Shown here: piece by piece, positions 1 to 64,000 of the stretch
Layout of the letters: the number at the start of each line of letters is the position of its first letter
Numbering within the stretch: the stretch's first letter is position 1
DNA from: a virus
Taxonomy: Duplodnaviria; Caudoviricetes
IMG/VR virus record: IMGVR_UViG_3300037067_001795
Span: 1 to 64,000 of that record
Strand: one strand, 5' to 3'
Length of the DNA: 64,000 nt
Notes under the pieces: generated by a model
Databases searched by the model: none
What the model saw: only the letters and a program-made list of their open reading frames with translations
Told to the model about the DNA's origin: nothing
Translations under genes and position numbers: made by a program

Positions 1-1
1 C

Positions 2-574
2 ATGCAACGTGCCCTGACTGTCCATCTTCCCACGGCACAACACTTCCCAGAGGGCCATGGCATCCCAGGGGCCTTCACACAGGAACACCTCGTCCTTCTG
101 CTTGGAGTACAGGTTGACCCCGTGCAAGTGGTGACCCATTGTAGGCGTCGGTAGCAGCTTGTGTTTACCCTGGATGGTCACCCACCGATACAACTGACGC
201 AACGTACCGTCAGCAGCGTATCCAGGCACCATCCACACACCATCTACGGCAGACTTGCACACGCCCCACGCCATCAACGTATCCGGATAGAGCAACCGAC
301 GCTCCTTAGTCAGATCCGTGTAAGTCGCAGTCATCTCATCACTACGTGTCCACAGTTGCTGCAAGAACGTTAGTGGATTACCTCCACCCTTCTCAGCACC
401 ACCGTCGCAAGCCCAGCACTTCCACTTACCTGTGGCCACGTTCACGCTGAACTTACCTTCCCTACCACAGAACGGACACGTGCCGACAGACTCCTTCTCG
501 CCGGCACGGTACTGCACCTCCACTCCATGAAACAAGTACGGCTTGATCGTATCCGGTATCTCGTCCTTCTTCAT
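2..574 (-). CDS. DNA primase (Zn finger + TOPRIM), 3' part outside window
   Basis: Translated by hand; not in the ORF track because it runs off the left edge. ATG at 574: MKKDEIPDTIKPYLFHGVEV...TCPFCGREGKFSVNVATGKWKCWACDGG (CxxC...CxxC) and later EVFLCEGPWDAMALW (TOPRIM EG..D motif). Confidence 0.85.
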   Translation of the reverse strand, partial: MKKDEIPDTIKPYLFHGVEVQYRAGEKESVGTCPFCGREGKFSVNVATGKWKCWACDGGAEKGGGNPLTFLQQLWTRSDEMTATYTDLTKERRLLYPDTLMAWGVCKSAVDGVWMVPGYAADGTLRQLYRWVTIQGKHKLLPTPTMGHHLHGVNLYSKQKDEVFLCEGPWDAMALWEVLCRGKMDSQGTLH

Positions 575-577
575 AGA

Positions 578-973
578 TCACTTACATCTCCGCTTGAACT
601 CCTGACCAGTAAGACCACGACCTGGATAGAAGACTGCAAAGCGATGACCGTCATCGCCAGATCTAAAGCTATCCAACTTAGACTGGATACCCATTTTAGA
701 CTTAGTATCTTTCCAATGATGGTAGCCGTGGTATTTCGTATCAATCCATACGGCTCCAAATTTTCTCAGTAGATCTAGGAGTTGGGCATGCTCCTCCCAG
801 ATAGAGTAAGACTCTCCACCATCATTGTGATCATCTTGGGTCACTTTCTTAACAAAGACTATTTGCCCAGATGGTGTTCTTAGGGCCCTGACATAGACTC
901 CTTCCAGATCAGGACATTCTTCAGCGGTCGTCTTTAGACCATCTTGCCAAGATTCAACGCCTGATTTAGTCAT
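578..973 (-). CDS. hypothetical protein
   Basis: ORF 578..1048; start moved to MTKSGVESW at 973, which overlaps the MazG stop (ATGACTAA). Confidence 0.6.
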   Translation of the reverse strand: MTKSGVESWQDGLKTTAEECPDLEGVYVRALRTPSGQIVFVKKVTQDDHNDGGESYSIWEEHAQLLDLLRKFGAVWIDTKYHGYHHWKDTKSKMGIQSKLDSFRSGDDGHRFAVFYPGRGLTGQEFKRRCK

Positions 974-1454
974 TTCGGCTTGCCTGTTCGTCAACGTAGG
1001 TTGGATCAACAACAGCCTCAAGCACCTCACGCTCGGCTGCACGGTCACGGTTCTCTTCGGCTGCTAGCTCGTCCGTGTACTTCTCGGGGTATCGCTTGCG
1101 CAGCTTGGCGATGTTGGCTGCCATGATGTCGCCCATATCCAACTGAAGAGCGTTGCACATCTCAGCCATGTACCAGAACAGGTCGCCCAGCTCCTCCTTG
1201 ACGTTGATCACATCAAGCGGCTTGCCGTAGTAGATCCATCGCTCAATCGCTGCTGCCAACTCACCTGCCTCGCCTGCGATACCAATCGCAGCATGATTGG
1301 CTCGCACTGGAATGAGTTTGCTTTCCAGTTGCCGTGGATGCACATCCTCATAGGGCCTGTACGTAGCCATACGATCCAGGGCCATCCACTGATCACATTC
1401 TGTACGTGCCGCCAGTTTCTGATACTCTTCTGGGTTCATTTCAAAATACTCCAT
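966..1454 (-). CDS. MazG-like dNTP pyrophosphohydrolase
   Basis: HAAIGIAGEAGEL...KEELGDLFWYMAEMCNAL...NIAKLRKRYP, the all-alpha NTP-PPase acidic motifs. Confidence 0.9.
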   Translation of the reverse strand: MEYFEMNPEEYQKLAARTECDQWMALDRMATYRPYEDVHPRQLESKLIPVRANHAAIGIAGEAGELAAAIERWIYYGKPLDVINVKEELGDLFWYMAEMCNALQLDMGDIMAANIAKLRKRYPEKYTDELAAEENRDRAAEREVLEAVVDPTYVDEQASRND

Positions 1455-1717
1455 GTGATTGGCAATCTATCGTCAGACTCCCACGGATCAACTTCTATAA
1501 AGCCTAGCCTATACAGTCTCTCCAATGCTCCTTGTACTCTTCCAATACCTGTAGACACACCATGTCGCAGTAATACATCTCTGATACGTCTTGTACTTGC
1601 ACTTCCCAACAGCAGAGCCCTATAGACTTGGATGTCTAGGGGTCTAACCACACCCTGAAACTCTGTGAACATTTCCAAGTCTACTGGGGGCAGCATCAGT
1701 ATTTTCGCACCTCCCAT
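1436..1717 (-). CDS. small winged-helix-like protein
   Basis: DIQVYRALL...STRRIRDVL...RVQGALERLYRLGFIEV pattern; start uncertain. Confidence 0.45.
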   Translation of the reverse strand: MGGAKILMLPPVDLEMFTEFQGVVRPLDIQVYRALLLGSASTRRIRDVLLRHGVSTGIGRVQGALERLYRLGFIEVDPWESDDRLPITWSILK

Positions 1718-2262
1718 ACCACACTGTTATGACCGGGGACGGTTCCCCAACAAGTCGAGAACGCTGAGAACTCAACGACATGGCCTGGATAGGCCTCCAA
1801 TAGATACTCTAGCCACTGATAGCTCAGGTCGTTCATAGACCATTGGATCAGTAGCTTGGCCTCCAGCCCCCGCCTCGACATAGGTCTCATCCGTAATGCT
1901 TCACGCATCGGCCTACCTAGGCAGCCACGAGCTCCGTAGAACTCCCAGCCCCAAACACCCTCCATCACCTCGCCTTGAAGTACGTTGAGATAGTGGGGAG
2001 CCATGGCACTGATATAGACCTTCTCGCCACTATTGATAGCCAGCGACCACTTGAACGGCACTTTCTTGAAGCAAACATCGTACCACGTAGGCCCCCCAGC
2101 CCGACGGTTGCGAATGTGGTAACGTTGTTCGGTACCTAGGTAGAGCCATGGCCTATTCTCAATAAACTCCTCTAGGGTGTTCCAGGTAGGTGCCCTATTC
2201 CCAAACTCGGAGGCACGGTACCGAAGCACAAAGTCTTTCTTACTCAGTACCGGCTCCATCAC
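1696..2262 (-). CDS. hypothetical protein in the DNA-modification cluster
   Basis: 188-aa ORF coupled to the TS homolog (ATGA overlap); ends HVVEFS...VVWEVRKY; no family recognised with confidence. Confidence 0.7.
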   Translation of the reverse strand: MMEPVLSKKDFVLRYRASEFGNRAPTWNTLEEFIENRPWLYLGTEQRYHIRNRRAGGPTWYDVCFKKVPFKWSLAINSGEKVYISAMAPHYLNVLQGEVMEGVWGWEFYGARGCLGRPMREALRMRPMSRRGLEAKLLIQWSMNDLSYQWLEYLLEAYPGHVVEFSAFSTCWGTVPGHNSVVWEVRKY

Positions 2263-3341
2263 TTGCTCCCTTTGGCTGGCCAGTTGGCCTCACGCCGCTT
2301 GATCCAGTCCAAGCCAGCGATACGCCAATCGTCGGCTAGAACGGCAGTCAAGTACTCTTCGGCCACTCCGTACTCTCGCTGCTTGTGGGCTGCAAACGCC
2401 TTAGCCATCGGGATGGCCACACTAGGAAAGAACTTATTGGTCCACAGGTGTGTTTTCATGGATAGCTTATCCAGCTCGTCACCGTAACCGTGGTTCACGA
2501 ACGTGGTGCACTCGGTGTCGAACCGGTCTGGATTGGTTACCAGCGGAACCAAGACGAAGTTAGGCTGATCATACGGATCATCGTACACGTCAGCCAGCCA
2601 CTTCTCCGGGGTCCACCGTTCCGTATATACGTGGAGGTTATTGGTGAACTGATAGTAGTTTCCCACCCCCACACCGATGCGAGCCGCAAGGTACTCCTGG
2701 AGCATGGAGAAGTGAACCACGTTGGCCCCGAGCATCCCCCAGATCAGATCATTGGAGCGGTTACAGACTGTCATGTCTAGAAACTTGGTGTAGACGGCCG
2801 TGCCTTGGTCTGAGAATCCGTCGGGCTCTATTGAGGTGATAGCCTCTCGAATAGCGAAGTAGGCTTGAGAATTGCATGGCTTGTCGAGGGTTTTGACATC
2901 AATCCCTAGGTCAGCCTCAGCCGACCACATCTGCAAGACCACCCGCCGACTATGTGGATCAGCCTTCAGCTCTCGTACCACCTCATCCAACTGGTCTATG
3001 CAGAAGTAGCGTCGCCAGCGGTGACCGTACGCCCCATGGTACGTGATGCCGTTGTCGCTGAACTCCGCCATCTTGCTGTTGTACCAAGCTAACGGAGCCA
3101 CATCGCGACGGCCTGCCAACATCCACAGGCTCTCGTAGAGGTGGAAGAACGGGTTGCAGTCGCGGGCAGCGTTGAACAACACACGCTCACAGGGGTGTTC
3201 ATACTGCACCGTGACAGGTCCATCAAACTGGATCACGTCGCCGTACCGGCTGGCCGACCGCCTTGTCGGTGCCTCACCCTCATGCACGGCACGCACCAGC
3301 CCAGAAAATGCGTCGTTGACGTTGCGGAAAGCGAATTCCAT
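2259..3341 (-). CDS. thymidylate synthase homolog, dUMP hydroxymethylase type
   Basis: NPFFHLYESLWMLAG, GAYGHRW, SRRVVLQMW, DKPCN (catalytic Cys) and RSNDLIWGMLGANVVHFS; Asn at the dUMP/dCMP specificity position. Start MEFAFRN at 3341 with AGGAG upstream. Confidence 0.85.
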   Translation of the reverse strand: MEFAFRNVNDAFSGLVRAVHEGEAPTRRSASRYGDVIQFDGPVTVQYEHPCERVLFNAARDCNPFFHLYESLWMLAGRRDVAPLAWYNSKMAEFSDNGITYHGAYGHRWRRYFCIDQLDEVVRELKADPHSRRVVLQMWSAEADLGIDVKTLDKPCNSQAYFAIREAITSIEPDGFSDQGTAVYTKFLDMTVCNRSNDLIWGMLGANVVHFSMLQEYLAARIGVGVGNYYQFTNNLHVYTERWTPEKWLADVYDDPYDQPNFVLVPLVTNPDRFDTECTTFVNHGYGDELDKLSMKTHLWTNKFFPSVAIPMAKAFAAHKQREYGVAEEYLTAVLADDWRIAGLDWIKRREANWPAKGSK

Positions 3342-3382
3342 TGTGTTGCTCCTGATTTCGTTGTGATCGTAAGTCCTTACGC

Positions 3383-3454
3383 TGCAACCTATTATAAACG
3401 GTTGCAAAAATCTTTGCCGGGTGGGCTTTACTTTTCCCAGCCGGGAGCTATACT
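3383..3454. promoter_or_regulatory. divergent promoter region with an inverted-repeat operator candidate
   Basis: TGCAACC-TATTATAAAC-GGTTGCA (3383-3406) contains a minus-strand TATAAT pointing at the TS gene; plus-strand TTTACT(3427)-N16-TATACT(3449) points at the 3513 gene. Confidence 0.6.
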
Positions 3455-3512
3455 TCACTCAGTGGTGGGAGTTGGTCCTGCCAAGCCTGTAACGCCGTTT
3501 AGGAGCAAAGTC

Positions 3513-3950
3513 ATGTCGAACGAAACCGAAACCGTCGCCACCGAAACCGCCCCCAGGACCCGCAAGCCACTGAAGAAGGTTGCCAAGGCTGTGGCCAAGT
3601 CCGCTGCCGTCAAGGAGACCGCCAAGGTCGCCACCAAGAAGGCCCCTGTCAAGAAGGCTGCGGCTGCCAAGGCTGCCCCCGCCGAGACCGTGCCCTCTGG
3701 CCTGACCAAGCGGCAGCACAAGGTCCTGACCGCCCTCGCCAGCGGCAAGGAGCTCAGCCGCAACGAGCTGGCTGACGCTACTGGCATGAACAAGGGCTGG
3801 AGCAAGCTGCTCGGTGCCTCCACGCACGAAGAGGCAGGAGATGGCAGCCTGGAGGGCCTCGGCTACATCAAGTCCGCCCGCTACGAGGGCAGCCGCTCGG
3901 TCGTGTATGCCATCACGGCTGCCGGCAAGAAGGCTCTGGCTGCCAAGTAG
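3513..3950 (+). CDS. histone-H1-like Lys/Ala-rich tail + winged-helix DNA-binding protein
   Basis: AGGAG at 3501, ATG at 3513; KKVAKAVAKSAAVKETAKVATKKAPVKKAAAAK, then LTKRQHKVLTALASGKELSRNELADATG...YAITAAGKKAL. Confidence 0.8.
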   Translation: MSNETETVATETAPRTRKPLKKVAKAVAKSAAVKETAKVATKKAPVKKAAAAKAAPAETVPSGLTKRQHKVLTALASGKELSRNELADATGMNKGWSKLLGASTHEEAGDGSLEGLGYIKSARYEGSRSVVYAITAAGKKALAAK

Positions 3951-3975
3951 CCCACCAGTCCGTTTCGTTACAAGT

Positions 3976-4002
3976 AGCCCTGCCACGTTGGCAGGGCTTT
4001 TT
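3976..4002 (+). terminator. intrinsic terminator
   Basis: AGCCCTGCC-ACGTT-GGCAGGGCT followed by TTTT. Confidence 0.75.
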
Positions 4003-4017
4003 CGTTGGTACAGGCCA

Positions 4018-4848
4018 CTATTGCCCACGGCTACCACCAGGACGCACGGGTGGGCTCGCTGGGGGACTTGCTGGGCATGCTAGGGCCTTGCCCAGAGCCA
4101 CGGCTGGCAACCGCACGGACGCCCTTCCTGGAGAAATGGTAGACCACATCAGCGGCTTGCTGAACACCCAACACGGGGCAAGAATAAAGTGCCAGGGTCT
4201 GTGACCGTGGTGGCTGATGTACTCCAGGTCCCGCCACCACTTGGGAATCAGGCCATCAGCACGGTCGCTACGGCTGCCCGGCGACTTCTTGTAGAACTCC
4301 ACGCTCCGGGTGTGGTTCTTAGGCTCCACGAAGTTCTCGTGGTGGAACACCTCATCACCTACCAGCGGTCGCTTCGGTGTGTACAGGTCGCCCCTTGGAT
4401 TAAGACAGGCTTGCTTGACCTTGTAGACGGACGGGTAGCTCGTTCGCACGCAGCCGGACAGCGTGTAGTTGCTGGGAAATGCGTGGGCGACCCTGCCGAC
4501 CATCAGCAGGCAGTTGTCAGAGCAATCCCGGGGTCCCAGGCTGGCCAGCCACGTACCGGGCCACTGCCGACTCGTGGTGCGCAGGTGCTGCTTGCAGGTC
4601 GAGTACGTCAGCAATCCACCCTCCCAGTTCGGGCTACTTCTGGTCTGCTTGAGCAGACCATCCTCATAGAAGATCTGGTGGCTCGTGTACAGATAAGCCT
4701 CTCCGCGATCCTTGCTCAGAGCCGACAGCAATCCATCAGGATCGTTCAGCGTCACACCATGACTGTTCTCCTTGCCCTCGGCCATCCACCGGAACTGCTG
4801 GTATCCGTTCGGCAACTCTAGACTACGACTGATCAATGGCGAGGGCAT
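4018..4848 (-). CDS. Nmad2-like nucleotide-modification-associated protein
   Basis: SSPNWEGGLLTYSTCKQHLR matches the Nmad2 apNp..g..TlatCKp.iR pattern; sits between the kinase and TS. Confidence 0.7.
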   Translation of the reverse strand: MPSPLISRSLELPNGYQQFRWMAEGKENSHGVTLNDPDGLLSALSKDRGEAYLYTSHQIFYEDGLLKQTRSSPNWEGGLLTYSTCKQHLRTTSRQWPGTWLASLGPRDCSDNCLLMVGRVAHAFPSNYTLSGCVRTSYPSVYKVKQACLNPRGDLYTPKRPLVGDEVFHHENFVEPKNHTRSVEFYKKSPGSRSDRADGLIPKWWRDLEYISHHGHRPWHFILAPCWVFSKPLMWSTISPGRASVRLPAVALGKALACPASPPASPPVRPGGSRGQ

Positions 4849-5399
4849 AGGATTGCTCCGAGTATGGTAGGCATAGGAACACGGTAGTCCAACACGGTCA
4901 CGTCACGACCAGACTCTCGCATGGCAGACTGCACACGCCTCCATACGCTGGCATGGTCCTTGATGATATTCTTGGGGTCAAGCGGCTTGGTGTTACCACT
5001 ACGGTCCCGTCTGCTCTGCACCCGATCAATACACACCTTCAGCGGCGTGTTCAGGAAGAAGAATCGGTAGCGGTGACCACCGCCTTCCAGGTCCATAGCG
5101 AGCTGATCATACCGCCGAAACGTGTGAGACACCAGGATACCCTCCAGTACCACAAACTTGTAGGACTCACAGAAGAGCCTGACCCGTCGCACCACTTCGT
5201 CCGCTGAACCAACTTGGTCACAGCCGCCACAAGCGGTCGTATACTTGCCAACTACAGCCACATCCACCTTCTGTAGATGATAGCCGATCAGCTTGCCCTC
5301 CTCTATGATTTCAGCGTGATCGTACTTGCCCAGCAGGGTGTGGACTATCCAGCTCTTGCCGCTACCGTGTGTCCCACGGATGTCTAACACTGTCGCCAT
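4833..5399 (-). CDS. P-loop nucleotide/DNA-base kinase of DNA-modification clusters
   Basis: IRGTHGSGKS Walker A, GKY...CGGCD, VVLEG, LNTPLKVCIDRVQSRR. Confidence 0.8.
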   Translation of the reverse strand: MATVLDIRGTHGSGKSWIVHTLLGKYDHAEIIEEGKLIGYHLQKVDVAVVGKYTTACGGCDQVGSADEVVRRVRLFCESYKFVVLEGILVSHTFRRYDQLAMDLEGGGHRYRFFFLNTPLKVCIDRVQSRRDRSGNTKPLDPKNIIKDHASVWRRVQSAMRESGRDVTVLDYRVPMPTILGAILCPRH

Positions 5400-5401
5400 G
5401 A

Positions 5402-6226
5402 TTATACCCCGTTGTACTTCCTCTTCGGTCTGCCTTCGCCGTGTAGTGTACGCTCAAACTTGTCAAATTCACAGAGGCAGTTCTGGTAGTCAATTGCCTC
5501 CAACCGATCCACGATGCCACGGCGCAGGCACGTACGGCACAGGCTGATCACGTCGGTCAGCACACTACCAAACTCGCTGTCCTTGATGGTGCGACCGAGT
5601 AGCCTGTTTGCACCCCTACGTGATCCAGGCCCTATAGGTGCCCATTTTAGCCGGTCACGCCAGCTACCTTGACCACCACAGGCCCACCGTAGGTCAGCCA
5701 CAATCTGCCCCGCCATGAACGTACCAACACCCTTGGAGCTGGTCAGCACCTTGCACGCCTCCTGCATACTGCTGGTCGGCACAGACAGGGTACGCAACGG
5801 CTTGATGTGGCTGTCTATGACAATGTCCACCTTGTCGCCTGACACTCCGTTGGTGCTCACAATGTAGGCTGCATTGAACACCTTGGTCTGCTTGTGCAGT
5901 ACGTCCTTGACACGCGTGGGATCCCAGAAGTAGGGGAACCCAATCGCTTCCAATGAGCTGGGCAAGTTTATGAACCGACCCAGAGCACAAGCTAGTACGA
6001 TGTTGTGGTGATCGTAGTTTGGCTTGTACCAGTTGTCCAGCAACCAACGGCTCACCGTGTCATCCATGCGCCGTACGTTGCAGAACCGATACTGCTGGAG
6101 TATCTCGTCGTCAGTCCAGGGCTTCGGCTTGCCCTTCTCCTTGCGTAGGCGTATGGTCTCTCGCTCCTCAATCCAGTACAGGAACCGTTCCTGCGGCGTC
6201 AGTTTGCGTACCTCTGCGATCTTCAC
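5402..6226 (-). CDS. aGPT-Pplase1 / 5-hmdU DNA kinase helical-domain protein
   Basis: KPWTDDEILQQYRFCNVRRMDD, GVGTFMAGQIVADL, PIGPGSRRG, DYQNCLCEFDKF. Confidence 0.85.
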   Translation of the reverse strand: MKIAEVRKLTPQERFLYWIEERETIRLRKEKGKPKPWTDDEILQQYRFCNVRRMDDTVSRWLLDNWYKPNYDHHNIVLACALGRFINLPSSLEAIGFPYFWDPTRVKDVLHKQTKVFNAAYIVSTNGVSGDKVDIVIDSHIKPLRTLSVPTSSMQEACKVLTSSKGVGTFMAGQIVADLRWACGGQGSWRDRLKWAPIGPGSRRGANRLLGRTIKDSEFGSVLTDVISLCRTCLRRGIVDRLEAIDYQNCLCEFDKFERTLHGEGRPKRKYNGV

Positions 6227-8235
6227 GACCCAGTGCTCCAGGTGGTAGAGTGCTTAGTACAGGATACAGGGGTAGGCACACCTAGATCGTCGCCGCCCTG
6301 TGCCATCAGTTTCATACACTGCTCGATGATGGGTTTGTTGGTTGCCTCGTCGTCGGGAAAGTCAAACACCTGCTCGTCGTGGATCTGCATGACAATATGG
6401 TAGTCATCGCCCACATCCTGTAGATAGTTATGGCAGCGGATCATTCCCTTCATCATCCACCAGCAAGCCGTTCCTGATACGTGATAGTTCAACGGTACCG
6501 TAGGCATGATGCGTCCGTAGCTAGTACGTCCACACCACAACGGATAGCCGTGATCAGGATCCACGGTCTTGTCAGGCATGGTTTCCACATAACCATACTT
6601 CTCAGCGTAGGCAATCTGCTGTGCATTCAGTTTCTTGATACGGTTGAACCGGCTCTGGATCCTAGCCTGTGCTCCAGGCACATGATAGGCACGATCCGCC
6701 GTACCGCTCTCTAGCACAGCTCCGTACTGCACAGCGAAGTCACCGTTCTTGGTCCACTGGTACCACGTGCTAGCGTAGGCCTCCTTGCTCTCCATACCAT
6801 GTTTCGCAAACAACTTGGGATGCAGCGTATCAAAGATGAGCATGTGATAACTGCCGTAGTAAGGCGGATCGTTAGGATGCTCAAACAGGTACACCATCTC
6901 TGGCTCGTTGGCCTCGTAAGCTGGGAACCGCAGCTCTAGGTTCTTTGCATCACAGGAGTACCACACCCTACCCGGCGCAGGCCCAAAGCAGTACCGAAGA
7001 TTGAAGCCCTCCTTCTTGCTGATATTCTGCTCGTTCGGGTTCTGTGACGACCACCGCAGCGTGTCAGTGCCCGTGGGATTCAGTGACGGATGCAGTCTGT
7101 ACCACACCCTATCACGGTGCTCCGTGTGTACCCAGAACTTCTTGTAGCTCTCCAGGTACCCATAAGCCGTGTCACGCTTGCGCTTGCCCATCAGTGCCGT
7201 CACGAACATCAGCGGCTTGCTGTTGCGTGGCAACGTGACTGAGTACTGCTCCAATACGGTCTTGTCCAGCGACGGTACCCCAGTCTTCTTGCTCTTCTTG
7301 AGTGGGGGTAGATGCATCCCCTCCTCGCTGAACACAAACTCCGTGAGCGACTTGTTGTTGCCGCTCTTAGGCAGCGTCAACTCGTAGCCGTATCGCTTGG
7401 CTATGTTGAGGCACGTACGATGAGCGTCTTGACTGGCCTCGGCATACTCCGTACGTTTCTCCTCCAACCGTCCAGCGTGTAGCGTCACGCCGTAGTTTTC
7501 TATAGCGGCTACCACGGGCAGCACCTTGAGCCGTTCCTCGTAGATCCGCCAGAGGTGCTTTTGCTTCAGGATCTGCTGTTGCCGCTTGAACAGCGGTAGC
7601 GTCACGCTCGCGTCGCTGTCACCGTACTCACTCAGCACGGTCTCCCAGGTCTCGTCGCCACCACCCTCCTCGTGCACCAGTCGCGGCATCCAGCAGTCGT
7701 ACTTCCACACGGTACTCTTCGCACTAGGCATCTCAGGCAAGCCTTCCTTGGCCTGTCGCCAGTCTGGCCTGTTAGTTCGTGCCCAGCTACGAGCCGCCAG
7801 CGTCACCTTCCTCAGCCTGTCCTCGTACGGCTGTACGTTAGCTTGCAAGTACACCATGGCCATCGTGGTCAGGTCATGGGGCTGATTGCTAGCCAGCAAG
7901 TGCCCTGCCAACAATGTATCGTAGATCTTAGCCCAGTCCCACCTCAGCTCCATGCTGTAGTCATTGAACAGCAGGCTCAAGGCCATGAAGTCAAACTTGG
8001 GATTCTGTAATACGATCTTATCAGCACCGTCTATCTTGCGTTGCAGGTCCTTCAGGTCGCCGCGGTCTGCCACCACCCTACGCGTCAACGGATCCACTCG
8101 CCACTCCCACGACACGTTGCACCCATCCTCGTCACAGGTGCTCACGTAGTAGGGCCTCGCTCCGTGCCGTAGATCCAGTCCCGTAGTTTCACTGTCTAGG
8201 CTGATCATGCCTCCCTGTCGTGGTCGCTTAGGCAT
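6223..8235 (-). CDS. polA: DNA polymerase family A with 3'-5' exonuclease
   Basis: ExoI DSETTG, motif A DAKNLELR, motif B KNGDFAVQYG, motif C QIHDE. Start is 8235 (TGATG coupling) or 8208. Confidence 0.92.
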   Translation of the reverse strand: MPKRPRQGGMISLDSETTGLDLRHGARPYYVSTCDEDGCNVSWEWRVDPLTRRVVADRGDLKDLQRKIDGADKIVLQNPKFDFMALSLLFNDYSMELRWDWAKIYDTLLAGHLLASNQPHDLTTMAMVYLQANVQPYEDRLRKVTLAARSWARTNRPDWRQAKEGLPEMPSAKSTVWKYDCWMPRLVHEEGGGDETWETVLSEYGDSDASVTLPLFKRQQQILKQKHLWRIYEERLKVLPVVAAIENYGVTLHAGRLEEKRTEYAEASQDAHRTCLNIAKRYGYELTLPKSGNNKSLTEFVFSEEGMHLPPLKKSKKTGVPSLDKTVLEQYSVTLPRNSKPLMFVTALMGKRKRDTAYGYLESYKKFWVHTEHRDRVWYRLHPSLNPTGTDTLRWSSQNPNEQNISKKEGFNLRYCFGPAPGRVWYSCDAKNLELRFPAYEANEPEMVYLFEHPNDPPYYGSYHMLIFDTLHPKLFAKHGMESKEAYASTWYQWTKNGDFAVQYGAVLESGTADRAYHVPGAQARIQSRFNRIKKLNAQQIAYAEKYGYVETMPDKTVDPDHGYPLWCGRTSYGRIMPTVPLNYHVSGTACWWMMKGMIRCHNYLQDVGDDYHIVMQIHDEQVFDFPDDEATNKPIIEQCMKLMAQGGDDLGVPTPVSCTKHSTTWSTGS

Positions 8236-8345
8236 CACTCTACTCCAGCAATACTGAAAACGCACTTCCAGAACACAGAACCAACGGCACATCCTGCAAG
8301 GAAAGAGATAGTCCATAGCAGCCACGGCACTTTTCTAATAGACAT
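8235..8345 (-). CDS. small membrane peptide
   Basis: MSIRKVPWLLWTISFLAGCAVGSVFWKCVFSIAGVE fills the gap between the HNH and polA genes with coupled ends. Confidence 0.45.
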   Translation of the reverse strand: MSIRKVPWLLWTISFLAGCAVGSVFWKCVFSIAGVE

Positions 8346-8970
8346 CGCGTTGCTCCTCCTTCTTGGTGGCTTTGACCCATGCAGCATAGGTCCTGAACTT
8401 GGGTGGATACCGACGCCCATTCAGTATAAGCCGCCACTTACCCCACGGGGCTATTAACCCCTCAGCATTGGCAGCCAGAATGAGCCTGTCACGCTCAGCG
8501 TGCGATAGCCTGAAGAGGCCAGCAGACTCTAGCACACGGTCACCGTGCTGTAAGACAGACACGTACCGTCCCTGAGTGATCTGGCCTCGCTGTAGCAGCC
8601 AGAGCAGCCGTCCATCGTGGATGTGGTTGTGGCAGTAGTGGCAGAGGGGCACGGTTTCTATGTAGGTCCACAGACCTTGTTGATAATCTGCCTTGTATAT
8701 CTCGTGCCCCTCTAGCCACTGGTGCGCCTTGGCCTGATACTTACTTACTCCGCAGGCCACGCAATGGAACGCCGTCGACTCGTAGGCAGCCTGTCGCGTA
8801 GCGTTCCACCAGCGAGAGCCCAGGATCTCTCGTGGCACTACTCCGTGCATCGGTTGAGGTGTGTTGGGACACAACAGCACCTCTGGCCTCAACGACCACT
8901 TGATCGGCTTCTTGTTCCCAACGGCTTCGCGAATCGTTTCAGCAAGCCCTTTCCGTTGCACGGCAGACAC
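8335..8970 (-). CDS. HNH-like nuclease-fold protein
   Basis: HCVACG...LEGHEIY...PLCHYCHNHIHDG; start uncertain (probably near 8900). Confidence 0.7.
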   Translation of the reverse strand: MSAVQRKGLAETIREAVGNKKPIKWSLRPEVLLCPNTPQPMHGVVPREILGSRWWNATRQAAYESTAFHCVACGVSKYQAKAHQWLEGHEIYKADYQQGLWTYIETVPLCHYCHNHIHDGRLLWLLQRGQITQGRYVSVLQHGDRVLESAGLFRLSHAERDRLILAANAEGLIAPWGKWRLILNGRRYPPKFRTYAAWVKATKKEEQRDVY

Positions 8971-17453: not shown

Positions 17454-17818
17454 ATATCCCAGTCAACCTTCTTGACTCTGGCGGCAGGATGCGGTATGTA
17501 AAGCCTACGGCACGGAGGCTGATGAGCGCAACGGATCAACGTCTGCTTGGCCACCGTACCACAGACCAAGAGTAGATCACAGGTCACTCGCTGTAGGTTG
17601 CCACTCAGCCACTCAGGGTTCGGTGCTCCGTGGCCCCTAGCATTGCCTACAGCCTCCTTGCAGGCGTTGGTGCACCATAGATCCTCGTGCCCTAGTAGCC
17701 AGTACAGGCGTCTGCCTGAGTGGTTGTCAGGATTGATACGAAACATTCCTGGAGCCTTGCCTTCGTAGCCCCAGAATGTGTCTAGCACAGCGACGCATCG
17801 TGCGTGACTGTAGCTCAT
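17420..17818 (-). CDS. UDG-superfamily-like protein
   Basis: SGRRLY, WCTNAC, LLLVCGTVA and PHPAAR resemble UDG-fold motifs. Confidence 0.5.
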   Translation of the reverse strand: MSYSHARCVAVLDTFWGYEGKAPGMFRINPDNHSGRRLYWLLGHEDLWCTNACKEAVGNARGHGAPNPEWLSGNLQRVTCDLLLVCGTVAKQTLIRCAHQPPCRRLYIPHPAARVKKVDWDMWRDIIQRGAH

Positions 17819-18057
17819 AGCTCTGGTCCTATTGTGACTGTGAATCGCTGACCGTCAAAGCCAACAATACACGGTGCAGTGATTATTGTCAGTACACCGT
17901 TCGCATAAGTCTGTGATGTAGGGATAGCCATAAGATAGGCTACTGCAAATTGCTCATCCTCGGTCAGTTTTGTGAGCTGACCCTGTGATCTATCTACGAC
18001 GCCTTGCACCGTTGCATAGCATCGTCTAAGAAGCTGCTCGTGGAGGTCTTCTATCAT
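17815..18057 (-). CDS. hypothetical protein
   Basis: 80-aa ORF with coupled start and stop. Confidence 0.55.
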   Translation of the reverse strand: MIEDLHEQLLRRCYATVQGVVDRSQGQLTKLTEDEQFAVAYLMAIPTSQTYANGVLTIITAPCIVGFDGQRFTVTIGPEL

Positions 18058-18221
18058 GGACCAGCCTCCCAGGCATCGTTAGCATGGGCCACGGTGTGAA
18101 AGAATACCTCACGTGCCGCTAGCATACCAACGACGGTGATGGCGATCGTTAGTACCATCACGCCGATACGGTACAGGATGGGGTGTATGTCTACTTGGTA
18201 GTGTCGTCTCAATCTGCCCAT
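18054..18221 (-). CDS. small single-TM protein
   Basis: MGRLRRHYQ...IGVMVLTIAITVVGMLAA; AGGAG 9 nt upstream of ATG 18221. Confidence 0.55.
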   Translation of the reverse strand: MGRLRRHYQVDIHPILYRIGVMVLTIAITVVGMLAAREVFFHTVAHANDAWEAGP

Positions 18222-18460
18222 GGTCTGCACTCCTGGCATGTGCAACCGTGTTGATGCCGAGCTGGTGGCGTAAGCTGTTTTACAATCGCCTTCGCTTCGT
18301 CCAGGGTCATGCACCCACGAATTCTGTTGACGCATTTACGACACACGTCACCACCCCGTGAAAGCATGTCTACCCAGCCTACTGGATACTTTTCGTCTGG
18401 GAGGCTGGTATGATCTCCACATATATCACACGTGTAGGTTGTTGTTGACGCTCTGCCCAT
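18209..18460 (-). CDS. Zn-finger hypothetical protein
   Basis: CDICG...CRKC...CTCQEC. Confidence 0.6.
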   Translation of the reverse strand: MGRASTTTYTCDICGDHTSLPDEKYPVGWVDMLSRGGDVCRKCVNRIRGCMTLDEAKAIVKQLTPPARHQHGCTCQECRPWAD

Positions 18461-18463
18461 AGC

Positions 18464-18673
18464 CTATCCCTCACTGATGTGAACGTGTAGTGCGTCCTCA
18501 GACTGGAGTACGCTGGCACGTAGGCCGCGCTTGATGGCAGCAGCACGTAGCTGGATCATCATGCAGTGGGTCATGCACTGGTAGTGCTTGCCCTTCCTGA
18601 GGGAAAAACTGTTGCGGCGGAACCACGTGTCCCAGGGATGCCGCGTGAGCTTGCGTTTCTTCTTGGCTGCCAC
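18464..18673 (-). CDS. small basic protein, first gene of the leftward operon
   Basis: GTG 18673 after AGGAG; (M)AAKKKRKLTRHPWDTWF. Confidence 0.6.
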   Translation of the reverse strand: MAAKKKRKLTRHPWDTWFRRNSFSLRKGKHYQCMTHCMMIQLRAAAIKRGLRASVLQSEDALHVHISEG

Positions 18674-18719
18674 GGTATGTACTCCTACGTGAGCATTCGT
18701 TTGATCGTAATCCGCCAAC

Positions 18720-18903
18720 GCAACCTATTATAAATAGGCGTTTTGTGGGCCGCTACAAAATTTTTTGCTGGGGCTTTACAAGCCGTGCCTTGCACGCTAT
18801 ACTGATGGTGGCGAAATATACTTACGTAATATACTATACTATGGTATACTACTAAGTTAGGGCAAGGCGCTATTTACTTTTGGCTGTGCAACCCTTATAA
18901 ATA
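18720..18903. promoter_or_regulatory. central divergent promoter region
   Basis: Minus-strand TATAAT in GCAACCTATTATAAAT (18720); plus-strand TTTACA(18775)-N17-TATACT and TTTACT(18873)-N17-TATAAA; five TATACT copies in 18798-18850. Confidence 0.7.
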
Positions 18904-18961
18904 GCGGCGTGGGTGACTGGTACGTCGCCTGAGAACTGGCTAAACCTAGAGGAGTACGATC

Positions 18962-20482
18962 ATGACTGTTGAGACTCGCAAGGTGCTCTACAAGGAACCG
19001 TCTGGGGAGATCAAGGAGATCACGGTAGCGTTTGCTAAGAAGCTGTTGGGTTGGCTGCCTGAGGGAGAGGGTGCTTCCAAGTTCGGTGTCAACTACTTGG
19101 TGCGTGACACGAAGGGCGTCAAGGTACGTTGCACCAACAACGTGAACAATCGTCCGCTCTACGGTAGTGTGGTGGCTACGCTGGAGCAAGAGATCCTTCG
19201 CAAGCGTTGGCGGTTCAACGGTGAGCCCATCATCGTGGGCAAGACCGGTACGTTGCTGAATGGACAGCATCAGCTTGTAGCCTTGGTACTGGCTGGTGAG
19301 GAGTGGGATGCCGACAAGGACAAGTGGGCTGAGTACTGGGCCACGGAGCCTACCATCTTCAAGTCCATCACGTACGGTGTGGAAGAGGACGACGAAACGG
19401 TCAACACGATGGATACGTGCAAGCCGCGCACCTTGGTGGATGTCCTCTACCGTAGCGAGTACCTAGCAGGAGCACCAGCACGCAAGCGGCGGATCATAGC
19501 CCGTATGGCTGACCATGCTATCCGGCTCCTGTGGGAACGCACTGGTGCCGTGCTGGATGCCTTTGCTCCTCGGCGTACACACGCAGAAGCTACGGCGTTC
19601 CTTGGTGCTCACGCGAAGCTGCTGCACTGCCTCAACTTCGTATACGAGGAGGATGACGACAAGGGTCAGATCCAGAAGTACACGACTCTGGGATACACGA
19701 GCGCTCTAATGTACCTGTTTGCTACATCGGCAACTGACCCCGTCTCGTATCAAGAAGCAGCCGTTCCGGGTGATGCCCAGTGTGACTTCAGCATGATGGG
19801 GATGGCCGAGAACTTCATCGTCTGGCTGGCTGATGGTTCCGAGGATGGAACGAAGCAATTGGTCAAGGCGTTCGCCAAACTCCACGAAGAGGGCGGCAAC
19901 CGCACGGAGGAGGCATCGTTGCTCGTCAAGGCATGGGGCTGCTACTCCACGGACGAGGGGGTGACGGCAGCCTCGCTCAAGCTGAACTACACCGTGAACG
20001 ACGATGGCTTCCGCAAGCTGGCCGATCTGCCCATCGTAGGGGGCATTGACATCGGTGATCCGAAAGCACCTGCTGACTCCATAGAGGCTCGTGTGGACAA
20101 GCCTTCCCTCAGGAACGGTACCGAGAAGCGTGCCGCTGAGGTAACCGCCAAGCGCAACGGCGACAAGCCTACCACTCCCAAGGTGAAAGCACCGGCTCCT
20201 CCAGCAGAGCCAAAGTCTGCGATGGGCAAGGCACTCGCTGCAGCCACCACACCCAAGAAGACCACACCCCCTAAGCCAAAGAAGAAGGAAGCTGCTCTCG
20301 TGGGCAAGCTGATGTGGGTCAAGCCCGTTCGCCCCAACGAGGAGCCGTGGCGTGGTAAGGTCAAGGACGTCCAAGGCGGCACAGCCTACCTGATCATCAG
20401 CCAAGGGTTCCGCGGCGCAGGCAATACCGCCGCAGCCCCGGTCACAGCCCTGTCGCCTACGCAGCCCACGGTTGCCGTGTAG
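18962..20482 (+). CDS. ParB/Srx-like N-domain protein with a Lys/Pro linker and KOW-like C-terminus
   Basis: NNRPL...WRFNGEPII...LLNGQHQLVAL. Confidence 0.65.
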   Translation: MTVETRKVLYKEPSGEIKEITVAFAKKLLGWLPEGEGASKFGVNYLVRDTKGVKVRCTNNVNNRPLYGSVVATLEQEILRKRWRFNGEPIIVGKTGTLLNGQHQLVALVLAGEEWDADKDKWAEYWATEPTIFKSITYGVEEDDETVNTMDTCKPRTLVDVLYRSEYLAGAPARKRRIIARMADHAIRLLWERTGAVLDAFAPRRTHAEATAFLGAHAKLLHCLNFVYEEDDDKGQIQKYTTLGYTSALMYLFATSATDPVSYQEAAVPGDAQCDFSMMGMAENFIVWLADGSEDGTKQLVKAFAKLHEEGGNRTEEASLLVKAWGCYSTDEGVTAASLKLNYTVNDDGFRKLADLPIVGGIDIGDPKAPADSIEARVDKPSLRNGTEKRAAEVTAKRNGDKPTTPKVKAPAPPAEPKSAMGKALAAATTPKKTTPPKPKKKEAALVGKLMWVKPVRPNEEPWRGKVKDVQGGTAYLIISQGFRGAGNTAAAPVTALSPTQPTVAV

Positions 20483-20520
20483 CCCCCTTTGCCAAGCTGG
20501 CCAGCCCGTAAAACCCTGCA

Positions 20521-20546
20521 ACCCTCCCTAACAGGAGGGTTTTTTC
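20521..20546 (+). terminator. intrinsic terminator
   Basis: ACCCTCC-CTAACA-GGAGGGT-TTTTT. Confidence 0.8.
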
Positions 20547-20622
20547 GTAGGCGCAACCCTTATAAATACCAAGGACTTACGACTACTTTCCAAAATCCGT
20601 GGCAAATAGCCGTCCCCGGCTA

Positions 20623-20650
20623 TTTACTTTGGCCGATAACCTACTATACT
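20623..20650 (+). promoter_or_regulatory. early promoter candidate
   Basis: TTTACT-N16-TATACT; the flank GCTATTTACTTT is shared with the 18873 promoter. Confidence 0.6.
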
Positions 20651-20679
20651 GAGGGTGTAGTGAGTTTGGTCCTTGACAA

Positions 20680-20945
20680 CTTGAACGGCGAACCTTCCGG
20701 GTGCCCCGGTGATGAATTGTGGCCCGCTCGGATCGGTTCCCCCCGCCTACGCAAGTAGAGGGAATCCAACCAAGAGCGACCGGTAAGGTAACAGCAGCCA
20801 ACCGCGAGGACCTATGACCCACCTAGTCTGGTAGGCCTCGCCAGTGGAGCCCGTTGCAATCGCCTATGACCCGTCTAGTACGGCAGGCTTGTGCAAGCCA
20901 GTCGCTCACCCTTATGGGTCGCTAGGCTTGGCAGCCTAGCTTTGA
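20680..20945 (+). ncRNA. candidate structured RNA / long leader
   Basis: CTAC-GCAA-GTAG, CC-GCGA-GG, ACC-GGTAA-GGT and GCTAGGCT-TGGC-AGCCTAGC hairpins; long-range GAGCGAC/GTCGCTC pair; no credible ORF. Confidence 0.4.
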
Positions 20946-20978
20946 AGAGGTGCCACGAAACCCTACTGGAGCAATACG

Positions 20979-21275
20979 ATGGCTGACATGACCAAGATCC
21001 TGCGCAAACTTCAAGACGGTCTTACTGTTGCAGACTTGATTGACGAGCTGCGAAACTACGATGAGAACGCCTTGGTTCTGTTCGCCTGTGACTACGGCGA
21101 CCACTGCCACACACAACAGGCCCTTCCCATCAGAACCGTTGACGAGTACCACCTCGGCGTTCTTGAAGAATCCGCCTATTCTCACTCTGGCGTGTCGTTC
21201 CGCGAACCTGATGAACGCGACGAGGATTGCCCCGACATGGACCGTTCCGTGATCATCCTTGAAGCCAGCCGGTAG
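20979..21275 (+). CDS. early hypothetical protein
   Basis: GGAG RBS; LTVADLIDELRNYDENALV pattern. Confidence 0.7.
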   Translation: MADMTKILRKLQDGLTVADLIDELRNYDENALVLFACDYGDHCHTQQALPIRTVDEYHLGVLEESAYSHSGVSFREPDERDEDCPDMDRSVIILEASR

Positions 21276-21285
21276 GAGCAACACC

Positions 21286-21531
21286 GTGACAACGCTCAGA
21301 CGCCAGTGGGTCATCAACAAGATGGTCCCGTGCAACTGCGGATGCCATGGCCAAGACCCGTGGCACAAGAGCAACTACCGTCGCTTAGTCAACCAGACCA
21401 GCGACACCGAGGGGTGGGTCAAGATGCCCTACTCCACCAAGCCCGTGCGTGTTACTCGACGGGCCTACGACGCAACCCACTTTGGTCCGTGGATCGTGGA
21501 CCGTGACAGCATCACCTGGGACAAGGGGTAA
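21286..21531 (+). CDS. early hypothetical protein
   Basis: GTG 21286 after AGGAG; CNCGCHG motif. Confidence 0.6.
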   Translation: MTTLRRQWVINKMVPCNCGCHGQDPWHKSNYRRLVNQTSDTEGWVKMPYSTKPVRVTRRAYDATHFGPWIVDRDSITWDKG

Positions 21532-21535
21532 TACC

Positions 21536-21943
21536 ATGGCACGAACGAAAGTTGGCAACGGTTACGTGTCCAAGAACCACGAAGGCTACACGGTCTTCAC
21601 GTCCAAGACTGGCAGCCCAGTCGGCAGCATCGCCAAGGGACTTGCGAACGCATACGCCTTTCGCTTGTTCGGCTGCTACGGCTGGCATCAGTCCACCACA
21701 CGAGCCGAGGCCGTCAATGCCTTGTTGGACCACGTTCGCTCGCTCAAGCGTGCCAAGGCGTACCGCAAGGCTCACGCCAAGTGCCTGTGTCGCGAACCCA
21801 AGCGGCACCGCGACTGCATGTATTGCGGAAGCGGGTACTGGGGCGAGGTGGTCTGCGGCGTCTGCAAGGAGCAGGGCATCGACGGCAAGGTGATCCGGGG
21901 CACCGAGCGGAGGGTGTGTTCCAAGCATAAGGCCAGCCAATGA
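21536..21943 (+). CDS. early protein with a C-terminal Zn finger
   Basis: MARTKVG start; CMYCGSG...CGVCK. Confidence 0.6.
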   Translation: MARTKVGNGYVSKNHEGYTVFTSKTGSPVGSIAKGLANAYAFRLFGCYGWHQSTTRAEAVNALLDHVRSLKRAKAYRKAHAKCLCREPKRHRDCMYCGSGYWGEVVCGVCKEQGIDGKVIRGTERRVCSKHKASQ

Positions 21944-22155
21944 AATCCAAGCACATCACAACCAAGGAAGCCGCAGCGATCATAGGGTGCAACGCTCGCC
22001 ACGTACGCTCTATGATCGCTGACGGTACACTGCCTGCCACTCGCCATGATATGCCGGGTGGCTATTACTACACCGTCGTAGAGGACCACGCTGTAGCCCT
22101 CCGCAACACCAAACAATCCAAGGGATGGCCGCGTGGCGTATCCCGCAACCAGTGA
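21940..22155 (+). CDS. MerR/excisionase-type HTH protein
   Basis: ITTKEAAAIIGCNARHVRSMIADGTLPA. Confidence 0.8.
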   Translation: MKSKHITTKEAAAIIGCNARHVRSMIADGTLPATRHDMPGGYYYTVVEDHAVALRNTKQSKGWPRGVSRNQ

Positions 22156-22184
22156 TCACACCACACACTACCAGGAGCAAACCG

Positions 22185-24089
22185 ATGAAGAAGAACGAAA
22201 TCAAAGTCAAGGGCCTCTACCGTGCCAAGGTCAGCGGCAATCTGGTCACCGTTCGCGTGGACGCCATCCGCGAGCGTTACAACTCGCTGACCAAGAAGGA
22301 AACCACGGTCTACGACGTGACGAACCTCACCACCAAACGCAAGACCACATTCCTGTCTGCCATGCGTTTCCGTGGGCCTGCTGCCATCAACGACCCTGCT
22401 CGCAAGCCCGTGGGCAAGCCGTTGGTTGAGGTGCTGGCGGAAGAGAAGCCTGTCAAGACTGCCCGCAAGCCCAAGATGGTGGTCGTGGAAGAGGTTGTTG
22501 CAGAGCCTGTGACGAAGACCTGTGGTGACAAGCAAGCTACGCTGGCCGACAAGCTGCGGCAACGCAAAGACACGGGTGTGGACAAGGCCCCCCACGTGAT
22601 CGTGGAAGCCCGTGCCGGTACGGGCAAGACCACCACGCTCGTTGAGGGCCTGAAGCTACTCCGTGGCTTCGACACTGTGCTGAAGCCATCGCCCCAGCAG
22701 CAAGCCGTGTGGGATGCGATCGGTCTCAGCAAGGATAAGGCGAACAGCGTGTGCTTCGTAGCGTTCAACAAGGACATTGCCGCTGAGCTGAAGCGACGCG
22801 TGCCGCAAGGCTGCGACGCCATGACGATGCACGGTATGGGCTTCCGCGCCGTAGCCCGTCGCTTTGAACAGGGTGGTCGCCGCCTGGAAGTCAACGACCG
22901 TCGCGTGGACGCCATCATTGCGGAGCTGATGGATATGCCTCTCAAGGATCTGCGGTGGAAGGAGCCCCTTCTGCTGAAGGCCACGGTCCAACTGGTCAGC
23001 CTGTGCAAGATCAACTTGGTTTGCCCCGCTGATGCCAGCCTGGACGAGTTGGCAGCCTACTATGACGTAGACTGCAACGGTGACCGCCTCCGCGTCTACG
23101 ACATGGTAGCCCGCGTGCTGGAGCAGTGCAAGCGGGTGGACCTGGACAACACGATCGACTACGACGACATGATCTGGTTGCCGGTTGCGTTGGGTCTAAA
23201 CACCTACATCTACGATTTGCTTCTAGTCGACGAAGCGCAAGATCTATCTCGTTGCCAGCAAGCCCTAGCCAAGAAGTGTGGTCGCCGCCTGATCCTGTGT
23301 GGAGACCCCAAGCAAGCCATCTACGGCTTCGCTGGTGCCGACGCCGAGAGCATGCCACGCATGGAACGCGAGCTGGCTGCTACGGAGCGTGGGTGCATCC
23401 ACCTGCCCCTCACGGTTACCCGTCGCTGCGGCAAGGCCATCGTTGCTGCGGCTCAGCGGTACGTGCCTGACTTTGAGGCCCACGAGTCCAACAGTGTGGG
23501 CATCGTGAGCAACAACACGCTCGTGGGCTACCGTACCAAGGTGGCCGACGGCGATATGGTATTGTGCCGCACCAACGGTCCGCTCGTGTCCGAGTGCTTC
23601 AAGTTCCTTGCACAGGACCGCAAGGCCACCATCCAGGGACGCAACATCGGTAAGGGCCTGATCACCACAGTGGAACGGCTGAAGGCCACCACCATCATCG
23701 AGTTGATCGACAAGCTGGCTGCGTGGGAAGAGGTGGAGCGTGCCAAGGAAGAAGCCAAGAAGAATCCCAGCGAGGTGAAGCTGCAGAACATTACCGACAA
23801 GGTGGACTGCCTGCACGCCTTCATCAACAGCGGTGACATCAAGTCCGTAAACGACCTGATCACCAAGATCAACAGCATCTTCACGGACAACGCTGACGTA
23901 CAAGGTATTCGCCTCAGCAGCATCCACAAGGCCAAGGGCCTGGAGGCCGAGCGAGTCTTCTTCATCAACAACAAAGATGCACCGTGCCCCCATCCCATGG
24001 CCAAGACTGCATGGGCCAGAGAACAAGAATCTAACCTCCTATATGTGGGAATTACACGTGCCAGAGCCGAGCTGGTTTTCGTTGCGTGA
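22185..24089 (+). CDS. UvrD/Rep-like SF1 helicase with an N-terminal extension
   Basis: ARAGTGKTTT, AFNKDIA, VDEAQD, GDPKQAIYGFAGA, SIHKAKGLEA, YVGITRAR; AGGAG then ATG 22185. Confidence 0.92.
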   Translation: MKKNEIKVKGLYRAKVSGNLVTVRVDAIRERYNSLTKKETTVYDVTNLTTKRKTTFLSAMRFRGPAAINDPARKPVGKPLVEVLAEEKPVKTARKPKMVVVEEVVAEPVTKTCGDKQATLADKLRQRKDTGVDKAPHVIVEARAGTGKTTTLVEGLKLLRGFDTVLKPSPQQQAVWDAIGLSKDKANSVCFVAFNKDIAAELKRRVPQGCDAMTMHGMGFRAVARRFEQGGRRLEVNDRRVDAIIAELMDMPLKDLRWKEPLLLKATVQLVSLCKINLVCPADASLDELAAYYDVDCNGDRLRVYDMVARVLEQCKRVDLDNTIDYDDMIWLPVALGLNTYIYDLLLVDEAQDLSRCQQALAKKCGRRLILCGDPKQAIYGFAGADAESMPRMERELAATERGCIHLPLTVTRRCGKAIVAAAQRYVPDFEAHESNSVGIVSNNTLVGYRTKVADGDMVLCRTNGPLVSECFKFLAQDRKATIQGRNIGKGLITTVERLKATTIIELIDKLAAWEEVERAKEEAKKNPSEVKLQNITDKVDCLHAFINSGDIKSVNDLITKINSIFTDNADVQGIRLSSIHKAKGLEAERVFFINNKDAPCPHPMAKTAWAREQESNLLYVGITRARAELVFVA

Positions 24090-24253
24090 TTAGTAACTAC
24101 TACGAACCGAGGGGCGGACCACCACGCCCCCCACCACACTACCAAGGACAACTACAATGGAACGATGGATCATCGAGGGCCTGAAGGTTATGGCTGCGTT
24201 CTGTGCAGGAGCCGCCTTCAGTGCTTGGCTGTACGGTTAGGAGCCACCCTATA

Positions 24254-24559
24254 ATGAGCGAACCACTCAGCGTCCAGTGCCCCACGTGCCTACGGTGGCA
24301 CGTAGATCAAGGTAGGCGGCAGACGTGCCGGTACTGCGGTCTACAACCACTGCCCAGTTTCAGTTACAGCTACGGCAGTGTTTTCTACCCTGTGATAGGA
24401 AAGGATCCAGCAGATGACGAAGCTAAGAGACTCAGACATAAGATCCGTGATCGTCTGGCTCCGGAACCTACGCAAGCAGTACGGGTGGCGGCAATCACTG
24501 CGAAGCTTGAAGAAAGCCGCCGGAGAGCAGGATCGCGTGGCCGTCGTCCTGCTCAATGA
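24254..24559 (+). CDS. Zn-finger hypothetical protein
   Basis: CPTC...CRYCG; its 3' end overlaps the 24414..24650 ORF. Confidence 0.45.
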   Translation: MSEPLSVQCPTCLRWHVDQGRRQTCRYCGLQPLPSFSYSYGSVFYPVIGKDPADDEAKRLRHKIRDRLAPEPTQAVRVAAITAKLEESRRRAGSRGRRPAQ

Positions 24560-24650
24560 CTACACCCACCTCGTAGACAACGGCCTTTCACCCTACCAAG
24601 CGATTCACACCGTGTTGGCATCGTGCTGCACGGACAAGCGACCCTCGTAA
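24414..24650 (+). CDS. hypothetical protein
   Basis: 78-aa ORF in early-operon orientation. Confidence 0.45.
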   Translation: MTKLRDSDIRSVIVWLRNLRKQYGWRQSLRSLKKAAGEQDRVAVVLLNDYTHLVDNGLSPYQAIHTVLASCCTDKRPS

Positions 24651-24665
24651 CCTAGGAGCTACGTC

Positions 24666-24863
24666 ATGAGTTTGAAAAGCTGCGTCGTCGACAAGAAGGC
24701 CAAGACCATCACCATCGTCATGGACTTGGAAGACCCGAAGCCCTCATCCAGTGGCAAGACCCTCGTGGTAGCTAGTACCCACGGGAACACCCCCACGGCT
24801 GCCGTCGTGGATGGCAAGCCCCTCGTGGTCGGCCTCAACGCCTACATCAAGGCTGCTGGCTAG
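24666..24863 (+). CDS. small conserved beta-rich phage protein
   Basis: SSSGKTLVVASTHGN...VGLNAY; AGGAG RBS. Confidence 0.75.
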   Translation: MSLKSCVVDKKAKTITIVMDLEDPKPSSSGKTLVVASTHGNTPTAAVVDGKPLVVGLNAYIKAAG

Positions 24864-24895
24864 CCTACGGCTGCCGTGTCTGCCACAGCTCCCAC

Positions 24896-24930
24896 GCCCT
24901 ACTCGGCTCACGCTGGGTAGGGCATTTTTT
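24896..24930 (+). terminator. intrinsic terminator ending the early region
   Basis: GCCCTACTC...GGGTAGGGC-ATTTTTT. Confidence 0.7.
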
Positions 24931-25148
24931 GTTGGTATTAAGATAGTTAAGATGGGTAAGCTGGGGCGTACCGTTTTTAAGGCCCCTGGGGGCTCTGTTT
25001 ACGCGGGGGTAGGCCCTAGGCGTAGTTTGGGGCCAACCTAGGCCCTGTAAGCGGCAAATGGCCGACCCTGCCACGCCACAGGCCCCTCCCGCCCCTCGGC
25101 TACCGGGAGCAAGCGGTAGCCAAGGGTGCTAGGTGCTGCCTGGGGCAC

Positions 25149-26117
25149 CTAGGAGGGGGGTAACAAGGTAAGCAGGGCACGGCAGGCGTTGTCCACATCA
25201 TCCTCCGTCATGGTCTCGGTCACGGGTAAGTAGAACACACTACGGCTGAGGCGGAAGGCCATAGTGTTCTGCCGGTTGAAGTATTCGGGTTGCTCGGTCA
25301 TGGGCCTGAAGCCGCACCGTGCCTGGATGCCAGCCTCGTTCAGCTCGCGGACGATGTGATGCTGCATGGACAAGGTCATACCTGGTACATTCACATCATA
25401 GACCCACACAGACTCTCGCTGGGGCATGTGCCAGGGTCTAGGGATGCGAGCGTCGTACCAGCCCTCCACGAACTTGCGGTGTCGCAGATTGGCTTCCATG
25501 TGCAACAGGCTGTCTATGATCGGTGTGGCCAACAAGTCGGCGAGCCGGTAGTTGTGCCCACGTGGTCTATGGACAAAGTCGTGGTCTGGTGTGAAACCTA
25601 GACACCGTAGCTGACGGGCGAATACTGCCTTGGCTGCGTCACGGAAGTAGACTGCGCCACCCTCTTCGCCGTGGACCACCTTGTTACGGTAGAAGCTCCA
25701 ACAGGCTGCGTCGGTGTGTGGATGTGGCTTGGTACCGTGCAGCTCTGCCATATCCTCTACGATATACATACCGTGTGCATCTAGGGCAGAGAGAGCGTCC
25801 ATGTTGCAACGGCGACCGTAGATGTGCACAGCCATGAGAGCCTGCGCGTGTGTGGCCAAGCGATGGGCTCGTAGTGGTGCTATGAGTAGATCACGGTCAC
25901 AGTCCACGAAGACGGGCGTGTGGCCTGCCAGGGTTACGGCTCTAGCACATGCAACCATCGTGTAGTCGGGTACCAACACGTTGGAGCCACGCTGTAGGCC
26001 ACTGGCTTCTAGGGCAAGATGGAGGGCTGCGGTACCGCTACTGCAAGCTACCACGTTATCGGGTGAGCAGCCTAACCAGTCGGCCAACTTGTGTTCTAAG
26101 ACTTGGTGGGCTTGCAT
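25149..26117 (-). CDS. DegT/DnrJ/EryC1/StrS sugar aminotransferase
   Basis: CSSGTAALHLAL, PVFVDCD, VHIYG, IVEDMAE, SFYRNK (PLP Lys). Confidence 0.92.
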   Translation of the reverse strand: MQAHQVLEHKLADWLGCSPDNVVACSSGTAALHLALEASGLQRGSNVLVPDYTMVACARAVTLAGHTPVFVDCDRDLLIAPLRAHRLATHAQALMAVHIYGRRCNMDALSALDAHGMYIVEDMAELHGTKPHPHTDAACWSFYRNKVVHGEEGGAVYFRDAAKAVFARQLRCLGFTPDHDFVHRPRGHNYRLADLLATPIIDSLLHMEANLRHRKFVEGWYDARIPRPWHMPQRESVWVYDVNVPGMTLSMQHHIVRELNEAGIQARCGFRPMTEQPEYFNRQNTMAFRLSRSVFYLPVTETMTEDDVDNACRALLTLLPPS

Positions 26118-26118
26118 A

Positions 26119-27240
26119 CTAGTGATCCTGTTCACGGAGGAAGGCATCGTTGATCATACGTTCGCAGCTAGCGGCACAACGCGGACAACCGTCTGCCGTA
26201 TGGGGCCACGCATTAACGTAGCGACGCCACGCTGACGAGAAGGACTCGGTTTGTAGGTCACCGTAAGCGAGGTGGTCATACTGACGGAAGCTGATGCCTT
26301 GACAGGGGAACAGCTTGCCCGTGGCTGCTACTGCGGCGAATAGGAGGCCGTTGTAGCAGAGCGAACCGTTGTAGGAACTGGCCTCTACGTCACGGAAGCT
26401 GATGCGTGATGGGTCGAACCGTGCTGCCTTGGTTGCTGCCTTGATACTACGTTCAGCAGTGATGGCGTCTACATACACGTTAGTAAGAAACCATCTGCGG
26501 TAGGCTTCCGGAGCACTGGAGGGCATGTAGTCTGTCGTGAAGCGTATGCTCACGGTGTCAGGCAGGCACTGCATCCACTGAAGCAGATGGGTCAACTGTG
26601 CAGAGGTGCCGTTGATACGAGTGACGCGGCAGTTGAGGCGGATGGTCAGGGGGGCATTGCACTCGGATGCCAGTTCACATAATGAGATGATGTTGCCTTC
26701 TTCAGCCTTGATGCCCGGATTCAGGCCCCACACGGGACGACACAGATCTACGTACGTGAGCAGATCGTGCGTACACTTGGAGATGGTCACGTAGGAGCCG
26801 CTTGTAGGTGAGGCGAGGGCTGCTGCCACGATAGCTTGGCGTACGGCTGGCGTTAGGCCAAGACCGTAGGTGTGCAGCTTGACGCCCCAGTGTGGCCCGC
26901 CTTCCTGAAGAAAATGGCAGAGCAGGTCAGCGTTCGTAGACGGGTCGCTGTAAGTACCCGACAGCACTACGGAAGGAACCTGCATCTCTATGAGGTCGTC
27001 TATGAGGCTGTCGTAGTGCTGTCGGGTGAGGGATCCGTATTCACGGTGGAATTGGCCATGGCAGTCCACACAACGCTGTAAACACACGGGCGAGCCTAGT
27101 AGAGCAGGATGCACTTCCACTTGGTAGGGCCTACACGGTGGCGGGCCATTGCCGCGCACGTAGGCAGACACGGCGTCCCAGTAGCCTCGGCTCCGTTGCT
27201 TGAACTCGCTGGCGTAGTCGTTGTGTTGATAGGCTGTCAT
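26119..27240 (-). CDS. radical SAM enzyme with a SPASM-like tail
   Basis: CLQRCVDC (CxxxCxxC); C-terminal LFPC...YGDLQTESFSSAW...CPRC. Confidence 0.85.
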   Translation of the reverse strand: MTAYQHNDYASEFKQRSRGYWDAVSAYVRGNGPPPCRPYQVEVHPALLGSPVCLQRCVDCHGQFHREYGSLTRQHYDSLIDDLIEMQVPSVVLSGTYSDPSTNADLLCHFLQEGGPHWGVKLHTYGLGLTPAVRQAIVAAALASPTSGSYVTISKCTHDLLTYVDLCRPVWGLNPGIKAEEGNIISLCELASECNAPLTIRLNCRVTRINGTSAQLTHLLQWMQCLPDTVSIRFTTDYMPSSAPEAYRRWFLTNVYVDAITAERSIKAATKAARFDPSRISFRDVEASSYNGSLCYNGLLFAAVAATGKLFPCQGISFRQYDHLAYGDLQTESFSSAWRRYVNAWPHTADGCPRCAASCERMINDAFLREQDH

Positions 27241-27254
27241 GGCTGCTCCTTCAG

Positions 27255-27872
27255 TCAAGTCTGTTTTCTTCTAAAGATTACATCGCGGCGGTATCTGTCT
27301 TTCTTTGGGCTTAGAAACTCACAATTCCACTCCTTGACTACTTCAAAGCCCAGAGGATCTAAGTAATCCTTGAATCTGTTGAGCTCAGCCTCCATCCCAA
27401 GTTCAGCCGTTTCGATGATCTCGATGTTCATGAGCCGAATACTTCCCCCTTGCAACAAATCTCTTCCGCCGACTAGGGCTGGCATCTCACTCCCTTCGAT
27501 ATCCATCCACAAAATCGCATCCTGAAACGGTCCGAAGTAACAGTTCAGCCATTCTAGAGTCACAACTGGAACTAGATAAGCTGACCCAGGCATGTCAACC
27601 AGTTTTCCCTGACCGATTACGGACAGCCGCATTCCAGACATTTCTACGGCTTGTCCGATGGCCATAGGCAACAGCATTCCAGGGAATTGTTCCTGGACCT
27701 GATATTGGAATCCCCCTTGATGGGGCTCCAATCCTATGATAGGAACTGATGGGTAGACTTCATGAAAGATTTGCCCTTCATTGCCATTAGCCGGTCCTGC
27801 CAAAATGAAATGGCTCGGTTGAAAGTTGATGTGAGGAAACAGATTCCTAACCTGTCCAGGTTCATAGATCAT
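27255..27872 (-). CDS. FkbM-like methyltransferase
   Basis: IGLEP, VVTLEWL, ILWMDIEGSE. Confidence 0.7.
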   Translation of the reverse strand: MIYEPGQVRNLFPHINFQPSHFILAGPANGNEGQIFHEVYPSVPIIGLEPHQGGFQYQVQEQFPGMLLPMAIGQAVEMSGMRLSVIGQGKLVDMPGSAYLVPVVTLEWLNCYFGPFQDAILWMDIEGSEMPALVGGRDLLQGGSIRLMNIEIIETAELGMEAELNRFKDYLDPLGFEVVKEWNCEFLSPKKDRYRRDVIFRRKQT

Positions 27873-27893
27873 TTGACATTTACTTTCTAATTG

Positions 27894-28697
27894 CTAGACG
27901 TAGCCCATCAAGTTTCTCTTCTTCCAGTAGCCGAGATCTTCTGGGTTTGCATACAAACGAGCCCTCCATTCTCTCTGCCCCCCAATCCCGACAAAAGCAT
28001 CCCAGATACTGCCACAATCAAGAAAAGTACAATCAGGCATTTCTTTCCAGAGTTCGGATATGATTAGAGCTGCGCTGAGGCCAGCACAAACGACAAAGAC
28101 CGTGCAAGGGGCGTAGTTCTGCTTGGATTCCTGCACTACTCGGCTAATCCCTGCAGAATCTAAGTGAAAGTTAGGACCGTGGATCTCAATAAATCCTGCA
28201 TAGTTAAGGAAGTCTAACCCGCGCAGTGCCGAGTTCCCAATAATGATCGTTCTTTGATTCTGTAGGCAACTGATCAAAGGATACAATCCCCCGCGCTCCG
28301 CCAGATGATCAGTCACAATATCTCTCTCGTAGAAAGGGAGCCTGTAATCTATTTCGCTTACGAACTCCTCAATTCTTCTGGGGATCCCTGCATTATAGAA
28401 GTCTGCTAAATCCCACATGCAAGAAGGAACAGCGACAAGAAAATCAGGATCCTTCCGATAGTCCTCAAGAACCCTTCGCAGCTTCTGCCCTGTTTCTGCA
28501 GTCATTAGTTGTCCAAGCCCGGTCTTCTTGCCTAGATCGTGCGACAGAATGCAAAACCACTCTGCGTCAGAGAATCCCGGGAATGCAAATGAAATTCCAT
28601 TGTTGATCCTCTCAATATAGTAATCGATAGTTCGAATTTCAAATTGCATTGAATGCCTCCGGTATAGGGCCTCTGTATTCTTGTACTCTTGCCCCAC
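27894..28697 (-). CDS. GT-D-fold-like glycosyltransferase
   Basis: ISFAFPGFSDAEW and VCAGLSAALII...LDCGSIWDAF. Confidence 0.55.
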   Translation of the reverse strand: MGQEYKNTEALYRRHSMQFEIRTIDYYIERINNGISFAFPGFSDAEWFCILSHDLGKKTGLGQLMTAETGQKLRRVLEDYRKDPDFLVAVPSCMWDLADFYNAGIPRRIEEFVSEIDYRLPFYERDIVTDHLAERGGLYPLISCLQNQRTIIIGNSALRGLDFLNYAGFIEIHGPNFHLDSAGISRVVQESKQNYAPCTVFVVCAGLSAALIISELWKEMPDCTFLDCGSIWDAFVGIGGQREWRARLYANPEDLGYWKKRNLMGYV

Positions 28698-29478
28698 GAG
28701 GTAGATTCATACCGGGACTCCAGGTACGAAACATGTCACGAGAGTCGACGTACCATTGGCGACCGTCAACGACTCCCTCCCCACGGTTGATGTAGTAGGT
28801 ATGCTTAGCTTCTCGCATCGCAGGATTGGAAGCGAACGCCATATGAATACAATGTGGCTTATTGAAGGTAGCCATAGCACCACGTTCATTGCCGACTTCA
28901 GGTCGCTGATGATTTGTACTGTAGCGTAGGTCCTTGTTCCAGCGGATACCCTTTGTGTGTCTCATATCCCAGAAACCCCCAGTGACCTCATATTGGAATA
29001 GGGGAGCATAGTCAATGCTCTGCGGATGCCAGATATGTGTAAACTGAAAGCAGAAGTGACGATATTTGCCGCCACTAACCCGCAATCGTTGGTTGATTGC
29101 AGATTGGTCAGATCGCATGTAGAACTCATCAGCGTCAAGGATCATCAGAAACTCAGGTGCAACGTCCAGGAGTGCGTCAAGGTACTGCTGTCGAGCCTCT
29201 ATCTTGCCCAGTGCTGGGTTACTGTTGGAACAGAAGCCATAGGGTATGTAGATAATCCTAGGGTCACAGAAGGCTAGGTCTTGTAGGAATTGTGAGGTAC
29301 CGTCCACACTGAGGCCCTCGGTAGTTACCATGTGTGGTGATGTGGCAGCATAGACACGGTCTGCAGATTCCACGAAGATCCACTTGGTCAGATTGGGCCA
29401 ATCCTTGTGCTGCTCGTACAGTTTGGGCAGCCACTCCATCTCGTTGAGTACGAGGGTGCATAGAGCTATGCTAGGCAT
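28639..29478 (-). CDS. glycosyltransferase family 2 (GT-A)
   Basis: LCTLVLNE..WL and ILDADEF (DxD). Confidence 0.8.
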   Translation of the reverse strand: MPSIALCTLVLNEMEWLPKLYEQHKDWPNLTKWIFVESADRVYAATSPHMVTTEGLSVDGTSQFLQDLAFCDPRIIYIPYGFCSNSNPALGKIEARQQYLDALLDVAPEFLMILDADEFYMRSDQSAINQRLRVSGGKYRHFCFQFTHIWHPQSIDYAPLFQYEVTGGFWDMRHTKGIRWNKDLRYSTNHQRPEVGNERGAMATFNKPHCIHMAFASNPAMREAKHTYYINRGEGVVDGRQWYVDSRDMFRTWSPGMNLPRGARVQEYRGPIPEAFNAI

Positions 29479-30461
29479 TCAAGCGTTTCCTGGTAGATGG
29501 GCTTGAGGGCTTCCCACGAGTGAGCCTGAGCCCACTGGCGTCCCTGTAGTGAGAAGGAGGTTATGTCACGACCGTACCATGCGTCTATAGATTCTGCTAT
29601 GGCACGTGGGTCTACGATAGCACGGTCAAACTCCACGGCCTGTGAGTCACAGACGTAGTGGTTCACGGGCAGCAACGGCTCGCACGGTAGCCACGTGTTA
29701 GTGGGGTAGCGGTCAGTGGTCATGACGAGCATGCCGCTCGCGTAGGCCTCCTGAAGCGGAAGGCTCATACCGTTGTATTGCTCTGCATTGATGAACACAT
29801 CACACTCAGCAGGGTAGAGGTGGTCGTCGTCAAACTCACCGAACTGGAACTCTACGCGAGGGTTGCCCTTCTCGGCGTCAAACAACTCGCGGATACGCTT
29901 CTCACCCGGTTGGCCACGCACGATCAGCTTGATGGGTGATTGAACATATTGCATGGCTTCTACGAGCTGAGGTGTTCCCTTAGCAAAGCCTCGTTGACCG
30001 TGGCCTGCATTATGGATGAATGTGTGGGCCTTCTCGCGCAGTCGCCACGGAAAGCGATCTACCTCCACGGGCATCGTCAAGAACTTGGTGTTGTAGAGGC
30101 TCTTGTAGTAATCCACATCCAGCAATGAGCCGCATAACACGAGGTCGGGCTTGACGGGTATGGGGAACGGTGTGTACTCGTAGTTTGGTATCATGACGAC
30201 CTTGGTGCCCTGTACACGCGATCGCTTGGGTATGTCCCACACGAAGGCGTTCTCAAAGAGTATGAGTACGTCTAGGCCCTGTAGGAACGCCTTGTACTTC
30301 TCACGTGGGAACCTGCGGTCAGCAGGATACCAACTGCTGTAGTTCTGGTAGTGAGGGTGTCGGATGATGAGGACACGGTTGACCAAGCCAGCCTGATAGA
30401 AGGATCGCATAAGGTGCCCTAGACCGCTGTGTACCTCGTAGCCGATCGCACCAACGTTCAT
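29466..30461 (-). CDS. glycosyltransferase family 4 (GT-B)
   Basis: SGLGH N-terminal loop; EQYNGMSLPLQEAYASGMLVMTTD. Confidence 0.85.
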   Translation of the reverse strand: MNVGAIGYEVHSGLGHLMRSFYQAGLVNRVLIIRHPHYQNYSSWYPADRRFPREKYKAFLQGLDVLILFENAFVWDIPKRSRVQGTKVVMIPNYEYTPFPIPVKPDLVLCGSLLDVDYYKSLYNTKFLTMPVEVDRFPWRLREKAHTFIHNAGHGQRGFAKGTPQLVEAMQYVQSPIKLIVRGQPGEKRIRELFDAEKGNPRVEFQFGEFDDDHLYPAECDVFINAEQYNGMSLPLQEAYASGMLVMTTDRYPTNTWLPCEPLLPVNHYVCDSQAVEFDRAIVDPRAIAESIDAWYGRDITSFSLQGRQWAQAHSWEALKPIYQETLECLA

Positions 30462-30462
30462 G

Positions 30463-31374
30463 TTAGAGCCCTCTGTGCTTGTTAATGACCAGCTCTACGA
30501 GGAGCGCCGTGTCAATCCTACTTACTTTACGGAGTGTGTCTGTGAGTTGGCCAATGTCCCCGACCAACGGCGCAGGCTGCGCACCGACCCCAGTCGTATT
30601 GATGGGCAGGTCTGTCTTGAGTATGTCCGCTGCCATCTGCACTAGCTTGCGAGGCGTCATGGGCTTGCCAGTACAGACTTGCACGTCACACGGTGGAGCC
30701 TCTTCCAGTAGGTTGACGGCGTCTACCATGTAGTCGTAGGCGTAGCCTAGGTCTAGGAAGGCTCCTGGATAACGGAGTGAGATGTGCTGCTGCTTGCCGC
30801 TTGCTACGGCTAGGGCCTGCTCGCACACTTCCTGGAGGAGATAGCCAGAGCTGCGTCGCGGTGAGTCGTGGTTAAACATGATGCCACACGTGATCCGCAG
30901 TCCGTGGACTGCGCGGTAGTGCGTGCAAATCAAGTAGGCCGCATACTTGGCGATCGCGTAGGGGCTCTTAGGTGCGATCGCGTAGCTGCTGTTCTCATAC
31001 ATGCTGCTGGAACATGGCTGGAACACCTTGATCCTGTCATCTACGTGCCGCACAGCCTCCAGCAAGTTGATCACGCCCTTGGTCGTAACGTCAAAGGCGT
31101 AGGACGGTAATGTGTAGCTCCATCGTATGTCGTCCTGGTCTGCTTCGTTGAAGATGAGTGACGGTTGCACATCGTCGATAATCCGCAGCAGCGAGTTAGG
31201 CTCCGTCAGGTCGCCTTGGTGGGGGTGTACACTGCCAAGGCAGTGCTCGATCCGCTGGAGGTTGTTCACACTGCTGCGACGGTAGAGGCCGTGCACCTCG
31301 TAGCCCTTGGCTAGCAGTATGTCTGCTAAGTAGCTGCCGTCCTGCCCACCGATACCTAAGATGAGTGCCCTCAC
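30463..31374 (-). CDS. gmd: GDP-mannose 4,6-dehydratase
   Basis: ALILGIGGQDGSYLADILLAKGYEVHG, SPYAIAK, FNHDSPRR. Confidence 0.9.
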   Translation of the reverse strand: MRALILGIGGQDGSYLADILLAKGYEVHGLYRRSSVNNLQRIEHCLGSVHPHQGDLTEPNSLLRIIDDVQPSLIFNEADQDDIRWSYTLPSYAFDVTTKGVINLLEAVRHVDDRIKVFQPCSSSMYENSSYAIAPKSPYAIAKYAAYLICTHYRAVHGLRITCGIMFNHDSPRRSSGYLLQEVCEQALAVASGKQQHISLRYPGAFLDLGYAYDYMVDAVNLLEEAPPCDVQVCTGKPMTPRKLVQMAADILKTDLPINTTGVGAQPAPLVGDIGQLTDTLRKVSRIDTALLVELVINKHRGL

Positions 31375-32648
31375 AGAATGTACTCCTTTCTGAGAAGTGG
31401 ATGCAATCCACCTTCATAGCCGATTACGTAAGGTCGTGGTAGAGGGACAATGAACTTGCCACCATGTTGGATCTGCCATGCCTTCTCGCGTTCTAAGAAC
31501 TCGCTGATAAAGGCATAGGGCAAGACTAGGAAGTAGTCAGGCTTCTGCTTGCGAGCCTCCTCTTCGCTGTAGATGGGAATACCCGTGCCTACCGTGACGC
31601 GACCCCACTTCTCTGGTGACCGTTCTGCTGCACCTTCAATCATAGATGAGTTGAGGTGGTAATACTGTAGGATTACGTTGCCCTTGGTGGAAGCGCCATA
31701 CACCCAGACGCGTTTACCCTGGGTCAATGCACGGCGCACAAATCTAACAACACGATCCTTATTCAGCTCTAGTCTAAGGTGAAAGTCACGATAGAACTCT
31801 GGATTGTTCAAGGATGACTCCGCCTTGAGGGCTTGCTCTACGCGCAGGTGTGCACCTCGCTTTGGCGCAACAGACAAGACGCCACGGTGGCGACAGTAGA
31901 GCCGGTAGCTCTGGCCGTTGACGGTGTTGGTTTCTACGTCGATGATTTCCAGTCCGTGCTTCCTGAAAAGAAATTGCAGGCTCCTGAGAGAATAGAACTC
32001 CAAGTGCTCATGGGCGAAGTTGCCCACATCGCCGAGCTCCACCATGTTTTGCAGGCACATGAGCTGAGCCACAAACAAGCCGTCGTCGGCAAGGTTCTCA
32101 GCGATAGCGGCGATGAATGGGTTCGGGTCCTCCAGGTCATAGAACATGCCGATGGCCGTGATCGCCTTGGCTGGCTTGCACTTGTAGACGGCAGAGGGCC
32201 AGAAGTCGCTGATGAAGGTGTGCACGCCCTTTGCACCCTCTTCAGCCAGATTGGTAGCAGGCTCGACACCCACAGTGTGAAGACCTGGGACGGAGTAGGA
32301 TCGTAAGAGCGTTCCGTCGTTGCTGCCGATGTCCAGCACTACGTCACCAGCACGTAGGTCTACGAGGCCTTCGATGGTCGCTGTGATGTCCCGTAGGGCT
32401 ACTCTCATGGTGTCAGTGACGCCGCTACGGTACCAGTAGTGCCGCGTGTAGAGCAGGTCTTGTGGTGCTGTGTGCCGTAGCTGAACCATCGTGCAGTCGT
32501 TGCACAGGTCTAGGGTGATCGGTACTCGCGGGGCCTTGTACACATCAGCAGGCAACGGAAAGTCGTTGACGTACTGGCTGCCCAGCGAGAACAGAGGGGT
32601 CAGATTGTTAGAGTAGCAGGCACGACAGGTAGAACGCTCCGAGATCAT
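31371..32648 (-). CDS. NDP-sugar C-methyltransferase
   Basis: CRAC...C Zn motif, VLDIGSNDG, HEHLEFY, YGASTKGN. Confidence 0.9.
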   Translation of the reverse strand: MISERSTCRACYSNNLTPLFSLGSQYVNDFPLPADVYKAPRVPITLDLCNDCTMVQLRHTAPQDLLYTRHYWYRSGVTDTMRVALRDITATIEGLVDLRAGDVVLDIGSNDGTLLRSYSVPGLHTVGVEPATNLAEEGAKGVHTFISDFWPSAVYKCKPAKAITAIGMFYDLEDPNPFIAAIAENLADDGLFVAQLMCLQNMVELGDVGNFAHEHLEFYSLRSLQFLFRKHGLEIIDVETNTVNGQSYRLYCRHRGVLSVAPKRGAHLRVEQALKAESSLNNPEFYRDFHLRLELNKDRVVRFVRRALTQGKRVWVYGASTKGNVILQYYHLNSSMIEGAAERSPEKWGRVTVGTGIPIYSEEEARKQKPDYFLVLPYAFISEFLEREKAWQIQHGGKFIVPLPRPYVIGYEGGLHPLLRKEYIL

Positions 32649-33349
32649 TTCAGTAGCTCCAAGGCGTCAAAGTTTACTCCAGGAAAGTGTTCAGTAGGAT
32701 TTTGCCAGACGTGACTATTGTTGTCCAGGGTGCTTTGCATGGTACCGATATGCTGCACCAAGGATGGATTGTGAACGTACTCGTGGATGCCAAACGCCTT
32801 CAAGCCAGACACGATGCCGCCGTCTAGGGCCTTCCAGGACCGCTTATTGTTTGCTGATGCAGGCTTGCGGATCATGTGCCCGCTCTCCATCAACTTCTGA
32901 GCTACGTCACGGTTGAATACTAGGCCCAGTGCGCCTAGCCCACGCTGATTGGAACGGTTCCATCCCGCCTTGCCCTTCGTGAATGCAAAGTTCTCATGGA
33001 AGGTATACAGATTGAGGTAACCGTCCCTTGGGTAGGGTGATTGGCTCAGGTACTCACGCAGGTTGCTGACACAGACTACATCGTCCTGAAACATAGCATA
33101 GCGGTCAGCCAGTGGGTTGCGCACGTACAGCTCCGCTAAGCCCAGCATGAAATTACCAACGATGCGTAGGGGCGGTGTGGGGCGACACGTGACCGGTCGT
33201 TGGAAGGCGTCGTAGTCGCTAGGGTTATCACATCCGTCGACGAACAGGCGTGGCTCACCGAACCCAGCATCGCAGAGCGAGTGCAGCGTCTTGGGTAGTG
33301 TGGTGTCCTTGCGGGAAGGCACCGTGGTCACACCATAGGCCCACTTCAT
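32645..33349 (-). CDS. GT-A-like glycosyltransferase
   Basis: GVTTVPSR, MFQDDVV, PSLVQHIG. Confidence 0.7.
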   Translation of the reverse strand: MKWAYGVTTVPSRKDTTLPKTLHSLCDAGFGEPRLFVDGCDNPSDYDAFQRPVTCRPTPPLRIVGNFMLGLAELYVRNPLADRYAMFQDDVVCVSNLREYLSQSPYPRDGYLNLYTFHENFAFTKGKAGWNRSNQRGLGALGLVFNRDVAQKLMESGHMIRKPASANNKRSWKALDGGIVSGLKAFGIHEYVHNPSLVQHIGTMQSTLDNNSHVWQNPTEHFPGVNFDALELLK

Positions 33350-34035
33350 GACTTGAAAATCTCCTCTACCTTGGCGGCAGCCTCTTCCGGCGGAGTCTCT
33401 CCTATGGAGCGTGCCCAGCTAAACAGGCGGTTGAGACGCTCCTTACGTTCAGCACAGCCACACGGGCGACCCAGCCACGCGTCTACACGGTCATGGGTGA
33501 TGCCTACCTTGGATAGGGCTGCCTCCAGTACGTCGCCTAGGCCCCTTGACTTTGCTGCCTTGGCCTGCGTTATTATGGGGGGTAGCTTTGTCATCTGTTC
33601 TCTGTGGGAGGGTCGGCGCATTGCATGGTCTTTCATGGAAACACGTGGATTCCAGTGCGGACAAGTCCACTCCGCATCGTTCAGCCGCTCCGCCCATTTC
33701 CCGACCCAGGTGCACTTTCCGCCGCCCACCCCCGTGCACCGAATTGATTCCTCGACCGGCAGCATCATCCCGCACTTTGCGTCGCGGCATCGCTGGAGAC
33801 GGTCAATGCCTGCGGTAGTGAGGCGTCCAAGCACCGGGGAGAATGGACACGCCTGAGTAGGCGTCAGTAATCGCACACCGTTATTGCATGAGCAATAAAT
33901 CGGGAGAATTTTAGGGCGTATTATGAATCCCAGATTTACACACCGATACTCGTTGGGGCCGATTTGTTCTATGCATGGTGAATTCACGCAACAACCCCCG
34001 TAACTTCTACGCTCTCTGGGGCGTAATCGCGACAT
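33346..34035 (-). CDS. Cys-rich protein, probably tail-associated
   Basis: Many Cys pairs; GLGDVLEAAL...PCGCAERKERLN. Confidence 0.6.
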   Translation of the reverse strand: MSRLRPRERRSYGGCCVNSPCIEQIGPNEYRCVNLGFIIRPKILPIYCSCNNGVRLLTPTQACPFSPVLGRLTTAGIDRLQRCRDAKCGMMLPVEESIRCTGVGGGKCTWVGKWAERLNDAEWTCPHWNPRVSMKDHAMRRPSHREQMTKLPPIITQAKAAKSRGLGDVLEAALSKVGITHDRVDAWLGRPCGCAERKERLNRLFSWARSIGETPPEEAAAKVEEIFKS

Positions 34036-34580
34036 TCGATATCACTGTTGGCATATTTCCACAATGCCAGCGAGACCTCAAAGCCGCCACAAGCGATATA
34101 GTCACCGTTTGCGCCGAGTGGTATAGTGGTTTTATACCATACGTGCGAATAGTTAGATGTAGGTTTTACGATAAGCTCCACGTCGCCGCGAACATACGAG
34201 TCTCCTCCAACAGTGGTGTTTGTGCACCAGACCCGCAACGTAAAAGCTACATTATTGCCGTTGTAACTCCCGTTGTATCCTCCCTGGCAGTACGTATCTG
34301 GTGATTCGCCGATTATGTACGCCGAACTCGGCTGATCGCGCAAGAGATATGTTCCTGCCGCCGGCCCGCAAAACGCGTCACTGAACCCAGGCCATGCCAG
34401 CGATACCCAAATATCGACATCGCAACAATAACATTCCGTACCGCCCGTAGCTTCGTTGCAGCAGCACGGCACCTGTCCCCACTTCTGAATATACCGTCTC
34501 GTCGGCAGCACTGGCCGCCTCGGCACAATCACCCCACCAGGCGTGCGTTCCCACAACTCATCTCGTCGAGGCCGTCTCAT
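33984..34580 (-). CDS. Cys-rich minor tail protein
   Basis: PCCC...CYCC; position after the tail-tip genes. Confidence 0.55.
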   Translation of the reverse strand: MRRPRRDELWERTPGGVIVPRRPVLPTRRYIQKWGQVPCCCNEATGGTECYCCDVDIWVSLAWPGFSDAFCGPAAGTYLLRDQPSSAYIIGESPDTYCQGGYNGSYNGNNVAFTLRVWCTNTTVGGDSYVRGDVELIVKPTSNYSHVWYKTTIPLGANGDYIACGGFEVSLALWKYANSDIECRDYAPESVEVTGVVA

Positions 34581-35239
34581 TAAGTAGCCGTTCCTGTTTG
34601 GTTTGTTTCACACGCAAACGGCAGTAGAAACACATATTCATCCGCCGCGAGGGACACGTCTGGGTCTTTGATGATGCGGCACGTGACTCCGTTCGCGATC
34701 ATCTTGCCGGTCGTTATTGACGTTGGAATATCAAATACAGTGATGATTTCGCCGTTTTCGTTTTTGGCAGGTCCGATCAACAGAATCGCCGAAGCCGAAT
34801 CGCCCGGCAAAAGATTCTCTGTCAATTCGCACGTGAAGATCTGGAGGCCACTAAGAGCCAACCAATGACCAAACTTATCCCTTAGGACGGGAAAGAACTG
34901 TTCTAGGCACTGATTGCTCACGTTGTAGACATGCTTGAAGCACTCGTCCTGGTTGTCTCCGCCGCACAGGGGGCGTAGCTCTGGCTCATTTACAACGTCC
35001 TCAACGATGCGGTAGATATTGCACTTGGCCTTTCCTGGACGATAGTACAAATCACCGTCAGCCTTGGTAATCCCGGGTAGAACACCGACCTGGGGATGAG
35101 CAACGTAAACTTCAGGGGCTTGATGTTCATCAATCTCCTGCCTCCGCATAGGCTGCTTAGCTGTGCTGCGGTAGTCACGAAGCACACGGCTGAGGACTTC
35201 AACATCGTTCTCTGTGAGGTAGAATGCTTTGTTGGCCAT
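34580..35239 (-). CDS. minor tail protein
   Basis: Synteny in the tail operon. Confidence 0.6.
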   Translation of the reverse strand: MANKAFYLTENDVEVLSRVLRDYRSTAKQPMRRQEIDEHQAPEVYVAHPQVGVLPGITKADGDLYYRPGKAKCNIYRIVEDVVNEPELRPLCGGDNQDECFKHVYNVSNQCLEQFFPVLRDKFGHWLALSGLQIFTCELTENLLPGDSASAILLIGPAKNENGEIITVFDIPTSITTGKMIANGVTCRIIKDPDVSLAADEYVFLLPFACETNQTGTAT

Positions 35240-35242
35240 GGA

Positions 35243-35626
35243 TCACCTAGGAATGGCAGTGAGAGTGTATTGACCAATGCCTTCCTGGCGACGAATTCGG
35301 AGCCGTGTAGCATCGGGCACGGTAAGGCGTTGAGTTTCACTGGGAAGAACGAGCAGTCGATCCATAACAGCTCCACCAAGGAACATGATCTCAATGGTGC
35401 CTTCCTTGGCGTCATTGCAAATAAAGATCATGCTGGGGTCTTTGACCCAGCCCGTGTCGAGAGGCTCCCATTCAGTGCTGAGACCCTTGGGAGACTTGCG
35501 GGTGTAGACTTGCTCTGTCTCAGTGACTTCTCTGGTGAAGACTGAGTCAATAGCAGTAGGATCGTGGCCCGCTACCTGATGGTAGACATGCTCAACGACC
35601 GTGATACGATTGGTTGTGTTTGGCAT
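35243..35626 (-). CDS. minor tail protein
   Basis: Synteny; beta-rich 127 aa. Confidence 0.6.
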   Translation of the reverse strand: MPNTTNRITVVEHVYHQVAGHDPTAIDSVFTREVTETEQVYTRKSPKGLSTEWEPLDTGWVKDPSMIFICNDAKEGTIEIMFLGGAVMDRLLVLPSETQRLTVPDATRLRIRRQEGIGQYTLTAIPR

Positions 35627-35655
35627 AGATTGCTCCTTCTATTGCCAGGACAGTG

Positions 35656-36747
35656 TTAGTCGAGTGTCGCCGTTCCAAAGTCAATGTCGGTTGGGATGCC
35701 TAACTGGAAGAGATTGGCTTCCGGATAGTATTCTACCTTCCACACGGCCATGTCCCCCGTCAGTGCCGTACCGTAGCCAGCCGAGCCAGCCGAGGGATAC
35801 CAGTCGACAACCTCACTAGTATATGCAGGCTTTCCTGATCCGTTGAGAATGACGCGAGTGTTTTCGCCGTTGAGATCCTTATAGCGGATGAAGTGCTGTG
35901 GATTGGAGGGGTCCGGTGCAGCACCACACACATCCACACTCTTCCACAAATCCACTTGATCACATCCAGGTTCTGTGCTTGTAGACGTCTTGTCATCTGC
36001 CCTGATCCAGCGACCGTTTAGAACCTTAGTACCCTCGTCCACAATGTCTGGGTCAAATGGATCTTGGTCATTGTTGCGGATGTCAAAGTCAAAGACACGC
36101 TTGTAGTAGGATGTACAGGTACCGTACCACAACTCTTCCCACGTGAAGTTACTGAGCTTGACATGGCGAGCAGCGAGGCCCCACATGGTGTCGTCGTTGA
36201 CATGGTCCATCAGCGAGGAGCATAGGTCTAGCTGTAGTGTAGATACATTCTGCTCAACGCGCACCGTAGGCCTCGACGAGTCAAACTCCAGCTTGGGTCC
36301 ACGGAGCGGTTCGTGCGCAGAGTTCTTGATGAGCACACCATTGCGGTCCTTGGCTGCCTCGATGCTGTGCTTGACAAAGGTGCCGCTGATCTTCTGAGGT
36401 TCAGCGAGGGGGTCACCCCACTCCATCGTCATACACCGCTTCATTGGGCGAGTGCTGAACAACACCTCTACGGTGTACGTCTTGATGGGATCACCGCTGA
36501 GCTGGCCTTGAGGCTTGATAGAACGGTTCGGGTGGCACATGGCCCAAGGGTCGCTGTCATTGCCAAAGCTGTAGGGTGTGCCTATAGTAGGCAACGCAGC
36601 GGCAGTACCGACTGTACGGGGGCCATCGCCCACACCATTCTGGTAGGGAGTGTTGGTTTGGACTAGGTAGGTGACCCAATAATTGCGGTGACCGTACTCG
36701 TCCTGCTCAGCCCGTACTGTATAGGGAGCACACTTGGTGATCGACAT
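35656..36747 (-). CDS. distal tail / baseplate protein
   Basis: Immediately after the tape measure; DRNGVLIKNSAHEP motif. Confidence 0.65.
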   Translation of the reverse strand: MSITKCAPYTVRAEQDEYGHRNYWVTYLVQTNTPYQNGVGDGPRTVGTAAALPTIGTPYSFGNDSDPWAMCHPNRSIKPQGQLSGDPIKTYTVEVLFSTRPMKRCMTMEWGDPLAEPQKISGTFVKHSIEAAKDRNGVLIKNSAHEPLRGPKLEFDSSRPTVRVEQNVSTLQLDLCSSLMDHVNDDTMWGLAARHVKLSNFTWEELWYGTCTSYYKRVFDFDIRNNDQDPFDPDIVDEGTKVLNGRWIRADDKTSTSTEPGCDQVDLWKSVDVCGAAPDPSNPQHFIRYKDLNGENTRVILNGSGKPAYTSEVVDWYPSAGSAGYGTALTGDMAVWKVEYYPEANLFQLGIPTDIDFGTATLD

Positions 36748-38762
36748 TAGGCTGACTCCGCTAGTGCTGCGGGTGACAGACCGCCACCCATGTCTCGTAT
36801 CTGCTCCAGTATGCCCACCACCTCCTCTACGCCCTTGGCTGTACGCTCAGCCGCAGAGCCCTCGCTTAGTGAGCGGTAGGCCGACACCCGTGCCATGGCC
36901 TCGGCAGAGCCCACCGTAGTGGCCTGTACACCCTCGCTGGCGTAGTATTTGCCCTCCTTAAAGGCTGTAGCTGCTGGGCCTGTACCGCCCACGCTTCCAC
37001 CAGCAGCATCCGCAGCAGCCTCAGCGGCTGCTTCAGCCCCCTTGCGCAAGGCTTCGTCGGTAAGGCTATTGAGCTTTAACTGGGTGGTGAAGGTCTCTAT
37101 ACCCAGCTTGACGGTTGTCTTGGAGGCTAGGTCACGGACGATCAAGGCTAGTCCTGGATTGACCAGTGTGAAAAGCTTCATGAACCCCAGCAAGTGCATC
37201 GTCATATCCGTGATGACCTGCAAGAACGTTAGTTTGATCTGGGTCATGACAATTTCCCAAGCCAGTTCGATCTCACCGGACCGTAGGGCTGCCGTCATAC
37301 CTGCGATGGTGTCACTGAAGTATTTCTTGAGGTCGTTGAACACTTCAATGATGGGGCCACGCATGTGGTAGAGAGCCACACCAAGAGCAGCGATGGCTAC
37401 GACGATTCCCATAATCATTGGCGCAAGGGGGAGTAGGAAAGTGATTGCAGATGAGAGGGCAACAAACCCACTTATGACGGATGAGATCATGACAGCCATG
37501 GTCCCGAAGCCAACGAGGAGGGGGCCTATGGCTGCGACTACAGCTAGCACAACCACGGCAACCTTCTGCATCTCTGGTGTGAGCATGTTCCAGACTTCCA
37601 TGGCACTGAGGCCCCACTGAGTGAGCTTCTGTACGATGGGGGCTAACATATCACCGAGCTTGATCATCATGGCCTGCGTGCCTGCCATGGCCTTAGCCAT
37701 CTTGGCTCCCATGGTTTCTTCCCACTCTTTGTAGCGGGAATTAATGCCTCCTACGGATTGGCTGACGTCATCAACGATGCTTGCAAATTGCTTTGAGTCC
37801 CTGAGGACGTTGAATGCGTTTTCAGCTTCCTTGTCTGAGAAGAATTGGAGTTGTGTGATACCTGTCTTGGCAAACATAGCATCTAGGTATTTAATACCTT
37901 CGACGATACCCTGATCTGCAAAGACTTTTTGCAACTCCTTCATGGAGTATCCAGAAGCTTCCATCTGTTTGATGATCTTCGGGGAGACTCCAGCTCCACG
38001 GATCTTACTGATCATGCTACTGAGGGCAGTAGCAGCCGTAGCAGTTTCTCCATAGGCCAGTGTCAGGGCGCTGAGAGTACCAGCAGTCTCTCCGAACTCT
38101 AGCTTAGCAGCTTTAGCGGCGGGCAGGATCTTTCCGAACACTGAGGCGAATCCACTCGCTTCAGCAAGCCCTCTGTCTGCTGCCTTCCAGACCATTTCTA
38201 TGGCTTCGGATGCCTTAAGGCTTTCTTCACCGTAGGTTGCAAGAGCTAGTGAGGCTGCCCTACCGATAGTCTGCATATCACCCATCCCAATGGATGATGC
38301 TTTTGCAGAAGCTTCCAATGCGTCGAGAGCAGCAGCCCCTTTTATTCCTCCAGAAGAGATTGACTCAAACGTATTTACTATGTCGATGGGGCTTTGACCG
38401 AGGTTAGCAGCCATCTTGAGAGCTGTTTCTCGAAAGGAGTCGATGTCCTCCCGTGACATGCTAACCAATGATCGCAACCGCTGTAAAGCTTGTTCGAAGC
38501 TCATAGAGGCGTGGGAGGCGGCACCGCTGATGGCCAAGAGTGGCGTGGTGATAGCAAGGGACATAGCTGCCCCAGCACCACGAACACCTTGGCCAAACGT
38601 GCGGAGACTGGCGGCGAACCGTTCGATACGTTTACCCTCACGCTCAACTGTATCGGCAGTTCTGCGAGCACCTGTTTGAGCATCGTTGAGCATCTTCTGA
38701 TAAGAAGTAGCGTCACCCACGAGGCGTACAAGAAGGCGGTCAATCTCAGTCTCGGTTGACAT
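36747..38762 (-). CDS. tape measure protein
   Basis: LLVRLVGDATSY start, AMSLAITTPL, Ala/Gly-rich helical repeats and hydrophobic C-half; follows the chaperones. Confidence 0.92.
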   Translation of the reverse strand: MSTETEIDRLLVRLVGDATSYQKMLNDAQTGARRTADTVEREGKRIERFAASLRTFGQGVRGAGAAMSLAITTPLLAISGAASHASMSFEQALQRLRSLVSMSREDIDSFRETALKMAANLGQSPIDIVNTFESISSGGIKGAAALDALEASAKASSIGMGDMQTIGRAASLALATYGEESLKASEAIEMVWKAADRGLAEASGFASVFGKILPAAKAAKLEFGETAGTLSALTLAYGETATAATALSSMISKIRGAGVSPKIIKQMEASGYSMKELQKVFADQGIVEGIKYLDAMFAKTGITQLQFFSDKEAENAFNVLRDSKQFASIVDDVSQSVGGINSRYKEWEETMGAKMAKAMAGTQAMMIKLGDMLAPIVQKLTQWGLSAMEVWNMLTPEMQKVAVVVLAVVAAIGPLLVGFGTMAVMISSVISGFVALSSAITFLLPLAPMIMGIVVAIAALGVALYHMRGPIIEVFNDLKKYFSDTIAGMTAALRSGEIELAWEIVMTQIKLTFLQVITDMTMHLLGFMKLFTLVNPGLALIVRDLASKTTVKLGIETFTTQLKLNSLTDEALRKGAEAAAEAAADAAGGSVGGTGPAATAFKEGKYYASEGVQATTVGSAEAMARVSAYRSLSEGSAAERTAKGVEEVVGILEQIRDMGGGLSPAALAESA

Positions 38763-39090
38763 GTTGGTTCCTTAGTGGAGCTAACCTTGCTTGCCAAACA
38801 GCCTTGGCGACTTCAGCACTGGTCGGAGCCAGTTGGGGACTATTGAACTTGAGGAAGAAGTGTTTGAGCTGGATGGCTTCGCGATTCTTGGCGAGCACTC
38901 GACGGACCTCACAAGCAATCTGCATGAGATAGAAGTCTGATAGCTTCGGCTCATTCCATTGCTCATCCAGATATTCCATCCATGCAAGGAACTGACGGTG
39001 TGTGTGAGTGCGAAGACACTCATCCAGGCTCATGTGCAGGTGCGAGGCTAGTCGGAACCATCCGCCGTAGACTCGCTTCCTACGTTTTTT
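38746..39090 (-). CDS. gpT-like extension of the tail assembly chaperone (-1 frameshift)
   Basis: The -1 frame after A AAA AAC (39084-39090) reads KRRKRVYGGWFRLASHLHMSLDECLRTHTHRQFLAW, continuous with ORF 38746..39033. Confidence 0.8.
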   Translation of the reverse strand, partial: KKRRKRVYGGWFRLASHLHMSLDECLRTHTHRQFLAWMEYLDEQWNEPKLSDFYLMQIACEVRRVLAKNREAIQLKHFFLKFNSPQLAPTSAEVAKAVWQARLAPLRNQHVNRD

Positions 39091-39470
39091 GATTCACGCA
39101 TCTCCTCAAGACGTTTCTGGAGAGCAGTAATCTGGACCACGATAGCAGCTTCAGTCTCCAGGTCGTCTAAGTGGCTCATCTCCTTGGCACGATCATAGAG
39201 CACCTTCTGCACGCGAGCAGGCCAGCTACGTACGGTGGCTTCTGGCACGTTCTTGCCAGACTCGTCGAACAAGCATAGTGACACCAGCAGGGGCTCTACG
39301 TCGGCGATGCCACGTACGGTCTGTGGTTTGCCGTCAGGCCCTAGCTTGATACAGCTGAGGCGAGCGTTGGCAAACTTGGTAGCCGCATCGCCCGAGGCTT
39401 CCCTGAGGGAATAGTCCTTTCCGCTCAGCTTGACAGGTTCGGTCTGCGGCGTAAGATCGTCAGTAATCAT
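39048..39470 (-). CDS. tail assembly chaperone (gpG-like)
   Basis: Between tail tube and tape measure; slippery heptamer in frame near the 3' end. Confidence 0.85.
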   Translation of the reverse strand: MITDDLTPQTEPVKLSGKDYSLREASGDAATKFANARLSCIKLGPDGKPQTVRGIADVEPLLVSLCLFDESGKNVPEATVRSWPARVQKVLYDRAKEMSHLDDLETEAAIVVQITALQKRLEEMRESKNVGSESTADGSD

Positions 39471-39565
39471 CTTGGTTTGCTCCTAGGTTACAGAGTAGCG
39501 AAGGCAGGCCCCCAGCCCCTTAGTGCTTACAGCTAGGGGCCTGCTGCACGGAGATCGTAGACAAA

Positions 39566-40039
39566 CTATGTGCCAGTTACGGAGGTGACGGTGGGACCTT
39601 GCTCGGCACCAGTCGAGTCCACGTTGGTGGGCACGATGACGATAGCGGCCATCGGCATCGTTCCCTCTTCCATGGCCTCTGGCGTGAAGGACTTCAGGAA
39701 GCCGTAGAAGGCAATCGTGGTGCCGTCAGCGAACTCCACAGTGATCGTGGTTTCGTCGCCAATGATGGCTACGATGGACGTGTACACAGCCGGATCGTAG
39801 GCAGCGTTGATCGTGATCTGTGTGAGGGTGATCAGCTTACGAGCCGTGAACGTACGATACGTCGTGTTGTGCATCGTAGTGGTTTCGATCGCTTCACCGG
39901 CGTCCATGCCCGGAGGCTGTACGGTCTTCTCGAAAAACTCGATGTCAGAGTCAGCGGCCAGCGTGAGCTTGGATGAGAAGCCGTCTTTCAGCTTCAATCC
40001 ACCAGGGGTGGAACGTTCAGTTGCGGTAGGGGCAGCCAT
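39566..40039 (-). CDS. major tail tube protein
   Basis: PPGMDAGEAIETTTM...YGFLKSF...; 157 aa, in the canonical position. Confidence 0.85.
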   Translation of the reverse strand: MAAPTATERSTPGGLKLKDGFSSKLTLAADSDIEFFEKTVQPPGMDAGEAIETTTMHNTTYRTFTARKLITLTQITINAAYDPAVYTSIVAIIGDETTITVEFADGTTIAFYGFLKSFTPEAMEEGTMPMAAIVIVPTNVDSTGAEQGPTVTSVTGT

Positions 40040-40050
40040 GAGTGAACCTC

Positions 40051-40473
40051 CTAGGTCAGGGCGACAACAGCGTTAACAGTAAACAAGTAGCGTTTGCTGG
40101 TAGGCGTCTCAGTCCCTGCCTTCAGCACTCCGCTCTTACGGGTAATTGCGTGAACAACGTACGATGTGGTGTCAACCGTCACAGACACGTTCTGGACTGT
40201 GTCCATGGCCACAGCGATCGCATCAGCCTTGGTGTAGCCTGTGACCCCAGAGCTGCGGACCATGATCTCTATACCGTAGTGCTCCTCCATAACAGAGTCG
40301 GCACCACTACGACCGTCTAGCAGACCAGCCGTGTCGTAGACAACGACAGCGTTGTCTGGTGTGTCGGGTAGGTTATGGGCGTATATCGGCCACGAACCGT
40401 TGGCTGAGGGCAAGGTGCCCTGAGCTAGGTCTATGAGCATGTGGCGGATTACGTCTGCGACGGTGTGGTTCAT
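40051..40473 (-). CDS. tail terminator / minor capsid-type protein
   Basis: PDTPDNAVVVYDTAG...IEIMVRS. Confidence 0.75.
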   Translation of the reverse strand: MNHTVADVIRHMLIDLAQGTLPSANGSWPIYAHNLPDTPDNAVVVYDTAGLLDGRSGADSVMEEHYGIEIMVRSSGVTGYTKADAIAVAMDTVQNVSVTVDTTSYVVHAITRKSGVLKAGTETPTSKRYLFTVNAVVALT

Positions 40474-40889
40474 TCCTTCTCCGTGAAGGCACTAGCCTTG
40501 AGGTTTCCAGTGTCTACGGGACACAGTCGTTGAGCCTCTCGCTGCAAGCGTAGGCCAGCCACTAGTAGAGCCTTAACCAAGGTGGCTCCATTTCTGACAG
40601 CCGTGGCTATGATGGTCGATAGCTCCTTGCGCATGGTGTGGGCAGGCTGTTCTAGAAACTTGGACTGGCCTCGCCCTGATGGGTCCCAATAGTCGCCCTT
40701 CTTACGTGTGCCGTCGGTGTGCTTGCCCTTGCGCGGCAGACCTCGCCACTTCATCTCCACATTCTCGTGCACGTAGAGGGCGTACGATGCGTTGAAGCCA
40801 ACGATGACATTGCCGTTGTTCTCTCGCTTGGACTCACGTTCCAGCTTTTCAAGGGCTCGCAGAACTTTGTCTAGTCCGCGTATTTCCAC
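40470..40889 (-). CDS. HK97 gp10-like tail component
   Basis: EIRGLDKVLRAL, YALYVHE, KFLEQP, PVDTGNLKAS. Confidence 0.85.
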   Translation of the reverse strand: MEIRGLDKVLRALEKLERESKRENNGNVIVGFNASYALYVHENVEMKWRGLPRKGKHTDGTRKKGDYWDPSGRGQSKFLEQPAHTMRKELSTIIATAVRNGATLVKALLVAGLRLQREAQRLCPVDTGNLKASAFTEKE

Positions 40890-40891
40890 TG

Positions 40892-41233
40892 TCAGTCCTC
40901 CACATCAAATCGCACGTAGCGAACCAACGTTCGCGCAGGTGTGCTGGTGGTTGTGACCGTGATCTTGAGCTTGTATACACCAGTCTCCTTGAGCATACCA
41001 GAGACCTTGAACTGAACAGCTTCTCCAATAGGCACATCTACCTCATTGATCTCGAGGACGGCTGTGCTGACTGTCTTGTTGGACAGAGTCAGATCCGTCG
41101 TATTAACTTCGACAACCAACGGCGTGCCTGTGAGGGTTTCACCTGCGTCAAGCTGATTGGAGAATGACACAGATCCAAGGTCCGTATCACCCTCAGCGCA
41201 TACAGGTCGCTCAGGCGCAACTATCTTGCTCAT
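40892..41233 (-). CDS. fiber/tail adaptor-like protein
   Basis: VSFSNQLDAGETL...VQFKVSG...YKLKITVTT. Confidence 0.55.
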   Translation of the reverse strand: MSKIVAPERPVCAEGDTDLGSVSFSNQLDAGETLTGTPLVVEVNTTDLTLSNKTVSTAVLEINEVDVPIGEAVQFKVSGMLKETGVYKLKITVTTTSTPARTLVRYVRFDVED

Positions 41234-41427
41234 TGGTCATCCTCTGGTAATGTCCAGTGCATTCGCGACTTAGGCATAGTCCACTGTGTTATGCGATCCT
41301 TCATGGTCCAGTGCAGCCTGTTCTTCTTCAGGGTCCATTCCATTCCGGGCACATCTGGTGGAGGTACGACACCCCCAGTGATCCTGCTGAATGGTAGGAA
41401 TATCTGTATCAGGCTACTCAGTTTCAT
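41230..41427 (-). CDS. small virion-associated hypothetical protein
   Basis: Coupled ORF with WT-x repeats (WTL, WTM, WTM, WTL). Confidence 0.5.
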   Translation of the reverse strand: MKLSSLIQIFLPFSRITGGVVPPPDVPGMEWTLKKNRLHWTMKDRITQWTMPKSRMHWTLPEDDQ

Positions 41428-42098
41428 GCTGGTGGGCCCATTGTCTCAGTACCGGCTCCGTCGTCAGTAATCGCCTGCGTCGTAAGTGTTGCCCCTGCAC
41501 TATCCTTCGTAATCAGCTCCGTCGGTGTCTTGGCTGAGTAAAAGAACCGCTGCACGAACCACATGATCCTCTGCGGCCACGTCGTCGGGTTAGCCACGGG
41601 CGTTGCGGAGATCTGATCCAGCCCGTCCGACGCCAGCGAGAATCCCGTCTTATCCGACACAACCATCGCCGAACCAACAGCAGCCGGTGAGGCGGGAATC
41701 AGGTCAGTCTTGGCCTTGATGTCGCCTATTTCTTCCGACAGCGTGATTGCCAATCCGCAAGCATTCGTTACGTCAACAGAGGTTATTCCACCTGGATCAT
41801 AATCCGCCCCGTAAGCCTCCCGATCGTTTACCGCGTAGCTCGTCAGGTACAGCCCGATATGGCAGGGTACAGTGATCCCAACCGGCGTCGTGAATCCGTA
41901 GTGTGAATGCGTCCCTGTCCCGCTGACGACAGCGGTAGTCGTCACCAATCCAACGGCGGTTGCCTGCTGAGCATCAGTCAGTGTATTCTCAGCAACGAAT
42001 GCGGAAACACCGTCCCACATATAGCCGTCGCTGTCCCGCGTGATTTTCGCCACGTAGGTTCGGCCGGCTGTATTGTCATCGAGCTTGATTATTGCCAT
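41424..42098 (-). CDS. virion structural protein
   Basis: Thr/Ala-rich ORF in the fiber module. Confidence 0.55.
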   Translation of the reverse strand: MAIIKLDDNTAGRTYVAKITRDSDGYMWDGVSAFVAENTLTDAQQATAVGLVTTTAVVSGTGTHSHYGFTTPVGITVPCHIGLYLTSYAVNDREAYGADYDPGGITSVDVTNACGLAITLSEEIGDIKAKTDLIPASPAAVGSAMVVSDKTGFSLASDGLDQISATPVANPTTWPQRIMWFVQRFFYSAKTPTELITKDSAGATLTTQAITDDGAGTETMGPPA

Positions 42099-42109
42099 AA
42101 ATCACCTAG

Positions 42110-44011
42110 CTAGGCTATGGATGTCTTGCCGGCATCGCTGAGAAACACATACGTCCCATTGAATCGCCACGATATGCCGTGAAACTCACTTGCCTCGCTG
42201 GCATCCGTCCACGTTGGCTCTGTCCCGAGCCACACCACTGATTCCGCTGGCAACCACGTAATGTCTCGCGGCGTGGCTCCCTGTTCAATGAAGATCGTTC
42301 CGCCGCACGGTCCTGGCGGCATGGTGATCGTGGCATTGATCGGGTTATTGGCGTCATTTGCCGGAATAGTCCAATGGTTCCCTGCTTGGAGATCGACGGT
42401 GCATGTGTTCGGGTTCGTCCCGGTCGCGATCGTCGCTTCATTCTCTGCCGTTCCGAAATGGATCGTATGTCCATTGGCGTCCAGATCTCCGCCAATCTGC
42501 AACGCCTTATTGATCGCCACTCTCGTGCCGTTGCTGCTAATTGTAGTCGTGCCAGCGGAGTCAAGTTTGATGCCGACCACATCAGAAATTACCGTCAGCT
42601 CTCCGGTCTTTTCGACTCTCGCAACGTCTGTCCCAAGTTGCCGAAAAATCAAAGGTCCGGCGTATGTAGAGCACTGGCAATCAATCGCAAATGCGTATCC
42701 GTTCTCGGCAGTAAATGCTAATGCCTCAAAATTCCAAACACGATCTGGCCTACGTGAGCCAATAGTAAATCGAGTTAAACCACCATTTCCCCAAATGCGA
42801 CCATTGACCGCACCTGCGTAGTACACCTCGAATTTGTCTGTGGTGGTCGCTACGCCAACAGCAAGCCGACCTAAAATAGTCGCGTCTTGCGATACGTCGA
42901 TGTACGCCGCATCCAATTCGTTGACCGGCAGATACCCGTATCCGTAATTGTCGTGCGTAACCCAGTCCCCAGGCAGTGCTCGACAAATTGCCAATCCCAT
43001 TTGGCGTGTTGATCCACTCTGCCCATCGTGATACAGCCACAATTCATCGCCAGTCACCGTATACGTGTTGCGATATATGTCATCCGTCAGAATGTATGGC
43101 GTGTCGAGATCGTCACTATCGAATCCCGATTGGCTGGTGTGCTTGATAATTCCACACCACTCCCACGTTTCAAAGTCGTTCGGTGTGGTACACTTCCACA
43201 GTTCAAGCACAGCATGATTCGCACCAGCAGCCTCGTATCCATAGTGTGGAACGATTGCCCACCAGATGCCGCGAAAATAGAATACATCGGGACAAAATCT
43301 GCCGCCGGTAAAAATCGGATTTGATGCACTTTTTGTCCATGTCGTCGGATCAGACGCCGATGCAGTCGCTAACCCGATAGCGCGAGCTGTTGACACGTTG
43401 CCCACCTTGGCTTCGTAAAATGTATACAGCGTGTCTCCTACCCGCCACACGGCCCAGCACTCGGCTCCATACTCATCCCACGCACCTGCGGTCCCATGTG
43501 TCAAAACGGGCGTATTTGCAGCCGACTCAGCCCAAGTGCCAGTCGGAGCAGATGCTGACGCATACCCAGTATCGTCATCTACGCCTGCTGTCGCACTGTT
43601 GCCACGAAACAGCATGTGCCATACGCCATCCTCCGTCCACACTCTCGCTACGCCACGGGACGTGCTTCCAAATCCCGATCCAGATGGAGTAAAAATAGGA
43701 TTCGACGCATATTCCTCGAATGTAACGCCGTCCGTGCTTGTGGCTAACCCGATGGAATAAACGCCGCCGGAATAGTTGGAATAGTATGAGTAAAACGCGT
43801 AGTACACACCATCATCGTACACGATGGAAGCAAATGTTTTGTGAAGCTCATCGCCTGTCACCGTAAGCAGCGGGTTAGACGGGTGCGAGACGAATGGCCC
43901 AAGGAAGGTATCCAGCCCGAGAGCCGTTCTCATCGCGGCATAATCGTCCGCCTCGACAAGCGAAACGCCGTCGTCGCTGTAGTGGACTGTTTTTTTGAAT
44001 GCTTCGCCCAT
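42110..44011 (-). CDS. tail spike with a five-bladed beta-propeller glycoside hydrolase domain
   Basis: Repeated HPSNPLL / YASNPIF / ANTPVL / SASNPIF blades with W..LY and GLA.S.D motifs (GH32/43/130-like). Confidence 0.75.
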   Translation of the reverse strand: MGEAFKKTVHYSDDGVSLVEADDYAAMRTALGLDTFLGPFVSHPSNPLLTVTGDELHKTFASIVYDDGVYYAFYSYYSNYSGGVYSIGLATSTDGVTFEEYASNPIFTPSGSGFGSTSRGVARVWTEDGVWHMLFRGNSATAGVDDDTGYASASAPTGTWAESAANTPVLTHGTAGAWDEYGAECWAVWRVGDTLYTFYEAKVGNVSTARAIGLATASASDPTTWTKSASNPIFTGGRFCPDVFYFRGIWWAIVPHYGYEAAGANHAVLELWKCTTPNDFETWEWCGIIKHTSQSGFDSDDLDTPYILTDDIYRNTYTVTGDELWLYHDGQSGSTRQMGLAICRALPGDWVTHDNYGYGYLPVNELDAAYIDVSQDATILGRLAVGVATTTDKFEVYYAGAVNGRIWGNGGLTRFTIGSRRPDRVWNFEALAFTAENGYAFAIDCQCSTYAGPLIFRQLGTDVARVEKTGELTVISDVVGIKLDSAGTTTISSNGTRVAINKALQIGGDLDANGHTIHFGTAENEATIATGTNPNTCTVDLQAGNHWTIPANDANNPINATITMPPGPCGGTIFIEQGATPRDITWLPAESVVWLGTEPTWTDASEASEFHGISWRFNGTYVFLSDAGKTSIA

Positions 44012-44012
44012 A

Positions 44013-44393
44013 TCACGCCTCGGCGGAATCGTAGGTGAACGATGTCAACGAAACGGTCTGGCCGGAGTTGATCGACGTGTTATCCACGGTCATATCGGCA
44101 CCGCTGGTTCCAACTGTGCCGCTGAATATCAACGTGTCGTCGGAATCGTAGACCTTGAAATTGTCGGCTGTCCCATTTCCAGATGCGGTCGCACTTATCG
44201 CTGGATCAACGTCCAGCGTTGCCGTGCCATTCGCGTCCGCTGCACCGAAAGCTGGATCATTGCACGTCAACGTCGCCAGCACATCGGTGCCGTCGCAGAT
44301 TGTGATATAGCCAGCTCCAGAGCCAGCATCAACGAGATCGACCACAGCGTTCGTGGCGGCTTGTTTCGCGGCTTGTGAATGAGATATTGCCAT
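44013..44393 (-). CDS. small virion structural protein
   Basis: MAISHSQAAKQAATNAVVDLVD...GSVG/GTVGTSGADMTVDNTSINSGQTVS; GAGG RBS. Confidence 0.7.
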   Translation of the reverse strand: MAISHSQAAKQAATNAVVDLVDAGSGAGYITICDGTDVLATLTCNDPAFGAADANGTATLDVDPAISATASGNGTADNFKVYDSDDTLIFSGTVGTSGADMTVDNTSINSGQTVSLTSFTYDSAEA

Positions 44394-44403
44394 CGTGTTA
44401 TCC

Positions 44404-47307
44404 TCAACAGACCATGAACATGATTGGTTTATACGTTGCCGCCGACTCACCGAGCCGAGCAACTACAGTAGCATTTGTGCCTACGCATACCGCCGATGCC
44501 ACTATGGCTACCGTTGCAGCCGAAGCAGTAACTGCATTTCCGCCGACTGAAGCACTCGTAGCGGCGACTCTCACGGTAGCAGCAACGACTACCGTAGCAT
44601 TCGTGCCTGAGCATATCGCTGTCGCGTGTATCCCTGGCGAAACTACTGTTGCTGCTGCCGCTACTGTTGCATTCGTTCCTACGCATACCGCCGCAGCACT
44701 CACCGCTACTTTCGCGGCTGCAACTGCGGTGCCATTTGTCCCTGCCGCTACTCCAGCCGCGGCCACGCGAACTGTTGCGGCTGCTGCTACTGTGGCGTTT
44801 GTTCCAGTACAGACGGCACTGGCGGAAATACCGTTCTTCCGGACGAACGGCTCCAGCGGGAGTGACACGGTTGACGTATCTGGCAGCGTGTAGAGCTTCG
44901 TCGGGACCGTCGCACCTACAGACGTAGACTCGCTGGCGAATACAACGGTTACTGCGCCAGCCAAGTCGGCTCCAGACACAGTTACGGTGATTTCCCGCGT
45001 TGCTGTGCGAGTTACGCTCGTGATCGTGCGTGTCCCACTGCCGTCCGTAAGCGACCAAGCCCCGGCAGTGTAGCCACTCTTGGCGGCTTCCAAGTCCTCA
45101 TTCACGGCAATCACCGCTGTGGCACCGCTCGTAGTCACGCTGGTAGCCCGCGGCCCTCGGCCGCCTGATCCACCGTACAGTTGAGTAATCAGCGCAGCAG
45201 CCCACCGATTACCAACCACCAGCAGGTGTGTATCGGTCGTCGGATGTACGTTATCAATGTAGTCCTGCTCGATCAGATTTGGCCCGTAGCCGATGCTCGC
45301 ATTGTCCGCCCAGGCCTCCATGATCGCGTATCGCAACGTGTCGCGCACGCCTGAAACGGTTGTCACCTCACCGAAAATACCCAAATACAGATTGATATCG
45401 GCCTGAACGTCCGCCTGAACGTCCGAGATCCATTCATCGAGTGCCGCGTTGTAGGTGGCTTGTGACAGGGAGGATGAGACTGCGTTTGGTCCCCAGTGAG
45501 CAAGGATCGCCCTAAAACTCGTCCCACATGCCGCCGCCTGAGCCTGCATTTCGACATAGGCGGAATTTCCTTGGACCCATTGTGTATTCCCGGCAACGTC
45601 GGTCGACCCGGTGCCTGTCGTTACGAACGCGACAGGCAATTCGATCTCGTCCATGAGATGTTTAGCGAGTATCGGCCAGTGAGAACCAAGAGATGTATTG
45701 CTATCACATGGGTCATTCGCCTCAGTCCAAGTGTCGTTCTGGTTGAAGACGCTTGGCTTGAGTGTTGCGTGGTCATGGGTCTGGAGTTGACCGCGCCCCT
45801 CCGCGATGGAGTCTCCAACCACAAGGAATATGTCGCCGATGCCAATATAATCAGACGTGTCGGTCACGTCCGTATCATCCGTAAACCTCACGACGAGGGC
45901 ACCTTGACCCGCCGCTTGATCCGCGAGCGAGCCAGAGAATGTTCCATCTGCTGGGGCTGCATCAATCGTGGCATATGCTCCCCCATCCCACGACGCCTCA
46001 ATCGCTTCGGGAGTACCAGTATAAGTACCACTGATCGAGATGGCGGCCTGATCGCTACCATCGCGTTGTATGCACTGATAGGCTACCGGGGAGGTAAGCG
46101 TAATCGTCGCATCGGGGGCTGTCGCTATGTTGCCATAAATCGAGAAAATCTTATCTGCATAAGTTGTAGGACTTGCAATTGTGGACGGTAATGCACCAGA
46201 CGAATACGCGGACGATTTATATTTCCCGTCAAACGCAGCGTTGGTATCCATTCTCATGGCCAACGAGCTTGTGCTGTGGTTCTGCGCCAGCCAATAGGCT
46301 GTAGTATTCGTCACAGCCGCCCCGGAATCACACGTCCAGTAACTCCATGTCGCAGGATCGGTCCCACCACCTGTACCGCTCGGAACCGCCCCATCAGTAT
46401 CGTCAATCAGGCTTCCTACCGACCCACTACTGTCCGCATAAATGCCGCATGTCACTTCCTCGGCATCAGCGGTACACATATAGATTTTGTCAACTGTGCC
46501 GTCGCCTCCAGCCGCGTACGGACCATAACACCAGACATAATTAGGGCTTGGGTCGGAACCGCTCGCACCCTTGGTATCGTACCCCACAATGGGATCTAAC
46601 ATCCACGGCCCAGGATGTTTTCTACACCACGCAATCGGCATCTCGATCAGGAGTTCATGGCCCTCCAGTCGCATCTCACACCACGTCCGCTGTCCATTCG
46701 CTGCAATCATCTCTGGGCGGTAAATATGCCCAAATTTACCTGTGGCCCAATCTACCAATAACTTTCCGGTTCTCCGGTCTGTAACCGTACCACGCTGCGG
46801 CACGTAGATTGCATAACTGCCGACCACATTTTCGGGTCGGAAGTCGCGGCAAATGATGCTGCCGACGTCATCGCGAGTAACCGTCCACCCATTTTCATCG
46901 AGATCCCCAACTAGCGGCGGTTGATAGTGCCACTCCAAATCGCTGGGCATGTCCACAATAAACCGCTCAAAAGCTGGGATATCGTCGATGGAACAGTAAG
47001 ATACGTCCCACTCGATAGCATTGCCAGTGAGATCCAGTTGCAATGGTTGATGAAAAGTATGTCGGCATTTCCCGACCGTTATCTCCACGGCATCGGCACT
47101 GACTATCGGGTCGGATCGACCGCTGGCCAGTTTCTGCCTCGCAGACGTTTCCGCGTGCCGTAACGACATGCAGACGCCAGCGATGAATTTACGTGAGGAT
47201 ACATCCGGCAGGAAGAGAGCGTCATCACTTCCCAGAAGCACAGAGGACGCACTGCGAACACGGGCTCGAAACTGCGTGGCGTTGGTTGTGCGGCGAAAGG
47301 GCATCAT
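44404..47307 (-). CDS. large tail-associated protein with an SGNH/carbohydrate-esterase domain and a C-terminal repeat
   Basis: DIFLVVGDS (SGNH Ser) and DNVHP (DxxH); start 47307 by ATGA overlap. Confidence 0.75.
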   Translation of the reverse strand: MMPFRRTTNATQFRARVRSASSVLLGSDDALFLPDVSSRKFIAGVCMSLRHAETSARQKLASGRSDPIVSADAVEITVGKCRHTFHQPLQLDLTGNAIEWDVSYCSIDDIPAFERFIVDMPSDLEWHYQPPLVGDLDENGWTVTRDDVGSIICRDFRPENVVGSYAIYVPQRGTVTDRRTGKLLVDWATGKFGHIYRPEMIAANGQRTWCEMRLEGHELLIEMPIAWCRKHPGPWMLDPIVGYDTKGASGSDPSPNYVWCYGPYAAGGDGTVDKIYMCTADAEEVTCGIYADSSGSVGSLIDDTDGAVPSGTGGGTDPATWSYWTCDSGAAVTNTTAYWLAQNHSTSSLAMRMDTNAAFDGKYKSSAYSSGALPSTIASPTTYADKIFSIYGNIATAPDATITLTSPVAYQCIQRDGSDQAAISISGTYTGTPEAIEASWDGGAYATIDAAPADGTFSGSLADQAAGQGALVVRFTDDTDVTDTSDYIGIGDIFLVVGDSIAEGRGQLQTHDHATLKPSVFNQNDTWTEANDPCDSNTSLGSHWPILAKHLMDEIELPVAFVTTGTGSTDVAGNTQWVQGNSAYVEMQAQAAACGTSFRAILAHWGPNAVSSSLSQATYNAALDEWISDVQADVQADINLYLGIFGEVTTVSGVRDTLRYAIMEAWADNASIGYGPNLIEQDYIDNVHPTTDTHLLVVGNRWAAALITQLYGGSGGRGPRATSVTTSGATAVIAVNEDLEAAKSGYTAGAWSLTDGSGTRTITSVTRTATREITVTVSGADLAGAVTVVFASESTSVGATVPTKLYTLPDTSTVSLPLEPFVRKNGISASAVCTGTNATVAAAATVRVAAAGVAAGTNGTAVAAAKVAVSAAAVCVGTNATVAAAATVVSPGIHATAICSGTNATVVVAATVRVAATSASVGGNAVTASAATVAIVASAVCVGTNATVVARLGESAATYKPIMFMVC
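44430..44830 (-). repeat. six ~21-aa coding repeats (A-V-C-x-G-T-N-A-T-V-x-A-A-A-T-V)
   Basis: SAVCTGTNATVAAAATV, AAVCVGTNATVAAAATV, TAICSGTNATVVVAATV, SAVCVGTNATVV and two degenerate copies. Confidence 0.8.
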
Positions 47308-47867
47308 GTAACGTATTTCAACAACCTCGAATAGCTTCCTGTTCCACCCACCATCAACACTGACGGGGCGTTGGTCAGGCCCGGTGTCTCGTCTCGTTTC
47401 GCGTAAATCTCGAATCCAATTCGCTTGCGATAATACAGGGAGTGCCTCGGGTGGCACTCCATTAGCACGGTTGGCTCTCCATGATCCATCAACATCTTTG
47501 CGGTCGCTGCCATTAACGCCGCCGAAACCGCGTGGGACGAATGGCACTCAATATCCGTCGCCATCCTCCAACACGTCGCCAGCTTGTGCCACATCCTCAA
47601 CTCACCAGTCTCGTCTGGATACTCACTATCTGTCGGCAGTCCTCGTGGCCCGTCGAATGTTGTCGTCATCGTGCCTACCAGCCGCTCGCCATCCACCGCG
47701 ACAAGCGGAACGGTGTCGGAAATGCAATCGAGGTGCTGATAGTGGGAAAACATGCCATCCATTTCGGGCGTTATCAATCCTCTGCGTAGGTATTCAGCGT
47801 GAACCAGCCGCCAGATCCAAGGTAGTTCAGCTTCGGTCGCACGCCGTACGGTGACGGCGGTGGACAT
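47304..47867 (-). CDS. FeeM-like N-acyl amino acid synthase (GNAT/autoinducer-synthase fold)
   Basis: WRLVHAEYLRRG, LVGTMT...DGPRGLP.D..YP, CHPRHSLYYRKRIGFE, NAPSVLM. Confidence 0.75.
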   Translation of the reverse strand: MSTAVTVRRATEAELPWIWRLVHAEYLRRGLITPEMDGMFSHYQHLDCISDTVPLVAVDGERLVGTMTTTFDGPRGLPTDSEYPDETGELRMWHKLATCWRMATDIECHSSHAVSAALMAATAKMLMDHGEPTVLMECHPRHSLYYRKRIGFEIYAKRDETPGLTNAPSVLMVGGTGSYSRLLKYVT

Positions 47868-47878
47868 GTATTTCCTTT

Positions 47879-48097
47879 CTACACCATGCTAGCAAGGAAT
47901 TTGATTGCGATCACCCCAACGACAACAGCCAATACGATCCAGAAAATGGTCACGATGAACGCTGGAATGACGATGCCGGCCTGCTTAGAAACAACCATGG
48001 CAATTCCAACGACGCCCGCTACAACAATCGCGATGATTATCCACTGGATGAATCCAATTGCAGCAAAGTTCACAGATAACGGTAACATTTGAATCAC
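47879..48097 (-). CDS. two-TM holin candidate
   Basis: 72 aa, two long hydrophobic segments. Confidence 0.55.
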   Translation of the reverse strand: MIQMLPLSVNFAAIGFIQWIIIAIVVAGVVGIAMVVSKQAGIVIPAFIVTIFWIVLAVVVGVIAIKFLASMV

Positions 48098-48378
48098 TCC
48101 TTTAGGCGGTCTAGGATGTCATCAAGACGTAGCATCATGTTTCTCTGACCAGCCACTATCTCCTTCTCCATCTCGTCCTGACGTGTTTCCACACGACCAA
48201 CTCTCTCAGCAGTATTGCTCGACATGTTCATGGCTGTACCGACACCACCAAGCATCAGCAAGAAGAAACCACCGAGGAATATCAGGGTCCAGAGTGTGCT
48301 CCCATGCCGCTCACGGCATCTGGCATGCGTCACATACTCATCATCTCCGTTGGTGCTTGCTTTTGCTCGGGTACTCAT
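48094..48378 (-). CDS. single-TM + coiled-coil protein (lysis-associated?)
   Basis: LWTLIFLGGFFLLMLGG then a charged helix. Confidence 0.55.
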   Translation of the reverse strand: MSTRAKASTNGDDEYVTHARCRERHGSTLWTLIFLGGFFLLMLGGVGTAMNMSSNTAERVGRVETRQDEMEKEIVAGQRNMMLRLDDILDRLKE

Positions 48379-48390
48379 CCAGCCATCCCT

Positions 48391-48813
48391 TCAGTCTGCC
48401 ACTATAATCGTTCCGTACCAGATGCCCCCCTTGGTCACACCAATCCAGTCTCCGTATCGCTTGTGCGGCTTGCTCACGACCCCCCAATGCCCGCTCGACT
48501 GCCTCCATGCATCATAAAGATTTCGCACTATAACTTCTTCTGGAGCATCTGCTAAGTTAGCATCAGCCTGAGCAGTTACCTCCACGGCCTTCATCTGCAG
48601 CTTGCTACGTATCTCACGGTACCGTGCATCCCACTGAGGATGACCATCCCTTCGGTAGCCCCTAGGCCCCTTCCTGGTAAGAAGCTTCGTGCAATCCTCG
48701 GCCAGCTTGACCAACAAGTCATCCCGAACGCCTTCCTGGAACTGCACGCCCGGATAGAGCCTCGCACCGAGGACCAGCGGAGACTCATCCGTGGGCGGCA
48801 GGACCTTACTCAT
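48391..48813 (-). CDS. CAP/SCP-like domain protein
   Basis: AWRQSSGHW resembles the CAP W..S.GH motif. Confidence 0.55.
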   Translation of the reverse strand: MSKVLPPTDESPLVLGARLYPGVQFQEGVRDDLLVKLAEDCTKLLTRKGPRGYRRDGHPQWDARYREIRSKLQMKAVEVTAQADANLADAPEEVIVRNLYDAWRQSSGHWGVVSKPHKRYGDWIGVTKGGIWYGTIIVAD

Positions 48814-49565
48814 GAACTAAATCCCAAGTCTACGGCAGTCTGCAGTGCGATCGCACCGTAGCCGAAGTTGATGTCCGAAATGTGCTTCTCGTGGAAGCCG
48901 CTTCCGTTGTAGTAGTCCGATCCGTAGGAACCACAGACCTTCACAATCCCTCCCGGCTTCAGACCGACCAACAGCTCTGAGTGACCGTTCCAACCAATCA
49001 CCACAGGACGCGTCTTGAGAATGGCTGTGCCTACCTCGTCCACGTTCTCGCAGTCGAGTCCCTCAAGGGGCTTGTACTTCTCTGCGGCAGCGTAGGCCTC
49101 CGCAGACGGCTTCTTGTTCGGCCCCATGCTTCTACCCCAGATGTCTTCGGGGCAGCAGCCAATCTTCTGCAGCAGTGTGAAGTTCTCGTCAATACTGGTG
49201 CCTACGCGCGGTCCGCCACGCCAGTTGACGGCGATGCCGTAGGCGAACCACGGATTGAACTTGGGTACGATCACATCAGCCCCATGGATCAACCGGAGCA
49301 TAGTTTCTACGGCCTTATGCCAAGACTCCATGGCGCACGACCCGTAACCATCCTGGTCATAGAACTCGCCGATCCGGTCGCTGAAGTCAACACACCCCCC
49401 CGGAAGATCGGCGAGGATGCTGTCCCACTCTGCACGTGGGATCACTTCCAGCTTGTCTTTGGCTAACGAACAGACCGTACCCGGCTTGTTCTTGCGCGGG
49501 AGACAGCCTGTAGCCCTCGGCTGTTGAGGAGTCCATACAGAGCCGTCTTCGTATCTGTCGCTCAT
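48810..49565 (-). CDS. papain-like (C1) cysteine peptidase
   Basis: DQDGYGSCA (Gln + catalytic Cys), GHSELLVG (His); CGSYG in place of NSWG. Confidence 0.75.
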   Translation of the reverse strand: MSDRYEDGSVWTPQQPRATGCLPRKNKPGTVCSLAKDKLEVIPRAEWDSILADLPGGCVDFSDRIGEFYDQDGYGSCAMESWHKAVETMLRLIHGADVIVPKFNPWFAYGIAVNWRGGPRVGTSIDENFTLLQKIGCCPEDIWGRSMGPNKKPSAEAYAAAEKYKPLEGLDCENVDEVGTAILKTRPVVIGWNGHSELLVGLKPGGIVKVCGSYGSDYYNGSGFHEKHISDINFGYGAIALQTAVDLGFSS

Positions 49566-50371
49566 TGCAAGGCCTCCTTCAGCTTGGTCAGGGCTTCAGC
49601 AGCCGTGGCAGGCAGCTCACCAGCGTGAACGAAATAGGGGGCGTCCAACTGGTTGGCTTGGTCTGGTAGGACACTGACCAGTATCGCAGGGAGACTTAGG
49701 CCCAGCTCCTGCACCTTTTCCTTGTACGGGGCTCCCCAGTCCCCCAGCGTCGGTGTATCCGGGTCCAGGTAGCGGTAACGGTGGGAGGGGGTGGTCCGCA
49801 GGTAGCTGTCCAGCGACCGTATCACTGCCGCTTGCGACGCCGTCAGGTCCTGTGCCTCTGCCAGTACCAGGGCTAGCCGCGTCCCCTTGGGTATCGGGCC
49901 TGGCTGCGGCTCGGGATCGGGGAAAGGGTCCGGAGAGTCGCCCTCCACGACGACCGTATGCTCTACTAGCTGATTCTGCCCGTAGTTCCAATCCACTAAC
50001 AGCCTATACTCCCCAGGTTCAGCTACTCCAAACGTAAGCTGAGGCCGCATGGTGGCCCCCCGAGGAGAAAAGACTATTGTGCCCTCCACGTCCAGCGGAG
50101 TCATAGCGTGACCCGGCATGGCCACGTAGGCGAACATCCTGTCTTCGCCAGTCAACCACTCAAGTTGATCCACTAGAGGCTGCGATAGGTCAATAGCCGG
50201 CGTGCCAACCAAGCGGAACACGACCACCTCACCAGCATCGGCCTTATCCGGCCCGCTGATACTAATCGGCTCGGCCACGGCAGCCTGTGCCGGACCGAAC
50301 CCTTCCACCTTCAGGTCTTGGCCCAGAGCCGGAGTGGCCAGAGCCAAGACCATGATAAGCCTGCTGATCAT
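49562..50371 (-). CDS. secreted/lipoprotein-like protein (Ig-like + Pro linker + thioredoxin-like fold)
   Basis: Signal peptide MISRLIMVLALATPALG; PDPFPDPEPQPGP linker. Confidence 0.6.
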   Translation of the reverse strand: MISRLIMVLALATPALGQDLKVEGFGPAQAAVAEPISISGPDKADAGEVVVFRLVGTPAIDLSQPLVDQLEWLTGEDRMFAYVAMPGHAMTPLDVEGTIVFSPRGATMRPQLTFGVAEPGEYRLLVDWNYGQNQLVEHTVVVEGDSPDPFPDPEPQPGPIPKGTRLALVLAEAQDLTASQAAVIRSLDSYLRTTPSHRYRYLDPDTPTLGDWGAPYKEKVQELGLSLPAILVSVLPDQANQLDAPYFVHAGELPATAAEALTKLKEALQ

Positions 50372-50414
50372 TTCACGTCTCCTTGTATGATTGCCCCTGA
50401 CCCGTGCGGAAATC

Positions 50415-50717
50415 CTAGCCCATGAACATCATGATAAGGGGCAGGATCTTCTCAATGAATGCAATGAGGGCCTCGAAGAATGAAGCCCAATCTCGCTTGT
50501 CCTCGGTAGCACACAGTTCCATCTCGTCGGCATTCTTCGCTGCAATCTCCACGGCGATCGCTGTCGCAATCTCCTTGGATGTCATGTCCTTGTTGATGAT
50601 GCCCCGTCGCCGAAGGCTGCGGGCAATCTTGAGGCAATTCCATCGATTGGCCCCGAGCCGTCTTGCATGCTTGTCGCTAATAGGACGAATGGCTTCCACG
50701 GTTGTTCCAACACTCAT
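50415..50717 (-). CDS. small protein with a hydrophobic C-terminus
   Basis: ALIAFIEKILPLIMMFMG. Confidence 0.6.
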   Translation of the reverse strand: MSVGTTVEAIRPISDKHARRLGANRWNCLKIARSLRRRGIINKDMTSKEIATAIAVEIAAKNADEMELCATEDKRDWASFFEALIAFIEKILPLIMMFMG

Positions 50718-50968
50718 GACTCGCTCCTTGTTGAAATGTTTGCCCCTACTGGAATTTCAGTCTCTCCGACCTTGGGATTCACATCAATCCCGTTCTTCGC
50801 AATCGATTGCATCAATGCATTGATCTGCTCAAGGATGCTCTTGGCCACGACCAGCAGCTCCTTGAGTGTGTCAAGTTGCTGATCAGCCTTGCTCAGCGTC
50901 TTCTGGCTTTGAGCGATAGCTTGTCGACCCTGTGCCATCGTTGCTCTTGCTTCTCCCCTAAGTCCCAT
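50714..50968 (-). CDS. small coiled-coil protein
   Basis: Heptad Q/L pattern; start may be MAQGRQ. Confidence 0.55.
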   Translation of the reverse strand: MGLRGEARATMAQGRQAIAQSQKTLSKADQQLDTLKELLVVAKSILEQINALMQSIAKNGIDVNPKVGETEIPVGANISTRSES

Positions 50969-51434
50969 GAATCACCTCTGCTTTGAATCGTGGGCCAGCC
51001 AGCCGAACCCACATCCAGATATTGTGTGCCTTGGTGTGTGACGCACCGTTGGCTATGCAGGCGTTTCGTAGATCACAATGAGCTACAGTTGAATCGCACG
51101 GATACGGCGGAGTACACTCCCAATCATGTACCACGAACGCGGGCAGGCAGTCAGACTGATCCGGCGGATACAACCACCAGAACAAGAACGGCACTGAACC
51201 ACCATCGAACACGAATCCATGCTCTACAAGAATCTTGCGACGGTTAGCTGTTATGAATAGTACATCTTCCAGCAGCCGATACTGTGGCTTCTTGACCCAG
51301 AAGAAGATCCATCCCAGCAATCCCCCCAGTCGCTTACCAGCAAGATGTCGCAGTGACACCTCCTGAAAGGCAACCGGAGCCTCAGTGGCCGGATCAGCAA
51401 AGTATCCGTGGGGGTATTGGTTCATCGTACTCAC
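50958..51434 (-). CDS. DUF1353-like protein
   Basis: GFVFDGGSVP...AFVVHDW. Confidence 0.8.
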   Translation of the reverse strand: MSTMNQYPHGYFADPATEAPVAFQEVSLRHLAGKRLGGLLGWIFFWVKKPQYRLLEDVLFITANRRKILVEHGFVFDGGSVPFLFWWLYPPDQSDCLPAFVVHDWECTPPYPCDSTVAHCDLRNACIANGASHTKAHNIWMWVRLAGPRFKAEVIHGT

Positions 51435-51793
51435 ACGATCGTGGGTAGGGCGTCCTTGTACCGTCGCAACGACACGACTCGTCGATAGTTCCGAGCCTTC
51501 AAGTCCGGCGTCTTCCGCATGCTCACTACTTCGTACAGGTCAGTCGGCGGAGTAGGCAACGCAGACAATCGCCCCAGACGCATGATGCTGTCCAGGGCTA
51601 TGTCACGGTCCACTACAACCGTTGCGTCTGCTGCGATAGGCGTGCCACGTGCCGTAGCAGACTGGCTCTCAGCATCGGTCCATCGCACCTTCAGCTCCAC
51701 GCCAGCAGACACAGTAGCTTCGCCGTTGTTGTCGTAGCTGCTAAGAGCCCACAACACAGCGTATTCATTCAGCTCTGTAGTTTCTACTGGCAT
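51431..51793 (-). CDS. head closure (stopper) protein
   Basis: 120-aa beta-rich ORF after the adaptor. Confidence 0.7.
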   Translation of the reverse strand: MPVETTELNEYAVLWALSSYDNNGEATVSAGVELKVRWTDAESQSATARGTPIAADATVVVDRDIALDSIMRLGRLSALPTPPTDLYEVVSMRKTPDLKARNYRRVVSLRRYKDALPTIV

Positions 51794-51797
51794 GGAC

Positions 51798-52208
51798 CTA
51801 GCCTCTGTCTACATAGTCAGTCTGCTCGCTCTGCTTCAGCCCCAGCCACAGCATGGAGGCCTTCGGCTTGCCCTTGTTGATGGCAGCCAACGTTCCAGTG
51901 AAGTCCATGGTCATGGCATTCTGCCCGTAAGCCGTTCGCTCCAGGTGCATTCCATACTGTCCCTGGAAACTACCGCTAGCACCATCCGTACTCTTGCTCT
52001 GGTAACCCTGATCCAGCGACTGGTAGAAGTGGGCAGCCAGATGCCGCTCAATCTCTTTGAGCAACGCGTCTGACAGGATCCCGTCAGTGTCCAACGTGTC
52101 CACACGATCCGTGAGGGCGTTGGCAGCCGTAATGAACGGCGTCATGTCTGTCGTACCGTCGTTGTCTACGATGTCACGGACTTCTGCTTGGGTTACGCGA
52201 GCAGCCAT
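51798..52208 (-). CDS. head-tail adaptor/connector
   Basis: MAARVTQAEV...IERHLAAHF...TAYGQNAM.MD.TG. Confidence 0.75.
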   Translation of the reverse strand: MAARVTQAEVRDIVDNDGTTDMTPFITAANALTDRVDTLDTDGILSDALLKEIERHLAAHFYQSLDQGYQSKSTDGASGSFQGQYGMHLERTAYGQNAMTMDFTGTLAAINKGKPKASMLWLGLKQSEQTDYVDRG

Positions 52209-52212
52209 GGTC

Positions 52213-52542
52213 CTACTCCATTGCCTCACGGATCTTGGCGACAAGCTGCTTGGCCTTCTCTTTGCCCGTCAGCTTGATGCCGTTGCTGTCGGCAAACTCC
52301 CGCAGCTCGTCCTCGCTCATGGCTTCCAGCCCGTCGTCTGGCATTGTTGCGACAGGCTCCGCCGTTGCCACAGCAGCCTCGTCCACAGGGTCTTGAAAAG
52401 CCTCCTCGTCGGTGACCCGCGCATACTTGCGTCCACCGCGATTGTGCTTGAGCAGGTTGCTCTTGCTGTCCACAATGTCACCCTGGCGATACGTAATACC
52501 ACCTTCACGGTGACTACCAGCCAACACGCGAAACTTCGTCAT
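52213..52542 (-). CDS. capsid-associated protein with a Rho-N/HeH-like C-terminus
   Basis: LEAMSEDELREFADSNGIKL...KQLVAKI. Confidence 0.65.
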   Translation of the reverse strand: MTKFRVLAGSHREGGITYRQGDIVDSKSNLLKHNRGGRKYARVTDEEAFQDPVDEAAVATAEPVATMPDDGLEAMSEDELREFADSNGIKLTGKEKAKQLVAKIREAME

Positions 52543-52583
52543 TAGAGTTGCTCCTTGAAGTATTCGTTGTCATAGAATAAGGG

Positions 52584-52621
52584 GCCCTCCCATCGCATAA
52601 TCGGCACTACGATGGGAGGGC
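52584..52621 (-). terminator. hairpin/terminator after the major capsid gene
   Basis: GCCCTCCCATCG / CGATGGGAGGGC 12-bp stem. Confidence 0.65.
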
Positions 52622-52640
52622 AGGGGCAGGTGGATTACAC

Positions 52641-53813
52641 CTACGAGGTCGTGGCGTGCACGATGCCCGCACGACCGCTGTAGTCAGCACGCAACTGAGG
52701 CACCATGATCGCCATGACCTTGAAGTTCAGTTGCATTCCGCCACGGGTTTCCCACTGGACCGTGGTGATGTCCATGCCATTGACGGCACGGGCAACGTCC
52801 GAGGTCATCTGGACCAGCAGCAGCGTGAAGTCGTCAGTGAGGAAGTCCAAGCGGCGGACGTCCTGGATACCCTCGATCTTGCGCAACCGTTCGCGCAGCG
52901 TCTGGGTTGGCGCAGCCATGCCCGTCGTGGCCAACGCGAAGTAGTCGTTGTCCAGATAGGTGTCCCAGTCGTCGGAGTGGTAGAGCATGTATGGACCATA
53001 GAAGTGGTCGTCGTACAGCAACTGACGCATCTCCAGAACGTCCTGCACAGTGCTCGACGGATTGCTGCCCGTCGGCGTGGTCAAGTCCGTCTTCTCGTTG
53101 CGCTGCGGGAAGTTGGTGTACCCGTACACCGTGGGAATCTCATAGTCAGCGTAGTTGGCAGCCTTACCGAAGCTGATGCCAGTCTCAGCTCCGATGAGGG
53201 TCTTCTCAACCATCTCAGCGACACGGCGACCGGCAGCCTCAGCCATGGTCAGGTCCAGGGGCGTGCCGCTATTGCGAGACACCGCAAGATTGCGCTGGCT
53301 AAACCAGAACGAGCTGTGCGTGATCGGCAGAGGCAGACCACGGTTCTTAAACAGTGGACTGTCGGTGCGTCCCTCGGTGAGACCGTCCATGTCCACGATG
53401 GCCTCGCCAGGATCACTCATGGCTTCACTTTCCAGCACGGTCTTGGCCATGCCGTTGAAGCCACCGAAGCTCGACGCAGCCGCAAGATCAGTCCACGCAC
53501 GCAGACGCTGACGGGCTTCCTTCAGAATCTGGCGATCCATCTGGATCCACTCGTCCTTGCGCAGGCTGGTGGCATTCCACACGGGCGTGCCCATACCGTT
53601 GGACGCCAACTGGCTGATTAGTGCCTTCTTGTACTCAGGCACGTACACACCAGTCTTGTCCTTGACCTTGCGTCCCGTATTCACGGTAACGCAACGCTGA
53701 CCACGCTCGTCGAAGTAGGGGCGCATCATGCCGGGATCGAACCGGCAACCAGCGAGGGCACCAGCCACGTCTCCGTAGCCCTGCCCGTTTTGCACGAAGT
53801 CTTGCACGAACAT
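52641..53813 (-). CDS. major capsid protein (HK97 fold, encapsulin-like type)
   Basis: 390 aa after the decoration gene; PLPITHSSF, AGRRVAEMVEKTLI, YGYTNFP, FKVMAIMVPQLR. Confidence 0.88.
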   Translation of the reverse strand: MFVQDFVQNGQGYGDVAGALAGCRFDPGMMRPYFDERGQRCVTVNTGRKVKDKTGVYVPEYKKALISQLASNGMGTPVWNATSLRKDEWIQMDRQILKEARQRLRAWTDLAAASSFGGFNGMAKTVLESEAMSDPGEAIVDMDGLTEGRTDSPLFKNRGLPLPITHSSFWFSQRNLAVSRNSGTPLDLTMAEAAGRRVAEMVEKTLIGAETGISFGKAANYADYEIPTVYGYTNFPQRNEKTDLTTPTGSNPSSTVQDVLEMRQLLYDDHFYGPYMLYHSDDWDTYLDNDYFALATTGMAAPTQTLRERLRKIEGIQDVRRLDFLTDDFTLLLVQMTSDVARAVNGMDITTVQWETRGGMQLNFKVMAIMVPQLRADYSGRAGIVHATTS

Positions 53814-53889
53814 CAGGTTATCTCCTTAAACGGGTTTTCTTATCAGTCGCGGTAGCTTGCTCTAAGCAGACCACCCACAGGGCTACAGA

Positions 53890-54372
53890 CTAGTGACCGG
53901 TGTACATGCACCACACAAGGGTTCCAGTCAGCACGACGTCGCTGACCGTTTCCAGGCTCTGGAACGGTTCCGACTCAGGCGAGCTAGTTGTGTCAGTGAG
54001 CAGACCAGTTCCGTCGTCCACAATGCCAAAGTCGCCGATGGCCACAGAGTCGCTCGTGGCGGTACCAGTGGCGAACCACCGTACGTTCAGTTCTTCACCA
54101 GCAATGGGGAAGTAGAGGAAGCAACGGTCTGCGTCCGCGTAGGCGTCGTCCTTGGTCTTGCCTTGCAGCCGGTCTTCCAGCAGCACAGCCACCACGCGCT
54201 GATCGCCGTCTGCGTCGTAGTTGGGCACCTCCCACGTGTGACGGCCTCCGATGGGCTCGGTCGCGGCCTTCAGTTGCATGATCGTGCCGGGAAGGGGGGT
54301 TCCGTCGATGATACCCTCCTTGAACACGCCTTTCGGCTCGGCACTCACGATAATGTTATTACCCTTCGCCAT
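53890..54372 (-). CDS. head decoration protein
   Basis: PGTIMQL...VLLED.LQGK...Y; canonical position. Confidence 0.75.
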   Translation of the reverse strand: MAKGNNIIVSAEPKGVFKEGIIDGTPLPGTIMQLKAATEPIGGRHTWEVPNYDADGDQRVVAVLLEDRLQGKTKDDAYADADRCFLYFPIAGEELNVRWFATGTATSDSVAIGDFGIVDDGTGLLTDTTSSPESEPFQSLETVSDVVLTGTLVWCMYTGH

Positions 54373-54433
54373 GTCTCATATCTCCTTGATCGTGATCGTT
54401 GTTTTGGAGTCGCTACACCTTGGCAGCCGCAGC

Positions 54434-56698
54434 CTACGCTTCGGGCTTGGCCCAGTTCACCGTCGGCAACGGCAGATAGTCGTTGTCATCGTCCTTCGTG
54501 CCCACGTTGGCCGTAGGCGGTACCGACGCCCCAAAGTAGCTCGGCACGTTCTGGCTCTCGTTCACAAGCGGCTTGGCCAACGCAGCCAAGTTCTGGAGCG
54601 TGTCCAACGGCATGGCGTTGAGCTGTTCCTTCGTGAACTTGTTTTGGGCGTTGCCAGTGATCACACCGATGGCCACGTCCTTGCGCTCCTGCTTGATGCT
54701 GCGCGCAAGGGCGATGTCTTCCATCTGCTCTCGGGTCAGGACGTTGCCCGTGGGTTTCTCTTCGTCCACAACTTCTTCCTCCTCTTCGTCCGCTGCCGCC
54801 ATCTTCTTCTTGATGAATTCCGGCATAGCGTTCACGGTGATCTTGGAATCCATGCCGAACCCTTCACGGGCGGCATTTACGACAGCGTCGGCTTGGAGCT
54901 GCTTCTCCAATGCGGTATCCAGCTTGTTGAGCTGGTTGTCCGTCAGGTCCATCAACTCATCGCGATCAGCCTCATCCCAGCAGCAGCTATTCTCGATGAG
55001 GTTATCCACGATATCTTCGCGGCTTTTGGTCATATCTGACCTCCTTCTACGTTGGTTACGAGTTTGGCCAGACTGGCCTGGATTACCCTTTGACACACGG
55101 ATGGTTGTTTCACCATAGCCGAAGTCTACAAGCGTAGCTGTAAGGTCGCCCTTAGACATCGCTTCCTGCACGTTCTTGCCACCGGAGATGCTGGGTATGT
55201 TCTGACTGTGAGTGTGTTTCCACCCGTCATTGATCATCTTGGTTCGTACCTTGCCGATATCTTCCGAGGCTAGAACAGACTCCTTCCCATGTCCGGCACG
55301 CACATTAGCATCAGCCACGACCATCTTCTTACTGCCTTGATAGGGATTCTGTGTCGTAGCAATCCCAGCACTGCTTAGCACCTCTGCAGTTTTCTTACTG
55401 GGTAGATCCTTGCGTGCTTTGTGCATCGCAATAGAGATAGGCACTTCGTCAGTACCAGACACGCGTTGAACGGCATCACCCTTGAGTGTTGTAGACTTTG
55501 CTTTCTTAGGGGCAACTGCTTTCGCAGCATCAGCGGCCTCACGACCCTTCCTACTGGCTGCCCCAGACTCTTTCCACAGCTTGCTAGCCTCTTCTTTCTC
55601 ACCCTTGTCAGACATCTTGCGAGCCTTGGCTGCCAGCTTGGATGCCTCTGCCTGATACTTCTTGGCATCAGCTCTGAGCGATTCATAGTCAGAGCCACCA
55701 CCCGCTTCGCCCTTGTACGACGCCTTCTCGGTCTCAGCGGCAGCACGATCTTCGCTAGCCTTAGACTTAGCGTCTAGTTCAAGTGCCTTCCGCTTGGCGA
55801 TTGTTTCACGCAGTGGGCCTTCCTCAATAGCGGCAGCTTTGCCGTACTCTTCCTGCTCTTCAAGATCTGCCATTTCCTTGGTGAGACTGGCCTCTTTCTT
55901 CTTCAGTGAGTCAATCTCACCAGCACCGCTCTTGGCAGCACCATGGGCCTTGGACGCACCCTTGCCGCCAGTAGCTCCACCACCTCCACCTCCGCCCGCA
56001 CCGAACTGGCCTTTCGCATCACGGGGTTGATTGGGGTTGTAGGCGTTCTCAACACCTAGCAGCACAGCGAGGCTCTGGAGCACAGACAATTTCTCTTCAA
56101 GCGGCACGGTAGTATCTCCTGTGTGGTTGACCAGCACACCACAGCCGTCCCTGAGGGAACAAGCACCGATCTGATCAGGCAGGATTGCCAAGTGATCCGG
56201 TCTGTAGTTGCGTGCCACGTGCGTATAGAGCTTGCCGTCCGGCGCAGTAGAGCCGTTCTCTGCTGGCTCGTTGTCCGTGTACAGCCCCGTGCTCAGCTCC
56301 TGCGGCTCGTTCCGCAGCAATGCGTCGTACACTCGCTGGTCTACGGTACGTGTGCGCTCTGCGTCAAACCAGCCCTCGGCGGTCAGCTTGCCGTTATAGG
56401 CAGGCCGGCGCACGTAGCCGATCCCTTGCTTGTCCAGCACTCCGGGCGACTGGGCAGACACGTGCGATCCGTCTACCGATTGCGGATGGTAGACCACGAT
56501 CGGCATCTCGTTCCATGCCATGAAGTCCCGCTCAATCTCGTCAGCGGGATAGTACAGAGGCCCCTGTGATCCATTCAGGACACCGGGAACGATCAGCGTC
56601 AGAGGGGCAACAAGATACTCGCGTCCGCCACGGAACTGGCGTCGCGTCTTACCTGTCACGTTCGCTGTAATAGAATGGAGCATGCTTTTCCTCGGCAA
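54434..56698 (-). CDS. DUF2213-like prohead protease/scaffold with an inserted cargo region
   Basis: PGVLNG, ELSTGLY, DHLAIL..GAC; then NAYNPNQPRD tag, a charged segment and an acidic scaffold C-terminus. Confidence 0.82.
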   Translation of the reverse strand: MPRKSMLHSITANVTGKTRRQFRGGREYLVAPLTLIVPGVLNGSQGPLYYPADEIERDFMAWNEMPIVVYHPQSVDGSHVSAQSPGVLDKQGIGYVRRPAYNGKLTAEGWFDAERTRTVDQRVYDALLRNEPQELSTGLYTDNEPAENGSTAPDGKLYTHVARNYRPDHLAILPDQIGACSLRDGCGVLVNHTGDTTVPLEEKLSVLQSLAVLLGVENAYNPNQPRDAKGQFGAGGGGGGGATGGKGASKAHGAAKSGAGEIDSLKKKEASLTKEMADLEEQEEYGKAAAIEEGPLRETIAKRKALELDAKSKASEDRAAAETEKASYKGEAGGGSDYESLRADAKKYQAEASKLAAKARKMSDKGEKEEASKLWKESGAASRKGREAADAAKAVAPKKAKSTTLKGDAVQRVSGTDEVPISIAMHKARKDLPSKKTAEVLSSAGIATTQNPYQGSKKMVVADANVRAGHGKESVLASEDIGKVRTKMINDGWKHTHSQNIPSISGGKNVQEAMSKGDLTATLVDFGYGETTIRVSKGNPGQSGQTRNQRRRRSDMTKSREDIVDNLIENSCCWDEADRDELMDLTDNQLNKLDTALEKQLQADAVVNAAREGFGMDSKITVNAMPEFIKKKMAAADEEEEEVVDEEKPTGNVLTREQMEDIALARSIKQERKDVAIGVITGNAQNKFTKEQLNAMPLDTLQNLAALAKPLVNESQNVPSYFGASVPPTANVGTKDDDNDYLPLPTVNWAKPEA

Positions 56699-56811
56699 TG
56701 ATCAGTTACCGACGAAAAGCATAGCCCCCGCTCGTGGGTCTTAGTAGCCCACTTCTACAAGAAGTTTACGTACACATAAACGGGCCAGACGCCCCCTTAC
56801 CCCATGGTACC

Positions 56812-57063
56812 CTACCCGTCCCCCTCGTGCCCCAGCAAGCGCACCCAGCGATACAACCTAGCACGGTCGCGGTACTCGCACAGCACGTCTTGCCCGCGTG
56901 GTCGCAACGCCTTGCGTATCTCGCCTAAGTGCCGACTGATGTTCTTTAGTGGCCCCATCTCATCAGGCAGGCACGCATGCAACTCCGCCTTGCTGTGCGG
57001 CAGTCCATCACTCAGCACCTTCAGCATTGCCGTTTGCGTAGGTGTGAATCCTTCCCTCATCAT
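56812..57063 (-). CDS. winged-helix DNA-binding protein
   Basis: FTPTQTAMLKVLSDGLPHSKAEL; GAAGGAG RBS before MMREG. Confidence 0.65.
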   Translation of the reverse strand: MMREGFTPTQTAMLKVLSDGLPHSKAELHACLPDEMGPLKNISRHLGEIRKALRPRGQDVLCEYRDRARLYRWVRLLGHEGDG

Positions 57064-57165
57064 CTGCTCCTTCTTCAACACCAGCACTGGTCAGTTCTTC
57101 GGGGGTGGGCCACGGTGTTCTATTAGGAATGTACGGTGTGTCTGGTAACTGCGAGAATGGTTGTG

Positions 57166-60100
57166 TCATAGGAGCCACTCCTTAGACTTAGATGAGACTT
57201 GGTCTACCCACGGCGGAAAGATACCCTGCTTGTACCGTGGATCTGTGGTCAAGGCAAAGATCTCACAGAATGCTTCCTCAGCATTCTTGCCAGCGTAGCT
57301 AGTAACATCTGTCCCAACGGTGCTTGGAACCATGCTTCTCCACTCACGCTGTTGTTCGTTTGACAGCTTACCAAATAGCTTGTGACCGTACTCATGTCGT
57401 AGGATAGCAGCATAGCCACCAACACCACCAGCCGTAGGTTGACCTGGGACTAGATCAGACCCGCTCTCGCCACGCCAGAACGGACTGTCGTAGACGTGAG
57501 TTGCAGCCCGTTCCTCTGCCGCACATGAACGACCCTTCTCTTGCCTCCTGAAGATAATAGGAACGTCACCATGCTTCTCAGCAAACTCCTGATATGCAGG
57601 GTTCGCCCTATTGGCATTCGCAGCATTCTGTATCTCCAAGTGCAGCTCTGGGTCAAGGTCCTTGAAGGCAGGCTTGTCGCCCTCGTTCCCCTTCTTAGAC
57701 CGTAGCACCTTCTTCCAGTTATCCACGATCTCTTCATGGGACGGCCTGTTACTTGCGTCCAACCGTCCTTGCTTGATCATGTGGTCAGCAAATCCCTCAG
57801 CCTCACCAGCAATCAGCTCAGCAGCCTCGTTCACATTAGTCACAACGACTTGACCACCGTGCGTCTTCGCCCACTGCTCGGCTTCCTTCAGTGTGCTAAA
57901 CTTCGGCGGAGCGTCTGGTATACTCTCGTGACCCACACCACCTCCCCCACTGCTCCATTGGCCTTTGTAGTCACGTGGTTGATTGGGGTTATAGTTAACC
58001 ACGCTGACCGGTCGCTTCTTGGCGATACGCTTGTCAGGGCCTACCCACTTGGTTCGCTTACGTTGCTCCGCCAGCGTACGCTTCTTAGGCTTCTCAGCCT
58101 TCAAGCTCTCGGTGATAGCAGCTTGGATCTCCTCCTTGCGGCGCACCTGTTCCTTCTGCGGCTCGCCCACGTTAGCGGGTAGGTGTGCGCATCTACAGTT
58201 GCTGACTACTAGTCCACCACTATAATACAGGCTAGTTGCTGTTGTGGCATCAAAAGCAAGTCCTTCATACTCGGTAAAGGAAACACTATGAATCCGCTCC
58301 CACTTGAAGAGGTTAGGCAACGCTACTTGGCTGGAGAAAGTCTGTGTTCTATGCAGCAACGATTCGGGGTCAATCGTAGTGCAATTAAACTCCGTCTCGA
58401 GAGAATGGGGATCGTCCTCAGAAGATACACCCCTGCTGAGAAGGCCAAATTTGCTTACGAAGCTAGAAGGGGCCAGACTGACACTATGGCCACTAAGCTG
58501 GCTAGAGCCACTACTAGATCGAAGCTCGGTCTTGGGGTAGGTTCCTGCGAAGTTGCCCTCTCGCAATTTCTCGACGCCGAAGGAATCCCATACTCCCAGC
58601 AAACCACGTGCGGGCCATATTGCCTCGACTTTACCCTGACAGAACACCCTATCGCCGTGGAGATCCGAGGACGTGGCTACAATCCCAGAGTTGCCCGTAA
58701 CTCTAAGAAGAGACTCAAATATGTTCTCGACCGTTGGAACTTGATTTACATTCAAGCCTGTGGAAGACCCATTCTTCCGGTGGTCGTAGAGTACATAGTC
58801 GCCTTCTCTAAGCTGTGCCGCAGGAACCATTCCTCTAGGGGTGAGTATTGGGTGATTAGGTCCGATGGTCGTCCGAGCCAACCCGCTCCGCAGGGTAAGT
58901 ACAATAGCTGGGCCGCAATACCAAGCCCGGACCAGCTCCTCGCATTCGCCATAAGAAGCAAACGATGATCCAGCAAACACAGCATTAGGATGCCTCGGAA
59001 TCATGCCCCTCGCTTCTTTTATTGTGAGCACTACACCGTCCATGGCTTGACATAGTCTACACACCCTACCGTCGCCAGCCGTATCCCACTCCACCATGAC
59101 GCCTACTTCGGTCACGCCTAGTCGCTCCATAGCGTCTAGCTGACCTTCTGCATGGCTGCGAATTACTTCTGTCCTCGCAATAGTCGCAGCCCTATTGGAG
59201 CCGAAGCCTAGCTCGTCCTTGAGCCGTCGTGCTAGAACGTGTGGATTGTCGCCACGTGCGAAGCCTTCAGTCAACTCGCGACTGACTACTACGGCCATCG
59301 CTTCAGTCACGCCCTTCAGATCAGTGAACACGCGACCCGCCATGAGTTGAACCTTCTCAATGCTCATGGGCCTGCCGAAACTGCTCCGTAGGAACTCCTC
59401 CTTCGTGCCGTTGTACCATCGCATATCCTTCTGCACAGCCGGTACTCTCACGTCGTCAAAGGCACGACCCTGTCCCTTCTGGTAGGCCTCCTCCACAAAC
59501 TTGCGCCAGTACGCCTCACCCAGTCCGTCGTCCTTGCCAGCCAGCACCTCGTCCTTCAGCACCCCCTGCAACCACTTCAAGAACGCCGCTATCTGCTGCG
59601 GCCTACTCTGAAAGACCCACCGTGCGTTCGTCGCTAGTTGGTTGTGAGTAGCCTTCCACTTCTTACGCTTCGCTTCCCAGATCTTTCTAGCGTCTGGATT
59701 GGCTGGTGCCTTACCACTCAGCCATGTAGGATAATCCACAGACTTTGTAGGTGTGGCCTTCTTGACAACTGGGGGCTTGCTAATCCCAGGGAGGATAGAT
59801 TTGCTGGGTTCTACGGTCGACGCGGTCCCAAACTTACGATCCATAAGATCTTTGACTACGGCTGACGACCTTGGTAGTTTGTCTGTGAGTGATTCTGCAT
59901 GTAGGTCTGCCCCTAGATGGTACGCTGTCAGATGGGCAAACGATTCATTTCGACCTTGGCTTCTACCAGTCAAGAAATAGTTATGCTGCCCATACTTCTC
60001 TGCGGCACTGATAGATCGCATATCCAGCTTGTACGCTTCAGCAAACGTATCAGAGCTAGACCAATCATTTTCAACATCTAGTACGTGCCCTACTTCGTGG

Positions 60101-61542
60101 GCTACAGCGTAGAAGTTCCTTTCCTCATCGGTGCTTGTGGGGTCTAGCTTCTTAGCCATGTCACCCGCATGAACCTTCTCAGAGAAGTTCAGTTCCTTCT
60201 TGTCATAGTTGACAAAGGCGTTTGCCCCCTGTTTACGCATCTCTTCGTCTGAGATTGACTTAACAACCCATCCCTTAGATTCTACAAACGCCTTGATGGA
60301 TGATGGTAACTTGTCATAAGCTTCTAAGGTAGTATCAGCAGCTCCACCACCAGAGCCCCATCTACCACGAGCATCCCGTGGTTGATTAGGATTGTATGCG
60401 TTCGCAGTCACGCCCTTGTAATCGCCCACTCTCCACTCTGTCTCGCCCGGATTGTAATAGAGGTCCTTTACGTCGGCGGTCCTGATGAAGATAGTGCTGG
60501 CGGGCTTCGCGTCCTTCAGATGGTCTGGCCAGCCCGTACCCATGAACAGCGGAAACTGCTTGCCTTCCAGCGACACAGCCTGAAGCACAGCGAAGTCGTT
60601 GTCGCCGTGTTGCAGCATCAGGTCGTTCACACGTGCCTCAGACACACCGTGCGTCACGCCAGCACTAACCAGCTCGTCTCTAGTAAGTTCGCCTCTAGCT
60701 GCCTTCCGTGCAATGTTGAGGCCGTCGCGGTACTTCTCAGCGTTGTCTTTCGTGGTAAACGAGATCAGGTTGGAAGCACTGCCGCCCAGCGTCTGCTGAC
60801 CCAGCTCGTCGCTGCTCTTCAGGCCCTCTGTCTTGATCTTGTCTGCTGCGAACGTGGCATGATAGAGCTGGTCTGGTGGCTCTACGTAGCCTGGATGCCC
60901 CGGTCGCAAGCCGCTCGGCGTAGCCAGTCCTTCAATCCGTTGCAGCTCCGTAGACTGTCGCTCACGGTCCTTCCAGTACTCCTCTCGCTTGCGTTCCGCC
61001 TCTGCCTTGGTTGCCTCGCTGGACTGCCGCAGCCGTACGTCCTTGATATCCAGTCCCATCTCCTCATGCTCTTTGAGGGCCAGCCTAGCATCCTCAACGG
61101 ACATGGTCGCTACGATGTCGTCGTTGTCGTCCAGGAACTCCACATCGCCGGTCATGTCACTCGGCAGCTTGTCGGCTGTGAACACACCACCAGCTCCACC
61201 ACCGCCACTACTCCACTTGCCCTCTGCATCACGTGGTTGCGAAGGGTTGTAGGCGTTCAACGTACTCTCACGCACCAGACCAAACGCGTCCTCTACCAGC
61301 AACAGGTCTTGGATCTGCTTAGCCACTCGTGCAAACCGCCTACGTAACTCCACCTCAAACAAACGCCGCAACGTAGCAGTCCTACTTGGATCACTACGTA
61401 GTGGGTTCTTGGCCTTGCGTGGATTGCCTGCATTAGAAGTGAGAGGGCTGCCAGGGTGTGACCCTGTGCGTTCCTCGGGTAAGGTACGACCCCTGCTCCC
61501 CGAGGAGACAACAACCCTCTTGCGTGGCTTAGCGATCACCAT
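57166..61542 (-). CDS. MuF/SPP1-gp7 head morphogenesis protein, polyvalent, intein-containing
   Basis: RAATIARTEVIRSH, WDTAGDGRVCRLC, HPN|intein|CRC; three NPNQPRD-tagged inserts including two HExxH domains. Confidence 0.92.
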   Translation of the reverse strand: MVIAKPRKRVVVSSGSRGRTLPEERTGSHPGSPLTSNAGNPRKAKNPLRSDPSRTATLRRLFEVELRRRFARVAKQIQDLLLVEDAFGLVRESTLNAYNPSQPRDAEGKWSSGGGGAGGVFTADKLPSDMTGDVEFLDDNDDIVATMSVEDARLALKEHEEMGLDIKDVRLRQSSEATKAEAERKREEYWKDRERQSTELQRIEGLATPSGLRPGHPGYVEPPDQLYHATFAADKIKTEGLKSSDELGQQTLGGSASNLISFTTKDNAEKYRDGLNIARKAARGELTRDELVSAGVTHGVSEARVNDLMLQHGDNDFAVLQAVSLEGKQFPLFMGTGWPDHLKDAKPASTIFIRTADVKDLYYNPGETEWRVGDYKGVTANAYNPNQPRDARGRWGSGGGAADTTLEAYDKLPSSIKAFVESKGWVVKSISDEEMRKQGANAFVNYDKKELNFSEKVHAGDMAKKLDPTSTDEERNFYAVAHEVGHVLDVENDWSSSDTFAEAYKLDMRSISAAEKYGQHNYFLTGRSQGRNESFAHLTAYHLGADLHAESLTDKLPRSSAVVKDLMDRKFGTASTVEPSKSILPGISKPPVVKKATPTKSVDYPTWLSGKAPANPDARKIWEAKRKKWKATHNQLATNARWVFQSRPQQIAAFLKWLQGVLKDEVLAGKDDGLGEAYWRKFVEEAYQKGQGRAFDDVRVPAVQKDMRWYNGTKEEFLRSSFGRPMSIEKVQLMAGRVFTDLKGVTEAMAVVVSRELTEGFARGDNPHVLARRLKDELGFGSNRAATIARTEVIRSHAEGQLDAMERLGVTEVGVMVEWDTAGDGRVCRLCQAMDGVVLTIKEARGMIPRHPNAVFAGSSFASYGECEELVRAWYCGPAIVLTLRSGLARTTIGPNHPILTPRGMVPAAQLREGDYVLYDHRKNGSSTGLNVNQVPTVENIFESLLRVTGNSGIVATSSDLHGDRVFCQGKVEAIWPARGLLGVWDSFGVEKLREGNFAGTYPKTELRSSSGSSQLSGHSVSLAPSSFVSKFGLLSRGVSSEDDPHSLETEFNCTTIDPESLLHRTQTFSSQVALPNLFKWERIHSVSFTEYEGLAFDATTATSLYYSGGLVVSNCRCAHLPANVGEPQKEQVRRKEEIQAAITESLKAEKPKKRTLAEQRKRTKWVGPDKRIAKKRPVSVVNYNPNQPRDYKGQWSSGGGGVGHESIPDAPPKFSTLKEAEQWAKTHGGQVVVTNVNEAAELIAGEAEGFADHMIKQGRLDASNRPSHEEIVDNWKKVLRSKKGNEGDKPAFKDLDPELHLEIQNAANANRANPAYQEFAEKHGDVPIIFRRQEKGRSCAAEERAATHVYDSPFWRGESGSDLVPGQPTAGGVGGYAAILRHEYGHKLFGKLSNEQQREWRSMVPSTVGTDVTSYAGKNAEEAFCEIFALTTDPRYKQGIFPPWVDQVSSKSKEWLL
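58199..58226 (+). promoter_or_regulatory. candidate promoter for the antisense endonuclease gene
   Basis: TTGCTG-N16-TATAAT, 62 nt upstream of ATG 58288. Confidence 0.45.
58288..58968 (+). CDS. HTH + DUF559/Vsr-like endonuclease encoded antisense within the intein
   Basis: RYLAGESLCSMQQRFGVNRSAIKLRL (HTH); EVALSQFLDAEGIPYSQQTTCGPYCLDFTLTEHPIAVEIRG; AAGGA RBS; TATAAT at 58221. Confidence 0.75.
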   Translation: MNPLPLEEVRQRYLAGESLCSMQQRFGVNRSAIKLRLERMGIVLRRYTPAEKAKFAYEARRGQTDTMATKLARATTRSKLGLGVGSCEVALSQFLDAEGIPYSQQTTCGPYCLDFTLTEHPIAVEIRGRGYNPRVARNSKKRLKYVLDRWNLIYIQACGRPILPVVVEYIVAFSKLCRRNHSSRGEYWVIRSDGRPSQPAPQGKYNSWAAIPSPDQLLAFAIRSKR

Positions 61543-61829
61543 CAGTCATAGACCTCGTAGTCAAAGTCATCTTCCGGTGGGCAGTAGGCTGGTATCATGG
61601 CCTCGTTGGCACGGCGGATCGCGGCCTTACCTTCCTCAATCTCGTCGTGTGTAGGCTCGTAGCAAGTCTCGTTGCGGCGCATGTTAGCACCTTGCAAACG
61701 TAGGATCCTACACATCCTCGCATGTGAACACCCGTACGCGACCGCCAGCTTGTAGGCAGGCTCGCCGTTGTTGTATCGCCGCAGCATCGTGGCGATCTCT
61801 TGCTTCGTGAACGTTCTGCTCTTGCCCAT
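61542..61829 (-). CDS. small HTH protein between portal and MuF
   Basis: RRYNNGEPAYKLAVAYGCSHARMCRILRLQG. Confidence 0.75.
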   Translation of the reverse strand: MGKSRTFTKQEIATMLRRYNNGEPAYKLAVAYGCSHARMCRILRLQGANMRRNETCYEPTHDEIEEGKAAIRRANEAMIPAYCPPEDDFDYEVYD

Positions 61830-61848
61830 GGCTCAGTCTAATGTCACT

Positions 61849-63999
61849 TCAGTTTTTCTGATTGGGGTTCCAGTTGTCGGTGGGTTTCAGTTTGTCTGTC
61901 ACGTCCACTATCTTTAGGCCACCACCATCCATAAGCTGATAACCCCAGGCCCTAGAAGCACTGGACAGCGGAACAGATCCATGAGATTCAGCGTACAGAT
62001 CCTTTGACCCCCAATAGAACTTTGGATCCACTAAGGCTGACTCGTGCACTTCTACGAGCAACCCTGCAGAACCCTTAGCTGCTCCTCCATAGATCGGGAT
62101 GGGCTCCTTAGAGAAGTTTGTAGTACCACCGTGATCAGCCGAACGACCAGGACCTAGCTCACCTGTTGTTAGAGCCTTATCAAAGTCTTCCTTTGTAACA
62201 AACCGATAGACATAGTCTTCTCGCGGTACGACGGTATCGCTGAATCGCTTTGTTACAGGAGCATTGTCGACTTGCTGCTGGATTTCTGCTTTCACGCTTG
62301 CTCCTCCGCCACCGCCCCCACTCCCAAACTTACCATCGGCGTCACGTGGTTGGTTTGGATTGTAGTTCTCAACCTTCTTCTTGCTTGGGAACGCAGCCAC
62401 CTCGTCACCCTCAGTCGTGACAACCTTCTCGCCCTCACGCATCTTGATAGTGCCGGGTGCTTCCTCGGGCACTGGAGGCGCAGGCACGTGACCGGGTACG
62501 ATCTCGTCCTCGGTGTCTGGGTTGGTCTTCTCGAGCTGGTCCATGGCACCTTCCAGCACTTCGTCAACCTCGTTCTGCGGCATCTCCATGATCCGTGTGA
62601 GGAAGTCGTTGGGAGCAATGAGGGCTTCCACATTGCCGCCGATGTACTTGGCCATGGCGTCCACGCGCTGGACTGCCACCTGTGCCTTCTCCAGCTCACT
62701 CAGTGCTTCCAGGTCTGGCCATACTGCGGAGTAACCCTGAGGCTCAGGCAGCACACCTACCATGATGCAACGGTCCACGAACGGTATGATCATGCGAGGC
62801 GTGAGGTACTTACCCTGCCTAGCACGCATGCGATCGTTCCACGAGTCGCTATCCTGAGAAGAAGCCAGCTCGCCGCGCTCGGATCCTTCGAAGATACGGC
62901 GTGGAACAGCCAGTTCGATGCAGATAGCACCGATCTGAACGTCGATCTGCGGCGTAGGATCCACAACCTGCGGAGCTAGGCTCTTCGCACTCATGCCCAT
63001 CAGAGCCATGTATCGCTGCAACCCGTTCATGTACTGCTCCATCTGCTCGCGCAGCGCAGCAGCATCCACGTTCACGTCGCCGCCTAGCTGCGGATGGGTC
63101 TCCAGCGACCAGCCGGGAAACGCTCCACGGAAGTACATTTCGGCACTACCACCATAGAGCTTGCGCAGGTCTAGGATCCTGTGCAATACCGGCTTCATGC
63201 GCGGCGTGCCGAAGATCTCAGAGCTGCCGCAGTTGTCGGCGATGTGAATGACTCTGGTCCAGTGCACCATCTTGGTAGCAAAGGGTAAGCCAATACCACC
63301 CTTGGTCCACTCGTTGGGGTCGTTGAACGTGATGCTGTACATGACCGGCTGACCATATCGCGGCGATGTAGGATTGGTCTCGTACTGAGCAATCTGCACC
63401 AACGACTCATCAAACGCCCTCATGAACAACAGACGACGACCCTTGGTCTTGTCCTTGTCCACGTTCAGTGTGTACACGTTACCCGTAGGCTTGGCTGGTG
63501 CCTTCACTTCCGCGGGCTGCTCTTGGCCCTTGACTGGAATGTCTACAGGCTCGGACCACTTCTCCTCGACGCCGCGGACTGGCTTGCTCAGCTCTTGGCC
63601 GTCATCCAGACCTAGCAGCAGCACACCGAAGCAGCCTATTCCACTCAGCACGTCAGCACGGCGCAGGTACTCCCAGATCGGTGAGCCTTCCTCGCCTTGG
63701 CCACGGTACCAGCTACGTCCACGTAGGCTGTTGCTGAGGTTTTCCCATGCTGTCTCAAACTCCGTGGTCGCCTCGCTGTCCTCGTCCTCGTACACCTCCG
63801 GCTCGTTCTTCCAGGACTCGTTAGGTATCACGTTGACCACGCGATTGCCGATAGGATCCTCGTCGTACAGTTCACGGTAGCCGTTTGGCTCCATGCCGCC
63901 GTCAGGGTAACCGCACTCCACCTTGAGGTCACGCCGTGGATCCAGCAGCTTCTGCAGTAGCTCAGATCGCTGCATCATTGCGTTGAACAGAATTTCGTT
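61849..63999 (-). CDS. portal protein (DUF1073-like) with a C-terminal cargo domain; start outside window
   Basis: ADVLSGIGCFGVLL, HWTRVIH, FGTPRMKPV, GSERGELASSQD; the frame stays open to the window edge (NEILFNAMMQR). Confidence 0.88.
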   Translation of the reverse strand, partial: NEILFNAMMQRSELLQKLLDPRRDLKVECGYPDGGMEPNGYRELYDEDPIGNRVVNVIPNESWKNEPEVYEDEDSEATTEFETAWENLSNSLRGRSWYRGQGEEGSPIWEYLRRADVLSGIGCFGVLLLGLDDGQELSKPVRGVEEKWSEPVDIPVKGQEQPAEVKAPAKPTGNVYTLNVDKDKTKGRRLLFMRAFDESLVQIAQYETNPTSPRYGQPVMYSITFNDPNEWTKGGIGLPFATKMVHWTRVIHIADNCGSSEIFGTPRMKPVLHRILDLRKLYGGSAEMYFRGAFPGWSLETHPQLGGDVNVDAAALREQMEQYMNGLQRYMALMGMSAKSLAPQVVDPTPQIDVQIGAICIELAVPRRIFEGSERGELASSQDSDSWNDRMRARQGKYLTPRMIIPFVDRCIMVGVLPEPQGYSAVWPDLEALSELEKAQVAVQRVDAMAKYIGGNVEALIAPNDFLTRIMEMPQNEVDEVLEGAMDQLEKTNPDTEDEIVPGHVPAPPVPEEAPGTIKMREGEKVVTTEGDEVAAFPSKKKVENYNPNQPRDADGKFGSGGGGGGASVKAEIQQQVDNAPVTKRFSDTVVPREDYVYRFVTKEDFDKALTTGELGPGRSADHGGTTNFSKEPIPIYGGAAKGSAGLLVEVHESALVDPKFYWGSKDLYAESHGSVPLSSASRAWGYQLMDGGGLKIVDVTDKLKPTDNWNPNQKN

Positions 64000-64000
64000 G

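Follow-up and report, generated by a model that had tools for sequence, protein, structure and literature searches.

To our knowledge, inteins have been defined as protein-level elements in which any endonuclease belongs to the same polypeptide, the only known exception being the split "fractured gene" form. In the classical mobile inteins (PI-SceI, VMA, RecA; LAGLIDADG or HNH endonucleases), a Hint domain sits in frame within an essential gene at a point of high conservation, the nuclease coding sequence lies between the Hint lobes, and both empty sites and mini-inteins occur. Some group I introns of nuclear rDNA and of organelles carry a homing endonuclease gene on the antisense strand, with the self-splicing element and the homing nuclease on opposite strands of one mobile DNA.

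In fractured genes, a free-standing endonuclease gene of the GIY-YIG or Vsr-like (EDxHD) type lies between the halves of a split intein (Dassa et al., 2009, PMC2677866; Taylor et al., 2011, on I-Bth0305I, PMC3239194). The host gene and its intein are broken into two ORFs, which must trans-splice (PMC2677866; PMC3239194). An opposite-strand arrangement is not mentioned in either paper, and a search of the literature outside subscription journals turned up no intein described as having its endonuclease gene on the other strand. The DUF559, REase_MTES_1575 and Vsr superfamily (PF04480, PF18741, PF03852) has a common fold and conserved acidic residues on strands 2 and 3 (Y-x-x-D...V-E), both shared by the nuclease described below. 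Its generic members, sampled in 24 bacterial loci, are free-standing or fused to large proteins; the antisense stop content of these loci is ordinary, and no Hint domain lies opposite.

The locus described here lies in a window of 64,000 nucleotides, the whole stretch of DNA that was analyzed (positions 1 to 64,000 of the IMG/VR record IMGVR_UViG_3300037067_001795, Caudoviricetes). We estimate a probability of about three in four that the element is a mobile intein and that its homing endonuclease is encoded by a gene of its own on the antisense strand and not by a domain of the intein polypeptide. The locus has the features of classical mobile inteins listed above, but the nuclease has its own start codon on the opposite strand and the Vsr/DUF559 fold, and the linker within the intein polypeptide is the antisense "shadow" of the nuclease gene. 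With fractured genes it shares a phage-borne and, as predicted here, separately translated nuclease gene inside intein DNA, and with these and I-Bth0305I the order of an N-terminal HTH/NUMOD-type DNA-binding part and a C-terminal Vsr-like catalytic domain. Unlike in fractured genes, the nuclease gene is antisense and codon-aligned and the intein frame stays open, and splicing in cis would be possible. The introns with an antisense nuclease gene differ in that an intron RNA needs no ORF, whereas here both strands encode protein and about 225 codons overlap under selection.

Results and Discussion

Insertion Site and Distribution of the Element

The host gene encodes a MuF protein. Pfam Phage_Mu_F matches it at aa 753-845 (E=3e-10), PHROG head-morphogenesis families also match, and the Pfam search finds peptidase-like domains in addition. 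The portal gene directly precedes the MuF gene in homologous loci. The HPN/CRC motif of Phage_Mu_F is split in frame by a 786-nt, 262-codon insert, and the host sequence continues in frame on both sides (Table 1). The 262-aa MuF intein reported in the first-pass annotation proved exact in its ORFs, junctions and coordinates, and the same HPN/CRC junction is found in 32 relatives.

Table 1. Features of the MuF locus and of the element inserted in it (window positions).
Feature	Position	Strand	Remarks
MuF host gene (SPP1 gp7 / phage Mu F type head-morphogenesis, polyvalent)	57166..61542	-	1458 aa, read through the intein
Whole intein (Hint domain), Ala1...Ser-Asn262, then Cys+1	58198..58983	-	262 aa, in-frame split of HPN/CRC
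Hint N-terminal lobe, aa 1-70, blocks A and B (TIGPNHPILT)	58774..58983	-	pLDDT 88-95
Intein center, aa 71-145, partly ordered, antisense to the nuclease catalytic core	58549..58773	-	pLDDT 74-90 at aa 81-100 and 111-140
Intein motif H109-G110-D111-x-x-F-C115-x-G117 (HGDxxFCxG)	58633..58659	-	same bases as nuclease T116...V124
Intein aa 146-228, mostly disordered linker	58300..58548	-	antisense shadow of nuclease HTH and helical linker
Hint C-terminal lobe, aa 229-262, blocks F and G (...AFDATTATSLYYSGGLVVSN)	58198..58299	-	pLDDT 83-97
Possible promoter, TATAAT hexamer with weak -35 (TTGCTG, 3/6)	58222..58227	+	read from sequence
Shine-Dalgarno-like AAGGA, 6 nt upstream of nuclease ATG (58288)	58277..58281	+	read from sequence
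Antisense gene, HTH and Vsr/DUF559-type nuclease, putative homing endonuclease	58288..58968	+	226 aa, wholly inside the intein
N-terminal helix-turn-helix module, nuclease aa 1-45	58288..58422	+	three helices, pLDDT 92-97
Vsr-like nuclease domain, aa 83-200, E88 D114 E125 R142	58534..58887	+	alpha-beta-beta-beta-alpha-beta topology

The antisense ORF, whose conservation had been proposed as a check, was found uninterrupted in each of the 54 homologous loci examined, with both frames open. None of the 32 non-redundant loci has an intein-frame stop, and in each the codon-aligned nuclease frame is open over 190-670 aa; the nuclease, and not the intein frame, led to 25 of these loci, whereas L001-L007 were found through intein proteins and are hence ascertained on an open intein frame. 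The same arrangement was seen in 15/15 further matches in viral contigs and GTDB genomes, in 4/4 cultured phages, and in all three randomly chosen family representatives that had appeared to be free-standing. The view that the nuclease family is mostly free-standing was therefore rejected, the three sampled representatives and the 15 further matches all being intein-embedded. Two unpublished genomes, G038 and G227, underlie none of the claims made here. The carriers include REQ3 (a Rhodococcus phage), Aaphi23 (an Aggregatibacter phage), Malisha (a Gordonia phage) and Pseudomonas phages, in whose genomes the nuclease is unannotated. On short metagenomic contigs, gene callers called the nuclease and missed the host gene.

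Contigs from runs X3, X5 and X7, all of one study, lack exactly 786 nt; an X3 contig joins 58198 to 58985, and intein-less alleles read HPNCRC. The flanks of these contigs are about 94% identical to the window, and since about 6% of flanking positions differ, the contigs belong to another strain. RNA splicing of an intron was considered as the cause of the skip in "cDNA" libraries and rejected, because the contigs come from another strain and the element is an uninterrupted in-frame Hint domain; these wastewater runs, although labeled "RNA-Seq", are probably DNA. The same intein-nuclease pair occurs at other MuF sites, in a large terminase gene and in other genes, and mini-inteins at the window's site (P0038, P0043) lack the nuclease half. 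The precise empty sites, the varied host sites and the mini-inteins can be read as signs of mobility.

Predicted Antisense Endonuclease

At E<=1e-10 the nuclease family has 439 cluster representatives, a number that rises to 1287 at E<=1e-3, and the plus-strand ORF is a genuine protein family. The AlphaFold model of the nuclease has a pLDDT of 89, and Foldseek gives a probability of 1.00 for a Vsr-like fold. In structure comparison (VIA), the model matches DUF559 3hrl with Z 11.4 (rmsd 2.2 over 89 residues), Vsr 1cw0 with Z 11.0 and I-Bth0305I 3r3p with Z 10.5 (rmsd 2.5 over 93 residues). The alignment to Vsr extends to model residue 199-210. Searched against PDB sequences, the nuclease profile matches 3hrl at 1e-7 and 3r3p at 6.5e-5. 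The HTH and DUF559/Vsr pattern that had been claimed for this ORF is borne out by the model and by these Z-scores, and structure prediction, which had been named as a check for a DUF559 fold, yielded an HTH joined to a Vsr/DUF559-type nuclease.

The N-terminal module resembles repressor and transposase HTH domains (VIA, Z 5-6.6). It corresponds to the HTH part of the N-terminal HTH/NUMOD region of the I-Bth0305I family. Pfam HTH_58, HTH_7 and HTH_23 match many relatives, whose N-terminal HTH number varies from none to one to three; in the L007-type lineage the HTH lies at the C-terminal end. At E<=0.01, MTES_1575 (PF18741) matches 79 and DUF559 (PF04480) 31 of 112 relatives. The window nuclease itself falls under the Pfam gathering threshold (MTES_1575, 12.2 bits vs a 38.2-bit cutoff, E=0.19), and the fold and profile evidence was drawn from alignments. 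The 112-sequence alignment is too diverse for pattern scans.

The window protein contains the motif E..L..FL...GI.Y..Q...GPY.LDF......AVEIRG, and E88, D114, E125 and R142 are conserved in 111-112 of the 112 relatives. As had been noticed, EIRG stands in place of the usual EvDG..H, leaving no Asp of the E-x-D-G motif. In addition, the position of the His that serves as the catalytic general base in Vsr is occupied by Asn132; the family has His in 49, Asn in 15 and another residue in 48 of the 112 sequences. The composite EDxHD motif of the I-Bth0305I family is thus retained in part, with E88, D114 and E125 kept and Asn132 for His, and its conserved final Asp was not identified among the 112 relatives. 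Given Asn132, the absence of the E-x-D-G Asp and a Pfam E-value of only 0.19, the activity of the window nuclease could be altered or lost.

The departures from the Vsr-type His and the E-x-D-G Asp in the window lineage, the variable, repressor-like HTH modules and the degeneration known for some intein-borne endonucleases (PMC8966425) would suit an antisense protein that is real and expressed yet not used for homing. It could regulate through its HTH, act as a nuclease in exclusion or against competitors, or bind DNA after losing catalysis, and its gene would merely be housed where a packed genome tolerates insertion. We regard this as fairly unlikely, since E88, D114, E125 and R142 are kept in nearly every relative, the association with a Hint domain is obligate whatever the host gene or insertion site, alleles with and without the element differ at exact borders, and mini-inteins have lost the nuclease half, as a homing cycle predicts.

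The ribosome-binding site AAGGA that had been claimed is present just ahead of the nuclease ATG, and 24/30 relatives have a Shine-Dalgarno-like motif 4-13 nt ahead of the start codon. The nuclease start lies 60-117 nt inside the intein's C-terminal end in 29/30 relatives. The TATAAT hexamer is likewise where it had been described; its -35 element is weak, however, a consensus promoter scan found neither a plus-strand sigma-70-like site upstream of the nuclease gene nor a terminator, and no conserved promoter for this gene was found among relatives. The hexamer is not conserved, because the overlapping LYYS codons read LYC or LYN in most relatives.

Putative Splicing Domain

The AlphaFold model of the intein has an overall pLDDT of 72, with values above 88 at aa 1-70 and 231-262. 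All of its top Foldseek matches are inteins, the best being the RecA, GyrA and RadA inteins (probability 1.00, target TM-score 0.42-0.60). In a Pfam search the window intein had no match, Intein_splicing included; this family matches close relatives having Cys1. A single-protein search of viral contigs with the intein as query gave no matches. Most or all of the intein length is covered by 40 MuF proteins, 37 of them at >=87%, and the other three are nuclease-less mini-inteins.

The intein starts with AVFAG and ends with VVSN, followed by Cys at +1. No locus lacks the terminal Asn or Cys+1, and block B has the His of the Thr-x-x-His signature within TIGPNHPILT, where G41, P42, N43, H44, P45 and T48 are invariant in 32/32 loci. 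The first residue is not the Cys or Ser of class 1: Ala1 is found in the window and in 31/32 close relatives, and Cys1 in L020, L047, L048 and most more distant relatives. Ala1 implies a non-class-1 splicing route. The penultimate His of block G is replaced by Ser261 in the window, and relatives have Ser, Lys, Arg or His. The Trp-Cys-Thr triad of class 3 is also absent; block F reads AFDAT with an invariant Asp245, block B has no Trp, and block G has no Thr. Splicing competence is therefore putative, the canonical Cys/Ser1 and the penultimate His both being absent.

Constraint in the intein frame was quantified by synonymous resampling, with z-scores here and below that, like probability products, overstate independence because the loci are phylogenetically related. 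In the Hint N-terminal lobe, intein-frame third codon positions are the most variable, resampling gives z -13 to -31, and this lobe is selected mainly in the intein frame. The C-terminal lobe shows selection in the intein frame (z -22 to -30) and none in the plus frame (z about 0 to -4). Conversely, the linker at aa 146-228 has an intein-frame entropy near the null (z -2 to -6), whereas the nuclease frame gives z -22 to -31; its aa 146-203 have a pLDDT of 35-41, and the whole linker is deleted in mini-inteins. This linker is mostly a passive antisense shadow of the nuclease gene.

The central segment behaves differently from the linker. At aa 101-140, the intein-frame constraint exceeds the nuclease's needs (z -10 to -21), and the segment is kept in the nuclease-less P0038 and P0043. 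H109, G110 and D111 are invariant in 32/32 loci and Cys115 is present in 30/32. Cys115 accompanies Ala1 in 31/33 aligned Ala1 loci; it is missing from L043, from the Ala1 phage REQ3 and from 3/3 Cys1 loci compared. The earlier description of a low-information central linker thus applies to the disordered shadow at aa 146-203 and fails for aa ~101-140, where the intein frame is constrained and the HGD residues and Cys115 are invariant or nearly so.

The precision with which the most conserved MuF motif is split, intein-less alleles reading HPNCRC, makes it unlikely that the nuclease is real while the "intein" no longer splices. In that case it would only cleave, or would persist as a tolerated insertion or processing module of MuF, its open frame needed merely to reach the C-terminal domains. 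Although Ala1 in place of Cys/Ser, Ser in place of the penultimate His, the missing Intein_splicing match and the proteolytic processing of MuF polyproteins, which carry peptidase-like domains, would all agree with such a loss, it would not be expected to leave the terminal Asn and Cys+1 in all loci, strong purifying selection on block B and on blocks F/G, and close relatives with Cys1 that match Intein_splicing. Moreover, class 2 and class 3 inteins with Ala1 are known to splice.

Coding Constraint on the Two Strands

The two frames are codon-aligned: plus-strand codon position 1 pairs with minus-strand codon position 3, and nuclease residue i lies opposite intein residue 233-i. Intein H109-G110-D111 and Cys115 are found opposite nuclease V124-A123-I122 and T118, adjoining D114 and E125. 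Because of this alignment, an intein-frame stop can arise solely from a nuclease TTA, CTA or TCA codon. The exteins of the 32 non-redundant relatives served as the baseline, with 338 aligned-antisense stops in 16,776 codons (2.0/100). The intein core has 3 antisense stops in 6,275 codons, vs 126 expected from the extein rate. In its center, 0 intein-frame stops were seen vs 110 expected from nuclease Leu/Ser content and local codon usage, and inside intein codons 23-70 the nuclease frame of the 32 loci is free of stops. The claim that both strands stay open over the overlap, splicing blocks A and B included, is thus upheld, with a stop depletion beyond chance.

Codon-position entropy is of the intein type at aa 1-70 and 241-262 and of the nuclease type at intein aa ~91-180. 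Over nuclease aa 53-142, third codon positions of the plus frame are the most variable, and over aa 53-162 the plus-frame entropy lies at z -12 to -32 relative to a null that fixes the intein protein. Purifying selection on the antisense ORF had been named as a check, and by both measures this ORF is constrained on its own. Selection forms a mosaic, with the Hint ends on the minus strand and the HTH/nuclease core on the plus strand. By synonymous resampling, intein aa 31-70 and 101-140 are constrained whichever frame is read, and about 80 codons are selected on both strands. The last ~25-60 residues of the nuclease mostly shadow Hint blocks A and B; because the Vsr fold reaches nuclease aa ~200, true dual coding applies to about 40 codons over block B.

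The imprint of one protein on the other is visible in codon choice. Nuclease codons opposite HGD and Cys115 are frozen, A123 being GCC in 32/32 loci, V124 GTG in 31/32 and I/V122 NTC in 32/32; in contrast, other invariant nuclease residues draw on all their codons, and at G62 the four are used evenly. Columns of the nuclease family alignment mirror Hint block B, with V/M opposite His (CAC/CAT), I/V opposite Asn and R/W/G opposite Pro, and this alignment bears what reads as the imprint of block B. A two-frame overlap far beyond chance is confirmed.

The idea that the plus-strand ORF is a by-product, its openness and conservation mirroring selection on a functional intein center, is highly improbable and already contradicted by the entropy, resampling and fold results, for although codon-aligned antisense frames are those most often open by chance, the plus frame is open far past the intein in several high-GC relatives, and antisense translations of conserved genes also look conserved, the plus frame has its own third-position variability over nuclease aa 53-142 and an entropy 12-32 SD under the intein-fixed null over aa 53-162, the plus-strand protein is more conserved than the intein in the same DNA (e.g., 73% vs 58% identity for L001), and its predicted fold is confidently Vsr-like, with significant profile matches to DUF559 and to I-Bth0305I, where the intein frame opposite is predicted to be disordered.

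All of the computational checks set beforehand that were run favor the reading of an antisense nuclease.

Proposed Mode of Action

We infer that the plus-strand ORF is transcribed and translated, that its product has nuclease activity at a target, and that the intein splices. The MuF precursor would be translated from the minus strand straight through the element. The Hint lobes (aa 1-70 and 229-262), together with the central aa ~80-140 carrying HGDxxFCxG, would then excise the insert and rejoin HPN to CRC. Intein aa 146-228 would be a tolerated disordered linker, its sequence dictated by the plus strand.

The plus-strand mRNA probably begins inside the coding end of the intein's C-terminus, and translation from the ATG at 58288, with AAGGA ahead of it, would give the 226-aa HTH and Vsr/DUF559-type nuclease. 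At co-infection, this nuclease may recognize and cut MuF alleles that lack the insert, and recombinational repair from the intein-bearing genome would copy the intein and the nuclease together. Selection would purge TTA, CTA and TCA codons from the nuclease, allowing both frames to persist. The outcome would be one DNA stretch for two proteins, with constraints interleaved codon by codon. The codon alignment also means that a stop could be placed in the nuclease without changing the intein protein, which would permit a clean genetic separation of the two functions.

A bolder reading, which we put forward tentatively and consider less likely to be right than wrong, is that these elements form a large, ancient and unrecognized intein class obligately coded on both strands, with about 225 codons shared and key residues of both proteins set by the same nucleotides, and that the Ala1 lineage splices by a new Cys115/HGD route. 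The internal Cys115/HGD motif would in that case replace the position-1 nucleophile.

Conclusions

For intein biology, the locus suggests that the nuclease can be a separate gene on the opposite strand, the intein staying whole by keeping its antisense frame open. This arrangement offers a concrete intermediate for the colonization of inteins by free-standing endonuclease genes. It is also a natural and replicated case (~50 diverged loci) of long antisense dual coding in which purifying selection is measurable on both strands, and it bears on the long-disputed reality of long antisense overlapping genes in prokaryotic and phage genomes. If the tentative reading of an obligately dual-strand class with a Cys115/HGD route were true, these elements would be among the longest and best-supported functional sense-antisense protein overlaps in phages and bacteria, and would add a new splicing class.

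Results

The MuF gene is interrupted by an insert that begins with AVFAG and ends with VVSN, followed by Cys. The nuclease ORF that the first-pass annotation had placed on the opposite strand does lie entirely within this insert. The two frames are codon-aligned, with nuclease residue i opposite intein residue 233-i. Only TTA, CTA, and TCA codons in the nuclease gene can give a stop in the intein frame, and the converse is equally true.

Features of the MuF locus in the window
Feature	Coordinates	Strand	Remarks
MuF polyprotein, 1458 aa	57166..61542	-	Phage_Mu_F at aa 753-845; PHROG head-morphogenesis matches
Intein insert, exactly 262 codons	58198-58983	-	splits the hallmark MuF motif HPNCRC
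Nuclease ORF, 226 aa	58288-58968	+	wholly within the intein insert
Adjoining ORF, 754 aa	54434-56698	-	1 copy of NAYNPNQPRD-x-x-G-x-W-x-SGGGG

The MuF polyprotein contains three copies of the motif listed for the adjoining ORF, at about aa 97, 385, and 1188. The copies have matches in PHROGs 38358 and 12708 (head maturation protease) and resemble processing or linker sites that delimit the domains of a polyvalent head protein. The polyprotein also contains the HExxH-type motifs AHEVGH and RHEYGH (aa about 472-499 and about 1395-1405), which may mark zincin-like peptidase domains; AHEVGH has a weak match to Reprolysin_4 (E=0.02). The window (1-64000) is contig C6 of assembly G000 (4.85 Mb, 295 contigs, 95% complete, 6.4% contamination). 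Given its portal-MuF-head module, this contig probably derives from a phage or prophage and was binned together with a bacterial genome. One landfill run and one groundwater metagenome run contain near-identical DNA.

Nearly all of the intein's 40 longer homologues are annotated or recognizable as MuF. Of the 40, 37 span 87% or more of the intein, with identities of 29-59% once its own cluster (P0005) is set aside; the other three, spanning just 49-56%, are nuclease-less mini-inteins. The AlphaFold prediction from 32 sequences is confident for the Hint core (pLDDT 88-95 at aa 1-70 and 83-97 at aa 221-262), and every top Foldseek match to it is an intein. The central linker, described earlier as low-information, is indeed disordered at aa 146-203 (pLDDT 35-41), but aa 81-100 and 111-140 are ordered and aa 101-140 are constrained.

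The window intein has Ala1 and Ser261. In a 35-intein alignment, Ala1 is accompanied by an internal Cys115 (motif HGDxxFCxG) in 31/33 Ala1 loci; locus L043 lacks this Cys, as does the Ala1 intein of phage REQ3, seen in a separate comparison. All three Cys1 relatives compared (loci L020, L047, and L048) have Ile, Val, or Thr instead. This pattern hints that Cys115 may be an internal, relocated splicing nucleophile.

DNA was obtained for 7 intein homologues and for 38 loci reached via the nuclease alignment, giving 32 non-redundant elements. The unpublished genomes G038 and G227 underpin none of the conclusions drawn here. All 32 share the identical MuF insertion site, HP(N/D)/A...N/C (slashes mark the insert ends), and contain no intein-frame stop. 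In every one, the antisense frame in codon register stays open over 190-670 aa and the nuclease motifs are intact, so the antisense ORF is conserved among homologous MuF inteins. Three family representatives called as ordinary genes on contigs also proved to be antisense within uninterrupted inteins, as did all 15 further full-length nuclease matches from viral contigs and GTDB genomes. The same search also gave 24 generic DUF559 loci: 14 have antisense stops and none has a Hint domain on the opposite strand.

More distant members reside in MuF at other positions, in the large terminase, and in unidentified proteins; their inteins have Cys1 and match Pfam Intein_splicing. Loci L064 (G109:C290), L058, and L065 carry the unit, with Cys1 inteins, in a large terminase gene or in two unidentified host proteins. 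A Terminase_6C match follows the terminase-hosted intein, and L058 may have Ser instead of Cys at +1, judging from a regex match (IAHNS). The element also occurs in the cultured phages Rhodococcus REQ3, Aaphi23, a Pseudomonas aeruginosa phage, and Gordonia phage Malisha, in whose records the head-protein CDS is the only annotation at the element. The opposite holds for L046 (a JGI contig), L047, and L048, where the antisense nuclease is called and the intein-bearing host gene is uncalled or fragmented; each annotation thus shows one of the two genes.

The openness of both strands exceeds chance. Aligned-antisense stops occur at 2.0 per 100 codons in the exteins of the same genes, and the intein core contains 3 in 6,275 codons where 126 are expected. 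In the centre, no intein-frame stop is observed against 110 expected from nuclease Leu/Ser content and local codon usage. Codon-position entropy forms a mosaic along the element: variability peaks at the intein third position over intein aa 1-70 and 241-262, and at the nuclease third position over nuclease aa 53-142 (intein aa about 91-180).

Purifying selection on the antisense ORF is likewise borne out by synonymous resampling, in which codons are resampled while one protein stays fixed. Relative to what a fixed intein protein imposes, conservation of the nuclease frame is higher by 12-32 SD (nuclease aa 53-162) and 8-16 SD (nuclease aa 163-202); relative to what a fixed nuclease imposes, that of the intein frame is higher by 13-31 SD (intein aa 1-70 and 241-262) and 10-21 SD (intein aa 101-140). 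The baseline z of about 0 to -6 in regions taken as passive shadows means that part of every z-score is shared ancestry, and the loci are mutually related, their probabilities non-independent.

Individual codons show the same double constraint. Nuclease A123 is GCC in 32/32 loci (encoding intein Gly110), V124 is GTG in 31/32 (His109), I/V122 is NTC in all 32 (Asp111), and T/A118 is ACA or GCA in 30/32 (Cys115). In contrast, the invariant nuclease G62 uses four codons (9/9/7/7) and R61 six. Nuclease E125 and D114 are invariant, with variable intein residues opposite. The arrangement is not due to chance, and both strands are under selection. In a 112-sequence alignment, nuclease columns opposite Hint block B hold V/M (against His codons), I/V (against Asn), and R/W/G (against Pro); the nuclease family itself bears this imprint of the opposite strand.

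In 29/30 loci the nuclease start codon is 60-117 nt in from the intein C-terminal end, and an SD-like motif precedes it in 24/30. In the window, the expected AAGGA stands 6 nt before the ATG. The proposed TATAAT hexamer is present, but its -35 is poor and it is not conserved in relatives; a consensus promoter scan of the window did not report it upstream of the nuclease ORF.

With the library clustered at 50% identity, the nuclease matches 1287 cluster representatives at an E-value cutoff of 1e-3, of which 439 also pass 1e-10. In the model (pLDDT 89), three N-terminal helices form an HTH, and a helical linker leads to a nuclease domain of alpha-beta-beta-beta-alpha-beta topology that extends to about aa 200, in keeping with the HTH and DUF559/Vsr-type reading from sequence. 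Its closest structures are the DUF559 protein 3hrl (Z 11.4) and Vsr 1cw0 (Z 11.0); 3r3p, the catalytic domain of the homing endonuclease I-Bth0305I, gives Z 10.5. The family profile matches 3hrl (1e-7) and 3r3p (6.5e-5). E88, D114, E125, and R142 are kept in 111-112/112 relatives. The position aligned with the DUF559/Vsr His is His in 49 and Asn in 15 of the 112, and Asn in the window.

In loci L007, L018, L030, and L032-L034 (281-aa inteins), the nuclease lacks the N-terminal HTH, and an HTH-like segment is C-terminal, opposite a ~48-aa insertion in the Hint N-lobe. In this sub-lineage the DNA-binding module has changed position, with the intein tolerating a second shadow insertion. At G000:C166:4252-4545 (+), a 117-aa open frame matches the HTH half only of the nuclease profile (E=6e-20).

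In one study, three wastewater runs contain contigs, with flanks ~94% identical to the window, that skip exactly 786 nt across the element; these represent HPNCRC-encoding alleles lacking the intein. At the same MuF site, proteins P0038 and P0043 have shortened inteins of 160 and 186 aa that lack intein aa about 136-223, the nuclease N-terminal half, as would be expected at the end of a homing cycle. Their retention of DLHGDxxxC shows that the HGD/Cys segment is part of the intein proper.

Discussion

The simplest account is a mobile intein accompanied by a homing endonuclease that would be translated independently from an antisense gene; we infer its transcription and translation, DNA cleavage, and protein splicing. 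A 0.8-kb intein or "homing endonuclease" in a minor head protein was reported in a metagenomic study that does not note the strand (PMC7468147). Our literature search, with subscription journals outside its scope, found no description of an intein with an opposite-strand endonuclease gene.

Among known arrangements, the nearest is the "fractured gene", in which a free-standing GIY-YIG or Vsr-like endonuclease gene lies between split-intein halves (PMC2677866). Its characterized member, I-Bth0305I, shares the HTH-plus-Vsr architecture of the window nuclease (PMC3239194). However, the window gene differs in orientation and register, being antisense and codon-aligned. The intein frame can therefore stay open and splicing can remain in cis, at a cost of about 225 dual-coded codons.
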